Positions 1 through 64,000 of a stretch of 64,000 bases of DNA are shown in pieces (the stretch's first letter is position 1; the number at the start of each line of letters is the position of its first letter). The stretch is taken from IMG/VR virus record IMGVR_UViG_3300008259_002809, positions 1-64,000 of that record. One strand, written 5' to 3'. The position numbers and the translations under genes are program-made. The DNA comes from a virus. Under the pieces are notes generated by a model, which was given only the letters and a program-made list of their open reading frames with translations, searched no databases and was not told the DNA's origin.

Positions 1-1425
1 TTGGGTCTAGATCAAGTATTGAAACTGTTTAAAAAATTTGTGGGTCCTGAGACTCTTTGGATAGGATTCAGTTCAACTTGGTTTAGACAAATATCTACAA
101 TGGGTGCAGGACCCGATGACCATACTCCTGGCACAGTGATGCAGGATCACGACAGGCTGAAAATTCAGACCATGATGTTTGAAGAACCCGACCTTCGGCA
201 TATTCGTGCTGTGGTGCATGACATCAATCCCAAAGTAAAATTTGTGCTGGGAGGCGCTCGCGCTCAGGAAGGTCGTGCTAGAGGTATTGGATACCCACTC
301 ATTGACACCTATATTGAAGGCTATGCTGATAATACAGTGGTAAGATTTAGTCAATGGTGCAAAGATTCAACAGTAGACTTAAAGGCTATTAACAACCCCG
401 ACGGAAGTCTTACCATTGGTGACGATCCTCGAGCCATTGGATTTGATTATAATAATTTTAAATTTACTTGGGCACCCGAGGATCTAGTAAATCCTGGAGA
501 AACCCTGCCAATGGAAATTGCTCGTGGATGCATTTTTAAATGTGGCTTTTGTTCTTACCCCTTGAACGGTAGACGTAAAATGGACTATCTCAAAGACCCT
601 GCTATTTTACGAGAACAAATGATTGAAAACTACGAAAAATTTGGCACTACCAATTACTTTTTCTTAGACGACACTTTCAACGACAGCGTTGAAAAACTAC
701 AGATTCTCAGTGAGCAGGCATTTAGTAACTTGGGATTCAGACCCAGGTTTGGTGCATTTATGAGATTAGACTTGATTGCCGCACATCCTGAAACCATTGA
801 GATGTTGGCCAACATAGGTGTGTCGGGTGCATTCTTTGGCATTGAAAGTCTCAATTACGAAGCAAACAAAGCCATTGGCAAAGGCATCACAGGACAAAAA
901 GTAGTTGAAACTCTGCATAGACTCAAACGCGAATGGCCCAGTGATGTCATTACTGATGGTCAGTTTATTATGGGCTTGCCCAACGAAGACCGGCATACAA
1001 TCAGTGCATGGCTTGACGAGTTGTTGGACCCGGCTTTTCCCTTAGACGCGGCCAAAATAGAACCGCTGTGGCTTGAAAATCATTCACCAGAAGTTTTAAA
1101 AAATAAAAATTGGGTAGCACCTTTTAATCTAGATCCTAACAGGTATGGTTACACATTCCCTGACCCCAAGTTACCAGTGCATTGGGTCAACAACCGAGGT
1201 TTCAGTTTACTTGATGCTGTTCAACTCAAAAAATCATATGGCCTTAAATGGAAAATCAAAGAGAAATCTGCTTGGGTTGGTGATTATGGGAGCATGAACA
1301 TTGGTGTTCCTGCAGACCTTGTTCAAGCCAGAAGAGCAGGCACGGCCGGCCCCATTGGCCGTAGCGATTTCAATACTAGAATTGCTTTTGTCAAACAATA
1401 CATCCAACGTTTGTTAGACCTCTAA
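1..1425 (+). CDS. Radical SAM protein, B12-binding/class B-like (5' end probably outside window)
   Basis: EIARGCIFKCGFC CxxxCxxC motif, DDTFN, FFGIES and GLPNE motifs typical of B12-dependent-type radical SAM enzymes. Confidence 0.85.
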   Translation: MGLDQVLKLFKKFVGPETLWIGFSSTWFRQISTMGAGPDDHTPGTVMQDHDRLKIQTMMFEEPDLRHIRAVVHDINPKVKFVLGGARAQEGRARGIGYPLIDTYIEGYADNTVVRFSQWCKDSTVDLKAINNPDGSLTIGDDPRAIGFDYNNFKFTWAPEDLVNPGETLPMEIARGCIFKCGFCSYPLNGRRKMDYLKDPAILREQMIENYEKFGTTNYFFLDDTFNDSVEKLQILSEQAFSNLGFRPRFGAFMRLDLIAAHPETIEMLANIGVSGAFFGIESLNYEANKAIGKGITGQKVVETLHRLKREWPSDVITDGQFIMGLPNEDRHTISAWLDELLDPAFPLDAAKIEPLWLENHSPEVLKNKNWVAPFNLDPNRYGYTFPDPKLPVHWVNNRGFSLLDAVQLKKSYGLKWKIKEKSAWVGDYGSMNIGVPADLVQARRAGTAGPIGRSDFNTRIAFVKQYIQRLLDL

Positions 1426-1458
1426 TAAATAGCCCGTTAACTTATAAAGGAGTTTTAT

Positions 1459-1914
1459 ATGAACTGGGTTACAAAATATTTCTTTGCCGCTGTGTTTTTT
1501 GCAGTGGCATTGACTGGCAATGTTCACGCACAAAAACAAGTGCCAATGGTAACATATGACTGGCAGATTACTAGAGTAGTTGACGGAGACACAGTGGAAT
1601 TTGCCGCACCATGGTTACCTGATCCGCTAAAAAAGCGTTTGGTAATTCGTGTGTATGGTGTTGACACACCTGAAAAAGGTCACAGAGCACAATGCCCTAG
1701 CGAAGCCGCACGTGGTGCCGCTGCCTCTGAGTTTACCAAGAAAGTCATCACTGAAAGCAAGGTAGCCCGGGTTGCCATTGCCGACTGGGACAAGTTTGGT
1801 GGTCGTGTGCTAGGCGACATCATTGTTGACGGTAAGAGTCTACGCAGTCTGCTGATCCAAAATGGATTTGCTCGCGAGTATTACGGAGAAGCCAAGCAAA
1901 GTTGGTGTAACTAA
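1459..1914 (+). CDS. Thermonuclease (SNase-like) with signal peptide
   Basis: RVVDGDT, IRVYGVDTPE, DKFGGRVLG motifs; N-terminal signal peptide; AAGGAG SD. Confidence 0.9.
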   Translation: MNWVTKYFFAAVFFAVALTGNVHAQKQVPMVTYDWQITRVVDGDTVEFAAPWLPDPLKKRLVIRVYGVDTPEKGHRAQCPSEAARGAAASEFTKKVITESKVARVAIADWDKFGGRVLGDIIVDGKSLRSLLIQNGFAREYYGEAKQSWCN

Positions 1915-1923
1915 CTAGTAGCC

Positions 1924-2634
1924 ATGAATGGCTACATCTTACTACACGGAAAAAAATCAGGGCCAGCCTTTGCAGACTGTGCCCTGCATCCCTTAGTCAA
2001 CCAACTACGACAGCATAGTCTAGTAGACTTTGAAAGTCATGCTTGGTCATATGATAGACTCTACGATGAATCATTTGAGTCCAGTATTGCTTCTATTAAA
2101 TCTGCTAGACAGCGTCTTGTAGAGCAAGGAGCAACACACATTCACTTAGTAGGCCACAGTCTTGGTGGCAATGCCGCAATTTACTATGCCACACAGCACC
2201 AAGACTTTGCTTCAGTGATACTACTAGCACCTGCACACAATACACACATTGTGAAGATTCGTGCTCAGTGTGCCTGGAGTGTGCGTAAAGCCCGGGCACT
2301 ATTAGAAACAGGCAATGATGGCCTGCATCATTTTGTTGACTTTGACGCAGTTGATGTCACGGTCAGCACAGTCAGACCCAGCATTTACATTTCATACTTT
2401 GATGCTGATGGTCCTTGTAACATGACTTTCAATGCCAAAAAGATCTTGGAACCAATAAATGTTTTGTGCCTTAGCGGCAAAGCAGATGTCACACAAACCA
2501 GCACTCGAGAATTGATTTACGATCAACTGCCAAAGACCAACCAAAGTCAATTCCATTGGCTCAATGAAGATCACAGCACAGTTTGTCATAATGCACACGA
2601 CATCGTGGTGAATTGGACCAAAACGCTCACTTAA
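1924..2634 (+). CDS. Alpha/beta hydrolase
   Basis: LLHG, GHSLGG nucleophile elbow, C-terminal Asp/His. Confidence 0.8.
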   Translation: MNGYILLHGKKSGPAFADCALHPLVNQLRQHSLVDFESHAWSYDRLYDESFESSIASIKSARQRLVEQGATHIHLVGHSLGGNAAIYYATQHQDFASVILLAPAHNTHIVKIRAQCAWSVRKARALLETGNDGLHHFVDFDAVDVTVSTVRPSIYISYFDADGPCNMTFNAKKILEPINVLCLSGKADVTQTSTRELIYDQLPKTNQSQFHWLNEDHSTVCHNAHDIVVNWTKTLT

Positions 2635-2713
2635 CAGAGTGTTTTAAGGTTAAAAAAATTATTGACCTTGTCATATGAGCCGTATGAGCCTATGACTATT
2701 GGCAGGATTTGAG

Positions 2714-2742
2714 TTGACGGCCAATAAATATTTTGCTACAAT
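2714..2742 (+). promoter_or_regulatory. sigma70-type promoter
   Basis: TTGACG-17bp-TACAAT immediately upstream of the ATPase gene. Confidence 0.55.
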
Positions 2743-2748
2743 ACATTG

Positions 2749-3297
2749 ATGCAAGTAATCAATGTCATTGCAGGACCAGGTGCAGGCAAAAGCACTTTGG
2801 CATCAGGCCTTTATCATAGAGCCAAGTGCCGAGGGTGGAATGTCGAACTGGTAACGGAAGTTGCCAAAGACCTGGTGTGGGAAGGTAGAGATATAGCACT
2901 GGCCAATCAAGCCTATGTGTTTGGAAGGCAAGTGCAGAGATTGGAAAGATTAAAAGGTCGAGTTGATCTGGTAATAACAGACAGCCCGATTCTTTTAAGC
3001 GCCATCTATGCTCCTAAGGACTATCCAGTCGAATGGGAGGATGTGGTGGTGAAACTTTGGAAAGGTTACGACAATGTTGTGGCTTTTCTAGAGCGCGGCC
3101 CGTGGTTTGATGATCGCGGCCGTGTGCATAACCTTGAGGCCAGCCTTGAGGTCGATCACAAGATCGCGGTGTTGTTGGCAAAGCATGATATTACCTACAC
3201 CCAGGTAGATCATGGATACCACAACCTAGACGATGTCCTGGATGCAGTATTAAGCAAACAGGTGTTGTCGGAGGCGATCCAACGAAAGGAGGTGTAA
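2749..3297 (+). CDS. P-loop ATPase/kinase (NadR/AAA_28-like)
   Basis: GPGAGKST Walker A, ITDSPILL motif. Confidence 0.8.
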   Translation: MQVINVIAGPGAGKSTLASGLYHRAKCRGWNVELVTEVAKDLVWEGRDIALANQAYVFGRQVQRLERLKGRVDLVITDSPILLSAIYAPKDYPVEWEDVVVKLWKGYDNVVAFLERGPWFDDRGRVHNLEASLEVDHKIAVLLAKHDITYTQVDHGYHNLDDVLDAVLSKQVLSEAIQRKEV

Positions 3298-3298
3298 C

Positions 3299-3976
3299 AT
3301 GCACATGACCCTAAAAAATCCGGGCATGTCAAAGTTTGTAGAATCCGCAAGGTTTCTACTAAAAGGCGCCATCGTAATGAGCGCGGCAGTGATAATGACT
3401 TTTTTCATTAGCCGTAGTCTTGCTGATGTTGCCAACGTAAATGCTGAAAATCAAACCGTGGCTGGTTATGTTCAATACAGATACTATCAAAAGGAAAACT
3501 GGGACCAACGTGTAAAGCGTATTGTTCAAGAACATCTGGCCGAAGTTGATCGAGCCGGCGGCGTTGCTAAAATCAAAGACCAGCAGGTCTTGTGCCTGGC
3601 ACAAAACGTTTATTTTGAAAGTCGTGGTCAGCCATTGGCTGGTCAAGTGGGTGTGGCCAAAGTCACACTCAACAGACTTGATGAAGGTTATGCCAGAACT
3701 GTGTGTGGAGTTGTGCGTCAACGATTGGTGCCTGACACTTGCCAATTCAGTTGGGTATGCAATAACCCTAATCCTCAATCCCGTGTTGGTGGACATGATT
3801 GGCGTTTGGCCATTGGTATTGCGTTGGCCACATTGTTTGACGGCGAACACATACAGGATCCGACTAACGGCGCCACACATTTTCATGCTACATACGTTAG
3901 ACCTGATTGGAGCAGGTTATACACACAAGCCAGCCAAATCGGCGATCATGTGTTTTATCGACGAAACAACCGGTAA
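3299..3976 (+). CDS. Cell wall hydrolase (SleB/Hydrolase_2)
   Basis: CLAQNVYFESRGQ, CQFSW, GATHFHATYVRPDW, IGDHVFY; N-terminal TM segment. Confidence 0.9.
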   Translation: MHMTLKNPGMSKFVESARFLLKGAIVMSAAVIMTFFISRSLADVANVNAENQTVAGYVQYRYYQKENWDQRVKRIVQEHLAEVDRAGGVAKIKDQQVLCLAQNVYFESRGQPLAGQVGVAKVTLNRLDEGYARTVCGVVRQRLVPDTCQFSWVCNNPNPQSRVGGHDWRLAIGIALATLFDGEHIQDPTNGATHFHATYVRPDWSRLYTQASQIGDHVFYRRNNR

Positions 3977-3982
3977 AGAAAA

Positions 3983-4330
3983 ATGCGAAGATTATACCCA
4001 GCCCGACTCATTGAAGTAAGAAGCACCGACACACTTGAAGTAGAAATTGACCTTGGCTTTAATGTCAATACCAGACAAAAAATTCGTTTGTTTGGTGTTG
4101 CATCGTCGGGCAAGGATGCAGAAGTAAGAACAGTTCTATTGGAAATCTGCAAGGATGGACTAATAGTAGAACCTATTATTACCAAGCGAGCCAAACTTGG
4201 TCGTGTGTTGGGCTGGGCATATATCCCCAATGAATCAGGTGACCCTGGATTAAATATCAACGAAGTTTTGGTTGAGCAAGGATTAGCACAAAACTTCCAA
4301 GCACCTGAAGATTCAGACGAGGATGACTAA
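3983..4330 (+). CDS. Thermonuclease-like protein, degenerate
   Basis: DTLEVEIDLGF, IRLFGV, KLGRVLG, INEVLVEQGLA resemble the SNase fold; catalytic DGDT is altered. Confidence 0.6.
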   Translation: MRRLYPARLIEVRSTDTLEVEIDLGFNVNTRQKIRLFGVASSGKDAEVRTVLLEICKDGLIVEPIITKRAKLGRVLGWAYIPNESGDPGLNINEVLVEQGLAQNFQAPEDSDEDD

Positions 4331-4332
4331 GC

Positions 4333-5070
4333 ATGTATGAACCGGGCCTAACCGCAAGAAAAATTGCTACTTTTGACACTCGCATATTTGACGAGTATCG
4401 AGAGTGGGAAGCCGCCTGGGATTGGGATCCGGTAGAACAGCCACGCAGATATTTGCGTGGTGATGAAACGCATTTGATTTATTTTCCAGTCAATGAAGCA
4501 CGATGCCGTGGGTTCGCCAATCTCATGAAAGGCTATCCATCAGGCATTTGGTCACTGTGGAATAACATTGTCAAACCTGTGTTAGAAACACATATTATTC
4601 CATTGACCGGTATTGCTGACCCTGTAATTGTTCAAAGCGAAGTGGCCAGAATGAGACCACACGTTGGCGACACAGTGATGCATACTGACACTCGTTATAA
4701 CCAAAGGTATGCCAGACGTTACAACATAGCCATCAGCACCAATGACAATTGTTGGTTATATCACAACAGTTATGATCTTGACAACGGTGGCACCAGAGAT
4801 CACATCTGTGAAGGCGAAGTTTGGGAGTTGAACAATAAGATTGTTCACACCGCTGTAAACTATGGTGACACCTGGAGAACTCATCTCATTGTAGATGTGA
4901 TGCCACGTAACTATTGGGAACGTATGTGTGAATTATACGATCCTTATGCCAAGGTTCCAAATCCTCAGGCGTTAAACACTACCTATGATTATGACCTTGC
5001 AGGCAATTTAATTCACAAACCTTTGTTTGACAACCTTCCACATTGCTTTCCAGCAAGGACACACATATAA
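4333..5070 (+). CDS. Fe(II)/2OG oxygenase, Asp/Asn beta-hydroxylase-like
   Basis: HTD...GEVWELNNKIVHTAVNYGDTWRTHLIVD. Confidence 0.8.
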   Translation: MYEPGLTARKIATFDTRIFDEYREWEAAWDWDPVEQPRRYLRGDETHLIYFPVNEARCRGFANLMKGYPSGIWSLWNNIVKPVLETHIIPLTGIADPVIVQSEVARMRPHVGDTVMHTDTRYNQRYARRYNIAISTNDNCWLYHNSYDLDNGGTRDHICEGEVWELNNKIVHTAVNYGDTWRTHLIVDVMPRNYWERMCELYDPYAKVPNPQALNTTYDYDLAGNLIHKPLFDNLPHCFPARTHI

Positions 5071-6378
5071 ATGAAAATCACACACGCAGACAGATTTATA
5101 GCCTGGCTAGCACTACTCAGTGGCCTCTGTATCAGTGCAGTTGCCGTATGGTATAGTGTAGCAGGCCTTGTAAGTATTTTTGCCGCTTCGGCGGTGGCCA
5201 TTATGATCATGGGCGTGGTTCTAGAAGTCAGTAAACTTGTTGCCACTGTTTGGCTTAAACAGAATTGGTTTATAGCACCTAAATTGATCAAAGGTTATTT
5301 GTTGGCCGCAGTGGCCATTCTCATGGTCATTACCAGCATGGGTATTTTTGGCTACCTAAGCAAGGCACACCTGGATCAAGCCGTGCCTACTGGCACAGTT
5401 GTTGCCAAAATTGCCATGATTGACGAAAAGATCAAAACTGAACGCGACAATGCTGAAACAGCCAGAGTCGCACTACGTCAGTTAGATACTGCGGTCAACG
5501 AAATCATGAGTCGTAGCAAAGACGAGCGCGGCGCAGAACGTAGTGCTCAATTGCGTAGACAACAAGCACAAGAACGCACTAGACTCAACAACGACATTGC
5601 CAAAGCCAATACTGCTATTGCCAAACTCAATGAAGAACGTGCGCCCATTGCCGCTGAACTCAGAGCAGTGGAAGCAGAAGTTGGACCAATTAAATACATT
5701 GCGGCATTGATCTATGGTGATAACCCTGATGCCAATTTGTTAGAACGTGCTGTTCGTTGGGTTATCATTATTATCGTTATTGTATTCGACCCACTGGCGG
5801 TTGTGATGCTGTTGGCCAGTCAATACAGTTTCCAATATTTCCGTTCACAAGAACAGGAACCTGGCAACAACAAGGAGCCCGACAATGATCCAACTTCTCC
5901 CGGAACTGATGATGCGCCTGTGGATAGACTGGATGTTCAGTCTGATGAACCCGCAGGAGTGGATCCCCCACCACCTGCACCCAAACAAGAAATAAAAACC
6001 GCTGACTATCAGCAGGCTGGACGCATTGAACCTACTGCTGTGTTCTGGACCGCCATGCCAGGCACCATTGGCGGTGCCAAAGTTGTTTTGCCTGACGTCA
6101 AAGAAGAACTTGTAGAAACTACTTCCACGCCTCAGGAGGAATTTGAAGTCAAAGCACAGGAACGTCGAACAGAAATCTTAGAAATGGCCGAACGTGCTAG
6201 AAGTCGTAGCATTGCACCACCAGGAACACCTGGTGAGGCCTGGTTGACTCCACCTGAAACGGCTGTTGAGCCCGTGGATGAATTAGATAAAGTATATAAA
6301 CAAGCCACAGCCACTGAAGCCAAGCGTCGACGCAGTCGCGGGTGGTTGCAAAGCAGTTTTCCAACCAAAGACGAATAA
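5071..6378 (+). CDS. Membrane protein with coiled coil and acidic/Pro-rich tail
   Basis: Three N-terminal TM helices, long coiled coil, IVFDPLAV TM segment. Confidence 0.7.
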   Translation: MKITHADRFIAWLALLSGLCISAVAVWYSVAGLVSIFAASAVAIMIMGVVLEVSKLVATVWLKQNWFIAPKLIKGYLLAAVAILMVITSMGIFGYLSKAHLDQAVPTGTVVAKIAMIDEKIKTERDNAETARVALRQLDTAVNEIMSRSKDERGAERSAQLRRQQAQERTRLNNDIAKANTAIAKLNEERAPIAAELRAVEAEVGPIKYIAALIYGDNPDANLLERAVRWVIIIIVIVFDPLAVVMLLASQYSFQYFRSQEQEPGNNKEPDNDPTSPGTDDAPVDRLDVQSDEPAGVDPPPPAPKQEIKTADYQQAGRIEPTAVFWTAMPGTIGGAKVVLPDVKEELVETTSTPQEEFEVKAQERRTEILEMAERARSRSIAPPGTPGEAWLTPPETAVEPVDELDKVYKQATATEAKRRRSRGWLQSSFPTKDE

Positions 6379-6390
6379 TCATTGACAATT

Positions 6391-6816
6391 ATGAATGACA
6401 GTAGCGTTTACATCGTATCACCACCTACGCTCTATAGCCCGCCCAGGGGAGTGGCCTTTTGCTTGATCAGCAACAGTGAAACCTGGCAAAATGAAGTCAC
6501 AACGTTGATTGAGAAGGGCATAAACAAAAACCAAATCACATTTTACATCAACAACACTGAATATGTTGATCCCAAGGCTTGGATTTGGTATTGGCATGTG
6601 TCACCAAATTGTGATCTTATCATATGCGATACTTCTCATTGCACTGATCATGAACTACACATGTGTTTGGCCATGCTTAAAATGGACCTCCCAGTGGTGT
6701 TTCAAGTCAACCCGGGCAACGAGGAGTTGGCAACCCTGCTAAATTCAATCAGTGTTCCTCACTTTGAGAGCATTGAGGAATTGGATAGTCTATTGGAGGC
6801 GGCGTTTGGCAATTGA
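6391..6816 (+). CDS. Hypothetical protein
   Basis: ORF fills gap between neighbours; start uncertain (6382 or 6391). Confidence 0.6.
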
Positions 6817-8032
6817 TACGAAAAATTTAAGTTGCAATTTTTGTGGTAAATCTAGAAGCGCAGTTCGCAGTCTTATTGCAGGGGAAACATCTTACATTTG
6901 TAATGAATGCATTGAACTCTGCGTCAAAGTATTAAACGAAGACACTCAAGAACCAGTCACGCATTTTGCTGAAGGTTCAACCCCAACAGAAATCAAACAA
7001 TATCTTGACCGTTATGTGATTGGTCAAGACTTGGCCAAACGAGCACTCAGCGTGGCTGTGCGTAATCACTACAAGAGATTGAATCAACAAGACAAAGGCC
7101 TCATCAAGAAAAGCAACATCTTGCTGATTGGGCCCACGGGTTCTGGTAAAACGCTGTTGGCCAAAAAACTGGCTGAACGACTGCATGTGCCATTTGCCAT
7201 GGCTGATGCCACCACACTGACCGAAGCAGGCTATGTTGGTGATGATGTAGAGAATGTTGTTCATAGGCTGGTGCAGGCCGCCGACGGTGATGTCAAACGT
7301 GCTGAAACCGGCATCATCTACATTGATGAAATTGACAAGAAAAGTCGCAAAAGCGAAAGCGCCAGTATTACCAGAGATGTTTCAGGTGAAGGTGTTCAGC
7401 AGGCCCTGCTGAAACTGATCGAAGGCACACAATGTCGTGTGCCTGTGTCAGGCGGTCGTAAACATCCAGGATCTGATGCCAACATTGTTGACACTAAAAA
7501 TATCTTGTTTATTCTTGGTGGTGCGTTTGTTGGCTTGGATGAGCAGGTCAAGCGACGTGTCACTGGCGGCACACGCATTGGATTTGGAGCACAGGTAGTA
7601 TCTACACTAGAGTCCAATGACCATTGGTTGAATTATGTTGAGCCCGACGACTTTGTTAAGTTTGGTATGATACCTGAGTTTATGGGTCGTGTTCCAGTGA
7701 TTGCCGCACTAGATCCGTTGACAGCAGAATCTTTGATAAAAATCCTTAGAGACCCTGAAGACAGCCTAGAGCGAGAGTTTATAACAATTTTTGCCATGGA
7801 TGGAGTAGAGTTGGAGTTTACAGAAGAAGCACGTCATTGGATAGCCAACGAAGCAATTAAGAAAAACACTGGCGCCCGTGGCCTACGCAACATCATTGAA
7901 GGACTACTACAGGATCTACAATTCAATCTGCCAGAACTAGCCGCAGAAGGCCTAACCAAAGTCATTGTCACACCCACAGTTGACGATAAACTAGTGTTAT
8001 TATTTAGAAACACCAGCACAGTTAATAAATAG
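6806..8032 (+). CDS. clpX: ATP-dependent Clp protease ATP-binding subunit ClpX
   Basis: CNFCGK..ICNEC zinc finger, [31 protein letters not shown] loop; TTG start after GGAGG. Confidence 0.95.
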
Positions 8033-8037
8033 GCCTT

Positions 8038-8298
8038 ATGAAAAGAGAAAAAACACGTGGCCTTACAGTTGTTGTCAAAGACGGCAATGTAGAAAAAGCC
8101 ATAAGAAAATTCAAAAAATTGGTGCAGGAATCAGGCATTCTTGATGAAGTCAAAGAGCGCATGGAATACGTCAAACCCAGCATTACCAGGGTAGAAGAAG
8201 AAAACAAGGCTCGTAGACGTTGGCTCAAAAAAGTTGAACAACAAGAAATGTCCGGACTTAGACCTCCTAGAAAAGACCAGCGCAAACGCCTGTATTAA
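8038..8298 (+). CDS. rpsU: Ribosomal protein bS21
   Basis: VVVKDGNVEKAIRKFKK...EYVKPS..R pattern. Confidence 0.88.
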   Translation: MKREKTRGLTVVVKDGNVEKAIRKFKKLVQESGILDEVKERMEYVKPSITRVEEENKARRRWLKKVEQQEMSGLRPPRKDQRKRLY

Positions 8299-8314
8299 AC
8301 GGCAGTCTGGAATC

Positions 8315-8343
8315 TTGCATTTTGACCAATAGATAAGTATAAT
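8315..8343 (+). promoter_or_regulatory. sigma70-type promoter of hsp20
   Basis: TTGCAT-17bp-TATAAT. Confidence 0.6.
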
Positions 8344-8350
8344 TGTGTTA

Positions 8351-8436
8351 AGCCAGTGCCAAGAGGGCTGGTGACGCACCGTGAGGCCCAAGATGGGCTC
8401 ACACTTTAGACTCGCTGAAAAGGAGACTATATTATG
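8351..8436 (+). promoter_or_regulatory. ROSE-like RNA thermometer in hsp20 5' UTR
   Basis: Two upstream hairpins, then CTCGCT-GAAA-AGGAG pairing the SD with a bulged G (ROSE U(U/C)GCU signature). Confidence 0.7.
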
Positions 8437-8874
8437 TCAAATCTAAATATGGGCCATGCGGCCTTTCATCCTTACCACAAAATTGGAGTTGGCTTTGATC
8501 GTATGTTTGAGGAACTGGATCGCTTGATGCAGGTTTCAACCACAGGCAACGGCGGCTACCCTCCCTTCAATCTTGAAAAGACCGGAGACACCAATTATCG
8601 CATCACCATTGCTGTAGCAGGCTTCACTGATGCTGAAATTGATGTTACACAAAAGGAAAATACCTTGACTGTGACCGGAGAAAAGAAAGAAGAAGACCGC
8701 GGCGAATATCTGCATCGTGGCATTGCCACCCGCAGTTTTACTCGTCAGTTTGTTTTGGCCGATCATGTTGATGTCAAGACGGCTGGTCTCAAGGACGGTT
8801 TGCTGGTCATTGACCTAGAAAAACATGTTCCTGAAGAACTCAAGCCACGTAAGATTCCATTGATTAAGGAATAA
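8434..8874 (+). CDS. Small heat shock protein Hsp20 (IbpA-like)
   Basis: GFDRMF, YPPFN, IAVAGF, YLHRGIA.R.F, DGLLVI, PEELKPRKI. Confidence 0.95.
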   Translation: MSNLNMGHAAFHPYHKIGVGFDRMFEELDRLMQVSTTGNGGYPPFNLEKTGDTNYRITIAVAGFTDAEIDVTQKENTLTVTGEKKEEDRGEYLHRGIATRSFTRQFVLADHVDVKTAGLKDGLLVIDLEKHVPEELKPRKIPLIKE

Positions 8875-8885
8875 CTTTGTGATAA

Positions 8886-8915
8886 GGGTAGGTAGTCCAA
8901 CCGGACTACCTACTC
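8886..8915 (+). terminator. Stem-loop after hsp20
   Basis: GGGTAGGTAGTCC-AACC-GGACTACCTACTC inverted repeat; no strong U-tract. Confidence 0.55.
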
Positions 8916-8952
8916 AGTAACTTGCTAAATATCCTCGGAGACTGTAAACACA

Positions 8953-9264
8953 ATGACTGACACCGCAATTGCAACCCGCAAAAAAACAGAAAATACCCTA
9001 GGTGTCCGCGAGCCTGAAAGATTTCGCGTGGTAATTCTCAATGACAATTCTACTCCAATGGAGTTTGTCATTGAACTGCTAAAAGTAATTTTCCACCACA
9101 GCCAAGAAGCCGCTGTTCAGATCATGCTACAAGTTCATCAGAACGGCAAAGGCACCGCTGGAGTTTACAGTTTTGAAGTGGCCGAACAAAAGGCGCACGA
9201 AAGCACACAAATTGCTCGCACCAATGGCCATTCATTGGGTGTAACCGTAGAACTTGATGCCTAA
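8953..9264 (+). CDS. clpS: Clp protease adaptor ClpS
   Basis: VVILNDNSTPMEFVIELL..IF, IMLQVHQNGKG.AGVY.FEVAEQK. Confidence 0.93.
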   Translation: MTDTAIATRKKTENTLGVREPERFRVVILNDNSTPMEFVIELLKVIFHHSQEAAVQIMLQVHQNGKGTAGVYSFEVAEQKAHESTQIARTNGHSLGVTVELDA

Positions 9265-9913
9265 TCTTGGTGTTGTAGCCGACGACGAACCAAACAAAAT
9301 TGAAACATATCAGCGCACCATTTTTGTTGACGTTGATGACACTTGTGTAGATGTATTAGGCGGATTCGTTAATTGGCTAGCGGTCATGAATCGCTTGAAA
9401 AAAGTCACAGGACAGTCCATACAAGATCGAGATCGTTTAGGCGATTGGCTAGGCATTGATGACGGCCTGGCCAATTTATGGGTCAAAGAATTTGTCAATC
9501 ACAGTTGGCAATGGGGCGCACTTAAATCTATCAAAGACGCCAATCGCGCACTACAAGCACTCAAACGTCACGGCTATAAAATCACTGCTCTTGCACATTG
9601 CGGCAATGAACTACATCGTGTAATTCTAAGGCGAGCAAATTTGGAACTGCTGATTCCCAATGTCTTTACTGATTTGTTTTCCATGCCGGAGAAAAATAGT
9701 TTTTATCCTTACATGAAAGACCTTGATGATGCTGTGTGTATCACGGCCAGCATTAAAACAGCACAAGACACCGCACAAGCCGGACACTCTGCGTATTTGC
9801 TAGATCAACCCTGGAATAGAAATTATCAAGATCTACGAGTCAGACGCTTCAACAACTGGATTGATATAGCCAACACTCTGATTCAATCGCCGGCCACAGT
9901 ATTGATAAATTAG
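9257..9913 (+). CDS. HAD-family 5'(3')-deoxyribonucleotidase-like protein
   Basis: IFVDVDD motif I and C-terminal LLDQPWNR...RFNNW. Confidence 0.7.
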   Translation: MPNLGVVADDEPNKIETYQRTIFVDVDDTCVDVLGGFVNWLAVMNRLKKVTGQSIQDRDRLGDWLGIDDGLANLWVKEFVNHSWQWGALKSIKDANRALQALKRHGYKITALAHCGNELHRVILRRANLELLIPNVFTDLFSMPEKNSFYPYMKDLDDAVCITASIKTAQDTAQAGHSAYLLDQPWNRNYQDLRVRRFNNWIDIANTLIQSPATVLIN

Positions 9914-9916
9914 TGA

Positions 9917-10903
9917 ATGAGCACCAATATTGTTCCGCCGGCCCAAACTGTCTGGGCAGAATACAATCCCAACACCATGCGTTTTACAGGTCAGTGGCAA
10001 TTGCTGTCACCGGGCCGCAGTCCTGCAGATCCCACAACCTGGACACAGTTGGACATGATGGATGCTGTGCCTTTGTTGAACGGCACCCGTGATTGGCGTA
10101 GAATGGCCCGAGTGGCCAATCGTGTAATTGACATAGACCCTGCGGTTGACCTGCGTTTTCTCAGTCATATCAGTCCAAAGGCATGGCCAGAGCTACGTCT
10201 AGTAGATGCCAAGTGGTCACGAGTTCCTTATGTGCCTTTGGCCATACCAAAAATTGAGCCCGACGATTGGAATTTATTTTGGGACTTGTGGAAGGCCAAA
10301 AACGCTGACATCACTCGTGGACTCAACGAAACACAATACTGGAAAGGACTGTGTTGTTGGTTAAATCCTGAAATTGATCATACCAAGTTTAACTACAGCA
10401 ACACAGTGGTTGATGATTGGTCAGCACATTTTCCTCGAATGTTTGAAGCCTTGCGTGATTGCTTGCCTTGGTATAGCATGGAAAAGGTTGTGCTGTGGTC
10501 TAACATCAACGAAGTAAATCCGCACATTGATCCTGATGCTGTGATTTATCCTTGGCCTGACAGTCTGCGTGTTATGATTTGGGATACCAATGACGGTCCT
10601 ACATTTTGGATGAGCAAATGGCCCGAACGTGGCGAAGCATTCAATCCACCCATTATCAATGTTCGCACCAAAGGCAGTTACGGTATCAAGGCTGACAGAA
10701 TCCCCCAAGACCAGCGCACTTATGTAAAACTGCCTGCAGATACCAATACCTTTGTGTTCAACAATGGTGCATTTTTACATGGTGCTGATTTGGCCAAACC
10801 TAAAATTATCATGGCCATCAAAGGCCGCCCCAAGGTTTTTGAATGGCTTCAAGCATTAGAAGCCAGTTACACAAAATATCAAAACGAAATTCCGTTGCTA
10901 TGA
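9917..10903 (+). CDS. Putative Fe(II)/2OG-type oxygenase
   Basis: PHID...FVFNNGAFLHGAD facial-triad pattern. Confidence 0.6.
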   Translation: MSTNIVPPAQTVWAEYNPNTMRFTGQWQLLSPGRSPADPTTWTQLDMMDAVPLLNGTRDWRRMARVANRVIDIDPAVDLRFLSHISPKAWPELRLVDAKWSRVPYVPLAIPKIEPDDWNLFWDLWKAKNADITRGLNETQYWKGLCCWLNPEIDHTKFNYSNTVVDDWSAHFPRMFEALRDCLPWYSMEKVVLWSNINEVNPHIDPDAVIYPWPDSLRVMIWDTNDGPTFWMSKWPERGEAFNPPIINVRTKGSYGIKADRIPQDQRTYVKLPADTNTFVFNNGAFLHGADLAKPKIIMAIKGRPKVFEWLQALEASYTKYQNEIPLL

Positions 10904-11832
10904 CCATTTATGTAAATTTAAATCTTGCACCAGAGTTTAGGCCAGTGTCAGGCACACTGGACAACAAAGCCAGTTTTTTAAATTCCTCATTGATGCCCAG
11001 AGAGTCACGTGCCAGTTTGCTGAAGTTTGGTATGCCACAAGTGGATTTTGCTAGGCTTGTGTCAGACACCTTGGAGGCCTGCACAGTCTACGGCCTACAC
11101 CAATACAGGATTGGTCGTGACAGCGATGGACAGCCCAAAAATGACACTGGTTATTTGGGCATGGGCTTGACCTATAATCCCAGGCATGTAGACGGCACTG
11201 ATGTAGATCCTCATCAGCAAGTGCAGGGCAACCATAACCCCGGCGCCAAAGGCTATCAGGGCGCCAATCCTTTCAGCAGAATCAATGGTGAGGAAGCACG
11301 AACCTACAGCAAAAAGAACACACACTATGACACCTACAGTATGTGCTACCGCACTCCTGGCAGTCGTCATGGATATCTAGGCGAATTTGTTGACAGTTTC
11401 AAAAGGACCATGGTGCGTAGCAGTATCAGAACCATTGATGCCAGCAGTCGCCAAGGGCAAACTCGCGTCAACGGAGAGCAGTTGGCTGGAGTAAGTTGGC
11501 ACACTGACGAGTCAATGTTTGAAAATCTACGCATCAATATTCCTGTGGTCACTGATCCAATTTTTGTGTTAGAGCAACAAGGACAACAACCTGTGCATTT
11601 GGAAGCCGGCTATGCCTACACCTGGGATACAGGACTACTGCATCGCGCCTATACCACCGAAGTCACTGACACGCCTGTGCTTCGCACCCACATCATGCTG
11701 GGTTTCAGTTGCTGGTGGGATTTTGATGAAGCCACTGACACCTGGCGCCAGAATGAATTTTTTGGTCGTAAACACCCACAAGACATGCTCATTGACGGCG
11801 ACGTAATCCCAGGGCTGGTTCTAGCCCAATAA
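10900..11832 (+). CDS. Fe(II)/2OG oxygenase, Asp/Asn beta-hydroxylase-like
   Basis: WHTD..RINIPV...YTWDTGLLHRA...RTHIMLG; ATG overlaps upstream stop. Confidence 0.75.
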   Translation: MTIYVNLNLAPEFRPVSGTLDNKASFLNSSLMPRESRASLLKFGMPQVDFARLVSDTLEACTVYGLHQYRIGRDSDGQPKNDTGYLGMGLTYNPRHVDGTDVDPHQQVQGNHNPGAKGYQGANPFSRINGEEARTYSKKNTHYDTYSMCYRTPGSRHGYLGEFVDSFKRTMVRSSIRTIDASSRQGQTRVNGEQLAGVSWHTDESMFENLRINIPVVTDPIFVLEQQGQQPVHLEAGYAYTWDTGLLHRAYTTEVTDTPVLRTHIMLGFSCWWDFDEATDTWRQNEFFGRKHPQDMLIDGDVIPGLVLAQ

Positions 11833-11937
11833 AACCCTAGTTTACCAAAGCGCCAATTGCTGGTGTTTTAAATTTTCAGGCCCGGCGCTAAGTAGCCAAG
11901 CACAATGCTAGATTGTGCCAATCGAGGGCCTGTAAAA

Positions 11938-12390
11938 ATGAGCCGTAGATCCCCGGGTCGACGTCAATCTGCTAAACGCTTGCCATTGTCAGTATTGGTG
12001 CGTAAGGCTGAGCAGTTTGACAAAACCAATCAATTTGTTGCTAACCATGAACATGCTCGCATAGTATGGGAAGCACTGAATCACGCTGTGTTTAACGGCG
12101 TGTTAGAATTTCCAGAAAAAATCATAATTCAAGATCGTAAAAAATGGGATTTTTGGGGCGAATGCGAAGGCTGGCAACGAGGACATCGTTACGGTCCACA
12201 TTATACCAAAGCAATTAGACTGCAAAAAACATATCTAGATCCAAAAAGATTCATCGACGTTATGGCACACGAAATGGTTCATCAATATGAATGGGAAAGA
12301 CAAGGCGTAATGACACATGGCAAAACGTTTTGGGCTTGGAAAGAAAAATTAGCCGAAAAAGGAATTCCACTGACCAGTAGTTTTGCATAA
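11938..12390 (+). CDS. SprT-like zinc metalloprotease
   Basis: LNHAVFNG, AHEMVHQY, HGKTF.W motifs; start 11905 or 11938. Confidence 0.8.
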   Translation: MSRRSPGRRQSAKRLPLSVLVRKAEQFDKTNQFVANHEHARIVWEALNHAVFNGVLEFPEKIIIQDRKKWDFWGECEGWQRGHRYGPHYTKAIRLQKTYLDPKRFIDVMAHEMVHQYEWERQGVMTHGKTFWAWKEKLAEKGIPLTSSFA

Positions 12391-12398
12391 ATTATTGC

Positions 12399-13145
12399 AT
12401 GTCAGTGTTCAACTCTACAAATAATACAATACAAGGTCAAGGTCCCAGTGGTAGCCGACAAGGAATTAACACTAGGGCCTTGACCCCTGAATATGTGGCC
12501 GCCGAGGCCGCACTGAGTCAACTGGGCAATTTTGAGCCCTTGGATATACAGTTAGACACCTGGGGCATTGAAAGTGTCATACAAGAAAAATATTCCGCAG
12601 ACTGGGTAGATTATTTGCCCAGGAGTGATCGTCCCAACAACAGAAAAGCCATGAGTCTTACCACAGTTCCTGGCTGGGATCATCGTGCTCCGCCTTCTAT
12701 TCCTGAAGCCATGAAGTTTCTAGGACGCGAAGTTCGCGAGCATGAGTTTTGTGTGCCTACACCTTTGTATCTGGATTGCGATCGTGCCAGTCCACAATTG
12801 GTCAGTCTCCGAAGTTTTCTAGACAATTTCAATCCATTGGGCAGGACATTTATTGTCAATTCTGGCATTGGCGGCTATTTTGTCCCACACAGAGATCATC
12901 CTGGCATGCCGCGTCCGTGTTTTAGGTTAGTGGCATTTTTAAAAAATGTTGGACCCATGCAGTATGACTGGTGGCAAGACGACAGAAAAATGCACATTGA
13001 ACCCGGTCGTGTCTATTATGTCAATACTCGCATGACTCACAGAACAATTAGTTGGGCGCAAGACAGTTGGCATTTGATTTTAAATGTGCCCTTTACTGTG
13101 CCTAATGTAAATTGGGTATTGGAAAATCTACAGCATAGGCATTAA
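12399..13145 (+). CDS. Fe(II)/2OG-type oxygenase
   Basis: PHRD..FRLV...GRVYYVNTRMTHRT. Confidence 0.7.
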   Translation: MSVFNSTNNTIQGQGPSGSRQGINTRALTPEYVAAEAALSQLGNFEPLDIQLDTWGIESVIQEKYSADWVDYLPRSDRPNNRKAMSLTTVPGWDHRAPPSIPEAMKFLGREVREHEFCVPTPLYLDCDRASPQLVSLRSFLDNFNPLGRTFIVNSGIGGYFVPHRDHPGMPRPCFRLVAFLKNVGPMQYDWWQDDRKMHIEPGRVYYVNTRMTHRTISWAQDSWHLILNVPFTVPNVNWVLENLQHRH

Positions 13146-13146
13146 A

Positions 13147-13794
13147 ATGATTATTCAAGCAGGCCCCACTGGCAATAAAAAAGAAATTCGCATTGAACTA
13201 CCTCAGCAACATCGTGAAATTGGTGTAATGCTGTCAGGCGGCGCAGACTCGGCAATATTGCTTTATTTGTTGGCCTTGGAAAACAAAGAGCATGGTTGGC
13301 AACACAATCTCAGGCCCATGTGTGTTCCTAGAACTGATGGTGCATGGCTTTATGTTAGAGCAATTGTAGAGTGGGTCAATGCTAGACTGGGCACACACAT
13401 TCCAGCACCTATACAAGTGGGTGACCCCACAGTTCATCACAGTAAGCAGACTCACACCGGAGAACGTGATGCTCGCAGACTGCACGGCATTGAACACATC
13501 TTCTACGGCAGTCAAGCACACCCACCTGTGCCCATGCCTGGGGAATATCCGCATAGACCTGCACAGATACATTTTACCAATGATGCTGGAGTCATAACCT
13601 GCACCTGCCCATTTGCTTTGGTAGACAAACGCCATACTATGGACTTGTTTGTTCAGTTTGATTGTTTTGGGCTATTGAGTATCACACACAGTTGCACAGA
13701 GCAAACACAAGGTCGTTGCGGTCAGTGTTATAACTGTGTTGAACGTGCCTGGGCACTTGCAGAACTGGGTGTTGCTGATTCTGGCTCAATGTAG
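13147..13794 (+). CDS. QueC-like ATP pyrophosphatase
   Basis: MLSGGADS PP-loop and C-terminal HSC...CGQCYNC.ER zinc motif. Confidence 0.75.
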   Translation: MIIQAGPTGNKKEIRIELPQQHREIGVMLSGGADSAILLYLLALENKEHGWQHNLRPMCVPRTDGAWLYVRAIVEWVNARLGTHIPAPIQVGDPTVHHSKQTHTGERDARRLHGIEHIFYGSQAHPPVPMPGEYPHRPAQIHFTNDAGVITCTCPFALVDKRHTMDLFVQFDCFGLLSITHSCTEQTQGRCGQCYNCVERAWALAELGVADSGSM

Positions 13795-14738
13795 CGTTTG
13801 TCTAAGGGAATGTCAGCGGCTGTTTTACACCACTGACGAGGACACGTTACTGGACTAGACAGCAGTTCAAACTCATCAATTCTTCCCAGACGTTGCACAC
13901 GACAGTTGCCAGCATAGGCATAACCATCAAAATTAACAGTGACACCAGCATGACCAGCACTACAACTCCAGCCGCGGAAACTGTGTTGTTTTGTATTGAC
14001 TAGATCAAACGGGTTGGTCAGCACTGAATCAGTGCCATCGCTGTAAATCAATCGTGAATTCAATGGCACGTTGCCAAATCGCCGCTGTGGTCGTTGTCCG
14101 TGTGCATGAATACCACGAATATATTCAATTTGATCAGGGTGATATTCCCATGGTTGCCCATCTGTGACACCACCAGAATGATCAGTGAGTATTTTGGCAT
14201 TGACCAAGGCCTGTAGTCTTGGTGTCAATTGCTGATACATTTCTTGCACACGATGCCAATTTCCTGGATCGCACATCATGTTGTAGGCCACTTCCACATT
14301 GTGGTCTAATAGAAATTCACCCAGTTCATTTACACGGTCAATTTTAGTCCACTCGGCATGCAAACTCATGGTGATTTTATCTGGCAAGTGTTGGAGTCCT
14401 GTCCACCATTCGTAGGCTCTGGAACCATTGGTTATGGTTTCAACAATGCCGTAGGGATGCAGGGTATTGACAATTTCCTCATACATGGGATGTAGTGTGG
14501 GTTCTCCACCTGAAATACAAACTTGTAGAAATCTGTCTTGACGATGGCGGTTGATCAAACGATCCAAGAAACGTCTAATCTCATCATCACTGGGGTATCC
14601 TGGTTTTCGTCCGGCCTTGAAGTTTCCTGAGTGTAAACTGTCCGGGCAGTAATTACAGCGAAAATTACAAAAGTCTGTCAGAGTCCAGTAAACATACAGC
14701 ACAGGATGACGACGTTCAATGGCAACAATTCTTTTCAT
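13728..14738 (-). CDS. Radical SAM protein with twitch/SPASM-like C-terminus
   Basis: CNFRCNYC, SGGEPTLHP, TNGSR, C-terminal CSAG...GNC...C...C. Confidence 0.88.
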   Translation of the reverse strand: MKRIVAIERRHPVLYVYWTLTDFCNFRCNYCPDSLHSGNFKAGRKPGYPSDDEIRRFLDRLINRHRQDRFLQVCISGGEPTLHPMYEEIVNTLHPYGIVETITNGSRAYEWWTGLQHLPDKITMSLHAEWTKIDRVNELGEFLLDHNVEVAYNMMCDPGNWHRVQEMYQQLTPRLQALVNAKILTDHSGGVTDGQPWEYHPDQIEYIRGIHAHGQRPQRRFGNVPLNSRLIYSDGTDSVLTNPFDLVNTKQHSFRGWSCSAGHAGVTVNFDGYAYAGNCRVQRLGRIDEFELLSSPVTCPRQWCKTAADIPLDKRYIEPESATPSSASAQARSTQL

Positions 14739-15410
14739 TTAAATCCTACTGGTAAAAATACTAAGCCCCAGTTTGCGTCGAATGCCATTTCTAGGAAATG
14801 CACTACTGACATGCAGACGATTTCTAGGAAATGTCATGGGCACACCTGGTGTCCAGGTAAAATGTCGGTCAACAGTTAGTCCATAAAAGTTTTTTATATT
14901 AAGGTGCGGGCAATGTTCCAACAAAACACCATCTAATGTGCTGGGCTCATCAAGGTTGCCTACTCCTTCGTTCCAATAATCTCTTACCACTACATTATAT
15001 TCATTGGGTTCAGTGTCTTCGCCATGCAGGAAAAATGCCGCAGGGCCTGACCAAGTTTGATTAAGCACCAGGAATCTATTGCGGTCTAAATGCACAGGTA
15101 TATCTTCGCGCAGTTCTTGCCGCAATGGAAATACAAATGTTTGCCAGACCTTTTCAGGTCCTTCCTTTCCTGTATCGGCATGCACACGATAGCCTGTTTC
15201 AGTTTCAAAGAAATTGCCCCCAGCCACACGCCAAGTTCCAATGCCCAATACCGAATCAATGATGGGTTCAACAATGTCAACAGCACCAGCAATGTCCAGG
15301 CCAAACCTGCGCCCAGGAAGAGTCTGCATTTCTTGATTGTTTTCAAATTCTGCGATCAACAGCATTAGTTGTTCATCAGACAGCGGAGGTAATACCTGTG
15401 GTGTTATCAT
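14739..15410 (-). CDS. Fe(II)/2OG-type oxygenase
   Basis: VHADT..FVFPL...WTPG..FPRNRLHVS...KLGLSIF. Confidence 0.65.
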   Translation of the reverse strand: MITPQVLPPLSDEQLMLLIAEFENNQEMQTLPGRRFGLDIAGAVDIVEPIIDSVLGIGTWRVAGGNFFETETGYRVHADTGKEGPEKVWQTFVFPLRQELREDIPVHLDRNRFLVLNQTWSGPAAFFLHGEDTEPNEYNVVVRDYWNEGVGNLDEPSTLDGVLLEHCPHLNIKNFYGLTVDRHFTWTPGVPMTFPRNRLHVSSAFPRNGIRRKLGLSIFTSRI

Positions 15411-16267
15411 GGACGTTGTTCCGGCGTTGGTATTGGGAATAGCCTGTCAATTTCGTTGAGAGTTTGTGTGCTCAATGACAATTGTGAGGCTTTCAAGTTG
15501 TCAATTTGATGTGCAATATCTTTGCTTCTAGGAATGGTAATTAAATTTGTTCTACGCAATTGCCAAGCCAAGGCCAACTGTGCTACGGTGCAACCTTCAC
15601 GTTCAGCCACAGCCGACAATTCTGCACCTTGTGTAAACAGTTTGCCTAGATCCAATGGCGAGTGTGCCATGATAGTCATGTTGTAATTTTTAGTAGCATA
15701 ATCCAACAGGTATCTATCAACCAAGCGGTCAACAATGGAGTAGCGTGTTTGTAGCACACGAGCACCTGCAGTATTATTGACAGCAACGCCGCGCTCGGCT
15801 TCTAGGTTTTTAAACCACTTGATGCCGTCGGGATTGAAATTGCTGACACCGTAGTGCAAAATTCGACCCTGGCTTTTTAGTTCTAAGAATGCATCTACTA
15901 CTCCTGGCAAATCTGTTTCAGGTTTGCGCCAGTGCAGTAGGTAAACATCAATGTAGTCAGTTTGTAGTCTGTCCAAACTGCGACGGCAAGCATCCAAGAC
16001 TGCTTGTTTTGATGTTGCATTGTCAGGCAAGACTTTGCTGACAATTTGAATGTCTTGTCTGGCACCATTCCAAATTTTCACAGCATCTCCCAACAATGCT
16101 TCGCATTGTCCTTGCCCATACATTTCTGCTGTGTCAAACAATCTATAACCCATGTTAAGAGCACTTAACACACGGCTGGTGTCAAAACTGCGTTTCTCGG
16201 GCAAGTTGCCAAATCCACTGAGGCCCAAACCTACACGACTGCGAAATGGAAAATAATTTTCTAACAT
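15407..16267 (-). CDS. Aldo/keto reductase
   Basis: GLG, FDTAEMYG, SKV, SLDRLQTDYIDVYLLHW, GVSNF, IPRS motifs. Confidence 0.92.
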   Translation of the reverse strand: MLENYFPFRSRVGLGLSGFGNLPEKRSFDTSRVLSALNMGYRLFDTAEMYGQGQCEALLGDAVKIWNGARQDIQIVSKVLPDNATSKQAVLDACRRSLDRLQTDYIDVYLLHWRKPETDLPGVVDAFLELKSQGRILHYGVSNFNPDGIKWFKNLEAERGVAVNNTAGARVLQTRYSIVDRLVDRYLLDYATKNYNMTIMAHSPLDLGKLFTQGAELSAVAEREGCTVAQLALAWQLRRTNLITIPRSKDIAHQIDNLKASQLSLSTQTLNEIDRLFPIPTPEQRP

Positions 16268-16329
16268 GCGATACTTAGTGGTTGACACAGCCAGCAAAAC
16301 GCTCTATGTATTAACGAGAGGAGAAAATC

Positions 16330-16782
16330 ATGAAGCGTATACTACTATCAACCTTGGCCGCCATGGCCTTGACTGCATCAGCCCAGGCACAAGACATGAT
16401 GCCTGAACCATTTGCTTGCTCGGGCATATTTGTCAACAGTTATTATGCGGCTGATGGTCAAACAGCAAAGAAAACTGTCAAGACCGCAGAAAAATTCAAC
16501 TTGGTTGTTGATCCTGTAGACAACACCATTACCATCCAAGACCCTGAGGCTCGGCTGACACAAAGATATTCTGGTGTCATTGCTTTGCCCAGTCACTATG
16601 TTCTGGATGGAAATTTTCCTGACAGCGATCGTGCCAGTCACAATGTGATTTTGTTTTTGGATCGTCACACAGGTTCATATCGTTTGTTCAGTTGGACCAA
16701 TCGTGCTAGGCCCGAGCCAATTCAGTTGTTTTCAACACAAGGTTCGGGCATTTGTCAACCTAATCGTTTGTGGAAACCCTGA
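16330..16782 (+). CDS. Secreted hypothetical protein
   Basis: Signal peptide (AQA site), GAGGAG SD, paired Cys. Confidence 0.7.
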   Translation: MKRILLSTLAAMALTASAQAQDMMPEPFACSGIFVNSYYAADGQTAKKTVKTAEKFNLVVDPVDNTITIQDPEARLTQRYSGVIALPSHYVLDGNFPDSDRASHNVILFLDRHTGSYRLFSWTNRARPEPIQLFSTQGSGICQPNRLWKP

Positions 16783-16851
16783 TTTGTAGCATAAAAACAA
16801 CAGGTTACAGGTTTGTTGTAAAAATACAACAATTTGTTGTAAAAATACAAC
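16783..16851. repeat. Tandem palindromic operator-like repeats
   Basis: TTTGTTGTAAAAATACAAC exact at 16812 and 16833 (21-bp period), degenerate copy at 16783; core GTTGTA-N4-TACAAC is an inverted repeat. Confidence 0.8.
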
Positions 16852-16862
16852 GGTATTTTTGG

Positions 16863-16891
16863 TTGACTCTTTGGCTAAACGGCGCTATAAT
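16863..16891 (+). promoter_or_regulatory. Strong sigma70-type early promoter
   Basis: TTGACT-17bp-TATAAT. Confidence 0.85.
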
Positions 16892-16914
16892 AGAAACAAG
16901 AAGAAAGAAAAGCA

Positions 16915-16999
16915 AGGCGATCCTCAAATGTAAGAACCCAGCAGAAATGCAAAAAGGGTTGTAACCAAGGGATCCGAAGCGAGTTTGGAGACTCGGCCT
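16915..16999 (+). ncRNA. Structured RNA leader (three-way junction)
   Basis: AGGC/GCCT, GATCC/GGATC, AACCC/GGGTT, GCA-GAAA-TGC and CGAGT/ACTCG pairings between promoter and SD. Confidence 0.6.
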
Positions 17000-17029
17000 A
17001 AGCGATACTGTAACGCAAAGGAGCCAAAA

Positions 17030-17281
17030 ATGAAAGCACTCAAAGCCTACGTTGAAAAGAAGAATGCATGGAACGCCATTTTCAAAGGCAAACCCTTGGT
17101 GATTGGTGTTGACAATCAGCGCATCGCTGACATGATCGACGGCGATCTGTCTCCAGAAAATCTCACCTGCGATGGCGAACTGCCACGTAGTCAGGTGCAA
17201 GCCCGGTATCGTGCTTTGACAGCCGCGGCCCAAGAACTGCAGAAGTTGGACCCTTCTGTGAAATTTTACGAATTTGCTTAA
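17030..17281 (+). CDS. Hypothetical early protein
   Basis: AAGGAG SD before ATG 17030; LSPENLTCDGEL motif. Confidence 0.75.
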   Translation: MKALKAYVEKKNAWNAIFKGKPLVIGVDNQRIADMIDGDLSPENLTCDGELPRSQVQARYRALTAAAQELQKLDPSVKFYEFA

Positions 17282-17293
17282 CAGGAGACCGTC

Positions 17294-17500
17294 ATGGGTT
17301 TTGAAAAAACAGTCTTAAATCAAGTCAATGAAGTTGAGCCCACAGTTCAGGCTCACTTTGCTTGCGGCACCCTGTTCCTGGAAAATGCCACGGATGAGGA
17401 AGTGCAAAACATTGTGGCGGCAATCAAAGGTGTGGTCAATTGTCGTCTTATTGTTAACAGTCGCCCGGGACAACTTGAGTCGTCGGTAGACTTTGCATGA
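17294..17500 (+). CDS. Hypothetical protein
   Basis: AGGAG SD, operon position. Confidence 0.65.
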   Translation: MGFEKTVLNQVNEVEPTVQAHFACGTLFLENATDEEVQNIVAAIKGVVNCRLIVNSRPGQLESSVDFA

Positions 17501-18255
17501 GGTATGACATGTCTTATGTTCGACCATTTAGGGCCTACAACCGCATGGTCACTGCCGACGGAGTTCGCAACCAAGAGCGCATGATCTCCATTGAGCAGGC
17601 CTGGGCATTGGTAGCCATGGCTGATCGCATCAATGACGGACGTTATGTCAAGTTCGTTGAGTATGCGCCACCTTCGGACTCCGAACCCACATCTGATGTC
17701 ATACTTTACAGGCCCAATCGCGACCTAATTCGTGACAACATTGATGTGGGCATGCCAGCAGTCACTGACGAAGACCGTGCTCGCGGCCAGGACATGGCCC
17801 AGCATTTTCAAGGTCTAGCGTTTGATGCATTGGGTGGCAATCAGCACGAATTTGATCAAAAGATTCTCAAGTTGATACAAAAACAAGAAGTAGGCGTGAG
17901 AACTGACATGGCACTGATGGCCTGCCTGGGCAGTCGTTATCGCCGAGAAGTAGGCCGCGAACGTGTGGCTGAGACTGTGGGCAAGATTGGCTATTCCAGT
18001 GTGTTTCAAGGTGTCATTGGTGAACGTATTCGTCGTAAGATCACTGTCCTGAGCAAGTTTGCTGGTCGCACTTTTCTTGGTTCTGTGATTCGTGCCACCG
18101 ACGGTGAAAACTTGTATTTTTGGACCAGCAGTAAAACAGTAGATCATTGGCCCAATGATGGTGAGTTTGAAGTCATAGGCGAAGTCAAAACTCACAGCAC
18201 AGATCAAAACGGACATCAGGAGACCCGCTTGACTCGAGTCAAGATCGCGACGTGA
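17497..18255 (+). CDS. Hypothetical protein with probable C-terminal OB fold
   Basis: C-terminal beta-rich segment G.VK.H....ETRLTRVK; start may be 17509. Confidence 0.6.
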   Translation: MRYDMSYVRPFRAYNRMVTADGVRNQERMISIEQAWALVAMADRINDGRYVKFVEYAPPSDSEPTSDVILYRPNRDLIRDNIDVGMPAVTDEDRARGQDMAQHFQGLAFDALGGNQHEFDQKILKLIQKQEVGVRTDMALMACLGSRYRREVGRERVAETVGKIGYSSVFQGVIGERIRRKITVLSKFAGRTFLGSVIRATDGENLYFWTSSKTVDHWPNDGEFEVIGEVKTHSTDQNGHQETRLTRVKIAT

Positions 18256-18277
18256 TATGAACTCCTGATTCTTTTAC

Positions 18278-18306
18278 AACGCTCGCTTCGGCGGGCGTTT
18301 TTTTTT
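18278..18306 (+). terminator. Intrinsic terminator
   Basis: AACGCTCGC-TTCG-GCGGGCGTT followed by T run. Confidence 0.9.
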
Positions 18307-18344
18307 GACCATACATGTTGATGTTTGTGTCAATAACTAATTGC

Positions 18345-18938
18345 ATGAACAACACCATAGCAATACTTGGAGACATGTTTGAATGGGCCGATGGTAACCC
18401 TGACAATGAAGATCGTGCTGGCTGGACTGTGTCGTTGGATCACAATGGCAAAATACAACAAGCCAAGAAAAATCAAAAAATCATTGGGGCTGTAGCAGGC
18501 AGTGATGATTCAGTGGGACTTGTGGTCAACACATGGATGAACGAATGGCATGCCAAACATCTACGCGACTGGTCCGGAAGACTACAACATGAACCACAGG
18601 AATTGATCACTTGGGTCCGAGATGGGCGCAGAGAAACGCACGAAGTTGATCGCTTGCCACCTGACCTAGAAATTCCCAAAGATGCAGAACGTTGGACACA
18701 TTGGCCAGAATCTGGCCAACGACTAGAAAGACCCTGCTTGAATCCCAGATTCAATGATGGCACACAAGGTCCTTTCCCTTACAAAGGGCGACTGCATCGT
18801 CAGGAATGGGCAGTGGTAGTGGTTTTGGGTCAATGTGTTGTGTTGGATGGAAACCAACTGGATCCTCATTGGATCAAGATAAAAAATACACCAGGTCCCA
18901 ATGCCAATCAAAGTGCAGGTATTTGGTTAATACGCTAA
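18345..18938 (+). CDS. Stand-alone Peptidase G2-like (tail-spike intramolecular chaperone) domain
   Basis: FEWADGNPDNEDR.G..V, W..KHLRD..GR, LNP.F, R.EWAVV..LG motifs. Confidence 0.7.
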   Translation: MNNTIAILGDMFEWADGNPDNEDRAGWTVSLDHNGKIQQAKKNQKIIGAVAGSDDSVGLVVNTWMNEWHAKHLRDWSGRLQHEPQELITWVRDGRRETHEVDRLPPDLEIPKDAERWTHWPESGQRLERPCLNPRFNDGTQGPFPYKGRLHRQEWAVVVVLGQCVVLDGNQLDPHWIKIKNTPGPNANQSAGIWLIR

Positions 18939-18950
18939 CAGGAGCAATCT

Positions 18951-19187
18951 ATGACAACAGAAGAGCAAGCAATGAAAATACTGCTGGGAACAATTGATCA
19001 AATTATGTTAGACAGTCGATGTTCTTATATAAGCCCAGCAAGCCCTCAATACAGTGAACTCCGAGAGCCTGGCAAAGAACTGTTGAGCACCACATTTAAT
19101 TTGATCTTTCCCATGCTGGTCAAAGCACATCTAGCCCGCAGAAAAGAAGATGCAGAGAATCTCATGATGGACAAGTTGGGTAAATAA
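18951..19187 (+). CDS. Hypothetical protein
   Basis: AGGAG SD, clean ORF. Confidence 0.6.
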   Translation: MTTEEQAMKILLGTIDQIMLDSRCSYISPASPQYSELREPGKELLSTTFNLIFPMLVKAHLARRKEDAENLMMDKLGK

Positions 19188-19193
19188 TCAACT

Positions 19194-20057
19194 ATGCAAA
19201 CACGAAACATATATGCTGACTGGGGCACTGAAGTTACCGACATGCAGGATCTGTTTGAGCAGGATCCACAAGAACTGCGACATTTGCTCTATGATCGCAA
19301 GATGTTGGTATTCCATGCACCCAACTGGTCAAAGATCGAGTATTGGTATTTCTTGTCCTTGTGGGGAGAACCTTGGACAGGCAAGGACTACATTAAAAGC
19401 ACAGAAAAATGGGAAGCAGTTAGAGATCCCAAAGATAACTCAGTGAAGTTTATCACTTCAATGAGCAACAAACTCAGCAAGCGGTTGGTAGACTACGAAA
19501 TGCCTTGGCATGCTGACATTGCCAATCGCATTGACGGCGGCATCAACCTCCCACATCGCAGTATCTATATGAAGACTGTGCCTAACCCTGAAGCCGGGTT
19601 TACCTACTGGCTAGACATGGAAGTTGCATATCCTGAGATTCATCCCAAATTGCGTGAACGCTGGGAAAAGCGCACAGTGATACAACAAAATTGGCACCAT
19701 CCTGGGCGAGATGTATTGCCTTGGTCACCAATGAAACAGCATCCAATCACTGGTAGATTGAGTCCAAGAGTAAACTATCATGGCATTGTTGATAGTTGGA
19801 TTCTAGATACCAAACACGAAGGTGAGGTCAGCATGGGCACTGGCATTGTGGAAGAACTCATGGAAGCCATGGCTGAGGTTCCTGGGTGTGTCTATGAGCA
19901 TCATTGGACACCCAACGATATTGTTCTTTACGATAACTGGCCATTTGTGCATCGTCGTGGTGAATTGGGATTAAAAGAAGGTGACGAGAGAATGATGTGG
20001 CGAGCCAACGTTGATCATGACATTCGTTTGAAACCTAGATTCCAAAATGCTAATTGA
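19194..20057 (+). CDS. TauD/TfdA-family Fe(II)/2OG dioxygenase
   Basis: WHAD, HPITGR, H.W.PNDIVLYDN...HRR, R.MWR motifs. Confidence 0.88.
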   Translation: MQTRNIYADWGTEVTDMQDLFEQDPQELRHLLYDRKMLVFHAPNWSKIEYWYFLSLWGEPWTGKDYIKSTEKWEAVRDPKDNSVKFITSMSNKLSKRLVDYEMPWHADIANRIDGGINLPHRSIYMKTVPNPEAGFTYWLDMEVAYPEIHPKLRERWEKRTVIQQNWHHPGRDVLPWSPMKQHPITGRLSPRVNYHGIVDSWILDTKHEGEVSMGTGIVEELMEAMAEVPGCVYEHHWTPNDIVLYDNWPFVHRRGELGLKEGDERMMWRANVDHDIRLKPRFQNAN

Positions 20058-20643
20058 TGTAAATTATCGCACCCTATCTGAAATACCTAAAAAACTGCTG
20101 AAGCCCATTGTTGATGCTTGTAAAAAAGCACAATGGACTGACGGCAACTATGATAGGTTTGAAAAACCATTGGCCGATGGCAAACTCATTGAGTTCCCTT
20201 TTCCAATTGCCAAGCGTGAACAAAACTACACCGAAGAACAACGTGCCATACTGCAAGCCTGCAGACCGCTGTTGGAATGGATCTTGTCTCAGCCACAGTT
20301 TGCCAACTACAAATGGATTCGTGGCGAAGTTGCCACCCTTGTGCCAGGAGTAGAATTAGGATGGCATCGAGATCCGCAATGGTTTCATGATCGTTGTGTT
20401 AGATTGCATGTGCCAATCATCACAAACAAACGCTGTGTTCAGTTGTGGGAAAACGTTGAGTTTCATATGGCCTTTGGCCACTTGTATGAACTCAACAATC
20501 GTGTGCGTCATTCAGCAAGAAATGCAGGCCGTCGATCTAGGACACATTTGATTCTGGATCTAATGCCTGAGTTGGAATGGCAACAAAGCAGAGAACAAGG
20601 AATAAACCCGGTGGCCTTGGTAGACGCACCGGGCGAGTATTAG
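20047..20643 (+). CDS. Asp/Asn beta-hydroxylase-like Fe(II)/2OG oxygenase
   Basis: WHRD..RLHVPIITN...LYELNNRVRHSARNAG..RTHLILD. Confidence 0.85.
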   Translation: MLIDVNYRTLSEIPKKLLKPIVDACKKAQWTDGNYDRFEKPLADGKLIEFPFPIAKREQNYTEEQRAILQACRPLLEWILSQPQFANYKWIRGEVATLVPGVELGWHRDPQWFHDRCVRLHVPIITNKRCVQLWENVEFHMAFGHLYELNNRVRHSARNAGRRSRTHLILDLMPELEWQQSREQGINPVALVDAPGEY

Positions 20644-21197
20644 TTCTCCAACTCTGAATCCCAGTAGAGGTAATCTCTCCAGGTTTCGTGTAGATGATCC
20701 TGCGGCAGTTTACGGCCTTTGAGATACAATTCCCATACACTGGGTTCTCTAGGTGCATTCATCAATCTCAATCCGCTCTTGCCCAATGGCTTTGCGGCCT
20801 TCTTGAAGTTGCAAGGCGAGCAAGCGGCCACCACATTGGTCCAACTGGTTTTGCCGCCCATGCTACGTGGCACTACATGGTCAAAGGTTAGATCAGGTGT
20901 GCGCTTTTTTACACCGCAGTATTGGCAGGTAAAATCATCACGCAGGTAAATGTTATACCTGTTGAATGTGGGCACAGTATCACGTTTGATGTATTCTTTG
21001 AGCACAACCACAGAAGGCAAGCGCCAGGCGGCATGACCGCTGTGAACTTCGTAGTCATACTCTTTGACTACTTCAACCTTTTCCTGAAAAACCGCTTTGA
21101 TTGCGTCTTGCCAATTCATAGTCGACAGCGGATGGACCGACACTGGTTGCCAGTCGGCGTTCAGCAATAGTGCTGGATATTGGTTCAATTGTAACAT
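20640..21197 (-). CDS. HNH endonuclease (McrA-like)
   Basis: LLLNAD, RDDFTCQYCG, TFDHVVPRS.GG..W.N.VAAC..CN..K. Confidence 0.92.
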   Translation of the reverse strand: MLQLNQYPALLLNADWQPVSVHPLSTMNWQDAIKAVFQEKVEVVKEYDYEVHSGHAAWRLPSVVVLKEYIKRDTVPTFNRYNIYLRDDFTCQYCGVKKRTPDLTFDHVVPRSMGGKTSWTNVVAACSPCNFKKAAKPLGKSGLRLMNAPREPSVWELYLKGRKLPQDHLHETWRDYLYWDSELEN

Positions 21198-21243
21198 TCG
21201 ATACTCTGCAAAGTTGAATTGGGTTATTTGCCAGATACTTATC

Positions 21244-21272
21244 TTGACCTGTAGTGCATTATACTGTAAAAT
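21244..21272 (+). promoter_or_regulatory. sigma70-type promoter
   Basis: TTGACC-17bp-TAAAAT. Confidence 0.6.
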
Positions 21273-21278
21273 ACACAA

Positions 21279-21476
21279 ATGATCAAGAAGTTTTCTAGAA
21301 CAGCCATCAATATGGACCAAATCAACAGTTGGTTGGTTCGCCTGCATGAAAATATCGAGCAAGAAGTAGAACTGTCGGATGAAGACACAGCAGAACTGGA
21401 AGCCTACATTTACGGTAACATCAGCAACTACCTAGAACGTTTTTTTGATTACCCTGGCTACAGCAACTACAATTGA
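21279..21476 (+). CDS. Hypothetical protein
   Basis: ORF directly after promoter. Confidence 0.55.
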   Translation: MIKKFSRTAINMDQINSWLVRLHENIEQEVELSDEDTAELEAYIYGNISNYLERFFDYPGYSNYN

Positions 21477-21517
21477 TGTGGAAAAAACGAGTTTTATCAA
21501 ACAGTAGAGAGAGTCCT

Positions 21518-21811
21518 ATGACATTACCTGACGAACGCTATCGAGCCGTAAAATGGGCAGAACGCTTTTTGCAAGACTTAGCGCATGATAAGAAAAAGTA
21601 TCCTAGAATACCCATTGCGGTGCGTAAAGAAGCCCACAGCATTCTACGGCATTATCCTGGTTCTTGGGACATGGAACGTGCCGCAACAGCCTGCCCTGAA
21701 GTTTTTCAAAAAGAGATGCATCCTTTAGTGCGAATGATTGCTGAACACAAGCAGGAAAACATAAATAACCCTGACACAAGCAAATCTAGCAAGCCCGACC
21801 TGCTTGTCTAG
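21518..21811 (+). CDS. BPSL0761-like small protein
   Basis: MTLPDERYRAV...PRIP..VR.EA..ILRHYP; paralog at 32684. Confidence 0.65.
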   Translation: MTLPDERYRAVKWAERFLQDLAHDKKKYPRIPIAVRKEAHSILRHYPGSWDMERAATACPEVFQKEMHPLVRMIAEHKQENINNPDTSKSSKPDLLV

Positions 21812-21834
21812 GCAATCCATGGAGAAATTTTGCA

Positions 21835-22158
21835 ATGTTCATTGTAACAGCAACTTATACTAGACCAAATATCATGACTCCCTGGTTCCAACAGTCAGAT
21901 GCATTTGCACAGCATTTTGAAAGCACCTATAGAGATACAGGTAAGGTGTTGGAATCAACCCAGGCGATTTCACCAGACGGCCTAACCTTTACACGCACTG
22001 AGTCCTGGGCGACTCGTGTAGATTTTATGGCTTTCTTAGAAGACCAAGAATACATCAACCTAATTGCCTCTCGCGATGCTCACATTGCACAAAACGGCAT
22101 TGTGGTAAACATTGAGCGCAGACTAGTTGGCGAACAACTACCTCAGCCCAACGCATAA
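21835..22158 (+). CDS. Small protein, TRPN..P[WF]F family (paralog 1)
   Basis: Similar to 22171-22473 and 60268-60579; GGAG SD. Confidence 0.75.
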   Translation: MFIVTATYTRPNIMTPWFQQSDAFAQHFESTYRDTGKVLESTQAISPDGLTFTRTESWATRVDFMAFLEDQEYINLIASRDAHIAQNGIVVNIERRLVGEQLPQPNA

Positions 22159-22170
22159 GGATAATATAAA

Positions 22171-22473
22171 ATGATCGTCGTAACCAGAACTTTCACTCGA
22201 CCAAATGTAAATGTTCCTTTCTTTGTTGGCAACAAAGCGTCTGTGGATGCACACATCCTTGATACCTATCAAGCATCAAATCCCAGCGTTCTAAGTCGTT
22301 CGTTGTCAGTGAGTGAAAACAAACTTACACTAACAGGCACCATGACTTTTGTTAACTCAGCGGCTGTAACAGCCCTAGAAGCAGATCCTGTCTTTGCCGC
22401 CTGGCACAATGCTAGAACTGCTTATAACCAAGCCAATGGCATTGCTGAAGCAGTGACTCAGATTGAACAGTAA
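22171..22473 (+). CDS. Small protein, TRPN..P[WF]F family (paralog 2)
   Basis: FTRPNVNVPFF, S...LTLT, R.AYN..NGI shared with paralog 1. Confidence 0.75.
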   Translation: MIVVTRTFTRPNVNVPFFVGNKASVDAHILDTYQASNPSVLSRSLSVSENKLTLTGTMTFVNSAAVTALEADPVFAAWHNARTAYNQANGIAEAVTQIEQ

Positions 22474-22484
22474 TTTAATCGTGT

Positions 22485-22514
22485 AATAAAAGGGCCTTAG
22501 GGCCCTTTTATTTT
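22485..22514 (+). terminator. Intrinsic terminator (bidirectional-type)
   Basis: AATAAAAGGGCC-TTAG-GGCCCTTTTATT. Confidence 0.85.
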
Positions 22515-22552
22515 GACCAAAACTCCAAGTCTCACAACAAATAAATATCTCC

Positions 22553-23446
22553 ATGTTCTTATGTCACCAAAAAGATATCCCTTTAAATCAATGGCGAGTC
22601 TATCCACAACTGCGTGAATGGGCAGTGGTCAACAATGAATCAACTGGTGCAGAGTTGATCAGCAATGTGTGCCAACACCAAGGCAGTTATTTGTCTGGTG
22701 GCCGCGGTGAAGGAGATAGGGTTTGTCCCTATCACGGATGGCGTTATCGTTTGTCTGGAGAGCCCATCAGTTCAGGCAATACTCAATGCAGTAATTCAAA
22801 ACCTTTGCCAAAAAAAGCATCTCATAGGTTCTTTGACTTTATACTAAGCGAACCCATTGATGCCAGCATTGACGAGTTGGGTGAATTTGTCAATACCGGG
22901 CATTTGCAGTTAATGGAAACTCGCATTGATATTGTAAGAGCAAACTGGCGTAACATCATTGATCTATTCTTAGATGTGGAACACATTCCTGTGATTCATC
23001 CTGGGGTGTATCAAGAAATTTCTGCGCCCAATGTAAGCCAACTAAAATGGACTTATGGTAAGAATTCCAACATACAGTTAGTGCCCAGAGTAGAAGTTGA
23101 CAATGAATTCAATTCCACATTGCAAGACTCAGACAGGAAGGCCAAATGGTCTGCCGCTTGGATTACCTTATACCCATATACAATGATGGAATATCAACCT
23201 GGTGCTTGGTTTATTACAGTTTGTATTCCAACCAGCAACAAAGAAACTTCAGTGGTTGTTTACAAATACAGAGATGTGCGTTACAGTGAACTAAACTGGA
23301 AAATCAATGAACGTGTATGGGAACTGGCCTGGAAACAGGATAGGACTCAAGCAGAAATGATGAGTCCCTGGACTCCGCCAATTGAGCACTTTGAAGAACA
23401 GAAACAACACTTTAGGATGTGGTGTGATAATCATCCTTGGGTTTGA
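22553..23446 (+). CDS. Rieske non-heme iron oxygenase (alpha-subunit-like)
   Basis: CQHQG...CPYHGW Rieske motif; NW....D..HIPVIH mononuclear iron motif. Confidence 0.88.
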   Translation: MFLCHQKDIPLNQWRVYPQLREWAVVNNESTGAELISNVCQHQGSYLSGGRGEGDRVCPYHGWRYRLSGEPISSGNTQCSNSKPLPKKASHRFFDFILSEPIDASIDELGEFVNTGHLQLMETRIDIVRANWRNIIDLFLDVEHIPVIHPGVYQEISAPNVSQLKWTYGKNSNIQLVPRVEVDNEFNSTLQDSDRKAKWSAAWITLYPYTMMEYQPGAWFITVCIPTSNKETSVVVYKYRDVRYSELNWKINERVWELAWKQDRTQAEMMSPWTPPIEHFEEQKQHFRMWCDNHPWV

Positions 23447-23999
23447 TTCTAAAATATAATCTTCTAAACAACCAATAGGCAATTGGTGCCTGAAACTTAA
23501 ACAAGAATTCACCAGGACGAGCAATCACATATGGTGACCGACCATTATCAACCAAAGAGTCTGTGACTCCGTCAACACCTCGAAAATGTCCGTAGTTGTT
23601 GATGAATCCATTTAAACGTCCATCAACTTGATAATCTAAACTCACAGTCCTCAATGCCGGATGGTTTTCAAAAGATTGAGCACGTTTGGTTGCATCTGGA
23701 TCTATGTAGTCCCAAACTTCGTTGTCAGCACGAGTCCTCCAAATTGGAGTAATTTTATCATCGTCGTGCCAAGTTAACTCAATGTTGTCAATGATGACAC
23801 TGGCACCAGTGACGTCACCAACTGTGCCAAGACCAAACGAGTAGTCCTGTTTCCAATTAGTGGTAACACGATTTGAAATTTCCTGCCTGCCAACATCAAG
23901 TTGATGCTGACTAACCAACTGCCCATTGACTTTGAACGCCAACTCTGTGGGCTTGAGGACGGTGAGAATATATTTGAATGAGATATCTTCAGACTGCAT
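23412..23999 (-). CDS. Hypothetical protein
   Basis: Last gene of minus-strand operon; ATG overlaps upstream gene end. Confidence 0.6.
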   Translation of the reverse strand: MQSEDISFKYILTVLKPTELAFKVNGQLVSQHQLDVGRQEISNRVTTNWKQDYSFGLGTVGDVTGASVIIDNIELTWHDDDKITPIWRTRADNEVWDYIDPDATKRAQSFENHPALRTVSLDYQVDGRLNGFINNYGHFRGVDGVTDSLVDNGRSPYVIARPGEFLFKFQAPIAYWLFRRLYFRIKPKDDYHTTS

Positions 24000-24948
24000 T
24001 GATATTGCCTTGAGATAAAATTGCTTTGAGTTGATCAGTTGTTCCAATGTAATCAACTTCACTGTGTCCGATTCTGTTGGCCAGTCTAGTCCACTTTTCA
24101 ATGATAGGAACTTTAGATCTCCAATACTGGTCTGGTATTCCAATGTTTTTGGGTCTTGGAAGACAGTCAAAGATCTTGGCTTTGTTGAACTCGCTGGTGC
24201 CGTGCCCTCTGAGACTGATGTAACTCAACACAATCTCAGGCCGCCAACTTAAAAAATTCCAAGCAGGTTGTTCTTGCCCAATGGTTCTAGCAATAGTCAC
24301 ATCGGCTTCATGCATGAGCCATCCGGTGTTTTTCACTGATCCATCTGGATGCACAAGTTTGTTGTCTCTAAATCGACCACGCATATAGTTTAGATTGGGG
24401 TCTGGAAAATACTCAGGAAAACCTGCTCCAAGCACAAGTGTTCCACCTTGATCTTTGACATACTTGCTGATTCTAGACATCATGTAAGGTCCGCCAGGAG
24501 TTCTCAGCATGAGTTTGGCACTCATTGATGTGATACCATATGTGAACTGTCCAAGATATTCTTTGAAAATAACAGGAACAATATTGTTTTCTTCACACCA
24601 ACGTTTTGCCCACCAAGTGTCAACAGAATTTAAATCGTCGGCTTCGTAGATGATGGGTGTAAACGGTATGCCTTGCCTATGGAAGCATTTGGCCACCCAC
24701 TCACTGTCAATGCCGCCGCTCATGCCAACATAGATATTTCCGTAGGTTTCATGTAGTTCTTGTGCTATCTGATTGCCAATGACATCAATGTCCATGAACT
24801 CGCTGGCATAGGTTGGACATAGGTATATGTCCATGTCGCTTTCAATCTCTGGTTTGTCAAATGACCTGTTGAATCGATATTTGATCCAAGAATTAAATCC
24901 TATGCCTGCTAGGCTGTTTAACTCATCGTTGCTGGGATATATTTTCAT
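23989..24948 (-). CDS. Adenine-nucleotide alpha-hydrolase (PP-loop) protein
   Basis: YVGMSGGIDSE motif. Confidence 0.7.
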   Translation of the reverse strand: MKIYPSNDELNSLAGIGFNSWIKYRFNRSFDKPEIESDMDIYLCPTYASEFMDIDVIGNQIAQELHETYGNIYVGMSGGIDSEWVAKCFHRQGIPFTPIIYEADDLNSVDTWWAKRWCEENNIVPVIFKEYLGQFTYGITSMSAKLMLRTPGGPYMMSRISKYVKDQGGTLVLGAGFPEYFPDPNLNYMRGRFRDNKLVHPDGSVKNTGWLMHEADVTIARTIGQEQPAWNFLSWRPEIVLSYISLRGHGTSEFNKAKIFDCLPRPKNIGIPDQYWRSKVPIIEKWTRLANRIGHSEVDYIGTTDQLKAILSQGNINAV

Positions 24949-26219
24949 TGCCAATCTATTTTGTAATTCACTAGGCTCTTGCGAATGTATTCTTGAACAC
25001 CAGGTTGATCAATACTCAGCAGTTGGTAGTCGTCAGTGACACCAAATCTAGCATTAGGTCGCTCTGGCACAGGCAAATGCTCAACGGCCTGCTTGTTGAA
25101 CATAAGGCCAACATTTTCAATTTTCAACTTAAAGTGTTGATACCAAGGATTGCGATCAAAGTCAAAGATATAGTCTCTGGCTACTTTTTTATAAGTGGCC
25201 GCTGTGAGCCCAATCTTGGTTCCATTGTTGTTATTGGCCATTGACCACTGCTGATAGTCTGTGGTGTGATACCAGTTGACAATGGTGTCGTTGGCCTGTC
25301 GGATGCCAACACGATCATTGTAATAGATGTGCCCACGCACAGCACAGTTGACATACTTCAAGTTAAAAATATACCACCAAAAGAAATCGTGTAGACTGCG
25401 TATTTCTACAGGGCTGGTTTGAGCATGAAGATCTAGTTTATTGTAAAATGTTTCAGCGAAAGCAGGATTAGGTCGTTCCAATGGGTAGAAAGGAAAGCCT
25501 TGCTTTTTTGGAATTTTAAAATAGTTAATCAGCAGATCTTTGAACTTGCTGTAGTGTATTTCCGGATTGGTAAAGTATTGTATTTTCTTTTCCAGTTCGT
25601 TGGCACTTAGACTTGACAGATTTCCTGTATAACTGCGCCAATTGTAGTATAGGTGACTGGCAAAGGTGGTGCCAAACAAACAGTCACCGGTGTCACCGGT
25701 GATGGGTATTAGACCTTGCTCTATCAAGTCATCGTATTTGGTGCTGATAGAATCTATGACTGTGAGTTTTCCAACAATAAACTTTGTCCAAAATACAGGA
25801 TTGTTTACAGCACTGGCCGCACTGGCACAAATTACTAGATTTTTCTTTTCTCGTTGCGTTAGGTTTTTCAGCAATGCTGTCATGATCACCGTGGAATCAA
25901 TGCCACCCGAATACATGACAGCAAACCGTTCGTTGTTGTTGTTGATACGACTTTTAATTTCCAATGCACGTTGTTCAGTGATGTCGGCAAATGTTTTGTT
26001 GAATGCTGAATCGTAGGCAGGCATGTCCATATCTGGCCAAACCTGTTGCTCAAAAGGAATTGACCATTCTGCAGAACAGCGAGAAATCAACCTATTGGGA
26101 TTCAGCCGTCGAGCAATGTCAATGTAAAATTGTCCAGCAGGATCCAAATCTTCGCTGAGAGTTTGCCAAAAACTATTCTGGTAGCCGTTCCAAGTCACTG
26201 AACAAAAAATAGGTTTCAT
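24945..26219 (-). CDS. Asparagine synthetase C-terminal-domain-like ATP pyrophosphatase
   Basis: MYSGGIDST and ITGDTGDCLFG motifs; no N-terminal glutaminase domain. Confidence 0.75.
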   Translation of the reverse strand: MKPIFCSVTWNGYQNSFWQTLSEDLDPAGQFYIDIARRLNPNRLISRCSAEWSIPFEQQVWPDMDMPAYDSAFNKTFADITEQRALEIKSRINNNNERFAVMYSGGIDSTVIMTALLKNLTQREKKNLVICASAASAVNNPVFWTKFIVGKLTVIDSISTKYDDLIEQGLIPITGDTGDCLFGTTFASHLYYNWRSYTGNLSSLSANELEKKIQYFTNPEIHYSKFKDLLINYFKIPKKQGFPFYPLERPNPAFAETFYNKLDLHAQTSPVEIRSLHDFFWWYIFNLKYVNCAVRGHIYYNDRVGIRQANDTIVNWYHTTDYQQWSMANNNNGTKIGLTAATYKKVARDYIFDFDRNPWYQHFKLKIENVGLMFNKQAVEHLPVPERPNARFGVTDDYQLLSIDQPGVQEYIRKSLVNYKIDWQ

Positions 26220-26929
26220 ACTGCAAATCCTGTAATTTTGCCAGAGAAACTGACACTACGAACATCTTCGGGTTGTTGAACGCCCAGGAACTGATAGAAC
26301 TGATTGCGATACAACACAACGTCAGGAATAGTTTTCCACAGTTCATTGATGGCCTCAACAGCAGATTCCACGCTGTCTTTGTCATAGAGTATTTGTAGTA
26401 TGCTAGGGCCTACACCTCTTACTGCTTCGGTGTTGTCAGTGGGAATAGACACAGAGGTTGGCCAGTTCTCTTGAAGATATACACCAGCAATCTGTTGCAT
26501 AGGCAACACATTAAAAATCAAGTTAGTGATCTTTACAGCCTTGACACATTGGCACACAAACTCAGCATAGTCTCTCAGTTGAATCAAATAACCGCGGGCT
26601 GGTTCCTCTTTGTAGTCTACAGGCCAGCCAAGATATTCAAAGCCGCCTGATAGTCTGCGGAAACTGGGCCATTGACGACTGTAGAAAATTGAACTGAAAG
26701 CAAACATCAGGTCCTTGTCACGCAATGAAAATTCCAAGCAACGTGAAGGATCAATGTCTTGACTACGGGTCACACCAACAACCAACGGCAGTTTAGAACT
26801 CAGGATCTGTGCAGACTCCACGGCCGAGTAAGGATCATAGTGGTCCAAGCAAACCACTCGATCAATGCCAGGGGAATACAGGATCGTGGTTCCGTAAAAT
26901 GGCTCAAAGATTTTTGTGTTGACTTCCAT
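26216..26929 (-). CDS. Hypothetical protein
   Basis: First gene of a four-gene coupled minus-strand operon. Confidence 0.65.
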   Translation of the reverse strand: MEVNTKIFEPFYGTTILYSPGIDRVVCLDHYDPYSAVESAQILSSKLPLVVGVTRSQDIDPSRCLEFSLRDKDLMFAFSSIFYSRQWPSFRRLSGGFEYLGWPVDYKEEPARGYLIQLRDYAEFVCQCVKAVKITNLIFNVLPMQQIAGVYLQENWPTSVSIPTDNTEAVRGVGPSILQILYDKDSVESAVEAINELWKTIPDVVLYRNQFYQFLGVQQPEDVRSVSFSGKITGFAV

Positions 26930-26976
26930 ATATTTTAATTTATGTTGTTAAAAAGCCACGTGTTGGCCAAGAAAGG

Positions 26977-27005
26977 TTGACAGACACCAGGGAAGTCTGC
27001 ATAAT
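26977..27005 (+). promoter_or_regulatory. sigma70-type promoter
   Basis: TTGACA-17bp-CATAAT. Confidence 0.7.
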
Positions 27006-27044
27006 TTAACTTAACTTGCAAAATTCTTAATAGGAGATTTTACT

Positions 27045-27311
27045 TTGGCACATAGGCGAGCAAACCGCTTGGTTCTTTTTGGTAGGCCCAAAACAATTTT
27101 TGATCCTGCAAACAAACTGCACCGAGGTGCTTATCTTGAGTTCCTAGAAACCGGTAGTTGGCGTCATTGTCCTGTAAGTTTCATCATTGACGATGACAGT
27201 CTCAGCGTAACATTTTGCATTGAAAAGAAACTGTTGTCACACTATCTCAAAAAAGAATTTGGTCAAAATCGTAATCCTAAATTGCTCTATAGGGCGTATG
27301 AAGAACAATGA
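27045..27311 (+). CDS. Hypothetical protein
   Basis: AGGAG SD and TTG start. Confidence 0.65.
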   Translation: MAHRRANRLVLFGRPKTIFDPANKLHRGAYLEFLETGSWRHCPVSFIIDDDSLSVTFCIEKKLLSHYLKKEFGQNRNPKLLYRAYEEQ

Positions 27312-27886
27312 ACGACTTAGCACAACTGCTACGTCAGGCCTTGCCTGAAGTGGTTAGACAATTCAATCAAGAAGTGTTGCCTGCCCTGGAAACACAAGTG
27401 TGGCGCAGGACTGCTAGACAAATGTTTGGTGCTATCCGCAATGATCAAATCTCTGTGGAAAAAAGCAAACAGTTTAATTGGCCTATCAACAACCTAATGA
27501 TTGACGTTGTCAATCAACAGGCCGGCAATCCAGTGCTAGAGGACACGCAAGACCGTGGACAAGATTTGATCTACTTGCCAACCAACACACCCATTGAAGA
27601 CAAAAATACTTTTGGTGCAGGTGCTGGCTGGACCGGCAACGGGTTTGATAAAACTGATTGGCATCTGCTGAAAAAGTTTCACACCAATGATGACTGTAGA
27701 ATCGTTGATGGATTTGTTTGTTTGGTTGACCTTAGCAAAACAGCCAGCCGCTGGGGCGATAAAAATGGAAAACAGCGTGTGGGGCTTAACCTTGCATCAG
27801 CAGACCGAGACCATATTATCATTGTCTGGGGCAGTTTGGAATGTAAGCGTAAGTGGGCCAAGCCCGTGACCAAAGAGTTTGGTTAA
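27308..27886 (+). CDS. Hypothetical protein, possible PD-(D/E)xK nuclease
   Basis: QDLIY...IEDK spacing resembles the restriction-endonuclease catalytic motif. Confidence 0.45.
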   Translation: MNDLAQLLRQALPEVVRQFNQEVLPALETQVWRRTARQMFGAIRNDQISVEKSKQFNWPINNLMIDVVNQQAGNPVLEDTQDRGQDLIYLPTNTPIEDKNTFGAGAGWTGNGFDKTDWHLLKKFHTNDDCRIVDGFVCLVDLSKTASRWGDKNGKQRVGLNLASADRDHIIIVWGSLECKRKWAKPVTKEFG

Positions 27887-27895
27887 AAATCGCAC

Positions 27896-27924
27896 TTGAC
27901 TTTTTTGGTCAAAGACGCTATACT
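27896..27924 (+). promoter_or_regulatory. sigma70-type promoter
   Basis: TTGACT-17bp-TATACT. Confidence 0.75.
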
Positions 27925-27949
27925 AACTCTATCACATTAAGGAGTAGTC

Positions 27950-28258
27950 ATGGCCCAAACTATTAAATTTGATTCTACCTGGACCACAGATCGTCGACGT
28001 GACACACTTGTGGACCTACTACGTGGTCATATTTGTGAAGTGACTTTTGTCAAAGTTGATGGCACCGTTAGGGTCATGCCTTGCACCCTAGACAGTCGAC
28101 ACATTCCCCCAAAGGTCACTGAGTCGGAGAAAACCAAAGCACCTAATCCTACCACGCTCAGTGTATGGTGCACCGACAAGGAATCTTGGCGCAGTTTTAA
28201 AATTGACAATGTTCAAGAGATCAAACAAATTGCACCAGACCTAATGAGGTATCTATGA
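27950..28258 (+). CDS. WYL_2/SH3-like beta-barrel protein
   Basis: VTF.KVDGTVR.M.CTL...VW......WRSFK.DNV. Confidence 0.8.
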   Translation: MAQTIKFDSTWTTDRRRDTLVDLLRGHICEVTFVKVDGTVRVMPCTLDSRHIPPKVTESEKTKAPNPTTLSVWCTDKESWRSFKIDNVQEIKQIAPDLMRYL

Positions 28259-28362
28259 TTTACCTTTGGCTCAGTGTCATTATTCTTTTGTTCTCGGGCT
28301 ACTTTATTGCGGCCCTTGGACTGTCAATGTTTGGTATATTTTTAGAGCAAATCCATGGTTGA
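28255..28362 (+). CDS. Small membrane protein (35 aa, not in ORF track)
   Basis: MIYLWLSVIILLFSGYFIAALGLSMFGIFLEQIHG; overlaps both neighbours. Confidence 0.5.
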   Translation: MIYLWLSVIILLFSGYFIAALGLSMFGIFLEQIHG

Positions 28363-28645
28363 ACTACTCATCTGGGCTTTAATATTGTTTTTGATCTGGC
28401 GTGTTATGTCAGCCTATCAAGAAATGCAACGATCCCGAGAAGAGATTCACGAGGAAGTTAAAAGGCTACTTGTGATCATGACAGTAGAACAAAACCAGGA
28501 TGGTGTGTTTGCTTACAGCGCCAAGAGCGGTGAGTTCTTGGCACATGGCCAAACATTTAAACAGATGGTGGAAAACTTTAAATTTAGGTTTCCTGGCAAG
28601 CGAGGTCTTATCATTGGTAACAATTCTATAGAGGAGATTGAATAA
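28355..28645 (+). CDS. Hypothetical membrane-anchored protein
   Basis: N-terminal TM helix, FLAHG.T motif. Confidence 0.65.
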   Translation: MVELLIWALILFLIWRVMSAYQEMQRSREEIHEEVKRLLVIMTVEQNQDGVFAYSAKSGEFLAHGQTFKQMVENFKFRFPGKRGLIIGNNSIEEIE

Positions 28646-28842
28646 TGTTTTTCAAAGTTCTCAAATTAACACAGGTTGATTTTGTTCAACTGTTGGTAGT
28701 GTTGGATCAAGATGAAAAGCCCATGTTGACAATCTACAACGAACACGAAGGCAAGACTCTATTGCGTATGTGTGAACCCAGCATTGAAAATCTTGATCGT
28801 GCAGTAAAAATTTTAAACGGACTTGATAGAGGAGACTTCTAA
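28645..28842 (+). CDS. Hypothetical protein
   Basis: GAGGAG SD, translational coupling. Confidence 0.55.
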   Translation: MFFKVLKLTQVDFVQLLVVLDQDEKPMLTIYNEHEGKTLLRMCEPSIENLDRAVKILNGLDRGDF

Positions 28843-29172
28843 ATGGCTCGCCAGTGGATAGTGTTATTTGACACTTTAGGAGTTGACACTTTGATACCTT
28901 GGGACGAAATCAAACAAGATGCCATGCTGGATGTGTTGGCAGGACGTAAGCCCAAAGGATATCTAGACAAACGTGTTAACATGATGGTTTTGCGAGCCCA
29001 AGCCAATATGCAACGCTGGCCTGAAGTTTGGGCCTATGATACTGCCGAGGATTACGAATATGAAGAAATGCGAAAGATCTGGGAAGGCGCACCGCAGTCT
29101 GTGGCAGATGCAGTTCGAGATAGAGGAACTAACCTTTTTCGACACCAACGGCAAAAGGAAGTTATTGTTTGA
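28843..29172 (+). CDS. Hypothetical protein
   Basis: GAGGAG SD, clean ORF. Confidence 0.65.
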   Translation: MARQWIVLFDTLGVDTLIPWDEIKQDAMLDVLAGRKPKGYLDKRVNMMVLRAQANMQRWPEVWAYDTAEDYEYEEMRKIWEGAPQSVADAVRDRGTNLFRHQRQKEVIV

Positions 29173-29202
29173 TGTTAAATAAATGTCTACGGAGGTATAA
29201 AC

Positions 29203-29886
29203 ATGTCATTTAATGATACAGTTATGGAATCGTCGGGTATTGATCAAGGACTTAGGTCATACTTCAATGATATCTTTTTACGCATGACCTTTGCATTGGT
29301 CTTGAGTGCTGTGACTGCCTATATTGGCTCAACAGTTCCGGCCTTGTATGCTGGAGGCATCCTGACTTGGCTGATTATTCTCAGTCCATTGGCCGTTGTG
29401 CTGGTCATGAGTTTTGGTGCAGAGCGCCTCAGCAACAATGCATTGATTCTTTGCTTTGTGGCCTTTGCAGGCCTTAATGGTCTTGCCATGGGGTCACTGC
29501 TGTTGGCCTATACTGGTGCCAGTGTTGTTTCGGCATTCTTCTTGGCCGCGGCTGTGTTTGCAACTTTTGCCATCCTAGGCTATACTACCAAACGAGATCT
29601 AACCAGCATGGGTTCATTCCTACTGGTGGGATTGATTGGTATCATCATTGCCAGCCTTGTCAACATTTGGTTGGCATTGCCTGCCCTGGCCGCTACCATC
29701 AATGTGTTGTCTGTGCTGATTTTTGTAGGCCTAACTGCTTACGATGTGCAGATGCTGAAAAACACTTACTATGAAGGCGGTGACAGTGGTAAAACTCGCA
29801 CACTGGGGGCATTGAGTCTCTACCTAGACTTCATCAACATCTTTATCAACCTGCTACAGTTGTTGGGAGTCAAAAAGGACGACTAA
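29203..29886 (+). CDS. Bax inhibitor-1/YccA family membrane protein
   Basis: Seven TM helices, GYTTKRDLT.MG, AYD.Q..K, GALSLYLDFINIF. Confidence 0.93.
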   Translation: MSFNDTVMESSGIDQGLRSYFNDIFLRMTFALVLSAVTAYIGSTVPALYAGGILTWLIILSPLAVVLVMSFGAERLSNNALILCFVAFAGLNGLAMGSLLLAYTGASVVSAFFLAAAVFATFAILGYTTKRDLTSMGSFLLVGLIGIIIASLVNIWLALPALAATINVLSVLIFVGLTAYDVQMLKNTYYEGGDSGKTRTLGALSLYLDFINIFINLLQLLGVKKDD

Positions 29887-29887
29887 A

Positions 29888-30529
29888 ATGCAGTTTCGTA
29901 AAGTATGGCGAGTGAGACAAGACATTCGACGCTTACTTTACGACCGAGGCCGTCCGGTTGAGGATCTACAAGTCCTTGCCAGGCGGCTTGGTCGTTTTCT
30001 AAACAAGAAATATAAAACACAATTTCATTGGAACCCCAGTGAAGTATTGGATGCTGGTCACTTGGTGTTTTCAGGCAACTTTGACTCTTATGTAAAACAT
30101 CAGCCCATCAGTATTTGGATCAACACACGACCCGAAGACAAAGTCTATGAATTTGACCGTGAAGGTTTTATTTCTTGGCAACGTTTCGTCAATGACTTGT
30201 CTGAGTGTATCATGCACGAAAAAGTGCATCAATTCCAATACCACAGGCATAAAAACCGTAGTCGTATAAATCTCAAAAAGTCTGACAACGAAGAACTAGA
30301 CTACTATTCAGATCCCGATGAAATCGATGCTTACTCTTGGAGCCTGGCATCAGAGTTGTTGGATCACAGCCAAGGCTTTGTTCTTCCAGAACCAGATCAA
30401 CCTGACCTGTCCTACTCAATTTGGTGGAACTATGCTAATATCTTTGATGCTGGGCATCCGGTAAGAAAGAGATTATTGTGCAAGACTTACAAGAGGGTTC
30501 AACTGGCGTTGGAGAATGATGTCAAGTAA
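29888..30529 (+). CDS. HExxH metallopeptidase-like protein
   Basis: IMHEKVHQFQ...YY..PDEIDAY. Confidence 0.65.
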   Translation: MQFRKVWRVRQDIRRLLYDRGRPVEDLQVLARRLGRFLNKKYKTQFHWNPSEVLDAGHLVFSGNFDSYVKHQPISIWINTRPEDKVYEFDREGFISWQRFVNDLSECIMHEKVHQFQYHRHKNRSRINLKKSDNEELDYYSDPDEIDAYSWSLASELLDHSQGFVLPEPDQPDLSYSIWWNYANIFDAGHPVRKRLLCKTYKRVQLALENDVK

Positions 30530-31057
30530 TTCTTGGCTCTGTAAAACTTCATTGTGTCCGTATTTCAAACCAATTTCAGTATGCGGGCGAAACAGTTCCT
30601 GTTGACTGCGAACGGTAACTACTCCGTCATTGGAACCAACACCCAAGAGATCAAATCCTCGACTGCAAACAACATTGGTCCAAGGCACAGGCGGATCAAG
30701 CAATCTACATTGTGTTGTCCAAGGTTCAAGTCTCGAAACCATACGCAACCAGGGTGTAGAAAAGTTAAACAGTTTCCAAACGTCAGCCTGTATGATACCT
30801 CCCCATGGAGTGGCAACAGAAACAGCACCTATCACTTTGTCAGGATTTCGTTGAGCCAAGTGCCAGGCATAAAGTCCTCCCATACTATGGCCAACTACCA
30901 GAGATGGGGAATCTAATTTGCTTTCCATTTCTGCTAGGTTCTCTTCAGGATCAGACATCATTTCCCATTCATATCGATCGTGATGTTCAAGTTGAGAACC
31001 GATCCAATTCCAACAAACTCTGGATGCGTTGGCACCGTGTATTAAGATAACTTTCAT
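30473..31057 (-). CDS. Alpha/beta hydrolase
   Basis: LIHG, GHSMGG, ATPWGG, NDGVV, HNEVL. Confidence 0.85.
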   Translation of the reverse strand: MKVILIHGANASRVCWNWIGSQLEHHDRYEWEMMSDPEENLAEMESKLDSPSLVVGHSMGGLYAWHLAQRNPDKVIGAVSVATPWGGIIQADVWKLFNFSTPWLRMVSRLEPWTTQCRLLDPPVPWTNVVCSRGFDLLGVGSNDGVVTVRSQQELFRPHTEIGLKYGHNEVLQSQELLDIILQRQLNPLVSLAQ

Positions 31058-31085
31058 TGACAAATCCTTGAATAACTGCTATACT
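31057..31085 (+). promoter_or_regulatory. sigma70-type promoter
   Basis: TTGACA-17bp-TATACT. Confidence 0.75.
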
Positions 31086-31095
31086 CGTATTTAAC

Positions 31096-31611
31096 ATGAA
31101 ACCAAAATATATTAAAGCACATATGAAGACCGCAGAAAATTATGCGGGACTCAGCACAGCACGACGCTTGCAGGTCGGTGCTATCATTGTCAAGCATGAC
31201 CGTATCATCAGCATTGGCTACAACGGTATGCCATCAGGATGGGACAATGACTGCGAAGACAAAGAATGGTGTAGTGCTGGTGGTTGGCTTAGTCCAGACG
31301 AAATTCTAGCCGGCTGGCCATATGAAGGTGAATACATTGACTCAGACGGCAACAAGATGCAAGGTCGTTACCGGCTAAAAACCAAACCCGAAGTCCTTCA
31401 TGCCGAAGCCAACGCTATTGCCAAGGTTGCCCGTAGTTCTGAAAGTGCTGAAGATGCAGTGATGTTTGTGACTCATGCTCCTTGCATGGAATGTGCAAAA
31501 CTCATTTACCAAAGTGGGATAAAACAGGTTTTTTGGCAACATAATTACAGAAACGAAGACGGATTAACATTTCTGCGTCAAGCAGGAATAACACTTAACA
31601 AGGTTGAATAA
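31096..31611 (+). CDS. dCMP deaminase
   Basis: VGAIIV, GYNG, HAEANAI, PCMECAK motifs. Confidence 0.92.
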   Translation: MKPKYIKAHMKTAENYAGLSTARRLQVGAIIVKHDRIISIGYNGMPSGWDNDCEDKEWCSAGGWLSPDEILAGWPYEGEYIDSDGNKMQGRYRLKTKPEVLHAEANAIAKVARSSESAEDAVMFVTHAPCMECAKLIYQSGIKQVFWQHNYRNEDGLTFLRQAGITLNKVE

Positions 31612-32462
31612 TGGCTCAGAGACACAACTATTGGTCATGCTCAAAATTTGCCGACTGGGTCCGCGGCATTAAAAAAGGTGGCGCAAAGACTGGACGCGGC
31701 TGGCGTGAATGGGAACAAGAAGGCAAGAAGTTGCACCCAGTTCGCTATTGGATTGCCGAAGAAGCACTGGATGCCGTGCAGAACTTTATTTGGTGGCCTG
31801 TTGACAAACTCTACGACGTCAAATACTACATCAACAACCGTTGGGTTACTCGCACTCATAGTCTTACTGCTCACCCTAGAGACATCAAACCTGGTCAGTG
31901 GCATGATGTTGGTAACAGGTTCCTTCCCTGCTTGTTCAACGAACTTGTGGACTTTGTAGAAGTTGAACTAGCATGGTGGCACATTGCTTGGAGTGACAAA
32001 GATGAACGGAAAAAATACAACCCCCCTTTCTGGGCCACCGGATGGTTCCGCTGGAGAACATGGCGTAGTCCACAGGCTGGTTTGGATAACCTCGATTGGC
32101 AACGTAATCTGGTATGGAAAGAAGAAGAACTTGGAGCAGATCACAAAGACATCGGGAAACCCACCTATCAGGCTGTTAAGGCCCAGGAAATCCTAGCACT
32201 CTATAAATGGTGGAAGGAAGTTTATCCAAATCGGCCAGACGTTCATGATGCCAGCGGCTGGTCTGCTTTATGCGAGCGCCGTAGACAAAAGAATGGTGAC
32301 CTTGGCCTGGGATTGTTTGACAGCGAAAATGAAACCGCCGCAGAAAAGCGCGAAATTTCTAAGGCGCTGAAACTCAGCCAAAAGATTGAAGATCAGTATA
32401 ACAAGGAAGACGAAGAAATGATGATTCGTCTTATTAAAATCCGCAACAGTCTCTGGACATGA
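31611..32462 (+). CDS. Hypothetical Trp-rich phage protein
   Basis: Long coupled ORF ending LIKIRNSLWT. Confidence 0.7.
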   Translation: MAQRHNYWSCSKFADWVRGIKKGGAKTGRGWREWEQEGKKLHPVRYWIAEEALDAVQNFIWWPVDKLYDVKYYINNRWVTRTHSLTAHPRDIKPGQWHDVGNRFLPCLFNELVDFVEVELAWWHIAWSDKDERKKYNPPFWATGWFRWRTWRSPQAGLDNLDWQRNLVWKEEELGADHKDIGKPTYQAVKAQEILALYKWWKEVYPNRPDVHDASGWSALCERRRQKNGDLGLGLFDSENETAAEKREISKALKLSQKIEDQYNKEDEEMMIRLIKIRNSLWT

Positions 32463-32671
32463 TCTTTCTTGACACAGAACTCCGTTGGCTCAAAGTTCCT
32501 ACCAATCATGTTTTGGACGGCACCACCATTGTCCAGAACTTTGAAAATGTGCTACAATACAGAACAAAGGTAGACGTTGTTGATTATAGTGCCACCAATC
32601 CCACAACACATGACTATGTTCGCAGAAAAGAATGGTCACCGTGGATTGATGTTCCTGTGGTTGACGCATGA
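32459..32671 (+). CDS. Hypothetical protein
   Basis: ELRW...LQYR...WSPW.DVP motif. Confidence 0.6.
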   Translation: MIFLDTELRWLKVPTNHVLDGTTIVQNFENVLQYRTKVDVVDYSATNPTTHDYVRRKEWSPWIDVPVVDA

Positions 32672-32683
32672 AAGACTAACTTA

Positions 32684-32881
32684 ATGAAAAAACAAAAAGA
32701 TCAGTATCAGGCAATCATTGAAGGCATGCGCCTCATTGAGGACCTGTTGATACCTCAGGTGACACCTAGAGTTCCTACTCACATTCGTGATCGGGCACGA
32801 ACGGTAATGCAAAACTTTCCCACTGAAACAGAGATCAAAACGATAATTGATAAAGCACAAAGAATTAAGGAGCCGCAATGA
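32684..32881 (+). CDS. BPSL0761-like small protein (paralog of 21518)
   Basis: PRVPTHIRDRARTVMQNFP aligns with PRIPIAVRKEAHSILRHYP. Confidence 0.6.
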   Translation: MKKQKDQYQAIIEGMRLIEDLLIPQVTPRVPTHIRDRARTVMQNFPTETEIKTIIDKAQRIKEPQ

Positions 32882-33078
32882 AACAATTTACAGTAAAAGA
32901 AACACCAGGATTCAGACTGCGTGTTCATAGTTGGAAATGTCAAAGTCCTGCTGATTTAAATGCCGTAGAGTTTATCCAGGAATCAATGAAAGACGGTAAG
33001 GTAGACATGACATCTACCTATCAGTTTTTTATAACCGACGATGAGATCAAAACTCTTTGCCAAGGAATGCTGTCATGA
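32878..33078 (+). CDS. Hypothetical protein
   Basis: AAGGAG SD, coupling. Confidence 0.6.
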   Translation: MKQFTVKETPGFRLRVHSWKCQSPADLNAVEFIQESMKDGKVDMTSTYQFFITDDEIKTLCQGMLS

Positions 33079-33251
33079 AACATTGGGTTACCACTGTCCA
33101 AGAAGATCCTGAAACAGGAGATGCCATTATTGAGTTTCCTGAAGCCCTCCTAGCAGAAGTTGGTTGGAAGGAAGGCGACGTGCTGAATTGGAAAGTTGAA
33201 CCAGATGGCACTTGTATTTTAACCAAGGTAGAACCTCCAGAGGCAACATGA
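33075..33251 (+). CDS. AbrB/MazE-type DNA-binding small protein
   Basis: IIEFPEALLAEVGWKEGDVL.W pattern. Confidence 0.7.
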   Translation: MKHWVTTVQEDPETGDAIIEFPEALLAEVGWKEGDVLNWKVEPDGTCILTKVEPPEAT

Positions 33252-33730
33252 CTCAACTTTACCGCATTATACCGTTGGAAAAGAAGTCCATTGAATATTT
33301 TGTGGATGTGTTTGAGCAGTTACCAGACGGCACAATCCGCGGATTTGACGTCACTGAGACTTGGCGCTGGGGGCAAGGATGGCGTGAGGAAGACGAACCT
33401 GTTTGGCGCTTTGAAGTAGAAAGCAACAACGGCATCCACTGTAGACCCAACGTAGGATGGGGTTGTGAACTAGACGATCTTTGTGCTGTCTATGTAAACT
33501 TCAGCGACGGGTTCTCAGAAGAAGAAAAAGAAGAAATTGAAGCCATACTTCGTTGGGAGCGTGAGGACGAAGATGGTCGATCTGGAACTGCTTGGCTCTA
33601 TGACGGAGATCATAATTGGGAAATTGAAGATGATCACGTTAGGATAATTGGCCCTGCTAAAATTGATTTGTGCGATGAAGATGGCACAGTCTTGCAGGAA
33701 AATGTTAAACCCTATGATGAAGGCGAGTAA
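33248..33730 (+). CDS. Hypothetical acidic protein
   Basis: GAGG SD, coupled ORF. Confidence 0.65.
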   Translation: MTQLYRIIPLEKKSIEYFVDVFEQLPDGTIRGFDVTETWRWGQGWREEDEPVWRFEVESNNGIHCRPNVGWGCELDDLCAVYVNFSDGFSEEEKEEIEAILRWEREDEDGRSGTAWLYDGDHNWEIEDDHVRIIGPAKIDLCDEDGTVLQENVKPYDEGE

Positions 33731-33732
33731 GG

Positions 33733-34320
33733 ATGTCACAGCAGGCATTTAACAAATCAAATCCCGGTAACCATGTCATGGTTGACCTTGAAACTCTTGG
33801 CACTAGACCCAACAGCCTAATGCTTACAATTGGTGCTGTTAGGTTTAATCCATGGAAGGATGACAGCAACACTTCTATGGAAAAGATGGAAACATTTTAT
33901 CGCCGTGTCAGCATTGATAGTTTTGAAGGATTGGATCATGTCATTGATGATGCTACACTGGAGTGGTGGGGCAATCAAAGCGAAGAAGTTAGAGAAGAAG
34001 CCTTTGCCGAAGACAATCGGCATGACATCCGCAATGTTCTAGCAGATTTCCATCGTTGGTGTGGTGGACTAGATGCTATTTGGGCCAACGGCACTGGCTT
34101 TGACTTGAATATATTGGAACACTTTAGTCGTGAACTCAAGCGTGGCGTTGCTTGGAACTATTGGCAAGCCCGAGATGCACGAACCCTATACAGCCTAGTG
34201 CCAGGACTGCAACGACCCCAAGGTGCCGCACACCATGCACTCTGGGATTGTTGGAGCCAGGTGGTAGGTGTGCAAAGAAGTTTTGCCGCTTTAGGCATCA
34301 ACGAACTTCACAACAGATAA
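33733..34320 (+). CDS. DEDDh 3'-5' exonuclease
   Basis: MVDLETLG, WANG..FD, RD.RT, HHALWD. Confidence 0.88.
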   Translation: MSQQAFNKSNPGNHVMVDLETLGTRPNSLMLTIGAVRFNPWKDDSNTSMEKMETFYRRVSIDSFEGLDHVIDDATLEWWGNQSEEVREEAFAEDNRHDIRNVLADFHRWCGGLDAIWANGTGFDLNILEHFSRELKRGVAWNYWQARDARTLYSLVPGLQRPQGAAHHALWDCWSQVVGVQRSFAALGINELHNR

Positions 34321-34342
34321 TGCTTGTATAAGTATCTGTCTA

Positions 34343-34388
34343 AGCGGTCTCATAAGACATTCACCCCGCTCTATAAATTCTGCATGTC
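34343..34388 (+). promoter_or_regulatory. Candidate pseudoknot riboswitch (preQ1-I-like) upstream of queD
   Basis: AGCGG/CCGCT stem, loop GACAT complementary to downstream ATGTC, A-rich linker. Confidence 0.45.
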
Positions 34389-34422
34389 ATCAAACTTGCT
34401 ACTTTTAAAAAGGAGAGAAGAG

Positions 34423-34950
34423 ATGGCAAAATATCTATCAACAAAAACTTACGGCAACGATCGAGGACTCAGTTGTTGCTTCCGCCAGTGGCGTTCAACA
34501 CACAGTCATTGCAGTCTACTACATGGCTATTCTATTGGTATCAAATTAGTGTTTGAAAGTGAAACCTTAGATGATCGTAACTGGGTCATGGACTTTGGCG
34601 GACTCAAAGCATTCAAAGAATGGTCGGAATGGCAATTTGATCATACCATGGTCATTGCCAAAGATGATCCAGAACGCAATACGTTTGTAGAACTTAATCG
34701 AATCCAAGGCGGCTTTAAAAACATGGGCATTATTGATCTGCGTATTGTAGACGGTGTGGGCTGTGAAATGTTTGCTGAACTAGTTTACAAGACCATGAAT
34801 GAAATCTTGGCCGCTTATCAAGAAGGCCGAGGATGGACACACCCAGACGGTCGAGTATTTGAAGCACGTTATCCGGTAGGACAAGGTGTAAGACTACGTT
34901 CGGCCGAGGTGTTCGAACATGCAGGCAATTCTGCAATCTACGAGGGATAA
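34423..34950 (+). CDS. queD: 6-carboxytetrahydropterin synthase (QueD/PTPS family)
   Basis: HCSLLHGY, WVMDFGGLK, FDHT, CE.FA, V.EH..NSA.Y. Confidence 0.82.
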   Translation: MAKYLSTKTYGNDRGLSCCFRQWRSTHSHCSLLHGYSIGIKLVFESETLDDRNWVMDFGGLKAFKEWSEWQFDHTMVIAKDDPERNTFVELNRIQGGFKNMGIIDLRIVDGVGCEMFAELVYKTMNEILAAYQEGRGWTHPDGRVFEARYPVGQGVRLRSAEVFEHAGNSAIYEG

Positions 34951-34961
34951 CTTTAATCCCC

Positions 34962-35318
34962 ATGCGTGAAACCAATCTTGGTGATCTAAATCAATACTAC
35001 AGTCGAGGATACACACCTGACAACTGGAATAGATCCACCAAGGTTTGGTTGGTTGATCTTCACGAGTCTTATCTCAGCGAAACATACGGTCCTCATCCTG
35101 GCTTTGCAGTTGACGCTGGCATTTTGGGCATGCCTGCTCAGATCATTGATGAAGCCACAGACATGAGCCAAAATTGGGTAGGTTGGGGATTCTATACGCA
35201 CAACACCAAAAACAGCGTGTATTCAAACATTCCAGTTTTGTTGTTTGCCAAAAAAGAAGATGCACTGATGGCACGATTGCGTTGGACTGGCAGTCCGTGG
35301 CTTACTTTGTGCGGTTAA
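34962..35318 (+). CDS. Hypothetical protein
   Basis: Clean ORF with C-terminal F...EDA...RLRW motif. Confidence 0.55.
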   Translation: MRETNLGDLNQYYSRGYTPDNWNRSTKVWLVDLHESYLSETYGPHPGFAVDAGILGMPAQIIDEATDMSQNWVGWGFYTHNTKNSVYSNIPVLLFAKKEDALMARLRWTGSPWLTLCG

Positions 35319-35337
35319 ATAGCAGTTGGAGATATCA

Positions 35338-35547
35338 ATGACTAAACTCAAATCATGGTTAGGGCAAATCATCAATGATGAAAAAACAGTGGAGTCAAAT
35401 CCGCTGATTGTTAGTCCACGATTCAAGCGTGAAAATTTAGAAACCATGACCAAGGTAGAGTTGTTGAATTATGCCAAACAACATGATATCTTCATCAATG
35501 CCAGGAAACGCAAAGAAGAAATCATTATGATTTTACTAAGGAATTAA
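35338..35547 (+). CDS. Small protein with Rho-N/HeH-like domain
   Basis: LETMTKVELLNYAKQHDI......RKEEII. Confidence 0.6.
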   Translation: MTKLKSWLGQIINDEKTVESNPLIVSPRFKRENLETMTKVELLNYAKQHDIFINARKRKEEIIMILLRN

Positions 35548-35550
35548 ACA

Positions 35551-35895
35551 ATGCAAACTCTAGAAGATCGAGTAACTATCACTGAAGCCGCGGTTCAGCA
35601 GATTCAAGAAATCATAGCCGGAGAAGGATCAGACTTTAATTCTGCACTCAGAATTTTTGTTCAGGGCGGTGGATGCAGTGGTTTTCAATACGGGTTTACT
35701 TTTGACGAAGAAGTCAATGATGATGATTGGCAATTTGACAAGGAAGGAGTGCGTGTTCTAGTTGATTCAATGAGCATGCAGTATCTTGAAGGAGCCACAA
35801 TTGATTTTAAAAAGCAATTGTCTGGTTCTAGTTTTGTAATTTCCAATCCCAATGCCAAATCATCATGTGGTTGTGGATCAAGTTTTAACGCTTGA
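35551..35895 (+). CDS. erpA: Iron-sulfur cluster insertion protein ErpA (IscA/HesB family)
   Basis: [42 protein letters not shown]. Confidence 0.92.
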
Positions 35896-35920
35896 CACAG
35901 CAACAACATTAAGTTAAAAT
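35892..35920 (+). promoter_or_regulatory. sigma70-type promoter
   Basis: TTGACA-17bp-TAAAAT. Confidence 0.65.
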
Positions 35921-35926
35921 AATATT

Positions 35927-36154
35927 ATGGAAAATTACGCCGACATGAATATGGATCAACTGATGGAACGTCAGAAGTTGATTTACAAAAAGTATTCAGC
36001 GGCCATGGCCGCAGGCGCAAGCATGGATGTAATTAACCAAATGGTCACACACATGGATCAAATCAGACAAGCACTTTGGGAAATTGGCTACAAGCAGACC
36101 TTTGATGCACAAAACAAAAATGAATCAGACCCCTTCAAAGACAGTATTGTTTGA
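35927..36154 (+). CDS. Hypothetical protein
   Basis: Helical ORF after promoter. Confidence 0.65.
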   Translation: MENYADMNMDQLMERQKLIYKKYSAAMAAGASMDVINQMVTHMDQIRQALWEIGYKQTFDAQNKNESDPFKDSIV

Positions 36155-36155
36155 T

Positions 36156-36632
36156 ATGCCGCAGACACAGTTAAACGAAGACGACCTTTTGGAGTTACTT
36201 TATCAAGAGCGCACAGGTGGGTTAACAGCACACCCTGATGTGCTTGATGCTTATGTTCGGGGTTGTGAGAATCTAGGACTAGAAAAAAGATTCTACATTC
36301 AGGACCAGCCAAAGTCTGTGGAAGACGCACTACAACATTGGAGCATGCCCGAAGAGTATCAACATTTGGATTTGGACATGTATTTTGCCACAAGGATCAC
36401 CACTGCTCAAGAAGCCGAGCGTGTGGCCGAAGAACTGGCGTTGTTTAGACTAAACGGTCTTGACACCATGCTGAGGTTCATGATATATATGGTTAAGACC
36501 ATGCGAGATAACAAAGTTGTGTGGGGAGTAGGTCGAGGTAGTTCAGTCAGTTCTTTTCTGCTTTATTTGATAGGACTACACTCAATTAACCCGCTTAAAT
36601 ATAATCTAGACATCAAGGAGTTCATTAAATGA
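36156..36632 (+). CDS. DNA polymerase III alpha (DnaE)-like fragment
   Basis: R..EEL..F, VWGVGRGSS.SS..LYLIG...INPLKYNL...EF matches the DnaE GRGS region; only ~158 aa. Confidence 0.8.
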   Translation: MPQTQLNEDDLLELLYQERTGGLTAHPDVLDAYVRGCENLGLEKRFYIQDQPKSVEDALQHWSMPEEYQHLDLDMYFATRITTAQEAERVAEELALFRLNGLDTMLRFMIYMVKTMRDNKVVWGVGRGSSVSSFLLYLIGLHSINPLKYNLDIKEFIK

Positions 36633-37012
36633 TAAGACACAAGACTTTCCGAGGACAGGAATTCAACATGACTGCCTTTGCGGAAAAAAACGGTGATACT
36701 CGTGCGCTTAGTAATGTGTCAATGAACGCCCGCGGAGACATCATTGACAAAGCAGGCAACGTAAAAGTCAAATCTGGGCAAATTTCCAAAGGACTCAGCA
36801 AGATCAACGACAAACGTTCTAAGACTGTGAGTCTCAAGGATGACGAAGAAACTGCACCAGTCAAACAAAGTCAAATTGAGCCAGATTCAACACCTCAGGT
36901 AGCACCAAAAATTTCCGCTACAATTGTTTCAGAACGAGAAGTAGACACACCCGAAGGTCCAGGAATTGAAGTTGAATATTCCGATGGATCCATTGAAATC
37001 ATAAAGAAGTAA
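36629..37012 (+). CDS. Hypothetical protein
   Basis: AAGGAG SD; MNARGD motif. Confidence 0.7.
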   Translation: MIRHKTFRGQEFNMTAFAEKNGDTRALSNVSMNARGDIIDKAGNVKVKSGQISKGLSKINDKRSKTVSLKDDEETAPVKQSQIEPDSTPQVAPKISATIVSEREVDTPEGPGIEVEYSDGSIEIIKK

Positions 37013-37014
37013 CA

Positions 37015-37326
37015 ATGAAAATCAAACCACTTAGTAAACGTATTTTGGCAGAGTTGCTAGGACTTGAAGAACGTGTAAGTGCTGGCGGTATTATTTTAAA
37101 AGCAGACAATGGAAAAGACCACGGCATCAGGCCACGTTGGGCATTGATCAAGTATGTTGGCGATGGTATTGATTGGGTCAAACCCGGCGACTATGTGTTG
37201 GTTGCACACGGTCGTTGGACACGAGCCTTGGAAATCGAAGATGACGAAGGCAAAAAACTCAAAGTTGTTCGCTTGGACAACGATGAAATTTTAGCAGTTC
37301 ATACCGGTGTTCCGGAGGAACTATGA
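37015..37326 (+). CDS. Co-chaperonin GroES-like protein
   Basis: MKIKPL..RIL, SAGGIIL, VG.G...VKPGD.VL, EILA. Confidence 0.85.
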   Translation: MKIKPLSKRILAELLGLEERVSAGGIILKADNGKDHGIRPRWALIKYVGDGIDWVKPGDYVLVAHGRWTRALEIEDDEGKKLKVVRLDNDEILAVHTGVPEEL

Positions 37327-37496
37327 CAACTACCAATTTCAAATGTGACACCTGCGGTCAGCAGTATTCCTTTGCCTGTGATTGGAAACAGGGTCGTTGC
37401 CCGCATCATCCCCCTTTCATCAACTCGCATTCAATGCGATTCTATAACTTGTTCACTGCTATAAAAGGGTTTTTCAAACGTGGAAGTTCAACCTAA
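37323..37496 (+). CDS. Small Cys/His protein (57 aa, not in ORF track)
   Basis: CDTC...CDWKQGRCPHH; GGAGG SD. Confidence 0.55.
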   Translation: MTTTNFKCDTCGQQYSFACDWKQGRCPHHPPFINSHSMRFYNLFTAIKGFFKRGSST

Positions 37497-37668
37497 AGAC
37501 ACAAGCCGAGGCCATTTTTATGTGAGCCTTATCAAAAGCGTCTTGAGAATTATTGCTGGAGGTTGTATCATCACAGCCGGTTACGCTATCAACCAACCCT
37601 GGATTGTTGCAGGCGGTGTGTTGCTACTTGGAGCAGAAATACTAGGCATTGTTGAGGAACTGGTTTGA
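37480..37668 (+). CDS. Small membrane protein
   Basis: HFYVSLIKS.LRI, AEILGIVEELV; two TM segments. Confidence 0.65.
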   Translation: MEVQPKDTSRGHFYVSLIKSVLRIIAGGCIITAGYAINQPWIVAGGVLLLGAEILGIVEELV

Positions 37669-37892
37669 ACCACAAACTAGACATACTTTGGGAAATACAA
37701 CGATTGGGGATGAACTCTCGAGACCCAAGGATGGATGGTTTCAACTGTTGGGGCAACAAACAACGACTCTATGAGATCCTTTGGGAAACCCAAAGGCAAT
37801 TGGAACTTGCCCCACACTTCTCCGTAGAAGACGAATGGTTGTTGGAGAAAAAACAAGAACGGTTCGTTGAAAAACTTCAAGGTCATCGTTGA
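37665..37892 (+). CDS. Hypothetical protein
   Basis: DGF..WG.KQ.LY motif; coupled. Confidence 0.6.
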   Translation: MNHKLDILWEIQRLGMNSRDPRMDGFNCWGNKQRLYEILWETQRQLELAPHFSVEDEWLLEKKQERFVEKLQGHR

Positions 37893-37917
37893 CTTTTTCT
37901 GCGTTCTCGCTTATAAT
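37889..37917 (+). promoter_or_regulatory. sigma70-type promoter
   Basis: TTGACT-17bp-TATAAT. Confidence 0.8.
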
Positions 37918-37945
37918 CAGATATAACATCTGAATAAGGATTGAC

Positions 37946-38729
37946 ATGAAAGAACTCTGGGTAGAAAAGTTTCGGCCAAAGACCACCGACGACTATGTGT
38001 GGATTGACCGTGAACAAAAGAACATGGTTGAAACTTGGATCAAAGACAAGTATATTCCACATCTGCTGTTGGGAGGCAATGCTGGTGCAGGTAAAACTAC
38101 ATTGGCCAAAGTGTTGGTAAATGAACTAGGCATTGATCCAGCAGAATTTCTACATATCAACGCCAGCCGCGACAACGGTGTTGATGTGTTGCGTAATAAG
38201 ATTACCAATTTCTGTAGCACTATGCCAATGGGTCCTTTTAAGATAGTGCTTCTCGACGAGGCCGACTACATTAGTCCGCCGGCACAGGGCATCTTGCGTG
38301 GAGTCATTGAGCAATACAGTGACTCTGTAAGGTTTATTCTAACCTGTAACTATCCCAATAAAATTATTCCTGCGCTACACAGCAGATTGCAGACGATTTC
38401 GTTCAAGCGACTAGATGAAACGGAATTTACTGCAAGGCTGGCCACCATCCTTGTAACAGAAGGTGTTGATGTTGATGGTGAGACTCTTAAACTCTACGTT
38501 TCGTGAGGCTCGTAACATGATAATTAAACAGATAAGCCTTGACGAATACGAAGATGTTTATAGATTCATGTATCGCAATCTTGACTTCTGGGGCAAGGAC
38601 GAAGACACTCAAGACTCTGCACTTCTACTAATTCGCAAAGGCCTAGTTAACCACAGCATGGCCGCTGATCCTGAGATCAACTTATCGGCTACATTTGTGG
38701 AATTGGAGAGATTGGCACGTGGCGGATAA
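37946..38729 (+). pseudogene. Clamp loader (RFC small subunit/gp44-like), interrupted by apparent internal deletion and frameshift near 38500
   Basis: LWVEKFRP, GAGKTT, INAS, LLDEAD, FILTCN, SRL in 37946-38506; collar-like C-terminus in another frame to 38729; sensor-2 segment absent. Confidence 0.7.
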
Positions 38730-39303
38730 GATAGTATTAACAGATTGTGATGGCGTCCTTTTAGATTGGGAATCAAAGTTTAAGATCTGGGTCCAAAGAC
38801 AAGGCTATCAATACAAGCCCGACAGTCACGTTTTCTACGATATTGGTCAACAGTTGGGCATTACCAAACAAGCCGGCAGTGACCTAATTGAACGATTCAA
38901 TTGCGGCAGTGACTTTGAACATCTTGAACCCTGGCGTGACAGCGTTGAGGTTGTGCGTAGACTGCATGGCCAAGGATGGAAATTTATAGTCATTACCACA
39001 GCAGGACTACATCCTTGGACTTGGGGACTTAGACGCAGTAATCTTGACCGAGTGTTTGGCCCCGGCGTCATTGACGAGTTGCACGTTCTTCCTCTGCACG
39101 GCGACAAGGGTGTCAAGTTAAAGGACTTTGAAAATTCCAATCTTCTTTGGGTTGAAGACAAGCCCAGCAATGCTGAATTGGGATTCAAGTATGGACTCCG
39201 ACCTTTACTGATGAACACAGATCACAACAGGAATACAAACGTCAATGTTCAGCGAGTAAATAATTGGCTTGAAATTGAACGGATCCTAAATGACCATCAT
39301 TAA
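38719..39303 (+). CDS. HAD-family nucleotidase
   Basis: LTDCDGVLLDW, WVEDKPSNA, HN...RVNNW; GTG start. Confidence 0.82.
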   Translation: MADKIVLTDCDGVLLDWESKFKIWVQRQGYQYKPDSHVFYDIGQQLGITKQAGSDLIERFNCGSDFEHLEPWRDSVEVVRRLHGQGWKFIVITTAGLHPWTWGLRRSNLDRVFGPGVIDELHVLPLHGDKGVKLKDFENSNLLWVEDKPSNAELGFKYGLRPLLMNTDHNRNTNVNVQRVNNWLEIERILNDHH

Positions 39304-40123
39304 AGACAACTCGCAGTATTACAATTTTCCTCCAGAGTTGGAACCATATCGTAATTTGATTTGGTGTCCGCTTGACTATCCAGATCCACCTGAGATCGAT
39401 GAACAAAAGTTTTTCCAGTGGATTCAAAGTTGCATTGAAAAAGATCGTGGAACCATTGCAGGCTCTGTGGCAGGTGCAGTAGGACCAATCAAGTTTGATG
39501 ATCCCAATCTTCAACGCACCGCCAGTTATTCAGGCAAAGGCACTTACCCCTGGAATCTCATGCATGTCATGCGGTCAGACATTGGATGGCGCCACTTTGA
39601 CAGTCTCAAAGAACAACTACCTGAACTAGCAGAATACATTAAGAATTTGCCTGTTGAAGAATTCATGACCATTAGTTTCTTGAATCAGAAACCTGGCATT
39701 GATGTTGGTCTGCACACAGATCCTGACATTTGGTTTGGATTTAGATTTTATCTAATCAACAAAAGTGGAGCAAGAATTTTCTTTCAAAAGGCCAAGACAC
39801 CCAGCGATCGACGATTGCTTAATATTTCTGAAGAACTTGTTGTTGGAGGATCAGGTTCTGAACCAGAAATTTCCAAGCGGGTGGTAACACATTCCTGGGA
39901 AAGTGTATGTCAAGATGAAGTTATCTATGGTCAGTATCCTAGAGATAGATTTGCTTTTCATCTTACTGCTACACATGCCACGCATGGAGTAGAAAGTGTT
40001 CCTGAGGATGCATCACAGGATCGTGTCACTGGTTTCATTATTTGTAGATTCAAAGCCAAAGAATACGCAGAAATACTTCAACGTAGTGTAGAAAAATATC
40101 GTGACTATGCTGTCTGGTGGTAG
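39290..40123 (+). CDS. Putative Fe(II)/2OG-type oxygenase
   Basis: LHTD..GFRFY...HATHGV; similar architecture to 9917-10903. Confidence 0.6.
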   Translation: MTIIKDNSQYYNFPPELEPYRNLIWCPLDYPDPPEIDEQKFFQWIQSCIEKDRGTIAGSVAGAVGPIKFDDPNLQRTASYSGKGTYPWNLMHVMRSDIGWRHFDSLKEQLPELAEYIKNLPVEEFMTISFLNQKPGIDVGLHTDPDIWFGFRFYLINKSGARIFFQKAKTPSDRRLLNISEELVVGGSGSEPEISKRVVTHSWESVCQDEVIYGQYPRDRFAFHLTATHATHGVESVPEDASQDRVTGFIICRFKAKEYAEILQRSVEKYRDYAVWW

Positions 40124-40775
40124 TGCATTTAGAACTGTTGACCGTGTGCCAAACCTGATGGCACCAACAGGATTAACAGTTGATGTTGTAAAATTAAAAG
40201 AAACAGTTGACAGCATATTTGATGCTGTGGGCTTTACACCCGATCTTGCCTTTTCAAATTCAAGCAAACAAGTAAGTTTTAACTTCAATCATCCTCAAAT
40301 CATACCAGAGCAAATAAAAAATCTTCACTACGGTGCATTGGCCAACAACGAAGATTTTATCTTCAACAAGTTCGGAATTACCACAGCAGATTTTTGTGTC
40401 TTGGATGAGTTGGCAAAAAATACCTATTTGGAAGAGGTTTATAATTTAGTTAAAGATTGGCATAACAAAAACAAAAGCCAAGAAGGTCAACTCAATCGAG
40501 TGCATTCTACCATACTTGGCAACGGTGCAGGTTACCATTTGCACAGCGATAACCATACCACAATAAGATATCACATAGCATTAAGCACAAACAAGTTTAC
40601 ATACATGATGTGCGAACAATTTGGAGAGGTAAAAGTCACCCACATACCAGTTGATGGGCAGGTATGGTTACTGGATACCAGAGTATTGCATACTGCACTC
40701 AATCTGGCTCCAAACAGATTCAACAAAGCCGAGCGTCTAAGAAATCACTTGATTTTTAGTGTCAGCAACCAATAA
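40101..40775 (+). CDS. Asp/Asn beta-hydroxylase-like Fe(II)/2OG oxygenase
   Basis: LHSD..RYHIAL.TN...HIP.DG.VWLLDTRVLHTALN...R.HLIF. Confidence 0.78.
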   Translation: MTMLSGGSAFRTVDRVPNLMAPTGLTVDVVKLKETVDSIFDAVGFTPDLAFSNSSKQVSFNFNHPQIIPEQIKNLHYGALANNEDFIFNKFGITTADFCVLDELAKNTYLEEVYNLVKDWHNKNKSQEGQLNRVHSTILGNGAGYHLHSDNHTTIRYHIALSTNKFTYMMCEQFGEVKVTHIPVDGQVWLLDTRVLHTALNLAPNRFNKAERLRNHLIFSVSNQ

Positions 40776-40806
40776 CTTGCAAGGGCCGGTGCTGTGGACG
40801 AAACAA

Positions 40807-41571
40807 TCAACCTTCTTGGTAGATTTCTAAAACTTCAGCGACTGCTGGATGACGCTCAACATGTGTGCGTTCAAACGTAGTCAATGCAATTCGTTTACTA
40901 GTAGACTGTGTAGGTTGTAACATCCTTTCTATGAAATCCTTTAACCCGTTATTTTCGTAGCCCCTGTCATGTTGCTCTAGATCACCAGTGACAATGAATT
41001 TACTTCCATCACCAATTCGTGTCAACAACATTTTCATTTGTTGTGTTGTGGCATTTTGCATTTCGTCGGCAATAACTACACTTCTTGTAAAAGTTCTGCC
41101 GCGCATGTATGCCAAGGGTGCTACCTCGATGGTGCCTTCTTGGATCATCGCCTCTATCTGTCGGGCGTTCCAGTATTCGCGGAACACGTCAAATACCGGT
41201 CTTGTCCAGGGTGCCATCTTACTCATCAAATCACCTGGCAAAAACCCGTGCTGTTCGTCTACACTCACTGCTGGACGGGTGACTACGATGCGATCTGCGG
41301 CCCCGGATTTTAACTGTTTGACAGCCCACAGAGTGGCCAACAAGGTTTTACCGGTGCCTGCTGGGCCCAGTGCAAATACCATGTCTTTACGGGGATTTTC
41401 TAAATGTGCAAGGTAGTCTTCTTGACGTAGGTTTCGAGGTATGATCTCTACTCGCTTATATTTGCTAGGTGCGTTTACTGCTTCTTGTCTAAAATGGTCT
41501 AAATCAATTACCGCATTACCATTGAATGCTGGTTTACGGCCTTGTGAGACCTTTCGATGCTTGTTCTTCAT
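40807..41571 (-). CDS. phoH: PhoH family ATPase
   Basis: GPAGTGKT, RPAV, GFLPG, LAYMRGRTF, DEMQN, LTRIG, TGD..Q.D, RHP. Confidence 0.95.
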   Translation of the reverse strand: MKNKHRKVSQGRKPAFNGNAVIDLDHFRQEAVNAPSKYKRVEIIPRNLRQEDYLAHLENPRKDMVFALGPAGTGKTLLATLWAVKQLKSGAADRIVVTRPAVSVDEQHGFLPGDLMSKMAPWTRPVFDVFREYWNARQIEAMIQEGTIEVAPLAYMRGRTFTRSVVIADEMQNATTQQMKMLLTRIGDGSKFIVTGDLEQHDRGYENNGLKDFIERMLQPTQSTSKRIALTTFERTHVERHPAVAEVLEIYQEG

Positions 41572-41690
41572 TATGCTCCTTATACTAACCTCTAGGATGA
41601 ACTTGCAACGGCCCTTGCGAAGCCAAAACTATTTACGGTCGCTGGTCAAGATGGCCAGGGTTAAGGTCAAAAACTCATAAATATCCCACT

Positions 41691-42248
41691 ATGCCACACA
41701 TTAACCACATATATAAAAACCTTGAAAACGTGCATAACAGCCCCAATGTTATTGACACGCTGATTGAAGTGGATCGTGTTTTTGATCGCTTGGATCTCTA
41801 TGCCTATGAAAATTGGTTCAAGGGCGAAATTGTTGAAGGCCCGTTCGTTGAGCGTCATTGGGTTGACTTGACTCTAATGTATCCTCACAAAATGATGCCC
41901 AACCCTGATGCCGCAATGCGTTTGGTCAAACACGGCTGTAAGGTCAAGTTTGGTCAAGATGTGTTGGAAACATTTGTCAAAGTTACAAGTGCTGATGACC
42001 TTATTGAAACCGAAGATGGACAGCGTCTACCCAAAACCGAAAAGCACAAAATTTGGTTAGTGAATGTTCGCTTGCCAAAGACACTACTTGATGTCGCAGA
42101 AGAAATCAAAGACATCAGCGATGACATAGATCTCGAAGCAGTTGACTCTGCCTATCAAGAAGAACTTGATGGAGAGAAGGGCCTTGAAAAACAAGACTCA
42201 ACCTCAGAAGTAACACCTGGCGATGAACAACAAACTGCTACTGCGTGA
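41691..42248 (+). CDS. Hypothetical conserved phage protein
   Basis: YAYENW..GEIVEGP, MPNP motifs; TAAATA promoter upstream. Confidence 0.75.
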   Translation: MPHINHIYKNLENVHNSPNVIDTLIEVDRVFDRLDLYAYENWFKGEIVEGPFVERHWVDLTLMYPHKMMPNPDAAMRLVKHGCKVKFGQDVLETFVKVTSADDLIETEDGQRLPKTEKHKIWLVNVRLPKTLLDVAEEIKDISDDIDLEAVDSAYQEELDGEKGLEKQDSTSEVTPGDEQQTATA

Positions 42249-42705
42249 AAATCTAAGACCCGGTGATCTCAGAGACACCATTGATCCTCTCATTGAGATT
42301 GATCGCCATAAACCCAAGGTTGACGACAACAGCGAAACTGTTGTAATATGCTTTAAGGCCATCAACAGTGGTGCCGCCGAAGATCTGGGTGCATTCATTG
42401 AATGGGGAACCAAAAGTGTCAACGACGTTGAAGTTTCTGACTCCAGTGATAAAAATGGCAAGTTCCATGTCTATATTGAAATGCGTCGTATTCCAGGCTT
42501 GAGTCAGAAGATCATTGATTTGGTTCGTGACATTGAAATGATAACAGAAAAGCAAGAGTGGAAATTTACGGCCATGGATGGTCTACGCAGAGATTTTACT
42601 TTGCCTAATTTAAATTATGCAATTATTCAGGATCCTAAAATTTATAGTCTACCACCCGAGAGCCGTGCTTACTACCAACGCATGAAAAATTTAACCAAGT
42701 ATTAA
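42223..42705 (+). CDS. Hypothetical conserved phage protein
   Basis: LRENLRPGDL...IEID; coupled ORF. Confidence 0.7.
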   Translation: MNNKLLLRENLRPGDLRDTIDPLIEIDRHKPKVDDNSETVVICFKAINSGAAEDLGAFIEWGTKSVNDVEVSDSSDKNGKFHVYIEMRRIPGLSQKIIDLVRDIEMITEKQEWKFTAMDGLRRDFTLPNLNYAIIQDPKIYSLPPESRAYYQRMKNLTKY

Positions 42706-42717
42706 ACCAAAACCCTT

Positions 42718-42939
42718 ATGGCAAAAGAAGAAAGTTTTACCGTCAAGGGTGAAGTCACAGAGGCTTTGCCCAATGCAATTTTCCGAGTCAAATTAGAACA
42801 CGGAACAGAAATACTAGGACACCTGGCAGGCAAACTAAGGATGCACAAGATCACAATTATCCCCGGTGATAAAGTTGACATTGAAATGAGTCCTTATGAC
42901 CTAAGCAAGGGTCGCATAACATACAGGCATAAATTCTAG
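42718..42939 (+). CDS. infA: Translation initiation factor IF-1
   Basis: MAKEE...G.V.EALPNA.FRV.L, GK.R...[18 protein letters not shown]. Confidence 0.95.
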
Positions 42940-42940
42940 T

Positions 42941-43408
42941 ATGTGGCAGATAATGTGGGCTTTTAGCCTGATTCCAGATTCGGTGATGGTATGGATCATC
43001 AACATCTTGTTGATTGTTGGTGTTGCTGGCACCGTGGCTGGTTTCTTTTTAAAGATTATTCCATTTGTAAATCAATACCGCTTGCCAGTGCAGATCGTCA
43101 GCATTGCTTTGTTGGTATTGGGTGTATGGCTCAAAGGCGGGCAAAGCGAGCGTCTGGTATGGCAGGCTCGTGTTGCTGAAATGGAAGCCAAGGTTGCGGC
43201 CGCAGAAGCCGAAGCCAAAAAAGAAACTGTTAGAGTAGAAACCAAGATAGTTGAACGTGTTCGCGTGATTCAAGGCGAAACAAGAACTATTGTCAAAGAA
43301 GTTCCAAAAATTATCACCAAAGAAGTTGATGCCAAGTGTGAGATACCCACACAGGCCATTGACTTATATAACCGTGCCGCTCGCGGCCCTGAGGAGCCAA
43401 AGAAATGA
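42941..43408 (+). CDS. Inner-membrane spanin-like (Rz-like) protein
   Basis: N-terminal TM helices, coiled coil, C-terminal Cys; followed by lipoprotein. Confidence 0.6.
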   Translation: MWQIMWAFSLIPDSVMVWIINILLIVGVAGTVAGFFLKIIPFVNQYRLPVQIVSIALLVLGVWLKGGQSERLVWQARVAEMEAKVAAAEAEAKKETVRVETKIVERVRVIQGETRTIVKEVPKIITKEVDAKCEIPTQAIDLYNRAARGPEEPKK

Positions 43409-43677
43409 AACATGTCATTGGCGCTTTAGCACTTGTTGTTTTACTTGCTGGCTGTTCTACTACAGTTCCAGTTAAACGCACATTTCCTGATGCTCCTCCG
43501 TCATTGATGGAACCCGTTGAGCCATTGAAAACTGTTGATCCCAAAGATCCTAAACTCAGCCGAGTCATTGAAACTTCTGTAGAAAACATGGGTTCTTATC
43601 ATGCCTTGGCTGAAAAGTATAAAGCCTGGCAAGAGTGGTATCGCAGTCAAAAGAAAATATTTGACGAAGTAAAGTGA
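43405..43677 (+). CDS. Outer-membrane spanin-like (Rz1-like) lipoprotein
   Basis: LLAGC lipobox, Pro-rich segment FPDAPPSLM. Confidence 0.65.
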   Translation: MKHVIGALALVVLLAGCSTTVPVKRTFPDAPPSLMEPVEPLKTVDPKDPKLSRVIETSVENMGSYHALAEKYKAWQEWYRSQKKIFDEVK

Positions 43678-43868
43678 TTAGAAGTATTGAACGAATTTGG
43701 GCTAGAGCCACCGGACATGTCATGGGCGAAACTGATGAGGATCGTCCAGATGTGCCAGTCTTGACACTACGCGAAGCCCGTGTAGCACTTTTCCTAAAAA
43801 CATTTTGGATCGTGTTACATGTCATTACCTGCTGTTTCATTATAGCCAATGTGATCAGGCACTGGTAG
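43674..43868 (+). CDS. Small membrane protein
   Basis: Coupled ORF with C-terminal TM segment. Confidence 0.6.
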   Translation: MIRSIERIWARATGHVMGETDEDRPDVPVLTLREARVALFLKTFWIVLHVITCCFIIANVIRHW

Positions 43869-43897
43869 TTGACTTTTGGTTTGATTTGTAGTAAAAT
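43869..43897 (+). promoter_or_regulatory. sigma70-type promoter
   Basis: TTGACT-17bp-TAAAAT. Confidence 0.65.
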
Positions 43898-43903
43898 GAA
43901 AGA

Positions 43904-44698
43904 ATGGATCCTTATCAGATTCTCGGCGTAGACCGACGTGCCACACTAGACCAAGTTAAGAAGGCCTATAGAAAACTGGCCAGTCAGCATCATCCTGACA
44001 AAGGTGGCGATACTCAGCGTTTCCAAGAAATACAAGCGGCCTATGATCAAATAACATCAGGTCAAGCGGATCAATCTAGACAGTTCCATTGGGGCGGAAA
44101 CAGCCCAGATTTTCAAGACATGCAGGACATCCTGCGCCGCAATTTCCATGACTTTGACAATATGCATGCAGGTGCTGTTCGCAATCCTGATGTCACTGTG
44201 CGTGTTAGTTGCACATTGGAAGAAGCACACAGCGGCTTTAGTCGTAACATTCAATTTTTATTGCCAAAGCAAGGGTCTAGAAATAAAACCATTGAGTTTC
44301 CTCCTGGCAGTTATCACGGCATAAGAATCAGGCATGCTGGTGATGGTGGCCAATTGGTTTCTGCTATGCCGCCTGGAGATTTGTATTGTGAACTAGAAGT
44401 GCTTCCTCATAAATTCTGGCAACCAAATTTCAAAACACAAGAACTTGAACTCAACCTTACCATTACATTAAAAGAAGCCTTGGTTGGCGCAGACATTATC
44501 ATCACCGACATCAATGGCAGTGATATCCGCGTAACTGTGCCGGCAGGATCACAACCAGGTTCTCGTCTAAGGCTCAAAGGACGAGGGCTACAAAAATTCC
44601 GGCAATCCTGGGTAGGTGACGCTTATATTCGATTACAAGTGTCTATACCAAAACTCACAGAAGACGATTTGAAGAAACCATTGATTGACCTTTTGTGA
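43904..44698 (+). CDS. DnaJ-class chaperone (J domain plus C-terminal domain, no zinc finger)
   Basis: DPYQILG, KKAYRKLA..HHPDKGG, GDLY, LRLKGRG. Confidence 0.9.
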   Translation: MDPYQILGVDRRATLDQVKKAYRKLASQHHPDKGGDTQRFQEIQAAYDQITSGQADQSRQFHWGGNSPDFQDMQDILRRNFHDFDNMHAGAVRNPDVTVRVSCTLEEAHSGFSRNIQFLLPKQGSRNKTIEFPPGSYHGIRIRHAGDGGQLVSAMPPGDLYCELEVLPHKFWQPNFKTQELELNLTITLKEALVGADIIITDINGSDIRVTVPAGSQPGSRLRLKGRGLQKFRQSWVGDAYIRLQVSIPKLTEDDLKKPLIDLL

Positions 44699-44713
44699 TA
44701 TATTTGTTATACT
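44685..44713 (+). promoter_or_regulatory. sigma70-type promoter
   Basis: TTGACC-17bp-TATACT. Confidence 0.6.
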
Positions 44714-44719
44714 GATCAA

Positions 44720-45229
44720 ATGTTAGAATTAGTTCAAGAAAATCATCCAATACTAAAATCACCCATGCCAACGGTAGAAGACCCTACGGCACTCAGAACT
44801 TTGGTTCATGACATGTTTTTAATCATGTGGAGCAATGCCGGCATTGGCTTGGCGGCACCACAGGTGGGCATTGTTCAAAGAATGTTTATCATGGGCAGTC
44901 AGGAAGGACCGCATTATGTGTGTATAAATCCTGAAGTTGCTGGGCTTGGCCCAGAAGTTCGCGCCAAAGAAGGTTGTTTATCCTTCCCTGGACTGTGGTT
45001 AAATATCAGCAGGCCCGAGTGGGTGCAGGCTCGTTATCAAACACTAGACGGCACCTGGGTTGAACAAAGGTTTGAAGGGCTGTTGGCAAGATGCTATCTA
45101 CATGAACTAGATCATTTGGAAGGCAGTTTATTTGTCGAGCGCACGTCGGACCTGGGTTTAAAAATGGCTCGCGAGCGCCAACAAAAGCAGATGCGTAAGA
45201 TTCAAAAAAAGGTGAAACAACAAGCATGA
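44720..45229 (+). CDS. def: Peptide deformylase
   Basis: GIGLAAPQVG, EGCLS, HELDHL. Confidence 0.95.
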   Translation: MLELVQENHPILKSPMPTVEDPTALRTLVHDMFLIMWSNAGIGLAAPQVGIVQRMFIMGSQEGPHYVCINPEVAGLGPEVRAKEGCLSFPGLWLNISRPEWVQARYQTLDGTWVEQRFEGLLARCYLHELDHLEGSLFVERTSDLGLKMARERQQKQMRKIQKKVKQQA

Positions 45230-47442
45230 GTGAACAAGACAATAACTCTAGAATCAATGAAGTAGTGGCCCGTGCATTTCAAGAGGCTCTAAACAGAGAA
45301 CATGAATATGTCACGCTAGAACACATACTTCGTGTGATGCTGGATGAAGATGATATCGCTGATATCTTAAGTGACCTACAAGTTGATGTTCGTTCGCTCA
45401 AAGAAGAAATTGATGTTTGGTTGCGCGAGCAAGAAGAAATTCGTGTTGAGGGCATTGCCAAGCCACGTAAAACTGCAACCCTAGAACGCTGTTTCAATCG
45501 TGCTTACACACAGGCAATCTTTACTGGTCGCGGGCACATGGAGCCATTGGATCTGCTGATTTCAATCACCAGTGAGAAAAATGCCTATGCCAACTTCTTC
45601 CTGGCAAAAAACGGAGTCAGCAAGGACACACTGATTGCTTATGTGACCAAAATCAAAGATGGTCGCAGTAAAGAAAGCAAGACTGCTAAAAAGCGCGACA
45701 GCGAAAAGGTATTGAACAAGTATACCACCAATCTTATCAAGAGTGCAGAAAAGCGCCTCATTGATCCTTTGATTGGTCGCGAGAAAGAAGTGTTCCGTCT
45801 CGCACAAACACTGACCCGTAAGAAGAAAAACAATGCCATCATGGTTGGTGAACCTGGTGTAGGTAAGACTGCCATTGTTGAAGGCTTGGCAGTGGCCATC
45901 AGCAAGAATGAAGTGCCAGATGTGTTGAAAAATAAAACTGTTTACAGTTTGGATATGGGCAAGTTACTGGCCGGCACACGTTACCGCGGTGACTTTGAAG
46001 AACGTATGCAACATGTTCTTGAAGCACTGGAAGAACGTGATGATGCCATCTTGTTCATTGACGAAATCCATATGATCATGGGCGCAGGTGCTGGCGGTCA
46101 AGGTAGCATGGACGTGGCAAACTTGCTGAAGCCCAGTCTGGAAAAAGGTAAACTGCGCTGTATTGGTAGCACAACTTACGAAGAGTTCCGTGAGAACTTT
46201 GAAAAGGATCGTGCCCTGCTTCGTCGCTTTACCAAGATTGACATCAACGAACCCACTGTTGAAGAAACTCGCAGTATGCTACGTCAAGTGATGCCGGTCT
46301 ACAGTAAGTTTCATAATATTGCGGTGCCCGAAGAAACCATTGACTTGGCCATTGACTTGTCTATGAAGTATATGCTAGACAAGAAATTGCCTGACAAAGC
46401 CATTGATATCTTGGACTCTGCAATGGCTCACATGCGTGTGATTGCTACCACAGGCGAAAACCTTGCACTCAGCAAGGAAAATATTCGCAGAGAAATTTCT
46501 GACCTAACTCGTATTCCCATTGAACAGTTGGGCGAGCAAAAAGATGTGGCTGTCACTGAACTTGAAAGCCGCATGCGAACCAACGTGTTTGGTCAAGAAG
46601 ATGCCATTGAGCGACTAATGAACATGGTTTATATTGCCAAGTCAGGTCTTAAGGAAATCAATAGACCCATGGCCAACTTCCTGTTTGTTGGCCCCACTGG
46701 CACTGGTAAAACTGAACTTGCTAACCAACTCGCTGACGGTTTGGGCATGGAAGTTGTTCGCTTTGATATGAGTGAATATCGTGAACCACACAAAATTGCC
46801 AGTCTGATTGGTAGTCCTCCTGGCTATGTGGGCTATGGTGAGGGCAAAGCAGGTTCAGGTAAACTGATCAATGAATTAGAGCGTGTGCCTAACTGTGTGC
46901 TACTATTTGACGAAGTTGAAAAAGCACATCCTGATGTTATTCAAGTGTTGTTGGGACTAATGGACAATGGTATTGTCACCGGCAGTGACAACAAGCAGGC
47001 CAGTGCTCGTAATGCTTTTGTGATCATGACTTCGAACCTTGGTGCTGTAGATGCTGAAAAACAAATGATTGGTTTTGGTGGCGGATTCAATGAAAGTGCC
47101 AGCGATGATGCTGTTAAACGTTTCTTTGCTCCTGAGTTCCGTAACAGGCTTGATGCAGTGATCAAGTTTAACAGACTGGATCGTAGTGTGGTCAAGCGCA
47201 TTGCTGAAAAGTTCATGCGTCATATCCGCGAGCAATTGGCTGAACAAAACCAAAACATTGTCTACACAGACTCTGTGCTGGAATACATTGCAGAAAATGG
47301 ATTCAGTGATACCATGGGTGCTAGACCTATGAAACGTCTCATCAATGAAGAAATTCGTTTAGGCATTGCCAAGCGTATTATTCGTGATGGTAAAACCAGT
47401 CACACCGTAGATGTCGTCAATGACAAATTGGTAATTGCATGA
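45226..47442 (+). CDS. clpA: ATP-dependent Clp protease ATP-binding subunit ClpA
   Basis: Clp N domain, two AAA+ modules (GEPGVGKT, GPTGTGKT), IGF loop, no ClpB middle domain. Confidence 0.93.
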   Translation: MSEQDNNSRINEVVARAFQEALNREHEYVTLEHILRVMLDEDDIADILSDLQVDVRSLKEEIDVWLREQEEIRVEGIAKPRKTATLERCFNRAYTQAIFTGRGHMEPLDLLISITSEKNAYANFFLAKNGVSKDTLIAYVTKIKDGRSKESKTAKKRDSEKVLNKYTTNLIKSAEKRLIDPLIGREKEVFRLAQTLTRKKKNNAIMVGEPGVGKTAIVEGLAVAISKNEVPDVLKNKTVYSLDMGKLLAGTRYRGDFEERMQHVLEALEERDDAILFIDEIHMIMGAGAGGQGSMDVANLLKPSLEKGKLRCIGSTTYEEFRENFEKDRALLRRFTKIDINEPTVEETRSMLRQVMPVYSKFHNIAVPEETIDLAIDLSMKYMLDKKLPDKAIDILDSAMAHMRVIATTGENLALSKENIRREISDLTRIPIEQLGEQKDVAVTELESRMRTNVFGQEDAIERLMNMVYIAKSGLKEINRPMANFLFVGPTGTGKTELANQLADGLGMEVVRFDMSEYREPHKIASLIGSPPGYVGYGEGKAGSGKLINELERVPNCVLLFDEVEKAHPDVIQVLLGLMDNGIVTGSDNKQASARNAFVIMTSNLGAVDAEKQMIGFGGGFNESASDDAVKRFFAPEFRNRLDAVIKFNRLDRSVVKRIAEKFMRHIREQLAEQNQNIVYTDSVLEYIAENGFSDTMGARPMKRLINEEIRLGIAKRIIRDGKTSHTVDVVNDKLVIA

Positions 47443-48071
47443 AAAAGAAGATTTCACAGCGCCTTTACTGGAAGCAATGGCCCTACAAGATAATCCTGGG
47501 CAAGGAAGGTGACGAGCGTAAAATGCCGTGGAAGCATCGCTTTATCAAAGCCACTGATGACGAAACCTATGCATGGCATTCGCAGTTTAGACGATGGTTT
47601 AAAAAGAATTTTCCTGAAGCAGGGCTTCGTCAAGAAGGCCGTATCAGTGTTTTCTTGAAAACACAAGAACAAGTGGACATATTGGTGGATGCCTGGAACA
47701 ATTATATTCTAGAAATTTGGTCACCTGAGTCCGAGCAGGCTTTGACTTTGATGGAAAATCATGTTTATGATGTGATACGTCCTGAACCCTGGTATAAAAA
47801 GTATCCCATTCGTGCTCGCATACTCTACAATCAAGAGTTTAAAATGCGCGGGCTAGAGCAGATGCGTGATGCTGTCAAACAGATAGACTCTGAAAATTGG
47901 CATGCTGGCGGACTATTAAAAACCCTGTTATCTGACAAGATTCAAAGCAAAGTTCCTTACCCCTGTGGCCAACCTTTTTATCTTTATTTGCTAGACAACG
48001 AAGACGCCATAATGCTAAAACTACAGGTAGGTGACTGGGTTGATAGATTTGAGCGACAACGAAAACCCTGA
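47439..48071 (+). CDS. Hypothetical protein
   Basis: Coupled 210-aa ORF. Confidence 0.65.
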   Translation: MKKKISQRLYWKQWPYKIILGKEGDERKMPWKHRFIKATDDETYAWHSQFRRWFKKNFPEAGLRQEGRISVFLKTQEQVDILVDAWNNYILEIWSPESEQALTLMENHVYDVIRPEPWYKKYPIRARILYNQEFKMRGLEQMRDAVKQIDSENWHAGGLLKTLLSDKIQSKVPYPCGQPFYLYLLDNEDAIMLKLQVGDWVDRFERQRKP

Positions 48072-48094
48072 CTTAACACTGGTCCAATAAACCC

Positions 48095-48125
48095 AACCTC
48101 CGCTAAATAGTCGCGGAGGTTTTTT
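48095..48125 (+). terminator. Intrinsic terminator with late promoter TAAATA in its loop
   Basis: AACCTCCGC-TAAATAGTC-GCGGAGGTT plus T run; 3' arm contains the GGAGG SD of the next gene. Confidence 0.75.
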
Positions 48126-48126
48126 A

Positions 48127-48294
48127 ATGGCTAAAATTGTCGAAGATATCGTCATCATCAAGTTCAGCAAAATTGTCAAGGACAATGAAAACGCTGGTGC
48201 AGGCATTGCTAACGCCGAAGTAATTGCGGCTTTGGAACAGGTTGCACAAGAACTGGTTGGCGAATCAATTGTTGTTGAAACTATCAAGGAATAA
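48127..48294 (+). CDS. Small protein (55 aa, not in ORF track)
   Basis: MAKIVEDIVIIKFSKIVKD...LEQVAQELVG; GGAGG SD. Confidence 0.75.
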   Translation: MAKIVEDIVIIKFSKIVKDNENAGAGIANAEVIAALEQVAQELVGESIVVETIKE

Positions 48295-48297
48295 ACC

Positions 48298-48669
48298 ATG
48301 AGCATGAGAAATACCAACATGCTGGTTGGCAACGGTAGTCTAGATCAAACTGGCTCAGCCACTCGTGCTGACGGCTATTATGGTTTTGCTGACGGCATGC
48401 AAACTGTGGCATTTTATGTAAAAAACTTTCGCGGACGAGTTTTTATTGAGGCTTCTGTGAGCGATAATCCCACAGAGGCTGACTGGTTTCCCATTGGCCT
48501 ATCTAACCTAAGTTATTATGACTTTGACGATAGCGTTGGAGCAACTCGTGTTGAAACATTCAACGTAGTGGGAAACTTTGTTTATTTGCGGGCACGAATT
48601 CAAAGAAGCCATTTAGGCTTGCCCGTGACAGATTTAGGAAACTGTGAACGAGTAGTTCTAAGTTTATAA
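48298..48669 (+). CDS. Hypothetical (probable virion) protein
   Basis: Beta-rich; GYYG..DG..TV, DWF, GNFVYLRA. Confidence 0.7.
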   Translation: MSMRNTNMLVGNGSLDQTGSATRADGYYGFADGMQTVAFYVKNFRGRVFIEASVSDNPTEADWFPIGLSNLSYYDFDDSVGATRVETFNVVGNFVYLRARIQRSHLGLPVTDLGNCERVVLSL

Positions 48670-48685
48670 CAGGAGAAATAATAAC

Positions 48686-51600
48686 ATGGCGATTAACGCA
48701 TCTTCAGGAGGACAACTACAGGGTGGCACAGGAAGTGGCGGCGGCCTTACTGAAGAAGATGTTCATGACATTGTTGATGATCAACTTGAAGTAGGCAACG
48801 ATATCAACATTGGCCTTCAAGCCACCTATGATGATTCCACAGGCAAACTTGTTCTAAGTTTGGCTGGTGCTACCAATAGTGGTGGTTCGGGCTCAGGCGT
48901 AATCGTTAAAGAAAATGACACAGCACGTGGTTCAGCAACCACCCTGAATTTCGTTGGACCCAACGTAAGTGTCAGCGATAACGTGGCCACCATCACTGGC
49001 GGTCTTGATTCTATCTCAGTATATGAAAATACCAGCAATCGTGGAAACTTTACCAGCATTAACTTTGTCAGTGGAGCAACTGTAACAGTTGACAACGGCA
49101 CAGCCAATGTAACCATTGCTGGCGGCAGTAGCCCATATACACTACCAACAGCATCAACCAGCGTGTTGGGTGGCGTCAAAGTAGACGGCACAACTATTTT
49201 AATTGATGGCAACGGAGTTATTTCCGCAGTTGGTGGCGGCTCTGGTGGCGGTATCAGTCTTGGTGATGTTGGCACATATTTGACCAACAACGGCTATGCC
49301 ACACAAACTTATGTAAATGGTCAAGTAACAAACTTGATCAATGGTGCTCCTGCCATCCTTGACACTCTCAACGAACTACAAGCCGCCTTGGGTGGTGATG
49401 CCAACTTTGCATCAACGATCACTACAGCATTGACCGGCAAGTTGAATATTTCTGGCGGCACAATGACTGGCACATTGACATTGGCTGGTAACCCTGCTAA
49501 TGCACTGGAAGCCGCTACCAAATCCTATGTGGACACTAAAGTTGCCCAGGGTTTAAGTTCGCTTCCAACCCCAAGTTCATATTTGGATGATCTAGTAGAC
49601 GTCAGCACCGCTGGCGTAGCAACAGGACAAGTATTGGGATGGGATGGTGGTGCTTGGGTGCCAACTAATAATACAGGTGCCACTGGTCCACAAGGCCCCG
49701 CAGGTGCTACAGGCCCTGCTGGTGCAAATGGTTCCAGCATCACATCAGCCACAGTCAGCGTCACTGGTAGATTGTTGGTGACACTCAGCAATGGCACAGT
49801 AGTTGATGCAGGCAATGTGTCTGGCATCAGTTCAGCCACTGTTGACGGCAGTGGTCAATTGGTATTGACCAAGCAAGACGGTTCAACCGTAAATGCAGGC
49901 AACGTTATTGGTCCCAAAGGTGATACCGGTAACACAGGCCCTCAGGGTCCACAAGGTAGCACAGGTTCTACCGGAGTTGGTGTTGCTGGAGCCGTAGTGA
50001 ATGGCAGTGGTCAACTGGTGATTACTCTCACTGATGGTAGCACAGTCAATGCAGGCAGTTCAGTGGGTCCACAGGGTCCACAAGGTGTTGCAGGTCCTAC
50101 CGGTCCTACAGGTCCACAGGGTGTAAGCGTGGTCACTGCTGTCATTGACGGCGCAGGCAATTTAATTCTCACACTTGACGATGGCACTAGCATCCAAGCA
50201 GGCAGTTCAGTGGGTCCAATGGGTCCACAGGGTGTGCAAGGTCCAGCAGGTCGTAGCATTGCTGACAGCGGTGTCACTGTTGACGGCGACGGCAATTTAC
50301 AAGTCACTTTAAGTGATGGTGTTGTAATCAACGCTGGCTATGTTGTTGGCCCACAGGGTTCGACAGGCGCACAAGGTATTAAAGGTGACAAGGGCGACCA
50401 AGGTATTCAAGGTATACAAGGACCTCAAGGCGATAGTTATACTGTCAATGGTTCCACTGGAAGCGTTCAAATTTATGGGTTGAGTTCAACAACACAATCT
50501 GGTTACGATTTTGAAGTTGATCTATCAAACAAGGCCAACAGACTTACCACTGCTAGAACAATCAGCCTGGCAGGTAAAGTCACTGGTCTAACCAGTTTTG
50601 ATGGCACTGGCAACGTCAGCATTACCACAGCACTCAGCGGTGTCACAACATCAGATGTCAATGAAGGCACTAACCAATACTTTACACAGGCTCGTGCAAG
50701 ATCTGCACTGAGTTCTACTGCTGATTCCAGCATTTCAAGTTTGATCAGTTATGATGATTCAACTGGTGTTATCAAATATCGTGCCAGCACCAGTTATATC
50801 ACAGAAGGCAGTAACTTATATTTCACCAACAGTCGTGCAGATGCTCGTGCAGATGCAAGAATTGGTGCTGCCAGCATCAATGCTTTGGCAGACGTTGACA
50901 CATTAACATCAGCACCTACTAATGGTCAAGTCTTGACTTGGACTGGTAGTGCTTGGACACCAGCGGCCGCAGGCAGTGGTTCTGGTGCAGTTTCAAGTGT
51001 CAACACCAAAACCGGTGCAGTGGTTCTCAGCACTGATGATGTCACAGAAGGCACAAGCAATCTTTATTACACAAACACAAGATTTGATACACGCCTAGCA
51101 ACAAAGACCACAGACAATTTAAATGAAGGCACAACCAACAAGTATTTCAGCAACACATTGGCAAGAAATGCGTTGGTTGCCGGCACAGGTATTTCATACA
51201 ACAGTTCAACAGGAACAATCACACTCAGTGCCAACACAGATCAAGTCACAGAAGGCAGTTCAAACTTGTTCTATACCAACACAAGATTTGATACACGCCT
51301 AGGACAAAGTAATCTAAGCCAACTAGCCAATGTTACCAACACTACTCCTACAACTGGGCAAGCATTGGCTTGGAACGGTAGTGCTTGGGCACCTACTACA
51401 ATCAGTGGCGGTGGCGGTGGCGGATCTTCATCTTCAGGTGTATTCCGTGCCAGTGCTCAAGTTGAATACGATGCGTCCGGTAACCTATCAAGTGTAAGTG
51501 TGTTGAGTGGTGGTATTGCCGCTGTGATTGCCACAGCAACATCAACAACTGCTACAGTGACATTTACATTTACTGGTAGCACATGCCCTCCACTCAGCAC

Positions 51601-51838
51601 TATGGTTTATGGTTATCAACGAGCCAGCAACGTGTTTGTTTCACGTGCCTTGGCCAGTGACTTTACCACAAGAACAATTGCAGGTGGTGGAACCAGCGGT
51701 AGCCCAACAGCATTTTCAAGTTTTGATTCTGCAACAAATACAATGACACTGAGTTTGACCAAAGCCTTAACAGGTGCTAGTGCCGCAGTAGGACAGACAA
51801 CACACGCAGTGGTTCAATTCTTACTCAGCAGTGATTAA
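48686..51838 (+). CDS. Collagen-like tail fibre/virion fibre protein
   Basis: Gly-X-Y runs alternating with ~24-aa beta repeats; AP..LDTL.EL..AL; TD...EG..N.Y.T..R repeats. Confidence 0.85.
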   Translation: MAINASSGGQLQGGTGSGGGLTEEDVHDIVDDQLEVGNDINIGLQATYDDSTGKLVLSLAGATNSGGSGSGVIVKENDTARGSATTLNFVGPNVSVSDNVATITGGLDSISVYENTSNRGNFTSINFVSGATVTVDNGTANVTIAGGSSPYTLPTASTSVLGGVKVDGTTILIDGNGVISAVGGGSGGGISLGDVGTYLTNNGYATQTYVNGQVTNLINGAPAILDTLNELQAALGGDANFASTITTALTGKLNISGGTMTGTLTLAGNPANALEAATKSYVDTKVAQGLSSLPTPSSYLDDLVDVSTAGVATGQVLGWDGGAWVPTNNTGATGPQGPAGATGPAGANGSSITSATVSVTGRLLVTLSNGTVVDAGNVSGISSATVDGSGQLVLTKQDGSTVNAGNVIGPKGDTGNTGPQGPQGSTGSTGVGVAGAVVNGSGQLVITLTDGSTVNAGSSVGPQGPQGVAGPTGPTGPQGVSVVTAVIDGAGNLILTLDDGTSIQAGSSVGPMGPQGVQGPAGRSIADSGVTVDGDGNLQVTLSDGVVINAGYVVGPQGSTGAQGIKGDKGDQGIQGIQGPQGDSYTVNGSTGSVQIYGLSSTTQSGYDFEVDLSNKANRLTTARTISLAGKVTGLTSFDGTGNVSITTALSGVTTSDVNEGTNQYFTQARARSALSSTADSSISSLISYDDSTGVIKYRASTSYITEGSNLYFTNSRADARADARIGAASINALADVDTLTSAPTNGQVLTWTGSAWTPAAAGSGSGAVSSVNTKTGAVVLSTDDVTEGTSNLYYTNTRFDTRLATKTTDNLNEGTTNKYFSNTLARNALVAGTGISYNSSTGTITLSANTDQVTEGSSNLFYTNTRFDTRLGQSNLSQLANVTNTTPTTGQALAWNGSAWAPTTISGGGGGGSSSSGVFRASAQVEYDASGNLSSVSVLSGGIAAVIATATSTTATVTFTFTGSTCPPLSTMVYGYQRASNVFVSRALASDFTTRTIAGGGTSGSPTAFSSFDSATNTMTLSLTKALTGASAAVGQTTHAVVQFLLSSD
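49700..50430 (+). repeat. Coding repeats (collagen and V.G.G.L..TL.DG....AG units)
   Basis: About six protein repeat units; exact 21-bp DNA repeat at 50051 and 50198. Confidence 0.8.
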
Positions 51839-51849
51839 AAGGGCGTAGG

Positions 51850-53838
51850 ATGTCAATCAATGCTTGGAAGACCAGTTTCGTAGGCCTAAACAAACCTGCA
51901 AAGGTATTGTCAGGCACGGCTGACTCTTTCACTCCAGTTTCACTTTGGCCTTATGCCAACGGTGCTGATGATCCTTATTGGTCCGGCGGCACCAATCCTC
52001 AATACTATCGTTGGGAAGTGTCATTTACTGTCAACAGCCGCAGTCACGGTAGCAACCTTACAAGAACTCCTTTTAGTTTTGATGCACAAGACATTGAAGT
52101 AGGTGATTTTGTAGCAGGTGCTCAGGATGGTAAAGTTTGCCAGATCATGAGCATTAGTCAAAAGGACAACAATACGTTCACTGCTGTTGTTGAAGATAGA
52201 CTACGCTACAATACATTTAGAGATCCCACAGGCTTTGGCTTGTTTGGAACTCCTGGCACAGTGATCTTCTTCCAAATTAACGAACTGGGTTTTCCAATGT
52301 TGGATCCTGTTCCTGGAGAAGCAGCCGCAGATTTCTTTACCAACGTAATGAGTAGATTCCAATACATGAATCCACTTACAAATTATTTGTTGGAAAAAAC
52401 CAACCATGGTTTTGAGCAAGGCGATGCCATTTGTATTGAGAATGAAGAATTTGTTCTCAGTGACACTGACAACGTCAACAAGTTTATTGGAACTGTGGTA
52501 TTTGCAGGTCCTGGACCCAATCAGTTTGTTTTGAAACCTGCCAATGGTATCATTGACTTTGTGCCAGGACTTCCAGGCGCAGTTGGAGACTATCTATATC
52601 CCAGCGTCAACGGCACAGGTGATTTGACTACAGATTCTGCTAGTTCAAGACCTGTGTTTATGAAGATTGCTGATGCTGTTGCAACATCAACCACAGGCAC
52701 CGGTATTGACCCCATTGGCAATGATGGCGACGTTGTTGAAATCAACAGAGTTCAAGTAACATTATCAAGCGGCGCTGGACAATACAATGTCAATCATGCA
52801 GTAACACAAATCAATGCTGAAACTTCTAATCATGGCGTTACAGCAGTTAAAGTTGGAGCCGCAACTGAAACACAATCTGATCCCGCAGGACAAGGTAGTG
52901 CCTATGGTATTGTTGCAGGCTACACTCCATTTAGTGCAGAAATCAATGGCATCACTGTAAACTTTACAACCACCACATCAGGTGCCGCAGCCTATGGTGA
53001 TCCCGCAGTGGCCGACGCCAATGATATGATTGCAGATATAAATGCCGCTGGTGTGCCAGATGTTGTTGCCAGTGTGGTCAACGGCAGTGAAATCAAATTG
53101 CGTAACAACGCTGGTGGAGCCATTACCATTGTAAACACCATTAGCGATGCCAATGGCAATGCTTTTGCTGGTGCCGCTTCTCTTTCAAGTTTGCCTGCAT
53201 CAACTCCTGCCAACACTTCAACATTTGCACTTAGATTGTTACGTGAAGACGGTGGTCCATTGACCATTAGAGATTTTCAAGGAACATTCTTTGCTGATGC
53301 AGGCGTCATGTCTGGACAGAACGGTAGATATGCACTGGGTCTAAACATTGAACAAGGTCTGCGTTCAAGTCAAACCACTGTAGTAGCAGACATTGCCGCA
53401 CGTAATGCCCTTTATCCATTGGTTGGTGATCAAGCCTACGTCATTGACGATGCCAATGGTGAGTGGGCACTATTCCTATGGGATGGTAGTGCTTGGACTA
53501 GATTCCAAAACCAGCGCAGTGAATCAACAGATGCCAAAACCATTGAAGCAGTCTATACATTCCCCAACTCTGGTGACATTCAAATTGGTGCCATTACCGC
53601 AGGGCGTAGACTGCTAAAAATTTCTGTTGTGGTTTTATCAGACCTAACAACGCCACCTAACTTTGAAGTCGAAGTTGGTGCCACTGGTTTATGGAACTAT
53701 GAACAAAATGGCGGTGCCAGCGTAGGTGCATATAGTGTTGAAACAGATTACATTACATCACTGATTGAAGCAGTGACATTAAAAGTGCCAGCCAATACTG
53801 CCACAGGTAGCGTTCGTGTAGAGGTAACCTATCTATGA
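51850..53838 (+). CDS. Probable virion structural protein
   Basis: Large Gly/Thr/Ala-rich ORF in the fibre operon. Confidence 0.7.
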   Translation: MSINAWKTSFVGLNKPAKVLSGTADSFTPVSLWPYANGADDPYWSGGTNPQYYRWEVSFTVNSRSHGSNLTRTPFSFDAQDIEVGDFVAGAQDGKVCQIMSISQKDNNTFTAVVEDRLRYNTFRDPTGFGLFGTPGTVIFFQINELGFPMLDPVPGEAAADFFTNVMSRFQYMNPLTNYLLEKTNHGFEQGDAICIENEEFVLSDTDNVNKFIGTVVFAGPGPNQFVLKPANGIIDFVPGLPGAVGDYLYPSVNGTGDLTTDSASSRPVFMKIADAVATSTTGTGIDPIGNDGDVVEINRVQVTLSSGAGQYNVNHAVTQINAETSNHGVTAVKVGAATETQSDPAGQGSAYGIVAGYTPFSAEINGITVNFTTTTSGAAAYGDPAVADANDMIADINAAGVPDVVASVVNGSEIKLRNNAGGAITIVNTISDANGNAFAGAASLSSLPASTPANTSTFALRLLREDGGPLTIRDFQGTFFADAGVMSGQNGRYALGLNIEQGLRSSQTTVVADIAARNALYPLVGDQAYVIDDANGEWALFLWDGSAWTRFQNQRSESTDAKTIEAVYTFPNSGDIQIGAITAGRRLLKISVVVLSDLTTPPNFEVEVGATGLWNYEQNGGASVGAYSVETDYITSLIEAVTLKVPANTATGSVRVEVTYL

Positions 53839-54230
53839 GTCGACAGTTTAACAACAGCACCGGCACAACATCAACAGAATTTCAATTGGGTGCTGGCACA
53901 GGCGCAGAAGTTAGACAATTTGTGCTGACTGCCAGTGTCAATGGTGCTCCAGTGATGGCTACTGATCGTGCCAGCAACGAGATTGCTGTTGCTGGTGTAG
54001 AATTTTATGATATCAAATTGCTGGCCAAAGATGCCACAGGAACAGTTGCACGTCATATTCGCGGAACTGTTTCTGGAACTACAACAACTAGAATTACAGA
54101 TACGTTCCAAGAAGATTTTGATGGCGATATTGCTGTCACATCCAACGGAACTACGTTTAGTGTTGAATGCACGAGCACCACTTCAGCAAATTTCACAATC
54201 TATGTGACCTTAACAAGGGTTAGTGCATAA
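53835..54230 (+). CDS. Probable virion structural protein
   Basis: Thr-rich beta protein, coupled. Confidence 0.65.
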   Translation: MSRQFNNSTGTTSTEFQLGAGTGAEVRQFVLTASVNGAPVMATDRASNEIAVAGVEFYDIKLLAKDATGTVARHIRGTVSGTTTTRITDTFQEDFDGDIAVTSNGTTFSVECTSTTSANFTIYVTLTRVSA

Positions 54231-55459
54231 TGACAATTGCAAAAATTAAATTTTCTCAACTGCCAGCGGCAGATGACACAGATATTGCCGATGGCGATAT
54301 CATTCCTGTGGTCAATGGCATTGCCAGCAAAAAGATCACATTTGGCAATTTTAAAGAATACTTGGTGTCCAAAGGGTTTGCCAGCATTGACGACGTAAAC
54401 ACTAGAGTCAGCAATGCTATCACTTCCATAGTGGGTGGTGCTCCTGAATACTTAGACACGCTCAAGGAACTAGCAGATGCCATCAATAATGATGCTGGTT
54501 TTGCTACCACAGTGGAAACATTGGTTAATGGAGTATTTGGCAGTAAAACCTCAGACGATTTGCCTGAAGGAGCAACAAACAAATACTTTACCAGTGGTGC
54601 CGCCGACTATCATTTTGACACTAGATTTTTACTAAAAACAACTACGCATTTAGAAGAAGGATCTAGGTTATATTTTACCACAGAACGTGCTCGAGATGCC
54701 ATCTTTGATGCAGATGATTTGATTAACTTTGCCAATGGTGGACAAGTAGGTAATGCACAGTTGGTGCACCAGGGTTCTCCATTTGACGGAATGGACATTT
54801 ACTCTCCTGCTGGCCATGCATGGGTTCAATTAAACTACGATGACACAAACTATGTTTGGGTTGACGAAGACCATGTTGGCATTGACGTTGGCACAGTGAG
54901 TTGGAATTTCACAGGCGACGGCAAACTAGAACTTCCTGCCGGTGGCGATATTGTTGACAGCGATGGTAACAGCGTCTTAGGTGGAGGCACACCTGCACCA
55001 ACCAATATCAATGATTTGGCAGATGTTGTTATTTCAAGTCCAACCGCAGGACAAGTTTTAAAATACAATGGGACAAACTGGATCAATGATACTGATGCTA
55101 CCGGGGGTGGCGGCGGCGGTGAAGTAGGCTCAGATCCTACATTTACCAGCGTCACTGCTACTACTGTCAATGTTCGTGACCTAAACTTCACTGGCACTGG
55201 TGCAGTAAACATTACCAGCAACAACGACATTAACTTGCAAGCCGAAGGTTGGATTACATTTTCTTCATTGCCAAAGATTCCAACATACACCCTAGCACAA
55301 CTTCAAGCATTGGCAGGAGTTCCATTTGGTGCAATTGCTGTTTGCTCAAACCCCACAATTGGTAGCGCAAGGCCTGTATGGTATAACGGATCAGCATGGA
55401 AAGACATGGCCAACGGTGACCTCACAGGCGGTGATGATTTTTCTATATCTGGTCAATAA
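54230..55459 (+). CDS. Tail fibre-like protein
   Basis: KFSQLP, GAPEYLDTLKELADAI, EG.TNKYFT, L.DV....PT.GQVL.YNG..W motifs shared with 48686. Confidence 0.78.
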   Translation: MTIAKIKFSQLPAADDTDIADGDIIPVVNGIASKKITFGNFKEYLVSKGFASIDDVNTRVSNAITSIVGGAPEYLDTLKELADAINNDAGFATTVETLVNGVFGSKTSDDLPEGATNKYFTSGAADYHFDTRFLLKTTTHLEEGSRLYFTTERARDAIFDADDLINFANGGQVGNAQLVHQGSPFDGMDIYSPAGHAWVQLNYDDTNYVWVDEDHVGIDVGTVSWNFTGDGKLELPAGGDIVDSDGNSVLGGGTPAPTNINDLADVVISSPTAGQVLKYNGTNWINDTDATGGGGGGEVGSDPTFTSVTATTVNVRDLNFTGTGAVNITSNNDINLQAEGWITFSSLPKIPTYTLAQLQALAGVPFGAIAVCSNPTIGSARPVWYNGSAWKDMANGDLTGGDDFSISGQ

Positions 55460-55471
55460 AGGAACTAGAAC

Positions 55472-56980
55472 ATGGAAAGAGAATATATCATAACTGTTAA
55501 AGATCCAGCAGTCTGGGATACTGGACTCTGGAACGAATTGACCCAAGACGGACTTGGCGATAATTTTATTCCCACCAGAGAAGTAGACGTGGTCAACGAG
55601 CGTCCATTCAATGAATGGTGTGCTCACTTCAATCTCACTGATGAGGAAGCAGAACTAATTCGCCAGGATTCGAGAATTGATACTGTGGAACTGCAAGCAG
55701 ATCTACAGGATGACGTAAAAAAAGAGTTCATTGGAACTAGAACAGCACTCTACGACAAAAGTAACGCAACATCGGCCACAATGAAAAATTGGGGACTACT
55801 TCGATGCATAAACAACAGCGACCCTTTTATCAGTTCAACCAGTGTCAACGGGGATTATACCTATAATTTAGATGGCACAGGAGTTGATGTTGTTGTTATG
55901 GATTCTGGAGTTGAACCAGGCCATCCTGAATTTGCTGTCAATGCTGACGGCACCGGCGGTAGTCGTGTAGTAGATTTCAACTGGGCCAGTCTTGGTGTGC
56001 CAGGCACACCTAGTGCGGCCAGCATTGGCGGATATTTAGGCGATGCTGACGGACACGGTAGTCATTGTGCCGGCATTGCCGCGGGCAATACTTGTGGTTG
56101 GGCACCTGGTGCCGCAATTTACAGCATTAGAATTTTTGGTGGTGCAAGAATCACCAATGGTGCTTACCTAGGAACTATCAGTTCAGACATTGCCTTTGAC
56201 TTGGTTCGTGCATTTCATTTGCAAAAAATTGCTGCCGGCAATACACGACCAACTATCTGCACCAACAGTTGGGGGTATCGTAGCAGTTATTCTGGTATGC
56301 AATATACCGTGTGGCGTGGAACACAATACAATATTACTTCTAGAAATAATTCCTACGGACAGATCAACTCACTGCATCCTTATGTGGTAAACTATCTTGA
56401 TGTATCTGTGAACAATGCGTCCTCAGCAGGTGTCATCATGGTAGGTGCCGCAGGAAACTATCTTCACAAGGCAGATGTCATGGGTGGCATTGACTACGAC
56501 AACTATTATCGTGCCTACAGTGAAAACATTTACTATCATAGAGGTTCTAGCCCAACTCGTGCCAGTTCCATGATCAACGTTGGTGCTGTGGATAACTTTA
56601 CCACAGAACGCAAGGCCTATTTCAGCGAAACAGGTCCTAGAGTGGATGTCTATGCTCCAGGTGTTAGAATCATGAGTGCCTTGAGTAACAATTATGGCAG
56701 TCTCAGTGATCCTAGAAATAGTGCTTATAGAATTGGAAAGATTGACGGAACCAGTATGGCATGTCCGCAGGTCACAGGTCTGTTGGCTTGTGTGCTACAA
56801 GCCCGGCCCACTATGACTCCTGCAGAAGCCAAGCAATTTGTCATTGACCATTCGATGAAAAACGTTTTGCAAGAAGGTAGCAGTTATCTTTATACCAGCA
56901 CTACATACTTGCAAGACGGCAACAACAGATATTTAAAAATGCCTTTCACCAACCCACAACGGGGTGGTATCACATCTTAA
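55472..56980 (+). CDS. Subtilisin-like serine protease (S8)
   Basis: VVVMDSG, GHGSHCAG, AAGN, GTSMACP catalytic motifs; N-terminal prodomain-like region. Confidence 0.93.
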   Translation: MEREYIITVKDPAVWDTGLWNELTQDGLGDNFIPTREVDVVNERPFNEWCAHFNLTDEEAELIRQDSRIDTVELQADLQDDVKKEFIGTRTALYDKSNATSATMKNWGLLRCINNSDPFISSTSVNGDYTYNLDGTGVDVVVMDSGVEPGHPEFAVNADGTGGSRVVDFNWASLGVPGTPSAASIGGYLGDADGHGSHCAGIAAGNTCGWAPGAAIYSIRIFGGARITNGAYLGTISSDIAFDLVRAFHLQKIAAGNTRPTICTNSWGYRSSYSGMQYTVWRGTQYNITSRNNSYGQINSLHPYVVNYLDVSVNNASSAGVIMVGAAGNYLHKADVMGGIDYDNYYRAYSENIYYHRGSSPTRASSMINVGAVDNFTTERKAYFSETGPRVDVYAPGVRIMSALSNNYGSLSDPRNSAYRIGKIDGTSMACPQVTGLLACVLQARPTMTPAEAKQFVIDHSMKNVLQEGSSYLYTSTTYLQDGNNRYLKMPFTNPQRGGITS

Positions 56981-56992
56981 AGAGATGCTATC

Positions 56993-57391
56993 ATGGAACA
57001 GATCTACGAACCACTGTGCAATTTAAGAGTATGCGTAAGCAGAGAACTGTCAGACGAAGAATTTGAGTTGCTGACTGAGATCTTAGAGGATCACATTGGC
57101 GACTACATTGATGACGATCAAGTGATCATGCACGACGTTTATCTTGACGGCTATGACCGCATGTTTACCTGTTACTTGTTCAGCCTCAAGGACTATCTAG
57201 TCAATGCTGAAGACGGTGCCTACCGAGGCGACAGCCTAAGCGCAGACTTGGATGAATGGATGCCAGGTGACGTTATCTGGGAACTTGAAGCCAGTTTGCC
57301 GGACCAGGAAGTAGACGTTGCTGACGATGCTTCAGAGTCTGAAGTGTTTGAATCTGTTCAAGACCAAATCCGTAAACTGCTTAAAGGCTAA
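56993..57391 (+). CDS. Hypothetical acidic protein
   Basis: Clean ORF, highly acidic. Confidence 0.6.
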   Translation: MEQIYEPLCNLRVCVSRELSDEEFELLTEILEDHIGDYIDDDQVIMHDVYLDGYDRMFTCYLFSLKDYLVNAEDGAYRGDSLSADLDEWMPGDVIWELEASLPDQEVDVADDASESEVFESVQDQIRKLLKG

Positions 57392-57422
57392 CATACGCTG
57401 ACAATCATGACTAGATAAAGTC

Positions 57423-57878
57423 ATGAGAGATCAATTAAAAGAACAAGGCTACGTCCTACGCGAAGGCTGGGACGATGCTATACAGCGTGACTTTGAGATT
57501 TGGTATCGCTTCACAGAGGATCGTTCTGTTTCCCACTATGCTTTTTATCCCCGCAGAGATCATAGAAACTCTGCAGGATTTGTGCATGGTGGAGTCATGG
57601 CCACATTTGTTGACCACTGTATGGGCAGTATGTGTTGGAGACTCACTGACGGCGGATTTGGTTGGACCATTACGCTAAATCTACAGTTTGTGAGACCTGC
57701 CAGAGTCGAGCGTTGGCTCTTTGCAGAAGTCCGGCACTTGACGGGCACTGACTCAAATATTTTGTTGGATGCTCGTGTTTACTCTGTGCCAAAGTTTTCT
57801 GGCCCATTGGTAGCACAGGCTCAAGGTAGTTTTACCGTTCCAGGCAAAAAGGCTAAAAAAGCCGTAGACCAACAGTGA
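57423..57878 (+). CDS. PaaI-family hotdog thioesterase
   Basis: H.NSAGFVHGGVMATFVD, TITLNLQFVRPA, A.A.G.F. Confidence 0.85.
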   Translation: MRDQLKEQGYVLREGWDDAIQRDFEIWYRFTEDRSVSHYAFYPRRDHRNSAGFVHGGVMATFVDHCMGSMCWRLTDGGFGWTITLNLQFVRPARVERWLFAEVRHLTGTDSNILLDARVYSVPKFSGPLVAQAQGSFTVPGKKAKKAVDQQ

Positions 57879-57893
57879 CTTTTCACATATAAT
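57865..57893 (+). promoter_or_regulatory. sigma70-type promoter for coiled-coil gene and ncRNA
   Basis: TAGACC-17bp-TATAAT. Confidence 0.6.
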
Positions 57894-57931
57894 AGCAACA
57901 TAGTTTCAAAAACTTCTCTAAGGATATCTCC

Positions 57932-58513
57932 ATGCAAATCAATCTACGCAAGGCCGCTGTGGTCCAGCAAATCATCCAGGACGAAATCAAACGCATTGGT
58001 CAAGAAGACACCAAAATGCGTGTGAGCCTGTTTGAAGAAAATATTCAGGCTCGGCTAGACGAACAGTCGTCTAAGGTTATTGCCACTGCTCAACGTGTCA
58101 GTCGTTTCATGGAAGCCAATCGATACTTCCGTGCCACTGTGGCCAGGAAGAATGCCGAGTTTGGTATTGTTGATTACCTGGCAGAAGATGCCATGTTGGC
58201 GGCCATGGAACAGCGAATTACAACTTTGGTCGAAGCAGACGCTCGACCAGAACTTGATGTGCTACAGCGAGAAATTGCCGCACGTCGAGAAAACAAGGAC
58301 GAAAAAGTTTCTATCTACGGTGGCAGTCGTGAATACGAAATCTCTGTCAATGTTTTGCCCAAGGCCATCATTGAAGGCGCCAAGGGCGAACTAGACAATG
58401 TGCGTCGACGCCGTCGTAAGATCAAGGACGAGATGGTCACCATCAACGTCCGCAACGAGTTTGAAGTTCCTGAGCAAATAGCCTCTGTGCTAATTGAACT
58501 GGGACTTGACTGA
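57932..58513 (+). CDS. Coiled-coil protein, remote DIP1984/DUF6847-like architecture
   Basis: Helical hairpin pattern: LRKA...Q..I, R..VARKN, I.D.LAE, basic RRRRRKIKD..I.N; AAGGA SD. Confidence 0.7.
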   Translation: MQINLRKAAVVQQIIQDEIKRIGQEDTKMRVSLFEENIQARLDEQSSKVIATAQRVSRFMEANRYFRATVARKNAEFGIVDYLAEDAMLAAMEQRITTLVEADARPELDVLQREIAARRENKDEKVSIYGGSREYEISVNVLPKAIIEGAKGELDNVRRRRRKIKDEMVTINVRNEFEVPEQIASVLIELGLD

Positions 58514-58519
58514 GAAGTT

Positions 58520-58746
58520 GGCCGCGCTCAGTCCAAGGTGCTGACAGAAACGCTTGATGACTGCATGTCATCTAAACTTACAGGATCTCAGTCTTGAAAA
58601 CTGATTCCACCAGAGCCTCCTAACCTAGACACAACCATTATATTGATATTTGATGAGTCTAGGCGGTAAAGCACATATTTGCTGGTTACTGTTTGTTGTT
58701 TGCTGTTTGATAGTTTCCGTTAGAACCTTGCACAGCGGCCTTTTTT
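58520..58746 (+). ncRNA. ~225-nt structured non-coding RNA with 7-nt repeats
   Basis: Ends pair (GGCCGC/GCGGCC, CAAGGT/ACCTTG, CTGAC/GTTAG, GAAAC/GTTTC), three internal hairpins, RYTGTTT heptads, terminal T6. Confidence 0.75.
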
Positions 58747-58756
58747 AAGGAGTATA

Positions 58757-59221
58757 ATGACTACTAAGCGTTCTCAATTTCCCAGCAACCCTACACGCAA
58801 TACAGCCGGAGCCTTGCCGTTTAATCAATGGGCACCGCATGGCAACTTCCTTGGATCAGGATCATTTGCAATCGCCGCAAAAAAGAAGCCCAAAAAGAAA
58901 ACTGCTACCAAAAATGTAGTCAGTGTTGAGCCAAACGAGCATCACAGAGACATGATGTGTCGCCCAATCAATCAAGGTGACTATGTGCTGGCTGTCCAAA
59001 ATAATAGACCTTTTCCATTTAAGGTGTTAAAATTAAATGAAACAACGATAACCATTGTGCCTGCTATTAAAACTGGAGACCTTGGTCGCAAATCTCTTAT
59101 TGCTGTTAGAGCCACTGGTGGATCAATTCCTGCTTATAAAAGTTATAGGCGAGAAGGTTGGAATGTTTATGTGATTCCTAAAGAAGAAATTTTCATGTAT
59201 CATTTAATGGGTAATGTATGA
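58757..59221 (+). CDS. Hypothetical protein with SH3/KOW-like C-terminal region
   Basis: AAGGAG SD; RDMM.RPI..GDYV pattern. Confidence 0.65.
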   Translation: MTTKRSQFPSNPTRNTAGALPFNQWAPHGNFLGSGSFAIAAKKKPKKKTATKNVVSVEPNEHHRDMMCRPINQGDYVLAVQNNRPFPFKVLKLNETTITIVPAIKTGDLGRKSLIAVRATGGSIPAYKSYRREGWNVYVIPKEEIFMYHLMGNV

Positions 59222-60234
59222 CAGGACGAATTGGCTTTGCTTGTAAATGGATTGATACACCAGAGGAGTGTGCTGGTCGCAAACCTACATCGCACAGCCG
59301 AGACCTAAACGGTCGTTCAACCACAATGCGTTGGCTTCGTGAGCACAAAGACGAAGCCGAACAGCGCCAATGGGATATCATGAACCACAATGCACAGGCC
59401 GCGCTGAACATGGTGGAACGAGTTGGTTCATTGCCCGAGCACTTGCGTATGGTTCGACTAGGCAGTGAAATGCTACAGGGCTACACTGAGCCCAACTGGA
59501 TTGACTGGTGGCAACAAGCAGACATCCAACGACACCTAGAAAAGATCTTTGCTCCTGTAGGTGCCCGTGCTCGAGAGTTGGGAGTAAGACTTAGTTTCCA
59601 CCCTGGACAGTTTTGTGTGTTGGCGTCAGAGAACGACGAAATTGTAGAACGCAGTATCCTGGAGTTTGAATATCATGCAGACATGGCCCGCTGGATGGGC
59701 TATGGCAAGACTTTCCAGGACTTTAAGATTAACGTGCATATATCAGGACGTCGTGGTCCAGACGGTATCAAGGCCATACTTTCGCGGTTATCACCTGAAG
59801 CCAGAAACACTATAACTATTGAAAACGATGAAATGAGTTGGGGCATTGATGCCAGCCTAGAACTGGTTGACCATTGTGCCTTGGTATTGGACATTCATCA
59901 TCATTGGATTAAAACTGGAGAATATATTGAAAGCACTGATGACCGTGTTAAAAGGATTCGTGATAGTTGGCGTGGTGTTCGCCCTGTCATACACTACTCT
60001 GTTTCTAGGGAAGATATACTTGGAGAACATTCCCGACACGCCCGTCCCTCTCTTCAGACCCTCTTAGACGCAGGTTATAAAAAAGCCAAACTCAGAGCAC
60101 ACAGCGATTTCTATTGGAATCAAGACGTAAACACCTGGGCCGGAACGTTCACTGATGATTTTGACATCATGTGCGAAAGCAAGGGCAAGAACTTGGCCAG
60201 TTTTGAATTTGCGGCCAAAATAAAAGCAAGGTAA
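59218..60234 (+). CDS. uvsE: UV damage endonuclease UvsE
   Basis: RIGFACK, RLSFHPGQF.VL, TIENDE, VLDIHHH, AHSD, MCESK.K. Confidence 0.92.
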   Translation: MTGRIGFACKWIDTPEECAGRKPTSHSRDLNGRSTTMRWLREHKDEAEQRQWDIMNHNAQAALNMVERVGSLPEHLRMVRLGSEMLQGYTEPNWIDWWQQADIQRHLEKIFAPVGARARELGVRLSFHPGQFCVLASENDEIVERSILEFEYHADMARWMGYGKTFQDFKINVHISGRRGPDGIKAILSRLSPEARNTITIENDEMSWGIDASLELVDHCALVLDIHHHWIKTGEYIESTDDRVKRIRDSWRGVRPVIHYSVSREDILGEHSRHARPSLQTLLDAGYKKAKLRAHSDFYWNQDVNTWAGTFTDDFDIMCESKGKNLASFEFAAKIKAR

Positions 60235-60251
60235 AAATTACCTTGCTTTTA
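60221..60251. terminator. Bidirectional terminator between convergent genes
   Basis: TAAAAGCAAGGTAA-AAA-TTACCTTGCTTTTA inverted repeat. Confidence 0.8.
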
Positions 60252-60267
60252 AATGAATAAACTATTT

Positions 60268-60579
60268 TTAGTTAAAAACAGCAGAACGTTCTGCGGCTAG
60301 ACCTTGAGAGGCGTAAAATGCATCTGCTTGAGCCTTAATTGTTTGAATTTGTGGATCAGCAATGTATTCTTGCATGGTTTCAACGTTTGAGAATTTCAAA
60401 GTCAATGTCATTGATGTTGATTGTCCGGGTGCAGGTCCTGCGTTTGATTTTTCTTCCAACATCTTGCCAGTGTTAATGTAAGTGTTTACAACATAGGCAC
60501 GCTGTTCTGCTGTGGGATAGAATGCGTCAGTATTGGCGTTAACGCCTTCTTTGCGAATAGTAACGGATAGGGATGGCAT
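60268..60579 (-). CDS. Small protein related to the 21835/22171 family (paralog 3)
   Basis: N....FY, Y..TGK.LE, LT..F......Y..D, FY...G pattern; same upstream leader as 21835. Confidence 0.65.
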   Translation of the reverse strand: MPSLSVTIRKEGVNANTDAFYPTAEQRAYVVNTYINTGKMLEEKSNAGPAPGQSTSMTLTLKFSNVETMQEYIADPQIQTIKAQADAFYASQGLAAERSAVFN

Positions 60580-60698
60580 GTTAATTTGGTCCTTGCCTAG
60601 TAGCCGGAACATCCTGTTCCAACTTGTTCAGGTATATTTAGTATTGTCCTTGATGTTAAGGCAGTTTATCCATTTTAAATTAAAACGGGCGATAACTC

Positions 60699-60713
60699 TG
60701 TTGCAACGCAACA
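60699..60713. promoter_or_regulatory. PhaR-box-like palindrome
   Basis: TGTTGC-AAC-GCAACA containing TGC-N3-GCA, upstream of phasin-like gene. Confidence 0.55.
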
Positions 60714-60793
60714 TATATACTGTTACACTTAATGTGTTGCTGATGCCTATGAAGGGTCAGACATTTTAATTACTTGCTTAAAGGAGAAGTAAC

Positions 60794-60991
60794 ATGTCAT
60801 ACGATTTTACCAAATCTTTCGAAGAAAACCAAAAGTTGGCTCGTGAATATACTACTACAGTTGCCACTGCCACCGTCGATTTCAACAAGAAATTGATTGA
60901 CGCTACTACTGAGATTTTTAACGCTGTTCGTGAACAAACAGTGGCCGCATACAAGACCATGGGCATTAAGGTTCCAGGTCTCAAGGACTAA
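60794..60991 (+). CDS. Phasin-like small amphipathic protein
   Basis: 65 aa, Ala/Thr-rich amphipathic helix without Cys/Trp; strong SD; upstream TGC-N3-GCA box. Confidence 0.55.
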   Translation: MSYDFTKSFEENQKLAREYTTTVATATVDFNKKLIDATTEIFNAVREQTVAAYKTMGIKVPGLKD

Positions 60992-61012
60992 TTTAAAGTC
61001 TGCACAATCAGG

Positions 61013-61040
61013 AAAGGTGGCTCTAATCAGCCACCTTTTA
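61013..61040 (+). terminator. Intrinsic terminator
   Basis: AAAGGTGGCT-CTAATC-AGCCACCTTTT. Confidence 0.8.
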
Positions 61041-61048
61041 TACTTTAA

Positions 61049-61273
61049 ATGTTGTTAGAAGTTCTTGACATAGAATTAAAAGAACAGCCCTATCATAAAT
61101 GGGGACCATGGATTAACTGCTGGGGTTATGAAACCACAGTAGCGCAGTTTGATGACGACACCATAATAGTTCACTCGCTGACACCCTACAATGAAGAATT
61201 GGTAGTGTATTTTGTAGATTGGGAAGAATGCGAGCGGTTCGTTATGCTGTTAGAACAAGACAGGAGATTTTAA
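61049..61273 (+). CDS. Hypothetical protein
   Basis: Clean ORF. Confidence 0.5.
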   Translation: MLLEVLDIELKEQPYHKWGPWINCWGYETTVAQFDDDTIIVHSLTPYNEELVVYFVDWEECERFVMLLEQDRRF

Positions 61274-61275
61274 AA

Positions 61276-61407
61276 ATGATGAGTAAAATTTGGAATTTTT
61301 TGGTTGAATGGGCCGAATCTGTTCATGCCGCAAGAACAGCCGCGGCACTGAGCAGAATGGGTGACTATGAAGGCGCCAAAAAAGTAATCACCAAGCAATA
61401 CCTTTAA
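61276..61407 (+). CDS. Small hypothetical protein
   Basis: AGGAG SD before MMSKIWNFL. Confidence 0.6.
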   Translation: MMSKIWNFLVEWAESVHAARTAAALSRMGDYEGAKKVITKQYL

Positions 61408-61437
61408 ACTATCATAGGGCTAGAACTAAATAGCCCT

Positions 61438-62070
61438 ATGAAAATCACAGATTTAAGCCAACCTGGTATTGGCGATATTGTTGAATTTGAAACCGATCCC
61501 GAAACTGTAGTTGAGGGTTTAATTGTCGGCGAAACCGATGATGGATATATCTATGAATTCTCAGAATCTGGTTACCAGGAACTCGAAGAAACCTGCACTC
61601 ATGGCAAGTATTACTGCTCCACAGACCGCAAGTGGAAATGTAGACAAGATCCAAAACAGACACGTGAAGTTGCAGAAGCCAGTGGCTATGTTGCTAAGAC
61701 CCCCGCAGAAGCCCGAGACCCCCGATATTCAGCAAGCCTAAGCGCAGATGTAGGCTTGCACACAATGAGAAATCAGATTGCTGATTTCTTTCCCACTGCG
61801 GCACCCAAAGATAGACAAACACAAATCACAGAGGCTACCTATCAAGGCCGTGAAGTTCCTTTGGGCAGACCATTACGAGGGGATGTAAAAAAATTCCGAG
61901 TGTATGTGAAGAACAAAGCAGGCAAAGTAGTCAAAGTCAACTTTGGTGATCCCAACATGCGTATCAGAAAATCAAATCCTGCACGTCGCAAGAGTTTTCG
62001 TGCTAGACATAACTGTGCCAATCCTGGTCCCAGATGGAAGGCGCGATATTGGAGTTGTAGAAAATGGTAA
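61438..62070 (+). CDS. Probable head-associated protein with basic C-terminal domain
   Basis: MKITDL start, KVNFGDPNMRI...RRKSFRARHNC...ARYWSC domain seen in T4-like phages. Confidence 0.7.
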   Translation: MKITDLSQPGIGDIVEFETDPETVVEGLIVGETDDGYIYEFSESGYQELEETCTHGKYYCSTDRKWKCRQDPKQTREVAEASGYVAKTPAEARDPRYSASLSADVGLHTMRNQIADFFPTAAPKDRQTQITEATYQGREVPLGRPLRGDVKKFRVYVKNKAGKVVKVNFGDPNMRIRKSNPARRKSFRARHNCANPGPRWKARYWSCRKW

Positions 62071-62119
62071 TGGTAGACAATGAAGGTTGCCCAATTTGTG
62101 GCGGGAAGCATCCAAAGAA

Positions 62120-62482
62120 ATGAGCAACAATAAACAACTAAACGAAGGCCTAGCCAGCGTCAACGTTGAAGAAGAGATTGATGTCAGTCGCATTCGCAAA
62201 CTGGCAGGTCTTGTCAACAACAATGCGTCGGCCACAGGTCAACGAGTGGTTGGCGAAGCCAGTGAGTTAGATCACGAAGTTGAAATGGCACGTCAACAAG
62301 TGTATTCATCTGCACAAAACGCCATACGCATCTATGAGTTGTTGGCTCAAATCAACGAACAACAAGGTCTAGAAGGATGGGTGCAATCATACCTTACTAA
62401 GGCCGCAGACTATCTTGGCGCTGTAGCAGATAACTTAGAACATCATTCGGCACTACATGATGAAACAGACCAGCCTACTTAA
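62120..62482 (+). CDS. Probable internal head protein
   Basis: LNE, RIRKLAGL, DHEVEMAR.Q, LEGWVQS..TKAADYL motifs. Confidence 0.7.
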   Translation: MSNNKQLNEGLASVNVEEEIDVSRIRKLAGLVNNNASATGQRVVGEASELDHEVEMARQQVYSSAQNAIRIYELLAQINEQQGLEGWVQSYLTKAADYLGAVADNLEHHSALHDETDQPT

Positions 62483-62909
62483 ACTTGTTGGTATAGTCAG
62501 CATGGCAGTCATGCTCAATGGCTGTGCCGCTGTTTATTTTGCCAAAGATAAAATTGCTAATTTTTATATGAGCCGGTGGGATGCCAATGAAGCCGCATTG
62601 GTCTCCAAGGTAACAGTTCAAAGTGTAGATGTATTGCAGGTGTGTGATCCTAAAACTGCCAAAGAACAACAGGTCACAGCCATTGGTCAATTGCACAGAA
62701 CTTCCACTGAACTGTTGGCCTATTCACGCACATTGCCTGACGATAATTCACCAGTGATCACTGTTGTAAAAAATATCAACGATGCCACAGACGAGTTTTA
62801 TAAAAGATCTCAAGACAAGATGAGCAAACTCTACTGTGAAAACAAAGCAACAAATATCAAGACCATGAGCGAACAGGCTCAACGAGTAGTTCAAGCAAAA
62901 AGGAAATAA
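62457..62909 (+). CDS. Putative lipoprotein
   Basis: MLNGC lipobox after hydrophobic stretch. Confidence 0.65.
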   Translation: MMKQTSLLKLVGIVSMAVMLNGCAAVYFAKDKIANFYMSRWDANEAALVSKVTVQSVDVLQVCDPKTAKEQQVTAIGQLHRTSTELLAYSRTLPDDNSPVITVVKNINDATDEFYKRSQDKMSKLYCENKATNIKTMSEQAQRVVQAKRK

Positions 62910-62912
62910 TCC

Positions 62913-63170
62913 ATGGCCACAGTGAATCGTCAACAGTTGATGTTGCAAATCAATGCACTACGTTCAGAACATCCTGAATGGGGTAATCGACTTCGTGAGT
63001 TGGTAGAAGCATTTGAATCTGACCAAATGTCATTTGATGAACTCAAAGAACTCATCGAAGACTATCGCCGTCAAGTGCAAAATGATGCCAGCATCAGTGA
63101 AGCACAGACACGAACAAGAACAGAAGTATGTTTGGAGATGTTGTTTAATCTGGCCAAGGCAGTGATATGA
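62913..63170 (+). CDS. Hypothetical helical protein
   Basis: AAGGA SD, coupled. Confidence 0.6.
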   Translation: MATVNRQQLMLQINALRSEHPEWGNRLRELVEAFESDQMSFDELKELIEDYRRQVQNDASISEAQTRTRTEVCLEMLFNLAKAVI

Positions 63171-63388
63171 AAACAACAGACTTAGAAACAGTTGACCTTG
63201 CAAGACTCAAGAAACTGGCCGGCATCCAAGAAGATGCTGACGGTGCTAACAGTCCTTTAACACATGGCGGAACAGAACGTGCAGAATACATGCGAAAACA
63301 CAACATCAAACCAGGCACAGACGAATGGTTCCGTCTTTGGTTTGCAAGAACAGGGCTCACTGGCGAATCGCCAATGCCCAAGCGATAA
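63167..63388 (+). CDS. Small protein with LKKLAGI motif
   Basis: RLKKLAGI, NIKPGTDEWFRLWF. Confidence 0.7.
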   Translation: MKTTDLETVDLARLKKLAGIQEDADGANSPLTHGGTERAEYMRKHNIKPGTDEWFRLWFARTGLTGESPMPKR

Positions 63389-63457
63389 TCCCAATCAGTA
63401 TTTGGTGTATCCCGAAGACGATGGATACGATCGTCCAAGAAATCCCTTTTCGCAAGT

Positions 63458-64000
63458 ATGAAGATCAACGAAATTGCTTTGCTAAGTCGTGTTAGGAAAA
63501 AAGGCGGCAACAGTGAAAACTTGGCCAATCAAGGTGACAGAATCTCTCGCGACAAAGAATACCTATTAGGCAAACGCATAGGACGACTTGAAGCCGGTAT
63601 AGATCTCTACCTTGACTATTTTGAAGGCGAGTATAGATTTTATGTGTTTGATACAGAAACAAGGCTCAATACCTTAACTATTTTTGGGACCAAGTATCCT
63701 AAAAATAACAAAAGTCTTATCATCTCTGGTGTGTATGCCAGTCGCGGCAATAGAATCAAAGCCAGCGATCTCTATCATCACATTGTTGTCAAACTTGGTT
63801 ATACCTTGGTATCAGATCGGCTACAAAGTCCTGGTGGCCAACGAGTATGGCAAGATTTAGAACGCAGATATCATCAAAGCGTTGAAGTTTATGGCCTTGA
63901 CGACAACACAGGACAAGTTGTTAATATATCATCCTTGGATGACACCGAAACACATGTGCCTGCAGATCAGTTGGACAAAGACTCAACCAGAGACGATCGT
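63458..64000 (+). CDS. Probable head protein with GNAT-like domain (runs off window end)
   Basis: Read manually: MKINEI start; LVSDRLQSPGGQRVW motif; no stop before 64000. Confidence 0.65.
   Translation, partial: MKINEIALLSRVRKKGGNSENLANQGDRISRDKEYLLGKRIGRLEAGIDLYLDYFEGEYRFYVFDTETRLNTLTIFGTKYPKNNKSLIISGVYASRGNRIKASDLYHHIVVKLGYTLVSDRLQSPGGQRVWQDLERRYHQSVEVYGLDDNTGQVVNISSLDDTETHVPADQLDKDSTRDDR

What the first reader, a model, noticed from the sequence alone, without database searches (positions are those of the whole stretch)
57865..58746. Coiled-coil protein gene plus dedicated ~225-nt structured RNA with 7-nt repeats: candidate undescribed ribonucleoprotein system
Seen: a sigma70 promoter (57865-57893), a 193-aa helical protein with an Arg-rich patch, then 6 nt after its stop one of the largest non-coding gaps in the window. 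The ends of this gap pair in a long interrupted stem: GGCCGC 58520/GCGGCC 58735, CAAGGT 58534/ACCTTG 58725, CTGAC/GTTAG, GAAAC/GTTTC, then T6. It encloses hairpins GATGAC/GTCATC, TCAGT/ACTGA and CCTAGAC/GTCTAGG. It also holds a run of heptads CATATTT-GCTGGTT-ACTGTTT-GTTGTTT-GCTGTTT (58674-58708). From memory, the protein's helix pattern resembles DIP1984/DUF6847-type coiled coils (unverified). Inference: the protein binds its own downstream RNA, perhaps one protomer per heptad, forming an RNA-scaffolded oligomer or an RNA-antitoxin/effector pair expressed early in infection.
Basis: partly seen in the sequence, partly recalled or inferred. Interest (0 to 1): 0.85.

Follow-up and report, generated by a model that had tools for sequence, protein, structure and literature searches.

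The report
Phage UG-heptad RNA with partner protein
Right behind a small helical-protein gene this uncultured freshwater jumbo phage encodes a real, conserved, folded RNA of about 225 bases carrying UG marks every seventh base, and gene and RNA stay together across very distant phages, so they probably form an undescribed protein-RNA particle whose job is untested.

Summary
The RNA is real. In 21 distinct sequences 24 of 41 base pairs show compensatory changes (0 of 500 shuffles reach this). G-U pairs fix the + strand. Contigs from RNA libraries of three studies cover it. No Rfam family matches.

It is a compact member of a much wider, uncatalogued RNA class: closing stem, CUUGAAAA-loop hairpin, long hairpin with a UG loop, and a UG-every-7-nt tract. 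This class accompanies distant homologues of the protein (23-29% identity). Of 62 distinct loci, 58 have one same-strand copy, 38 upstream and 20 downstream, often inside jumbo-phage tRNA arrays. A cultured Brevundimonas phage has the pair too.

The protein is predicted to form a symmetric dimer, and its best fold match is 3kdq (the DIP1984 structure). It does not match the Pfam DUF6847 model. Binding of protein to RNA is inferred, not shown. The antitoxin and one-protomer-per-heptad ideas are untested.

This scan has already reported the same class on at least eight other genomes. I found it in no paper that I searched. The closest analogues are HutP-hut RNA and VIPR.

The parts
57865..57893 (+). 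Sigma70-type promoter: -35 TAGACC at 57865-70, 17-nt spacer, -10 TATAAT at 57888-93
   Evidence: Consensus scan gives 10 of 12 matches. The same site, TTGAC-N17-(TG)nTATAAT/TATACT, is conserved in 15 of 15 aligned clade loci.
57920..57924 (+). Shine-Dalgarno AAGGA, 7 nt before the ATG
   Evidence: Read from the sequence. AAGG is conserved in alignment A10.
57932..58513 (+). Gene of the 193-aa all-helical partner protein. It belongs to an uncatalogued family with N-terminus MKINLRKA and the Arg-rich helix RRRRRKIKDEM.
   Evidence: ORF. 153 relatives; 1327 representatives at E<=1e-3. AF2 model pLDDT 85.7. No Pfam or NCBIfam match. Best fold match 3kdq, Z 10.8. Predicted homodimer, ipSAE 0.72 against best control 0.13.
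58520..58551 (+). 5' strand of the interrupted closing stem P1: GGCCGC, CAAGGU, CUGAC, GAAAC
   Evidence: Helices 1-3 of A2 have 11 of 22 pairs with changes on both sides.
58556..58572 (+). Hairpin P2 (GAUGAC/GUCAUC), variable in sequence between relatives
   Evidence: Relatives carry other self-complementary sequences at this place, such as CAUCGAUUAUCGAUG and UUUCGCAUUAUGCGAAA. It is not in the RNAalifold consensus because the columns are misaligned.
58588..58604 (+). Hairpin P3 with conserved loop CUUGAAA(A), preceded in relatives by ACUGGC
   Evidence: Helix 4. The same loop motif is seen in distant loci.
58624..58663 (+). Long hairpin P4. Its loop holds two further heptads, UUGAUAU UUGAUGA, at 58643-58656.
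   Evidence: Helices 5-6 have 11 of 15 pairs with changes on both sides. The loop UUGAURUUUGAUG is invariant or nearly so.
58676..58712 (+). Single-stranded tract of five U/G heptads (UG/UUG every 7 nt)
   Evidence: In the distant class the UG positions are invariant at 7-nt steps.
58713..58740 (+). 3' strand of closing stem P1: GUUUC, GUUAG, ACCUUG, GCGGCC
   Evidence: The G-U pairs would be A-C mismatches on the other strand, which fixes the + strand.
58741..58746 (+). U6 run after the closing stem, giving a terminator-like 3' end. A T-run is present in only some relatives.
   Evidence: RNA-library contigs of two studies end at 58737 and 58742. Most clade relatives lack the T-run. The simple terminator scan did not call it because the enclosed loop is too long.

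Best explanation
Shown:
- 58520-58740(+) encodes a stable, folded non-coding RNA.
- It lies in one unit with the upstream 193-aa gene, behind a conserved sigma70-type promoter.
- It is a compact member of a large, uncatalogued class of phage RNAs. The class has a closing stem with a purine-rich 5' strand, a hairpin with a CUUGAAAA loop, a long hairpin whose loop carries UG heptads, and then a single-stranded tract with UG/UUG every 7 nt.
- This class is always found beside members of this protein family, on either side of the gene.

Inferred:
- The protein, predicted to be a symmetric dimer that leaves its conserved Arg-rich helix free, binds the RNA.
- Several copies are spaced by the 7-nt UG marks, while the surrounding helices hold the tract open.
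- The product is a phage ribonucleoprotein particle made from early (host-RNA-polymerase) transcripts.
- Its cellular target is unknown. The class sits in tRNA arrays, near GOLLD RNA and sometimes beside a phage rpoZ-like gene. This points to RNA metabolism or the transcription-translation machinery, but that is a guess.
For: RNA reality:
- 24 of 41 pairs have compensatory changes and 95.6% of cells are paired; 0 of 500 shuffles reach this, and slid controls give 4-9 pairs.
- G-U pairs at columns 20/232 and 34-36/220-222 fix the + strand.

Expression hint (Logan contigs from RNA libraries):
- X3: a 260-nt contig at 58475-58737, depth figure 196.5. Neighbouring contigs have 3.2-4.5.
- X6: a 298-nt contig at 58445-58742, 100% identical, and the only contig on the stretch.
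- X2: an 884-nt contig at 57819-58705 that joins the gene and the RNA.

Linkage within the clade:
- R1 gave 22 full-length matches (E<=1e-25) among 48 sources. All lie on contigs already found through the protein. The other 24 pattern-scan loci gave no full-length match.

Linkage across the family:
- The iterated nhmmer profile hits 58 of 62 distinct-protein loci, one hit each, always on the gene's strand.
- 38 lie upstream (33-268 nt before the ATG) and 20 downstream (15-1614 nt after the stop).
- Small ORFs, tRNAs or another RNA sometimes lie between gene and RNA.

Same class as the window's element:
- The core model R2, built only from distant loci, puts its best match in the own record exactly on P3-P4-heptads, 58576-58713 (E 0.26; E 0.116).
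- R1 reciprocally finds L133 directly after its homologue (E 0.24).
- The motifs ACUGGC, CUUGAAAA, GUGCUUG and the UG heptads are shared.
- The closing stem and the long hairpin also covary in the distant alignment.

Cultured example: Brevundimonas phage Kabachok has a homologue followed by a 311-nt unannotated gap. The gap folds with z = -6.37 and carries 5 UG at 7-nt steps.

Protein:
- Predicted homodimer, ipSAE 0.72 against best control 0.13. Runs agree in at least 94% of contacts and partner pLDDT is at least 87.
- In calibration the mark was reached by 20 of 30 proteins solved as pairs of one chain and by 1 of 23 solved as single chains.
- My own alignment was used, so these counts hold only roughly.
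- The interface (residues 19-146) leaves helix 144-174, with RRRRRK, outside it.
Against: - No call tests binding.
- All RNA evidence comes from assembled contigs. These cannot show level, ends or strand, and may contain DNA. X2's contig starts 46 nt upstream of the -35 hexamer.
- The links between the window's element and the distant class by covariance model are individually not significant (E 0.1-0.3).
- The model built from distant loci did not find the Kabachok RNA.
- The nhmmer profile was built from the same loci that it was counted on.
- Many distant loci are RNA islands where everything lies on one strand, so part of the adjacency could be shared location.
- A helical dimer has no recognised RNA-binding domain: no Pfam, NCBIfam or PADLOC family matched.
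- In this clade the heptads are U/G-rich and fairly conserved, which would also fit a host-factor binding site.
Confidence: 0.55

Rival explanations
1. The RNA works without the neighbouring protein. It could be a decoy or sponge for a host single-strand RNA-binding factor that reads U/G-rich heptamers, or a self-assembling RNA like GOLLD and ROOL. On this reading the gene is merely co-transcribed.
For: - The tract is U/G-rich and low in information. In this clade it is rather conserved, UUUGAU/UUUGCU.
- The class lies in tRNA/GOLLD islands, where other protein-free ornate RNAs occur (PMC12286853, passages read).
- The RNA-library contigs restricted to the element have higher depth figures than those on the CDS, with the stated limits of contigs.
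Against: - The pair stays together when the order is inverted and when no tRNAs are near: the window clade has 0 tRNAs in 64 kb.
- Each locus holds exactly one RNA beside one gene.
- The conserved basic helix and the predicted dimer fit a nucleic-acid binder.
Confidence: 0.22
2. The element is a cis-acting untranslated region of the protein's own mRNA. It would act as a terminator or stabiliser, or as an autoregulatory operator, and not as a trans-acting RNA.
For: - It is always on the gene's strand. It ends 33-48 nt before the ATG in many upstream cases, or starts a few nt after the stop.
- In the window the closing stem is followed by U6.
- One RNA-library contig joins the gene and the element.
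Against: - Other genes, tRNAs or a second RNA can separate the two, by up to 1614 nt.
- Most clade relatives have no U-run.
- Four helices with conserved loops and an invariant UG period go far beyond what a terminator needs.
- Two RNA-library contigs cover only the element plus 40-70 nt of the CDS.
Confidence: 0.13
3. It is a programmable guide, analogous to VIPR. The protein would polymerise on the UG marks, and the variable bases between them would read a nucleic-acid target in a gapped code.
For: - Invariant UG alternates with unconstrained positions. The mean entropy is 1.36 bits at the variable heptad columns and 1.0 at other columns. In pairs that are 77% identical elsewhere, these columns are 62% identical.
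- VIPR shows that such logic exists in phages (10.64898/2026.04.26.720920, Results read).
Against: - The variable bases are compositionally biased to U and G.
- They are identical between some relatives whose stems differ, for example L179 and L183.
- In the window clade most heptad positions are conserved.
- There is only one RNA per locus and no array.
- The protein is not a RAMP.
Confidence: 0.05
4. It is a DNA-level element, such as a replication origin with iterons or a protein-binding array, and not an RNA.
For: There are short direct repeats in an AT-rich gap.
Against: - The compensatory changes include many G-U pairs, which work on one strand only.
- The stretch is covered by contigs from RNA libraries.
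- Its orientation always follows the gene.
Confidence: 0.02
5. It is a type III toxin-antitoxin pair, with an RNA antitoxin and a protein toxin.
Against: - The repeats are 7 nt, not about 36 nt (the 36-nt figure is recalled).
- In the window the RNA lies downstream of the gene.
- No PADLOC family was matched by more than 1 of the 25 members.
- The protein is an all-helical dimer.
Confidence: 0.02

Closest known systems
HutP with the hut terminator RNA of Bacillus subtilis (PMC2425495, passages read)
   Same: The RNA carries a trinucleotide mark every 7 nt (UAGNNNNUAGNNNNUAG) that is read by an oligomeric protein. The spacers are sequence-independent. There are two tracts per RNA; here a second pair of heptads sits in the P4 loop.
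   Different: - The mark is UG/UUG, not UAG.
- Here the tract is embedded in a closed, multi-helix, stable RNA rather than a leader or terminator.
- The partner is an all-helical predicted dimer with no likeness to HutP in any search.
- No ligand or antitermination context is seen.
VIPR systems: Vipr protein plus vrRNA (bioRxiv 10.64898/2026.04.26.720920, Results read; 10.64898/2026.04.26.720927, abstract and outline read)
   Same: It is phage-encoded. A small protein gene is flanked by a non-coding RNA with tandem short repeats in which a conserved motif alternates with variable bases. The repeat tract adjoins a structured part.
   Different: - Vipr is a RAMP/RRM protein; this one is helical.
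- The vrRNA unit is 5 nt (GGY/NN) in 9-16 copies, often in arrays of RNAs. Here the unit is 7 nt in about 5-9 copies, with one RNA per locus.
- No hypervariability between near relatives was found.
GOLLD and ROOL RNAs (Rfam RF02032 and RF03087; PMC12286853 and its preprint, passages read)
   Same: They are ornate phage RNAs of unknown function found near tRNA islands. GOLLD lies in 3 of the 20 distant loci scanned, near the protein gene.
   Different: - The element does not match the GOLLD model or any other Rfam model.
- It is much smaller (221-290 nt).
- It has a fixed protein neighbour, whereas no protein partner is known for GOLLD or ROOL.
   Same: It is the best structural match over almost the whole chain: VIA-align Z 10.8, rmsd 3.0 A, 143 of 152 residues, model range 2-178. 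Foldseek gives probability 0.97 and E 0.16. A neighbouring Atlas cluster carries PF20935 in 19% of its members.
   Different: - There is no HMM match to PF20935 for any family member or in 5 records.
- There is no sequence match to 3kdq with the family profile.
- For helical proteins, Z below about 13 may be a common arrangement (note).
- The function of 3kdq is unknown.
Stable RNAs of unknown function in phage tRNA regions (T5 RNAI, RNAIII, RNA2H, RNAX and others, as annotated in AY543070.1; T4 species 1 and 2 RNAs, recalled)
   Same: They are non-tRNA stable RNAs encoded among phage tRNA genes with no known role.
   Different: No homology was shown. The family profile finds no protein homologue in T5.

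Membership tests
UG/UUG-heptad phage RNA class with helical partner protein (this scan's own, unpublished class) | Closing stem formed by the two ends of the RNA | tested here: met
   Window 58520-51 pairs with 58713-40. It covaries in the clade and in the distant alignment, helix at columns 86-91/342-347.
UG/UUG-heptad phage RNA class with helical partner protein (this scan's own, unpublished class) | Hairpin with loop CUUGAAAA, and a long hairpin whose loop carries UG heptads | tested here: met
   P3 at 58588-604 and P4 at 58624-63, with UUGAUAUUUGAUGA in the loop. The same features are in A8 and A9.
UG/UUG-heptad phage RNA class with helical partner protein (this scan's own, unpublished class) | Tract of at least 4 UG/UUG at a 7-nt period on the gene's strand | tested here: met
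   58676-58712. UG is invariant at 7-nt steps in 31 distant sequences.
UG/UUG-heptad phage RNA class with helical partner protein (this scan's own, unpublished class) | Detected by a model built from other members | tested here: inconclusive
   R2 places its best hit in the own record at 58576-58713, but at E 0.26 and 0.116.
UG/UUG-heptad phage RNA class with helical partner protein (this scan's own, unpublished class) | Adjacent homologue of the ~190-aa MKI(N/S)LRKA protein | tested here: met
   Window ORF 57932-58513. The family alignment A5 is 23-47% identical to it.
Any Rfam 15 family (including GOLLD RF02032, 6S, tmRNA, riboswitches) | Covariance-model match at the gathering score, or any match at E<=10 | tested here: not met
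   0 matches at the gathering score in the 64-kb window. The only match at E<=10 in 57800-58900 is a chance bxd_2 hit on the - strand, E 1.1.
VIPR (Vipr + vrRNA) | Vipr protein with a RAMP/RRM core, G-loop and thumb | tested here: not met
   The AF2 model is all-helical with two short strands. No RAMP appears among the listed fold matches.
VIPR (Vipr + vrRNA) | RNA of 9-16 YNNGG units (5-nt period) | tested here: not met
   The period is 7 nt and the mark is UG/UUG.
VIPR (Vipr + vrRNA) | RNA co-purifies with the protein and guides DNA binding | not testable with these tools
   This needs a pull-down and binding assays.
HutP-hut RNA | UAG-N4 repeats in a leader or terminator that is read by HutP | tested here: not met
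   The period is the same, but the mark is UG/UUG. The protein has no Pfam match at all, so none to HutP.
Pfam PF20935 (DUF6847) / DIP1984-like | HMM match above the curated cut-off (27 bits) | tested here: not met
   No match at E<=0.1 for the window protein. None at E<=0.01 for 25 family members. None at E<=10 in 5 records searched in six frames.
Pfam PF20935 (DUF6847) / DIP1984-like | Fold of PDB 3kdq | tested here: inconclusive
   It is the top hit in both searches (Z 10.8, rmsd 3.0, 143 of 152 residues; Foldseek probability 0.97, E 0.16). It is below the level that is safe for helical proteins.
Type III toxin-antitoxin (ToxIN-like) | Tandem repeats of about 36 nt upstream of an endoribonuclease toxin (feature recalled) | tested here: not met
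   The units are 7 nt, and the RNA lies downstream of the gene in the window. No PADLOC family was matched by more than 1 of the 25 members.
Rad, retron anti-defence protein of T5-like phages (preprint 10.1101/2023.03.15.532788, passages read) | 189-aa protein of the tRNA region with a primase/TOPRIM-type domain | tested here: not met
   The family has no TOPRIM or other Pfam domain. T5's Toprim-annotated gene in the tRNA region is T5.076. The family profile finds nothing in T5. I could not compare with Rad's own sequence.

The most novel reading that the evidence does not exclude
The helical protein polymerises along the UG-marked tract, one dimer or protomer per 7 nt. It buries the invariant UG and presents the four variable bases of each heptad as a gapped guide that recognises a DNA or RNA target. 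This would be a second, independently evolved 'noncontiguous code' like VIPR, built from an unrelated protein fold and carried by jumbo phages inside their tRNA islands.
Probability: 0.05. Interest if true: 0.95.

Novelty: categorically new. Interest (0 to 1): 0.78.

Why it matters
If the pair is a ribonucleoprotein, it is a widespread and undescribed one.

- The protein family has 1327 representatives at 50% identity clustering.
- 431 loci matched in IMG/VR in one scan.
- The carriers are large phages with tRNA arrays, and at least three cultured Brevundimonas jumbo phages have the protein. In one of them, Kabachok, I also saw the RNA.

It would add a protein-partnered member to the ornate RNAs of phage tRNA islands (GOLLD, ROOL), whose functions are a long-standing open question. 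It would also give that question a tractable handle: a small RNA, a small protein and cultivable phages. The strict 7-nt UG periodicity is an unusual RNA signature and implies a defined mode of protein-RNA recognition that is worth a structure.

Tried and rejected
Searches that found nothing or were weak:
- Rfam, whole window at the gathering score, and 57800-58900 at E<=10: nothing relevant.
- tRNA/tmRNA scan of the window: 0 genes.
- blastn of 57400-59300 against cultured phages: no match.
- tblastn of P0150 against phages: no match.
- PHROGs: a weak phrog_25120 hit for the window protein (E 0.0025). 6 of 25 family members hit phrog_25230, of unknown function.
- NCBIfam and PDB sequence searches with the profile: only chance-level hits.
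- PADLOC: no family was matched by more than 1 of the 25 members.

A corrected conclusion: I first concluded that the 29%-identity homologue L042 lacks the RNA. That was wrong. R2 finds the RNA upstream of the gene (E 1.7e-18).

Crude heptad finders are specific but insensitive.
- UUG x4: 21 of 62 loci, 0 on the opposite strand, 0 elsewhere.
- UG x5: 11 of 62 loci, 1 elsewhere.

Models:
- R1 on 47 distant loci: only weak hits, best E 0.24.
- R2 on the whole Kabachok record: no hit. The Kabachok RNA rests on its fold z-score and on heptads seen directly.

Structure in or near the CDS:
- I looked for a hairpin in the CDS 3' end (UAGCA-CUUG-UGCUA, about 58479-58494). Its changes are not compensatory, so I make no claim.
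- A scan for extra pseudoknot helices in A2 and A8 found none beyond the known stems. It did find alternative pairings of the GAAAAU strand with U-rich heptads.

T5 and Rad:
- Earlier notes of this scan link the class to phage T5 (T5.085 plus a downstream RNA). The A5 profile finds nothing in T5. PF20935 finds nothing in T5. hhalign of A5 against T5.085 gives probability 0.2%. So I could not confirm a relation at the sequence level. A single sequence against a profile is a weak test.
- I considered Rad (anti-retron) because it is about 189 aa and lies in the tRNA region. I rejected it because it is described as TOPRIM-type.

Read data:
- No part of the stretch without cover is used as evidence.
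- No DNA run was laid beside the RNA runs.
- X1 held only CDS fragments with adapter-like loose ends.

Limits:
- Supplements are closed. The 8495 IMG/VR candidate RNAs of PMC10690425 (passages read) may include this motif unnamed, and I could not check.
- Literature searches that found no description of this pair.
Full report
WHAT IS THERE

The window is the first 64 kb of a 73-kb IMG/VR virus record that CheckV rates 22% complete, so it is probably a jumbo phage. At 57865-57893 lies a sigma70-type promoter-like site, TAGACC-17-TATAAT. Such sites are no more frequent in the region than in shuffles. This one, however, is conserved as TTGAC-N17-(TG)nTATAAT/TATACT in 15 of 15 aligned relatives.

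The promoter is followed by AAGGA and a 193-aa ORF at 57932-58513. Six bases after the stop codon a 221-nt element begins whose two ends pair:
- 58520-25 with 58735-40
- 58534-39 with 58725-30
- 58541-45 with 58719-23
- 58547-51 with 58713-17

The closing stem encloses three hairpins (58556-72, 58588-604, 58624-63) and a single-stranded tract of five U/G heptads (about 58676-58712). U6 follows.

THE RNA IS REAL

Homologues of the protein (54-61% identity) in IMG/VR are all followed, right after the stop codon, by an alignable non-coding stretch. There are 20 distinct versions plus the window's.
- RNAalifold predicts 41 pairs, of which 24 keep pairing through changes on both sides.
- With the counting tool, 95.6% of cells are paired. 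None of 500 shuffles reaches the observed 24 pairs (shuffled mean 10.9 +/- 1.9). Sliding the partner by 1-3 columns gives 4-9.
- Frequent G-U pairs would be A-C mismatches on the other strand, so the + strand is the one that folds.

A covariance model of the element (R1) found 22 full-length matches among 48 sources. All were on contigs already reached through the protein. The other 24 loci fetched by a motif scan of IMG/VR gave no full-length match. No Rfam 15 family matches.

EXPRESSION (A HINT ONLY)

Twenty-four metatranscriptome runs from 19 studies hold small parts of the stretch. I laid four of them, all as Logan contigs.
- X3: a 260-nt contig at 58475-58737 with a depth figure of 196.5. 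Neighbouring contigs have 3.2-4.5.
- X6: a single 298-nt, 100%-identical contig at 58445-58742.
- X2: an 884-nt contig at 57819-58705 that joins the gene and the RNA.
- X1: only CDS fragments.

Two contigs from two studies end at the 3' end of the closing stem. Contigs cannot prove transcription, ends, strand or level, and I laid no DNA run beside them.

Both short contigs start 40-70 nt inside the CDS. The last ~35 codons have unusually conserved synonymous sites: a most-common-codon share of 0.78-0.89, against 0.56-0.66 in mid-gene. This could reflect an RNA 5' extension or a processing signal. It remains unexplained.

THE PROTEIN

There is no Pfam, NCBIfam or PADLOC family for it. The family is large. 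It has 153 near-length relatives in one search and 1327 representatives at E<=1e-3, of which 701 are at E<=1e-10. Members are about 185-195 aa, with a conserved N-terminus MKI(N/S)LRKA and a basic helix.

AlphaFold gives a confident all-helical model, pLDDT 85.7. The best structural match in both searches is PDB 3kdq, an uncharacterised C. diphtheriae protein:
- Foldseek: probability 0.97, E 0.16.
- VIA-align: Z 10.8, rmsd 3.0 A, 143 of 152 residues aligned.

An Atlas neighbour cluster carries PF20935 (DUF6847) in 19% of its members. The PF20935 HMM itself matches nothing.

Two copies of the protein are predicted to form a symmetric dimer. The ipSAE score is 0.72 against a best control of 0.13. 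The runs agree in at least 94% of contacts and the partner pLDDT is at least 87. In calibration the mark was reached by 20 of 30 proteins solved as pairs of one chain and by 1 of 23 solved as single chains. Because my own alignment was used, those counts hold only roughly. The interface spans residues 19-146 and leaves the Arg-rich helix outside it.

THE WIDER CLASS

Distant homologues (23-29% identity to the window's protein) were fetched from IMG/VR. One scan found 431, of which 80 were kept; another gave 60 loci. Twenty of these loci gave 143 tRNA hits and 3 GOLLD hits, so many of the genes lie inside jumbo-phage tRNA arrays.

Next to the gene there is again an uncatalogued RNA with the same plan:
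- a closing stem with a purine-rich 5' strand
- ACUGGC followed by a hairpin with loop CUUGAAAA
- GUGCUUG leading into a long hairpin whose loop holds UG heptads
- CAGGCCYCUGUG followed by UG/UUG every 7 nt
- often a U-run at the end

In 31 aligned sequences the UG positions at 7-nt steps are invariant. The closing stem and the long hairpin covary there too.

An iterated nhmmer profile hit 99 loci. Reduced to 62 loci with distinct proteins, 58 have exactly one hit, always on the gene's strand.
- 38 are upstream, ending 33-268 nt before the ATG.
- 20 are downstream, starting 15-1614 nt after the stop.
- 3 more are found only weakly by the core model R2 (E 0.005-0.05).
- 1 locus is cut off 318 nt after the gene.

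Several things can lie between RNA and gene: a 138-aa ORF, a small basic ORF, an RNA-polymerase omega-like ORF (PF01192, E 3e-11), a tRNA, or a second unknown RNA.

The window's element is linked to this class in four ways:
- the homologous protein
- the shared motifs
- R2's best hit in the own record, which falls exactly on P3-P4-heptads (E 0.26 and 0.116)
- R1's reciprocal weak hit on L133 (E 0.24)

Each model hit alone is not significant.

Cultured phages carry the protein too. Three Brevundimonas jumbo phages were hit. In Kabachok the gene is followed by a 311-nt unannotated gap that folds with z = -6.37 and shows five UG at 7-nt steps. R2 did not detect that RNA.

HOW IT MOST LIKELY WORKS

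Shown: a conserved, folded RNA in a promoter-gene-RNA unit, and a gene-RNA neighbourhood that survives inversion of order, insertions, and loss of the tRNA context.

Inferred: the protein binds the RNA, with several dimers registered on the UG marks.

The 7-nt period equals that of HutP's UAG-N4 sites (PMC2425495). The logic of a conserved mark alternating with variable bases recalls VIPR. Neither family's defining protein or motif is present here.

The variable heptad bases behave like unconstrained positions. They are not hypervariable guides. Their entropy is 1.36 bits against an upper quartile of 1.39 for other columns, and they are biased to U and G. I therefore give the guide reading only about 5%.

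I rate the particle hypothesis at about 0.55, a protein-independent RNA at 0.22 and a cis-acting UTR at 0.13. What the particle does is unknown.

RELATION TO EARLIER NOTES OF THIS SCAN

After my own analysis had reached the wider class, a look-up showed that the same 'UUG-heptad RNA with partner protein' had been reported on at least eight other genomes.
- Those notes gave me the VIPR papers.
- They also pointed to cultured Caulobacter-type phages, which I confirmed independently with Brevundimonas phages.
- They claim a link to T5 (T5.085 plus a downstream RNA), which I could not confirm by sequence.

NOVELTY

I found no description of this pair in Rfam 15 or in six literature searches. Rad, the anti-retron protein of T5-like tRNA regions, is described as TOPRIM-type and is a different protein.

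Noticed in passing
L214:1775-2020 (+). Similar ORFs seen by eye in L204 and L220.: A phage-encoded RNA-polymerase omega-like ORF lies between the heptad RNA and the partner-protein gene in some jumbo-phage loci. It is 81 aa and matches PF01192 RNA_pol_Rpb6 at E 3e-11, above the cut-off.
   Followed up: partly
L162:2574-2910, and similar stretches in L160, L161, L165, L169, L178, L204 and L224: A second conserved non-coding stretch of about 330 nt lies directly after the protein's stop codon. It starts CAGACCCCG and contains GACUUGAGAAAUC and GGACAGAGUAACAGCUCAGUCUAGGGC. It ends in a tRNA-like T-arm and acceptor segment. It has no Rfam match.
   Followed up: no
L205:951-1415, L196:4199-4561, L181:1-351: GOLLD RNA (RF02032, 156-201 bits) lies within 1-2 kb of the partner-protein gene in 3 of the 20 distant loci scanned. 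Dense tRNA arrays surround it (143 tRNA hits).
   Followed up: no
window 58400-58513: The last ~35 codons of the 193-aa gene have unusually conserved synonymous sites, for example CGTCGACGCAAGATCAAGGACGAGATGGT, which is nearly invariant. Two RNA-library contigs start here, at 58445 and 58475. This may be an RNA 5' extension, a processing site or an internal promoter.
   Followed up: partly
window 58729-58758: A second sigma70-type promoter-like site, TGCACA-18-TATAAT, overlaps the 3' strand of the closing stem and the U6 run. It lies just before the SD and ATG of the next gene at 58757. That downstream gene differs between relatives.
   Followed up: no
window 54230-60234: Neighbouring genes: a tail-fibre-like protein (54230-55459, PHROG tail families), a subtilase (55472-56980, PF00082), a 4HBT thioesterase (57423-57878, PF03061) and a UvdE UV endonuclease (59218-60234, PF03851). 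The thioesterase and UvdE-sized ORFs also flank the pair in relatives.
   Followed up: no
window 44424-44454 (-): This is the only other run of four UUG at a 7-nt period in the window. It is on the minus strand. I did not examine it, and it may be chance or coding.
   Followed up: no
L233 (T5, AY543070.1 28000-56000): The T5 tRNA region is annotated with eight stable RNAs of unknown function, including RNAX (719 nt) and RNA2H. A 363-nt unannotated gap (record 43142-43504) follows T5.085. T5.076 carries a Toprim annotation and is probably the counterpart of 'Rad'.
   Followed up: partly
window 58347-58388 in run X1: One RNA-library contig shows an 'opposite strands' joint, and several contigs have loose ends that read like sequencing-adapter sequence. 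This is probably a library artefact.
   Followed up: no
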